Assembly: GCA_963693365.1 (NCBI GenBank)
Contig: CAVNZM010000015.1
Coordinates: 1,860,001 to 1,924,000, forward strand
Length of the DNA stretch: 64,000 nucleotides
Origin: Amoebidium appalachense
Taxonomy: Eukaryota; Protista; Ichthyosporea
Direction: 5' to 3'
Shown in pieces: positions 1 through 64,000 of the stretch (position 1 is its first letter; each line of letters starts with the position of its first letter). The notes under the pieces were generated by a model. It did no database searches and was not told the origin of the DNA. It saw nothing but the letters and a program-made list of their open reading frames with translations. A program made the translations under genes and the position numbers.

Positions 1-248
1 AAGAAATAGTTTAGCAAACAAAAATTTTCACTTCATTTTTTTTCAATAACCTCCCTCTTCCCCCCCCCCCCCCCCCCCCCCCCCCTCCCCCCCCTCCCCC
101 CTCCCCCTCCCCCCCCCCCCCAAAAAAAAAAAATAAATAAATAAAAAAAAAAAATGTGTCCCCTCCTCCCCGGAACGAAAATACTTCCTTAACCCATCGC
201 CCAAGAAGTAAACGGAGCACCAAATCTCAATGGTCCTTGGTCACTTAC

Positions 249-361
249 CGGATCATGCTTTGATTTCAACCAATAGCAGACGGGCAGAAAGGTGCGGGCT
301 ATGTCGATAACTGCACGGGTAGGATGTGGATAAGAAACCTAGCAGGATGTCCTTCTCTGTC

Positions 362-392
<31 letters not shown>

Positions 393-552
393 CCCTCCCT
401 CTCCCCCTCCCCTCTCTCTCCTCTCTCTCTGTCCCCCTCTTTCTGTCCCTTCCTCCCTCCCTCCAACCCCTCCCCCCCCTCCATTCAGAGGCTCTCCCTC
501 TCCCTCTCTCTCTCCCCCTCCCTCCCTCTCCCCCCCCTCTTCTATCTATCTA

Positions 553-636
<84 letters not shown>

Positions 637-1002
637 GGCGTTTGTGTGTTTGTCCGCACTCTCCGGGATTTCGGAGGGAGGGGGGAGGGGAGGGGAGGAG
701 GGGAGGGTCACCCAACATCTCTCTCATTCCACCCACCCTCCCCAGCCCCCCACCCCAACCCCCTCCCTGCCATCCCCTTACCCATCTGCACTCATTCAAA
801 CCACACCTGCACAATCGGCCTGCTGCCCCTCAACGTCCATCTGTGTGCTCTCACATCCCAACCCGAAGTGCATAAATCCCACACACTTCTCTAATGCGTG
901 TAGTCTCTCTATTTGTGGTGTGTTGTTCCAAGCAGCAACGATGGGTTCAGCGAAACCAGGAACAGAGGCAGAATCCTGGATAAGACTGTGAAGGGTCATC
1001 AT
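249..1002 (-). CDS. 5' part of an uncharacterised spliced gene continuing beyond the left window edge; exons 807-1002 and 249-310
   Basis: ATG at 1002 opens MMTLHSLIQDSASVPGFAEPIVAAW...QQADCA. A phase-1 GT donor (805-806) joins the CAG acceptor (311-313) in frame to VIDIARTFLPVCYWLKSKHDP, followed by a GTAAGT donor at 247-248. No family recognised; start codon uncertain. Confidence 0.5.
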
Positions 1003-2226
1003 TCTTTCGGGTTGCTTGAAGCGCAACAAAAAAAGAAATCCTTCCACAGTGACGTGAATTTAGCTGAGTGCAGCTGTGTGCGCCGACTCTCCGGTCTTTG
1101 ACGAAGCCTGGGACCGGTAAGTGGTTGGTTCTTGCGCAGACAGGTTAACCGGAGCACACTGAGGGAAAACACGAGTGTTTGGTCATGGACCCTTACCGAC
1201 TTTCAACGACCCTCGAGCTCAGGTGAAACGGTTGACTTTACTATGCCAAAATGTTTCTTTTGGGAACACCCGAGGTTTCCGTATATTAGCCTTTTATAGT
1301 AGCACATCGATGATTGGTTGAACGCAGTACTAGAGCGGGGTATTCTACTCAGGGGGGTAGCATGTACGTGTCGTGCTATACGGTAACGGCTGCACGTCGT
1401 GCCCAAGCAAGTACCCTACCTCCTACAATACGCATACATTCAAGATAGCCCGTGCTGAGGTTCTGCCGGGGCAGCCTGCCAGCCAGGCCACGCGGCCTCC
1501 GGATATTCGCGGATCCGGCGCTGGCCATGCGTAGTGCTTGCATTCCTGAGAGCCAATCAAGAATGGCACAAAGTGGAACATGTGCTCGCGTGTGACTGAA
1601 TAACACCGTTTTTCTTCTTGGTAAACGTAGCAGGCAAACGTTTCATCGCCAGGAACATAAATCCTCCCATGCCCCCACGGAGCTTCAAGAGTGACAAGCA
1701 ATAAAAAGCCGGACATCATGCTGAGCATATGACCAATTCCAGTTATGCTTTATTTATTGATATCTATCTGGTGCGCAAATCCTTGGTGTTACATCTGGTA
1801 TTCTACCTCACACATCGAGAGTCGCAAAATAGCCGCGATAGACGGCTAGATTAGATTGAAACCACCACCTACCCCTATGCAAAATAACTCGACTTTATAG
1901 CGCCAAAAATCGTCAAAACATTTATACATTCGAGCATTGCCAGACCGAGCGAAGAAATCAATCGAGTACCCAAAAAAGAAAGGATTTATACCCTTATCAC
2001 CGAGACTACAGCACATGTAATAAACTTTATCGCCGCACGTTGCGTGAACTCGAACATGCACGAACACACAAGGAACAAACAGAGAACAACGAGAGTAGGG
2101 TGCCCCCCCCCCCCCAAAAAAAAATAAAAAAAAATAAAGAAAGAATAGAAAAAGGAAAGAAAACGAAATATTAAGGCTGCTGTTTCACATCTGCACATGG
2201 TGACGCGATTCATAACCCAGCTCCTG

Positions 2227-2572
2227 TTATGTGGGGAAAGCAGTGGTGTATCTCTTTGCCACCACCTGGTCTCCGTGGCTGGTGTATCCCGTCCCTGTAG
2301 ACGTTGTGGACACATAAATGTTAGCCTTTGTAACCCCCCCCCCCCCCCCCCCCCCCCCCCGCACACACACACCTCCCCCCTCTCCCTCTCCCACACCCAC
2401 CCATCCTTAGAAACACAAAACACATACAAGCACACGCCGCGGCCGCCACCGCCCCCCCCCACACACACACACACCCTTCACCCTTCAAAATACACGAGGA
2501 CAAGGAGGTACACTGACAGCTTTACACAACCCACGCATACATGCATACCCCCCCCCCCCCCCCCCCACCCCG

Positions 2573-2612
<40 letters not shown>

Positions 2613-3952
2613 CACACACAGCACCCACACCCACTACTCATAGATAGCACCCTAACTAGTGTACTGTCGGTGCTGTGTGGTAGACGGTAGTTTCCCTAAA
2701 GGGCCTGAAAAGGCTCTCCGGGATCAAAACGTGATAAAATAAATAAAAAAAACCAACACCCACACCCACGCGCACCACACACACACACACACGCAGGCAC
2801 GTACGCACGCACACACCCACACACACACACCCACCCACCCACCCACACACACACGTACACACACGCACACGCACACACACCTTCATGCTGCAGATCGACC
2901 ATTTCATTTGGTGGGCAGACAGCACTGCACGAGGGGCACTGCCTGGCCGGCTCCACGAGGTCTGTGCAGCACTTCTTGCAGAACACGTGCCCACAACTCC
3001 TCAACACTGTGCGTGCATACGTGCGTGCGTACGTGTGTGTACGTGTGTGTGAGGGAGTGAGTGTGTGTGTGTGCGCGCGCGAATGTGTGTGAGTACATAT
3101 CATTGATACGTGTGTTCGTTGTGTGTAAGTGTGGGTGGGCTCCGCACGGGAGGTGAAGGGAGGGGGAGGGAGGGAGGGGAGGGGGGTAGAATGCTTTTGA
3201 GCTCGAGGCACACATTCAGGGGGGGAGTTGGGGGGGGGGGCGTGGTGTATGTGGTGCGAGTATATATTGGTGCCGCAGTCACAGAAACACATTCTTGCAG
3301 GTGCATGCAAACAACGTCACACCAACCAACTCGTCCGAGTTTTGTGGATGTGCATGCCCAAGCATACACATACAAAACATTAGACACCCCAATTACATAG
3401 CACGAAGGATGGGATAATGTGACAGAGAAAAGGGGATTCTGAGATGAGCATGGGGGAGCGATGATAAGGGTGGGAGGAGGATAGACGGAGTGGAGGGGAC
3501 CTGGGGGGGAGGGGGGAGGAGGAGGAGGAGGAGGAGGAAATGAGGATAAGGGGGCGGTGGGGAGTTGAGGAATGGAAAAGAGGGTTGGGAAAAGGGTGGG
3601 GGGGGGGGGGGGGGGGGGGGGGTAAGGGGAAAGGGAGGAGGGGGGGGGGAGGGTAAGAGGCGAGGGGGGAAGGGAGAGAGAGAGGGGGGGGGGGGGGGGG
3701 GGGTGGGGGGGGGTGGGGGGTGGGGGGTTGTTATTATCTCAGTACATACCCACGACCTTGTTGTTGTTAGTGAGTGTTTTGATGCATCCAGGACACATCC
3801 ACCTATCATTACGGTCTCTGTACTTTGCCTCGGCCAATGAAACCTTGCCTACGGGCGTAAACTTGACAGATGACAGCTGCTTCATCCTGTGCCCAGATGA
3901 CAGGAGATTGAGTGATTTGCGGCCAATCAGGGGTCAGGGATAACACGATTTT

Positions 3953-4010
<58 letters not shown>

Positions 4011-4452
4011 GTATAAAAATATAAAAAAAGACTGCAAGCAAGCAAGAGAGAACACACGGCTCCAAAGTCAAGAGAAAATGCAAAGGAATTTTACAATCGG
4101 AAAATAAGTATCATGCCCACCCCGTGTTCTCCACTCCGCACCCCACCACCATTCATTATTCTTCCCCCCTGCTCCGGTTGATGGCAGCCAAATTCTATAC
4201 CAAAGGTTCAGGAAATATTAAATGGCTTTAACATACGTATGTGTGTGAGAGAGTAAAACTATGAAAACGGTGACCACGACGGGAGGAACGGAGTAAGAAT
4301 AGAAGCGCGAAATGCAGGGGGGGAGGGGGGGAAGGGGGGGGGGGGGGGGAGGAGACAAACTTTAGCGAATGGGGTGGATCGGAGGCAAGGCATGATGTCT
4401 TGTCTGCACCAGGCTTGAGTTTGGTGGCCTCAGCAGCTGGGGTGAGACCAGG

Positions 4453-4489
<37 letters not shown>

Positions 4490-5312
4490 CGCGCGCGCGC
4501 GCGTGTGTGTGTGTGTGCGTGCTTGAGTGAATGAGTAACGTGGGTACGTGTGCGTGCGTGTGTGTGTTACGTGTTGCGGGACGGGAGTGGTAGGTGGTGG
4601 GGATGGGGGGGATGCATGAGAAGACCATGATGTTTGTACACAAACGACAAAGAGAAATACAAGAATAACGCAAAGAGGGATTTCACGAGGGACCCAAGCA
4701 GAACTGTTTACAGATAACGTTAAATTCTCAAAAACTTGTGTTCCTCTCTCTCTCTCTCTCTCTTCTCCTCCCCCCCCCCCCCCCCCCCCCCCCCCCGCGC
4801 AAGCACCCCCCACCCTCCAGCTCCTCCTTTCCCTCTTCTCTCTCATAGTCTCTCTCCTTCTCCTGCCTCTCTTTTCTTTCCTTCTTTTCTTTTCTTTACT
4901 TATTTTTTTCTCCCCCCCTTCCCCCCCCCTCCCCCCCCCCCCCCCCTTTTTTTTTCCTTTTTTTTTTGGGGGGGGGGGAGGGGGAGGGGGGGATGGGGGG
5001 GGGGGGGGGGGGGAGGTCATACAATCCAGAAGGCCACGAGGGATTTTTCGTCTGCTTTGATGCTCCCCGTCTCTTTCTGCACATACCATATTTGGTAAGT
5101 GGCAAAAAACACCTCAAAAAATACTTCTCTCACAGGCATTTCTAGAGGCCCTCCCCCACCCCCCACCCCAACCAAAAGGAGGACATTGTGAAAAAGGTAA
5201 GAGAACAAAGGGGATGTGCCTTTTTTTTTCCCCCTTTGTTAAATGTGCCTAGTAGGTGTGTTTGGGTGTGTTTGAGTGTTCGTGTGTTCCTGTTCCCGTG
5301 TGTGTTTGTGTT

Positions 5313-5376
<64 letters not shown>

Positions 5377-5814
5377 CGCGCGCGCGCGCACGCGCATAGC
5401 ACAAAGGGGGCCCCTAATAAGCAGCCATTAAAATAGAAGGATTCAGCAGCCAAACTAAAAAAAGGGACTCTTTATAGCAGCCAACTTAAAAGGGAGGATT
5501 CTTTAGAGCAGCCAGCTTAAAAAAAAACCGAGATTCTTTCAAGTAGCCAACGTAACAAAGGGATTCCTTTAAGGAGCCAACTTCAAAAATTAAAAAAAAG
5601 GCAAGAGGTACGGCCAAACGCGTGCCAGTGTTGGCGCCGCTCGACGCACAGATATGGGGGTGTGGGTGGGTGGGTGTGGTGGTGGCGGTAATGAGGGAGG
5701 GAAGAAATGATACCAAAATCACTCTAGGAATAGTCAAATGCAAGGACATAGGCCATGAAAAACATCTTTATGTCGATCTAAACATGTATGTTTTTGCAGT
5801 GTAACCCAAATTGT

Positions 5815-5878
<64 letters not shown>

Positions 5879-6471
5879 CTACCTTTGCTGGCTGAACATC
5901 AGTGCTCGCGCCCTCGGTCTTTGGGTACAGTCCTGTGAGGTGTGAGGGGACAGTAAGGAATAAAATCACTAAACGCGGAACCAGGGGGGCGGGGGGGGGG
6001 GGGGGGGGGGGGGGGATGTGGGGGGAGGAGAGAGGGAGATGTTCTCATGTGGGAAAAGAGCCTGAAGAAATTTGAGGGGGGTGGGGGGAGGGTTGGGGGT
6101 GGGGGGGGTGGGGTTAATGTATGCATATTAGAGGGTTGGAAATATGGTGGAGGCAGCAAAGGACATCATATACTAGTCACAAAAATAAAAAACCCAAAAT
6201 TGAACCACAAAATCAGACAATAAAAAACGTGCAGGCAGAAGACACTCGAGGGGGAGGGAGAAAGGGGGTTGCGAGGTGGTACATGCAAGAAGTTACAAAC
6301 AAACACACCCATTGTTATTAGTATGTGCAAACAGCAATGCCGTTATTCAAACATGAACACGTGCAACATGTTACGGAGGTAGAGCCCATCCTCTCATTTT
6401 CATTTTCAATTTTTTCATTTGTTTTTGTTTGTGTGTACGCGCGTGTGAGTGTGTGTGTGTGTGTGCATATG

Positions 6472-6514
<43 letters not shown>

Positions 6515-6664
6515 TGTGCATGCGTGTCTGTGTTGTGTGTGCGTGTGCATGTGTGTGTGCGTGCGCGCGCACACATGTGTGTATATCCCTGTGTGCGAGT
6601 GTGTGTGTATTCTAGTTTGCATCTGAGTGGTTGCGTTTTTTTTTTGTTTTGTTTTTTTTTTTTG

Positions 6665-6701
<37 letters not shown>

Positions 6702-7578
6702 GGAGAGAGAGCAGAGAAGGGGGGGGGGGGGGGGAGGGGGGGGGGGTTTTGAATGCGGAACACGGTACAAAGTACGCATACACGACGAGAAGCATGGTGC
6801 AGGACACATGCAAAGGCAAACATTCAAGTATGCAACATCAGCCATGTGCACAGTATGCGTCATAAGCAGAGCCCATCCTCAGGGAGGACCCAAGTCATCA
6901 ATTGCGTCTGAGTTTCGACCCCTTAGCCCGCGTATATACGACACTCCAACTCAGACAGCAGCATCAACTGAGCTTGGGCGGGTCAACCCGTCTTGATCAA
7001 AGACGAGCAGGGTTGCTTATGCAAGCAAGGTGAGCAAAACGGTGAAGATGTGTGTGCAAACTAATGCAGTGCAGCGAAAAATGTGTATGTGCTTACAGAT
7101 GCACGACACAGAGCAACCATGCCCGGTTGCATGGAAGTAAAGCGGTCTCCACACAGTGGTCTGTCCTGAAAGGACACCTCTGAAAGAAGACTGGGGGGGT
7201 TTTGAATGCGGAACACGGTACAAAGTACGCATACACGACGAGAAGCATGGTGCAGGACACATGCAAAGGCAAACATTCAAGTATGCAACATCAGCCATGT
7301 GCACAGTATGCGTCATAAGCAGAGCCCATCCTCAGGGAGGACCCAAGTCATCAATTGCGTCTGAGTTTCGACCCCTTAGCCCGCGTATATACGACACTCC
7401 AACTCAGACAGCAGCATCAACTGAGCTTGGGCGGGTCAACCCGTCTTGATCAAAGACGAGGAGGGGGGGGGGGGGGGGGGGGGGAATGTATCCACTAAGA
7501 ACTAAGAAAGGCACAAAACAAAAAAACCCAAAAACAAAAACCCGCCCAACAAAAGGGGGGAGGGGGAAAGGGGGGGTG

Positions 7579-7610
<32 letters not shown>

Positions 7611-8152
7611 AATATATTTCACACACTCTGGTTGCTTGCATCGCGCACGCTCAGGCCATCGTCCCTGATGGCCTTTGCATCCTTTTGCGAACTATGTTCT
7701 TGTCCATCACAAGGGAGTTCTGGTCCGCATCAAACTGCTTCACTGCCTCCGAGAGAGCCTTCTGTCTCTCTGCTTCGTCCTTGGCCTGAGAGCACAAATA
7801 CACAGGCAGGCAGGCACACACACATGAAGGCACAGAGATACATGAAAGGCGCACATACACATGAATGGCAGGCGGACACACACACATGAAGGCACACAAA
7901 TACATTAAGGCGCACATGCACACACACACATGAAAAGGACACACGCACACATACCACAGCTAGGCACACAAAAACATGAAGGTACACACACATGAAGGCA
8001 CACACAAACACGAGGGAACACACACACACATTCACATGAAAGGCAAGCTCACATACACACAGGCAGGCCGCACATACACATGCAGGTACACACACACATG
8101 AAAGGCAGACACACACACACATGAAAGACACACACACGCGCGCGCACGCACA

Positions 8153-8188
<36 letters not shown>

Positions 8189-9855
8189 CACACATACAGG
8201 CAAATGCACACACACACACACACACGAAAAGAAAAAGAAAAAAGAAGATGATGAAGAAGATGAAGAAGAAGAGGAAGAAAGGGAAAGAAAAAAAAAGAAG
8301 ATAGGGGGGGGGGGGGGGGGGGGGGGGGGGATCATGGGGTATATGGTTAATCAACCAGGTGTTCTATACACCGGGTGCATGCATCCATGCCGTGGTTCTT
8401 CCCCCCCCCCTCCCGCGCTCCCCTCTTCCTCTCCAAATCACCACAAATCTCGACAACACACTTCATGCATCTACCCACTCATACTCAAGATGATACAAAC
8501 AACCCCCCCCCCCCCCTCCCCCTCACCACTACCACATCCCCTCCCTCCCCCCCCCCCTCCCCCCTCTCCCTCTGAACCACACCATGCAACACCCCCCCCC
8601 CTTCCCTCCCCCTCCCCTCGAACTACATACCACCATTCTCGATGCCCCCCCCTCCCCCCCCGCCCGCCCCCTTTACAGACATACACACGCCAAACCCGAA
8701 CGCCCATCATTCAGCTGCTCTGTCCACCCCACCAGCCACCTTCCCCCCCCTCCCGCCGCGCCCCCAAAAACACACCACACACGCACACGTCCACACACAT
8801 GCACAAGCAGCCCTCCCCCCCCCCCCTCCCCCCCCCCCCCCCACCCATCCACCCACCCACCCACCCACACAGCCACACCCACACACACCCACACACACAC
8901 CTCCAGCTCTCTCATCTGGTGCTCATATGCCTCCTGCTGTCTCTTTGCCTCTTTCTTTTGCTGCAGAAGACTCTCATAGATGCACTGCCGGCAAGACAGG
9001 TGGCCCTTGGGGCTGGGGTGGGAGGGGGGGGGTGGGAGGGGGGGGGGGGATGGGGAACAAGGGGGGGGGAGGAGAGGGGGAGGGGAGGAGGTTAGATTGT
9101 GCTTTAAGAGTATGAAGTACACATTCATAACGGACAAAACAACGCAGAGTGCAAACCACACACAAAGAGTATATATAGTAAGCAGAGCCCATGCTCAAAA
9201 GGGACCCAAGTCTACCACAGTACCCGAGTTTTAACCCATTCACCTCATCAACGAAACCCCACTCAGACATTACTTCACTTGAACATGGGTGGGTCGCCAG
9301 TCTGGGTTGACAGACGAGCAGGGTTACTCAGGAAGGAGGAAGGGGGGGAAAAAAAGGGAGGGAGGGGGGAAGGGGGGAGAACGAGAAAGGCGTACTCCCC
9401 TTCCCGGGAACCTCTCAGTAACATTACGTCACTACCCTAGGAAAATAAAAACTGGGACACCCATTTCTACAATATGGACACACGCTTACCAAATGACTGG
9501 GTCGTTTGCCATCTGTAGGCACAAATAACAGGCGTCGAAATCCCGCTTAGAGTGCCGCCCAAGACGCTCCTGAAGGGATAAAAACATGAGAAGGAATCTG
9601 GGGGTGATGAGTACATGTACCCTTAGATGGGAAGCGTGGAAATGACCTTGCTTGGGTAAGAACACCAAAGTTCCTCCTTGAGAATAAAAAGGATTGCCGG
9701 GGGTGGACACAAAAAAGCAGCTCACAACACCTGTATACCTGTACATCTGCTGGTGCTGTATCGAGATGATAGGAAGTCGCATGAGACAAGCATACAGGCC
9801 GACACACACACACGCACAACACACGCACACATGCGCGCGCGCACACATGCGCGCG

Positions 9856-9906
<51 letters not shown>

Positions 9907-10348
9907 AGTATACAGACAATCATGCACCCACGAACACAATGGCTGGTGTAAGGCTCCATCACAAAGGGAATAAACCCATGTGTAAACACAACCATACGGT
10001 CACATCCGTGCATACAAGTACACAAGCCCATGCAGAAAAGGACATGCACACACACACACAAAAGAACTTGTGGCGCATACACACACACACAAAGGCATTC
10101 AACTACAAATACGCACAGGAACACACAAGCCCACACCCACCCACACACACACACTCTCTCTCTTTCTCGTGTGCTCACACACACACACACACACACTCTC
10201 TCTCTCCCCCACCCTCCCTCCCCCCCCACTCCCCTGTCTCTACGCACACACACACACACACAAGCACACAAGCAAACGCGCGACACACACACACTCGACC
10301 ACAGGCATGTGCGCACACACGGAGACCCATACAGAAACACTACAAACA

Positions 10349-10379
<31 letters not shown>

Positions 10380-10619
10380 GCGCATGCACGCACGCACACG
10401 CACGCACACGACACACACGCACACACGCACACACGCGCACGTACGCACGCACACACACACACGCATACACATGCACACACACACAAACACATGCACACAC
10501 AAACACACACACAGCACATCTGCACACACACGCACCTCCTTTGTGCCATACTTCAGCTTGTTCCTCTCATCGTAAGTTAGAAAGGGCAGCGTCGTATTGT
10601 TTTTGGAATGACGTGGCAT
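2227..10619 (-). CDS. NOSIP: NOSIP-family (nitric oxide synthase-interacting protein) RING/U-box spliceosome-associated protein, ~320 aa; exons 10536-10619, 9490-9569, 8901-9012, 7627-7785, 5883-5932, 5023-5076, 4361-4452, 3750-3886, 2881-3006, 2227-2294
   Basis: Hallmark N-terminus [16 protein letters not shown]...[42 protein letters not shown], middle AFWIPGLTP, and C-terminal MCPGCIKTL...[13 protein letters not shown]...CPSC...LQHEGTGY. All introns are GT-AG and phase-compatible except exon 4, which needs a frame correction (see findings). Confidence 0.93.
5415..5585. repeat. Degenerate ~30-bp minisatellite (AAAAGGGATTCTTTAAGCAGCCAACT-like)
   Basis: About 6 recurrences of GATTC...AGCCA. 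Confidence 0.7.
6747..7019 (-). repeat. Intronic sense-strand element, copy A (structured head 6863-7019 plus type-1 tail)
   Basis: Aligns by eye to 9095-9329 and 23955-24228; contains nested stems TAAGCA/TGCTTA, GTCT/AGAC and GTCTGAGT/ACTCAGAC. Confidence 0.75.
7200..7460 (-). repeat. 261-bp direct duplicate of 6747-7007 (copy A')
   Basis: Appears identical to 6747-7007 and lacks the outermost 12 nt of the head, which are replaced by a G run. Confidence 0.9.
9095..9329 (-). repeat. Intronic sense-strand element, copy B (head 9179-9329 plus type-1 tail)
   Basis: Shares ACCCTGCTCGTCT, TGTCTGAGT, GACTTGGGTCC and ATGGGCTCTGCTTA with copy A; its tail aligns to 24141-24228. Confidence 0.75.
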
Positions 10620-11214
10620 TTTTGTTGTGCTAAGCGGAGAAAAGAGGAAGAATTGATTGTGAGACGATGCTAACCTTACAATTGATGTGTGGTTAACTTT
10701 TTACTGGAAACCTGTTTGAAAGGCTTGTTCTTGTTTGCAATAAATTGTGCCTTTCTTTTTAAGTACCAGCTGTTTTATTTGAATATGGTAAGCAGGGTTG
10801 AAGATAAACTAAAGAAAGTAAACGAAAAAAGCAGTTCTTGTACAAAGTACTGTGGACTTCAAAACAAAAACTGTGGCGTTTTGCTTTGGGGAGACCCTGG
10901 TAAGTGCAGTGGCAGCCTATTTTTGTGAACATCATAACAGATTTCAATCGCAAAGAGGCCAAAGGTTGTCCAAGAATTGATCGATTGCTCAAAATTTGAT
11001 GAATTAAAACTGTAATCTAGCGATTGAAACTACATTATTTTACACGCTCACTTAACTGTCTCTCACCACATACATGTGCGACTCTTCACGAGTACTCAGT
11101 TTTCGTGTTCCTTACTTAATGTTTACGTATTTTCGCTTTGGTTACCTGGCTTGTGTTGTGCTCGAGCTTTTACCCTCACCTTGTTTCTGTTTATTTTCAG
11201 GAAACGACCACTCC

Positions 11215-17087
<5,873 letters not shown>

Positions 17088-17599
17088 ACAACCTTGTAAA
17101 GGGAAAATTTGGGTGATTTAGTCTTTACGGAATATTTGGATTGTTTTTTCCGAGACTGCATAATTATGGCCACATCGGCATGTATGATGCATTCCTCTGA
17201 GCTACTGTAAACGATGAAATATGCACGAATGAGTTTTGGAAGAATGCAATCGAGCTCAATTTTCGATGTATATTTTTGTAAGTTGAACATTGATTTTGCG
17301 AAAAAAGATCATGGTTTTCGTTTCACTTCTCTAGTGTACATCGAGAATTGATTTCGTAATTGTGACTCTGATGAATGGAATCTGATACAGGGGTGTGAGT
17401 AAAGAATTCAAATTGATTGGGCAGGGGTTGAATTTTTTCATACGATAGTCTGTCGCTACTCACCTAATGAAGGCGGTAAATGAACTAATATTTTCAGAAG
17501 TTATCAACGTTTATTTGTAAACGTAAAGAATGGAGCTTGAGCCCATGCTCTTTCATTGGTCAATAAACTGTAATTTCACATATGCAGCTTTTAGCAGTC

Positions 17600-17735
17600 T
17601 TAAGGTAAATTTTCGTTTTTGAGTATATCTTGTTGGAACTCCGGTGGAGCTATCTCATAGACTCTCTCATTGTGTCTATGGCAACTGTACTAAATTGAAA
17701 TTCCATTCTTAGCCCTGCCTGATGCCCTAATCCAA
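17600..17735. mobile_element. Dispersed repeat fragment, probable DNA-transposon end; inverted homologue at 34565-34665, shorter relatives at ~18510-18575 and ~26615-26665
   Basis: Its reverse complement shares AGGGCATCAGGCAGGG, GCCATAGACAC.ATGAGA.AGTC, TAGCT.CACCGG and AAC.AGATAT with 34565-34665. Confidence 0.55.
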
Positions 17736-18409
17736 AAAAAAAAGAAAACATGTATAATTTCACATTTTCTCTCGAACGACCGTCAAAAGCTGCATCAAGT
17801 ACCTGAACATGCAACAGTGAGGCATGCATATGCATGTGCACGAAGGTAGGCCGGTATGGATGGGGATAAATGTACCAGAGAATTCTATGTCAGTTAGCTC
17901 CCGCATGTGGACGTCGCTAGGCCTCTTAAGGCCCTGATATATGGTTGAGAAACAACTTGCGTCAAATACAAATGTGGTGGTGGATGATGGATCATATGCA
18001 TTAGTGGTCCCCACCCCCCTCCGCCCTCCCCCAGGGCCTTCCCCCCCCCTTCCCCCCCCCTCCCCCCCCCCCCCTCCCCCAAGCCCAACCCCCCCCCCCC
18101 CCCCCCCCTCCTCCCCCCCCGGGATTTTGAAAGCATGATATATCTCCCGGATTCCTCCCAACAGGCAGGGAAGCTTCGTGTGGCACAACTTTGCACTGGC
18201 CAGTGTTGAAATTTCAGATTAATCATAGGTGAATATCTATATGATTTTCACACGTACAGTGTTCGGATAACTTCAATACGGTATGCACTTGCGATTGGAT
18301 AACCCGTGAAGTTATTTTTCCCTCTATGTATTGCATGCCAATCCCTATTATCGGTTGAAAAAATCCAGGGGGCCACAAAAAAAAAAAAAAAAAAAAGTTG
18401 AGAGAGAGA

Positions 18410-18501
<92 letters not shown>

Positions 18502-18631
18502 AATGCTCCGATGGAATTTTCGTATTTTCGTTCGTTGATATATCTCGTTTGATATTCGGAGCACCTAGCTATCCCCCTTCTGTTTTCCAGCTCTCCTCGG
18601 AGTCCCGTGGGACACTAACAGCTGGTGCCAC

Positions 18632-18666
<35 letters not shown>

Positions 18667-18769
18667 CGCGCGCGTGCGGTGTATTTGCGAGTGTACGTGT
18701 ACGTGTGTGCGTGTGTGTGTGTGTGTGTGTGTGCGTGCGTGCGCATGCGTGCCTGCGTGCGTGCGTACG

Positions 18770-18804
<35 letters not shown>

Positions 18805-18909
18805 CGCGGTGGGTTGCACGGCAGTGTGGGCTCAAGCTGGAGCATACGTGCAGGCTACACTGGCTGGACCAGGTAAGGAACTAAAGGACCGTCGAGCCGA
18901 TGAGGTGAG

Positions 18910-18919
18910 AAAAAAAAAA
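18910..18919 (-). terminator. RNA polymerase III oligo(dT) terminator of tRNA-Met
   Basis: T10 run on the minus strand 2 nt after the tRNA 3' end. Confidence 0.85.
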
Positions 18920-18921
18920 TA

Positions 18922-18994
18922 TGCCCTGGGTGAGGATCGAACTCACGACCTTAGGATTATGAGACCTACGCGCTACCTACTACGCTACCAGGAC
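18922..18994 (-). tRNA. tRNA-Met(CAT), eukaryotic elongator type, 73 nt, intronless
   Basis: Reverse complement GTCCTGGTAGCGTAGTAGGTAGCGCGTAGGTCTCATAATCCTAAGGTCGTGAGTTCGATCCTCACCCAGGGCA folds as a cloverleaf with anticodon loop CTCATAA, T-loop TTCGATC and the U31-U39 opposition typical of elongator tRNA-Met. Confidence 0.97.
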
Positions 18995-20100
18995 GTTGTG
19001 CCAAAGCCGCTTCTTGCACTTATGACCATTACAAAGCTAATTATGTGCGGCAACATTTGCACACAGTTTCAGTATGTACCAGGCACTTCCATGATTGCTG
19101 CAATTCGTTTCACACAACTTTTGAGATGATACAGGCGACCACAAAATGAACATAAATGTTCTACACTAGTACACTACAGTACAGCAATAAAAAGGGGTCT
19201 GACAGACTCTGACTGGCTAACAAGCAGTGACGTTGCATTCCGCGGGATAAATCCCTGAGTTTTGATTGATCAGTCTTAGCCATACTAATCCTTCAAAACT
19301 TCATTTGTGGGGGCTGCATGCTTTGCGTATTTGCGCTCCTTTTCACCTTGCCACCTTTTTATTTTGCTTAAGTGCTGTATCCGATCCTACTTTTGAATAG
19401 TATAATTAAACCATTATATAAAAACATTAAAACTACAAACATGTATTTTGATTCTAATTTTTCCCCCTCCACCTTAATTTTACAACCAAAAAAAAAAAAA
19501 AAAAAAAAAAAAAACAATCAGCTAGTAAGTCTAGAGTCAGATCTTGCCTGAAATTTTCCACGTTACTATGCCAGCACCCCCTGCTTTGAAGATACGGGGG
19601 ATCCCCTTCATGTTCGTGAGCATAAACGAAACGAAAGTCGATTACTCACTGGTACCACTGTTTCACCAAGTCACAAGACAGATGACCGAAGCGAAAGGGA
19701 GCTGTAGGATATGATATGACATGAAGTGTGTGTGTAGGTATATACTGCAGTTCATTGCACTTAGATAGACATGTGTAGTTAAGCAACTATAGTGCTACAC
19801 TAGTAACCAATGGCACGCACTGACTTATTTTCCGATCTGTTGTATGACATGGGATACATTCAAGCAATAACGCAAGTGTCAGTCCCAAAGCTCGCAACTT
19901 CATGAAACAACACAAAAAAGCAGGAGTATGCGCGCGTATGCCAATAAAAATCAAAGAGTGGAATCCATGAAGAGACCCCACCACCAAAAACACTTTTACC
20001 TCTAGCTTTGTTTACCATTCTCTCATTCTCTCTTCTTTAACATTCTCGCATCATACTTCTTTCCAAACCTTAGAGAAGTCAATCCCAACTTTTGGTCACT

Positions 20101-26319
<6,219 letters not shown>

Positions 26320-27114
26320 GCAGTTCAATTTCTTGTATCACGCAAAGCGTAGCATAAACGTCTTAAACTTTGAGTAATGCATACCCCCCCCCCCCCCCCC
26401 CTTTTCTTCCCCCCCGTCCCCCCCCCCCTCCCCCCCCCCCCCCCCAAAAAAAAAATAAAAAAATAAAAATAAAAAATAAAATAACCTGCATACCTGTGAA
26501 TGTTCTCGCTCCTTCCTCTTCCCCTCTTCTCTTTTCTTTCCATATTTTTCTCCAATCACCTTTACAGTTCCAAGGCATATAAATAACCCCGAAAGCTGGA
26601 TGTGCTCTCCGTCCTGCCGGAAACTTTTGTATTTTCGGAATGTCTGTGAGATATCTCGCTAGCTTATGGGCAGTGATAAGTCGGTCGAGTCTCGATTTTT
26701 TCTGGCTTGCTATCTGCAATTTTTTGTAATTTTTTTTTTTTGTGCAGAGAGAAAAGCCTGCAAAGTGTCACATAATGCCAATATTAGCACCATTCTGGCT
26801 TTAGATTACGATTTTGGCCCCTAGTAAGAGGAAACAGTGGGTTTCTTTTTTCTTTTTTTTTTTCTTTTTTTTTTTCCCGGCTTGGCTGTTTATCTCGTTT
26901 TTTTTAATGCAGCGTTGAATTATTCTGGCTCGGTTGTGTCGTATATCCATTTAAGGCTTATGCAAGTCCATGTAGATGTACATTTCCCTTAAAGCGTGCA
27001 CAAGCACGGACACGCACATGCACATATGGAGACGCGCACACGCATACCTGCACCTACACATACAGGCACGTGCGCGCGAATGTGCACACACACCCACACA
27101 CACGTGTGTGCACA

Positions 27115-27180
<66 letters not shown>

Positions 27181-27568
27181 GTGACGCAGTGCTTTCTTCG
27201 GAGTGTATCTCTCTCTTTATTCGGATCGCTAGCTTTGCCATATGTGGCATTTATTGTCACTGATGTTTTGCGTTGAATCCAAAAGTGATAGTATTTAAAA
27301 AATAAAGCATTTCCCGTACATGTATCCTATTTATGGCGAGGTTTTACTTCGAGTTTTTATATTACGACTTAGAAGAGTTGTAGTGTGCAACACTGTATTT
27401 GTCCTTCTGACATCTTGGCATACGACTTTCGATACTTAGGATACTTTCGAACAAAGGAATAAAGAAGAGGGGTGCATATGCACACCTGTTTTTTGGGTCA
27501 TGAACGGTCAGTACATGCGTTACTGAGGGACTACCCATGACTGTACGAATTGTTTGTCTGCCATAAGA

Positions 27569-27654
<86 letters not shown>

Positions 27655-28077
27655 CTTGACTGTGTTTGTGTCTGTGCACGTGTCTGTGTGTGCCTGTGTG
27701 TGCGCGCGAACACGGGTGCTTGTGTTCTTGGGTGTGTGTGTGTCTGTGTACGTAGGTGTATGTATGCACCCTTCCCATGCATGGAGCTGTGCATATCCCT
27801 GTAGTTGAATTCAAGTGCACCAACATAACCCCGAAAGATGACATGCTCCAATCAGACACTAAAGGTGTCTTTCTCGACCAATCAAATACACATGGAACGA
27901 GGATCGAGCCAATGTTTTCAATGCATCTACAGGTGACCACAACAAAACCACCCCATTTAGCCAATGATGTCAACGGATCTGAAAACGGTCATCCCATTTA
28001 GCCAATGCAACGGATCTGAATACAATCATCCCCTTTAGCCAATAATTTAAATGCACCTGCACGTGATCAGAATGTGA

Positions 28078-61440
<33,363 letters not shown>

Positions 61441-62891
61441 GTTTATAGCGAGTGAGTGAGTGCACGGACGTGCCTTAACGAATGAGACGGATCTCTAAGA
61501 GAGACGAGGATGAACACAAGTACGGCTACAGTGTCGTACCACCCATGCCCGTGCCGTTAATGTTTGCTCTGCCTGAATGTAAAAGCTATTGTAGAGGAGC
61601 TAGACGCTTATCATCTAGGCCAGCCTACAGCCAACAAAAGGCTTTAGATCTAAGGTGGTGTTGGGTGTTCACGAACCGAGCCGGCTTCTCTTACTTGATG
61701 TCTCATACAACCCTTCTCCTCCTGTTATTACATGCCACGTACGTATATATCGAGGGGCGCATCACTATTTGTATTGTCCTCGTTTCTTTGAATAATTATT
61801 GCTTTCGGCAAAGGAAGTCACACACACACACTGTCTTCAGACTTGTGGACTCGAGCGGAGAGAGGATGGCTCATAGCTCCAAATTTTGATACTCTCTCAG
61901 CCAATCGAAACGGCGCGCACTGTTTTGGCGCCAGTCTCCCGTGACTCGATCTATGGAGATTCCGGGGATCATATTGTTGGGTGACAGACTCTTTGGTCTT
62001 TTTGTTTGCCTTGTTTTGTTTTGTTTTTTGTTCTTATTTATTTCTTTTTTGCAATTGGTTGCCGTGTAGTAAATGAACATAGAAGTAGGTGTACGTATCT
62101 GCATGCTCTCTGCACCATAATTCCGCTTTTTGCAGAATTTGACAACTGTAAGTAATCTTGATTAGCTATTTATTTTGCGGAGAAATTCAGGACTGCTGAA
62201 TATATTTTACACTGCTGAATATATTCTGCTAAAAAGCAGAAAAGAAAATAAATTTATTGATTCACGCGATTTTTTCTTAAACAGTTCTGTTTTGTGTATG
62301 CTAATGATTTTTAAAATAATAATGCTTCTTTTAGCGAACTTACTCTGCGTAAATTCTGCGAAATTTTTTTATATTGATCTGTGTTTTCATGAATAAATCT
62401 GAATAACTTTGTTTTAGTTGGGGAATAATTCAGCTCGCAAAATGTTTATATAGATCTGCTGATAGCAGTGGGCCTCTGATAGGGAGAGAGAGAATAGACT
62501 TCGAAGGTGCTAAGGCTAGGCATGAAGAGGCAATCATGGTTAGCCCGGAAATGTGTAGGGAAAAACAGCGGAGAATGGGGGTGGATACTCTAATATTATA
62601 ATCCGAATAATAATTATGTGCACTGGGGATGAAACCGGGGGAAAGGCTGCGTGGGAGGGGGGAGACACAGCTGTGTGAGAGAGGCCTTGGGGGGGCTATT
62701 TAGGGGGGAGGGGGGGAGGGGGAGGGGGGGGCACGACAAACAAGAGCATGAAAAAAGAGAGGGAGAGAGTGGGGTGGAAAAGGGTGGAACGGGGAGGGTG
62801 GGGAGGGGGAAGGGGGGATGGGAGGGATAGAAGGGGGCTCCTCTGGCTAGATATGAGAAAAAGAGGGAGGAAGGGGGGAGAATGGGACAGT

Positions 62892-62927
<36 letters not shown>

Positions 62928-62934
62928 GAGAGCG

Positions 62935-63318
<384 letters not shown>

Positions 63319-64000
63319 GGGGAGGGAGGTGAGGGGGGGGGGGGGGGGGGGGAGGGGAGAGGGAGGGGAGGACGGATGCATACTGGGTTGTTTACATTAT
63401 GGCAACCCGTTCGCATAATCGCGGGTATCATACGGGAAACAGACATGCATATGGTTGAAATTTTGCAGAATCAGAACAGGGCGATACATCAACAAGCACT
63501 CCTTGATCACAATCGATGTCTCAAACATTGACTTCTACACTGGACCGGACCACGTCAGATTATAATGAACCTGCTTGAAGAACACAATTGTGTTCTACAA
63601 AACACTGCTTGTGTTGAACCAAAAAAAAAACAAAAAAAAACGGAATCAATCGATCAGCACAAAAGCAAACGGGGCTCCGCCTTTAGCAACCCTGAGTTAT
63701 CCAGCGCTAGTAAGCAGAGTTATTCTCCACTTTTTCTGCAAAAGCAGAAAATTAATATGATACAAAAACGAATCATTGAATCCGATTTCACTTGCACAGA
63801 AATGATCCTTCCGTACCGAAATTGTTCTGCTATAGAGACGTGTGCTGAGCTCGAGTGCCAAAAATACCCCCCCCCTCTAAACTCCCCCCCCTCCCCCCCC
63901 CTCCCCCCCCCCCCCTCCCCCCCCCCCTCCCCCCCCCCCCCCCCCCCCTTTGGATTTGGAGTCCGCCCCCATCCCCACCTCCCTGTGATGCACCCTCCCC

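Follow-up and report, generated by a model that had tools for sequence, protein, structure and literature searches.

The structured RNA that had been predicted in two introns of the NOSIP gene of Amoebidium is not a unique intronic RNA. It forms the core of a short non-coding repeat that is dispersed through this genome at high copy, and NOSIP is a bystander host. Our study identified eight insertion sites of this repeat in the window, that is, the whole 64-kb stretch of DNA that was analyzed; all eight have a common 3' end, and their 5' ends differ by truncation to varying points. The repeat comprises two diverged subfamilies, A and B, and also occurs in at least two genes of the window besides NOSIP. 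The sequence is very probably a dispersed mobile repeat. Our preferred reading, to which we assign a probability of about 0.5, is that it is a non-autonomous Penelope-like (Chlamys/retrozyme-type) retroelement with a core predicted to fold into a k-turn arm.

The original prediction described two homologous copies of the RNA, A and B, in NOSIP introns. This homology is real: copy A (7019-6863) and copy B (9330-9179), both on the minus strand, are 69.9% identical over 156 nt (E 7e-10). The positions predicted for A proved exact, and the start predicted for B was one base off. The placement was also right, since both copies are on the NOSIP sense strand, B in intron 2 and A in intron 4. The host gene (2240-10619, minus strand; exons include 10619-10536, 9571-9490, approximately 9012-8901, and 7787-7627) was assigned from its exon translations and a Pfam zf-NOSIP match; one exon is 100% identical to P0001 (EukProt label Amoebidium_parasiticum), and the spliced joint 9012-9490 is present in runs X9 and X10.

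Several features of the region had escaped the original prediction, namely a third copy (A'), a 273-bp direct repeat, a common 3' tail, six further sites, and a very high copy number. A' (core 7465-7316) is situated 453 bp upstream of A inside the direct repeat, which is 99.6% identical between its two arms (7193-7465, minus strand, matches 6740-7012 at 272 of 273 positions). The order at this locus is poly-C, truncated core, tail, C7, a 173-nt leader, full core, tail, and poly-C. A' is a 5'-truncated core with its tail and a poly-C 5' flank; it is followed by the C7 run at the head-to-tail junction (7193-7199), the leader of unit A (7020-7192, minus strand), which joins the junction to the core and has high depth in the DNA runs, the core of A, and the tail of A (6747-6862, minus strand), which aligns with the tails at the other sites and is followed by poly-C. 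Upstream of 7030, other copies diverge from A, as seen in loose contig ends. The arrangement is a pseudo-LTR-like, head-to-tail tandem of 1.6 units with a period of 453 and was found at one of the eight sites of the window. A' carries the minority letters of A at all five variable positions checked, as would be expected if both came from one template. An assembly artefact was considered as the source of the tandem and discarded: the C7 junction is bridged by contigs of diverged copies (records 20 and 21 in X3; record 28 in X9), though no contig spans this particular locus.

The tail of B (9092-9178, minus strand; blastn and nhmmer) precedes a C-rich tract, and blastn searches with it led to pieces at 24.1-24.2 kb (+), 47.2-47.3 kb (-), 58.8-58.9 kb (-), and 21.8 kb (+). 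The first is a 5'-truncated copy with the core end and tail, located between MgtE-type exons (24132-24227, plus strand; blastn E 1.5e-14 with B; nhmmer), and the second keeps the last third of the core and the tail in an intron of an apparent SacI-domain gene (47188-47316, minus strand; blastn E 6e-7 with B; nhmmer). The remaining sites are tail-only copies: one between C runs (58839-58923, minus strand; blastn E 3e-4; nhmmer) and a weak one at 21726-21805 (plus strand; blastn E 0.047; nhmmer E 0.0017). The nhmmer profile added the sites at 41.5 kb (41483-41562, minus strand; E 7.5e-5) and 50.8 kb (50797-50873, minus strand; E 0.0016), of which the latter is the weakest of all; since this profile contained the terminal C's, these two are weaker cases. 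A search of the window with our revised structure model (R1) returned no further whole core.

The number of copies in the genome is very high. A 201-bp stretch of A (6850-7050) is matched by 1,012 contigs in DNA run X1 and 2,185 in DNA run X3, with a summed depth of 0.46-1.2 million and 1.0-1.7 million, respectively, and a single-copy exon contig has depths of 21 (X1) and 18 (X3). It is important to note that summed contig depth does not equal copy number; divided by 31, the worst-case overlap, it still amounts to 700-3,000. Extrapolation from the density in the window gives 6,000-25,000 copies, assuming a genome of approximately 200 Mb. Runs X9 and X10, presumed to be RNA, also contain sequences of the family, in contigs that carry no information on strand, ends, or level; run X14 had no matching contig, which is no proof of absence. 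Relatives outside Amoebidium were searched for in metagenomes with a strict pattern, which gave no match. A loose pattern gave 24 metagenomic and nine viral matches and a 5' pattern one viral match, none of them alike beyond the pattern itself: when pattern matches were rechecked, none of 33 was found with the 5' profile and the best scored 9.2 bits with model R1. Our literature search, which most subscription papers fell outside, turned up no description of this repeat family, nor any of a k-turn within an element of this type. Titles on Amoebidium ribozymes concerned only mitochondrial introns or genomes, and the portions of PMC11244446 that were available (from its main text and two supplements) mention neither SINE nor Penelope. 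The repeat library of that study may already include the family among its "unknown" entries; we regard the element as an undescribed-looking structured retroposon.

The insertion sites point to a C-rich target. A C-rich tract begins 24-33 nt past the tail anchor at all eight sites, as compared with 9.7% of background positions (1,734 of 17,803), and six of the eight also have a C- or CA-rich 5' flank. All eight sites are also in the sense orientation relative to their apparent host gene (NOSIP, MgtE-type, SacI-domain, and, weakly, a RhoGAP side), where orientation at the non-NOSIP sites rests on Pfam exon matches and candidate exons and the host of the 41.5-kb site is weakly assigned; homologue searches for mapping the neighboring genes yielded nothing usable. 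In the genes counted, the sense strand carries 72 of the 106 C tracts, which gives P ~0.045 for eight sense sites out of eight. The strand agreement with NOSIP is thus partly expected, because the C-run target is itself sense-biased, and a slight sense-strand excess beyond the C-tract bias remains. This orientation, consistent across the eight sites, is one argument for a dedicated RNA encoded in the NOSIP introns, snoRNA-like or a switch, or for a retroposed snoRNA-like RNA; another is that the k-turn strands of the core resemble the B/C or C'/D' motif of U3. We nevertheless consider such an RNA very improbable, given the very high copy number, the truncated copies in other genes, and the decay of B, together with the lack of terminal C/D boxes, of an H/ACA layout, and of any Rfam match. 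The proposal of an unannotated NOSIP intronic RNA acting as a switch or ribozyme is not supported, the sequence being the core of a dispersed high-copy repeat in which neither a hammerhead core nor a known ribozyme family was found.

The secondary structure proposed for the minus strand was only partly sustained. The closing stem P1 forms six of six pairs in both A and B, with two G.U in B, and the CCC/GGG stem and the GUCU/AGAC hairpin are in the sequence. The stem GUCUGAGU/ACUC(A/G)G(A/G)(C/U) is likewise present, but it is not "mostly G-U" in B, where three of eight pairs are of this kind; one of these three is decay, being A-U in the family majority, and two are the family state. The GACCC/3'GGGUC helix, claimed for both copies, has a pair probability of 0.70 in the core of B but only 0.01 in A, and the C at 6888 breaks it in 81% (X1) and 66% (X3) of the A-like depth. 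An alternative, mutually exclusive fold had also been proposed: its pairs exist, 11 of 11 in B and nine of 11 in A, but its probability in B is only 0.02, and the strand involved has a third partner of 7 bp in A. Alternatives of this kind are not necessarily the sign of a switch, because the core appears to be built of repeated CCC..CUC motifs and their complements. The tails gave no consensus structure (0 pairs in seven sequences).

The folding energies of the single copies are weak. A folds barely better than its shuffles (z -1.5; 14 of 200 as good) and B no better at all (z 0.0; 100 of 200 as good); the original prediction had named the outcome seen for B as evidence against itself. Its preference for the minus strand agrees with RNAalifold of A and B (minus strand: -25.3, 37 pairs, and two double changes; plus strand: -18.1, 26 pairs, and one) but not with the energies of single copies, in which the plus strand is no worse (z -1.9 for A and -0.95 for B). 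No known Rfam family was found: at the gathering score the window contains only a tRNA. At E<=10, the region 6500-9700 and each core gave chance matches alone (E 2.4-8.7 in the cores), such as microRNA models on simple repeats and Flavivirus_DB at 11.7 bits against 41.5. A conserved, RNA-like structure on the minus strand is supported for the central arm, where double changes distinguish the subfamilies, the family majority has U.G pairs, and a standard k-turn is predicted.

Family-wide comparison shows that the core was better paired in the source element. The core of B has at least 11 positions with other family letters; at the 11 listed, these are the majority in X3, and at 10 of them in X1. 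When placed in B, ten of the 11 majority letters either give a Watson-Crick pair where B has a wobble or mismatch or bring back a sheared G.A; the remaining one falls in a loop. B is thus a decayed copy, and the comparison shows, at the level of predicted pairs, a source element better paired than B. Because the majority letters were in view when part of the model was drawn, 10 of 11 is no independent P-value. In the 14-bp stem, A and B-majority differ by three double changes and three pair-keeping single changes, with seven identical pairs and one mismatch, a comparison of only two subfamilies with whole cores and unphased variants.

The predicted arm of A (6889-6978, minus strand, from the structure model of A) is composed of P3 (6978-6973/6889-6894), a C helix formed by UCA 6971-6969 and UGA 6897-6895, the bulge GUU 6968-6966, then G6965.A6898, A6964.G6899, and U6963.U6900, and a long stem up to 6948/6914. 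In B-majority the bulge is AGU, followed by G.A, A.G, and then A.G at 3b.3n, where A has GUU and U.U. The arm is therefore predicted to fit the standard k-turn definition in A, and in B when read with majority letters; U.U and A.G at 3b.3n are both named as N3-forming in the part of PMC5061560 available to us. Such a C helix, 3-nt bulge, G.A, A.G, and long NC helix are also the features of the Kt-7, box C/D, and U4 k-turns (same part of PMC5061560), whereas the snoRNA termini and guides of box C/D systems are absent from the core. Nine of 2,000 shuffles of A gave a k-turn with such a stem, the pattern having been set after seeing it. Through a two-letter swap, copy B itself lacks the k-turn, whose non-bulged strand is retained in the independent 47.3-kb copy. 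The GACCC strand may pair instead with the GGGUC of the end loop of the arm (seven pairs in A and seven of seven in B-majority); this helix is near chance (197 of 3,000 shuffles for A and 966 of 3,000 for the B copy). Loose-end consensuses, which are unphased, hint at a C-G to U-A change in it. Telomerase RNA, SRP/Alu, and vault/Y RNA were considered and dropped. In SECIS elements, helix II ends at an apical AA. The tandem G.A arm resembles the SECIS core, an element carried by some Naiad PLEs, but A and B have GG after the stem, their copies are intronic and not in selenoprotein 3' UTRs (PMC8557442, as far as its text was available), and no Rfam SECIS match was obtained.

The stems might also be features of DNA, belonging to a non-autonomous DNA element, either a rolling-circle element of the Helitron/Replitron type or a MITE whose inverted ends are imperfect. 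The core does have an imperfect inverted repeat at its ends, which in A is bounded by TA; the energy z-scores favor neither strand; and rolling-circle elements make use of hairpins and have a fixed direction of insertion, according to the available portion of PMC10288648. This inverted repeat, however, is internal, with a conserved tail of 85-120 nt beyond it, and in the truncated copies its left arm is missing but the tail is still there. The flanks are C runs and not AT/TT or TA, and the U.G pairs and sheared G.A are found on one strand, so that we judge a DNA element quite improbable.

The Penelope-like reading draws on the resemblance to the Chlamys elements (MRC1, Chlamys-N4_cRei), with which our repeat has in common (C)n/(CA)n targets, intronic location, short 5'-truncated copies, pseudo-LTR or head-to-tail partial tandems, a non-coding unit, and the lack of a hammerhead (PMC8557442 and PMC9977147, in the parts available). 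In that text of PMC8557442, non-autonomous Chlamys are described with pLTRs, head-to-tail insertions, and a (C)n and (CA)n bias, mostly without a hammerhead; the hosts reported there are green algae, spike mosses, and slime molds, and neither Amoebidium nor ichthyosporeans are mentioned. PMC9977147, in the section available, describes short, 5'-truncated insertions, all intronic, with a (C)n target. The differences are the host, an ichthyosporean, and the conserved k-turn-containing core, which goes unmentioned for Chlamys in those portions of both papers. Metazoan non-LTR retrozymes are also similar in their short non-coding tandem unit, insertions of more than unit length, presumed PLE mobilization, and read-through transcription (PMC7761336 and bioRxiv 10.64898/2026.07.22.740005, each available in part). 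According to the same partial sources, their more-than-unit insertions come from circular RNA and need the hammerhead, they are excluded from introns, where the Amoebidium repeat is found (bioRxiv 10.64898/2026.07.22.740005), and their units measure about 150-300 nt, as opposed to 453 nt in A. The Amoebidium unit has no type I hammerhead: a search of either strand for the hammerhead core plus stem II, with one deviation allowed, found no match. For an autonomous partner, 300 of the 561 candidate frames of the window were searched, with no RT or GIY-YIG match.

In a Penelope-like mechanism, the repeat unit would be transcribed by host read-through, and the C-rich 3' end of its RNA would anneal, within a (C)n tract, to the G strand, where it would prime reverse transcription by a borrowed PLE-type RT (target-primed). 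Truncated copies would result from early stops of reverse transcription, and the partial tandem from a template that was itself tandem or circular. The k-turn arm is predicted to protect or present the RNA by binding the RT or a protein of the L7Ae family (15.5K/Snu13), a role that would explain why pairing was kept in source elements and decayed in dead copies such as B.

In the main rival reading, a (C)n-targeting LINE moves a Pol III SINE; the promoter of this SINE would be tRNA-derived and remodelled, and the conserved stem would be partly promoter. Compared with the A-box and B-box consensus, A and B have an A-box with one mismatch and a B-box with two, as many as the B-box of the tRNA-Met of the window, at the same place in both copies. 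Such a pair arises in 40 and 31 of 1,500 shuffles (2-3%); the layout of head, tail, and simple repeat with 5' truncation is also that of a SINE, and one loose end in X3 has a closer B-box. Against this, the first 61-62 nt of the core precede the boxes and copies reach 55-235 nt upstream; their spacing is 33-36, that is, 8-11 nt too close with respect to the 44 in tRNA; T4 runs occur inside B; and the cores have neither a cloverleaf nor a tRNA match. The simple repeat is poly-C here and not the poly-A of tRNA-derived SINEs, and head-to-tail partial tandems fit PLEs better. On balance, we consider a SINE rather unlikely. A TRIM was also dropped, no PBS being seen by eye.

A further possibility, compatible with the Penelope-like reading, adds catalysis to it. 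In this retrozyme-like scheme, which we hold to be improbable, the core would be a ribozyme with a fold not yet described, releasing monomers from tandem transcripts by self-cleavage; the monomers would then be circularized and reverse-transcribed. The 5' half of the core has a loose likeness to L1/P2/L4 of twister, and the 3' L1 strand of twister is absent from the core. The core has unpaired invariant letters at both ends in A and B, and a GACCC/loop-GGGUC pseudoknot is possible, complete in B-majority. A unit of ~300-450 nt in a 1.6-unit tandem would be a product of circular templates (PMC7761336, from the part available), and any cleavage would need another motif, since the unit has no hammerhead core. 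The evidence to the contrary includes the near-chance frequency of the loop helix, the lack of any Rfam ribozyme match at E<=10, and fits of an HDV descriptor, too loose to decide, that differ between A and B. The twister-sister-like strand pair given in the available text of PMC11620745 is absent from the core (for the twister context, PMC6154101 and PMC10085705 were likewise available in part), and most Chlamys spread without any ribozyme, as stated in the portion of PMC8557442 at hand. The full version of this proposal, in which a (C)n-targeting Penelope-type element has a k-turn-bent, pseudoknotted core that constitutes a new class of self-cleaving ribozyme and cuts and circularizes its own monomers, is accordingly a long shot.

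These results have little effect on the biology of NOSIP. If the repeat is only a SINE, it is a family for which our literature search found no description, yet an ordinary one. How Penelope-like elements without a hammerhead recognize or process their own RNA is an open question (PMC8557442, available portion), and a hammerhead-free ribozyme, if true, would explain the processing of tandem transcripts in hammerhead-less PLEs of an animal relative. A k-turn in the RNA of a mobile element would suggest borrowing of the host snoRNP/U4 protein 15.5K. With thousands of copies and at least two subfamilies in a culturable protist, the family would supply ample material for covariation analysis and allow this to be tested directly, and the Penelope-like reading, if true, would extend (C)n-targeting PLE-like elements to ichthyosporeans.

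The repeat element comprises more than two subfamilies, because contigs derived from other copies diverge from the window sequence on copy A, located in NOSIP intron 4, and on its truncated upstream neighbor A', at positions 7030, 7015, 6977, and 7337, and at these loose ends they present a leader, a first stem, or a strand of P3 (one stem of the predicted k-turn arm) unlike those of copy A. In the differing leaders, a junction C run apparently lies about 25 nt upstream of 7030. Two further minus-strand stretches, 6381-6393 and 39265-39287, give short nhmmer hits on the core's 3' end (E 0.7-1.2) and are possibly old fragments; the count of eight element sites in the window leaves them out.

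In exon 4 of NOSIP, the window has one T fewer at position 7682 than each of the four sequencing runs compared. The extra T keeps the frame of this exon open, matching the protein P0001; the frameshift in the window is likely an assembly error.

Among the other genes of the window, an intron-containing TrmA-type tRNA methyltransferase (13625-17084; exons matching Pfam tRNA_U5-meth_tr, best E 9e-29) and an MgtE-type transporter (about 20070-26320) lie on the plus strand, and a tRNA-Met(CAT) gene (18922-18994), a RhoGAP gene (about 36650-36780), and a SacI-domain gene (about 44500-60640) on the minus strand. The catalytic motif is CX5R, and the translation of a candidate SacI exon at 50479-50538 shows a deviant variant of it (12 residues, not shown). 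The region of this gene also includes a tandem repeat (53749-54310) whose period is about 88 bp and whose units are 87-94% identical.

The whole window contains 155 C or G runs at least 12 long; within genes, the sense strand is the one that more often carries the C. Long homopolymers may alternatively be long-read errors; insertions of the Amoebidium repeat element may have seeded or lengthened part of these runs.
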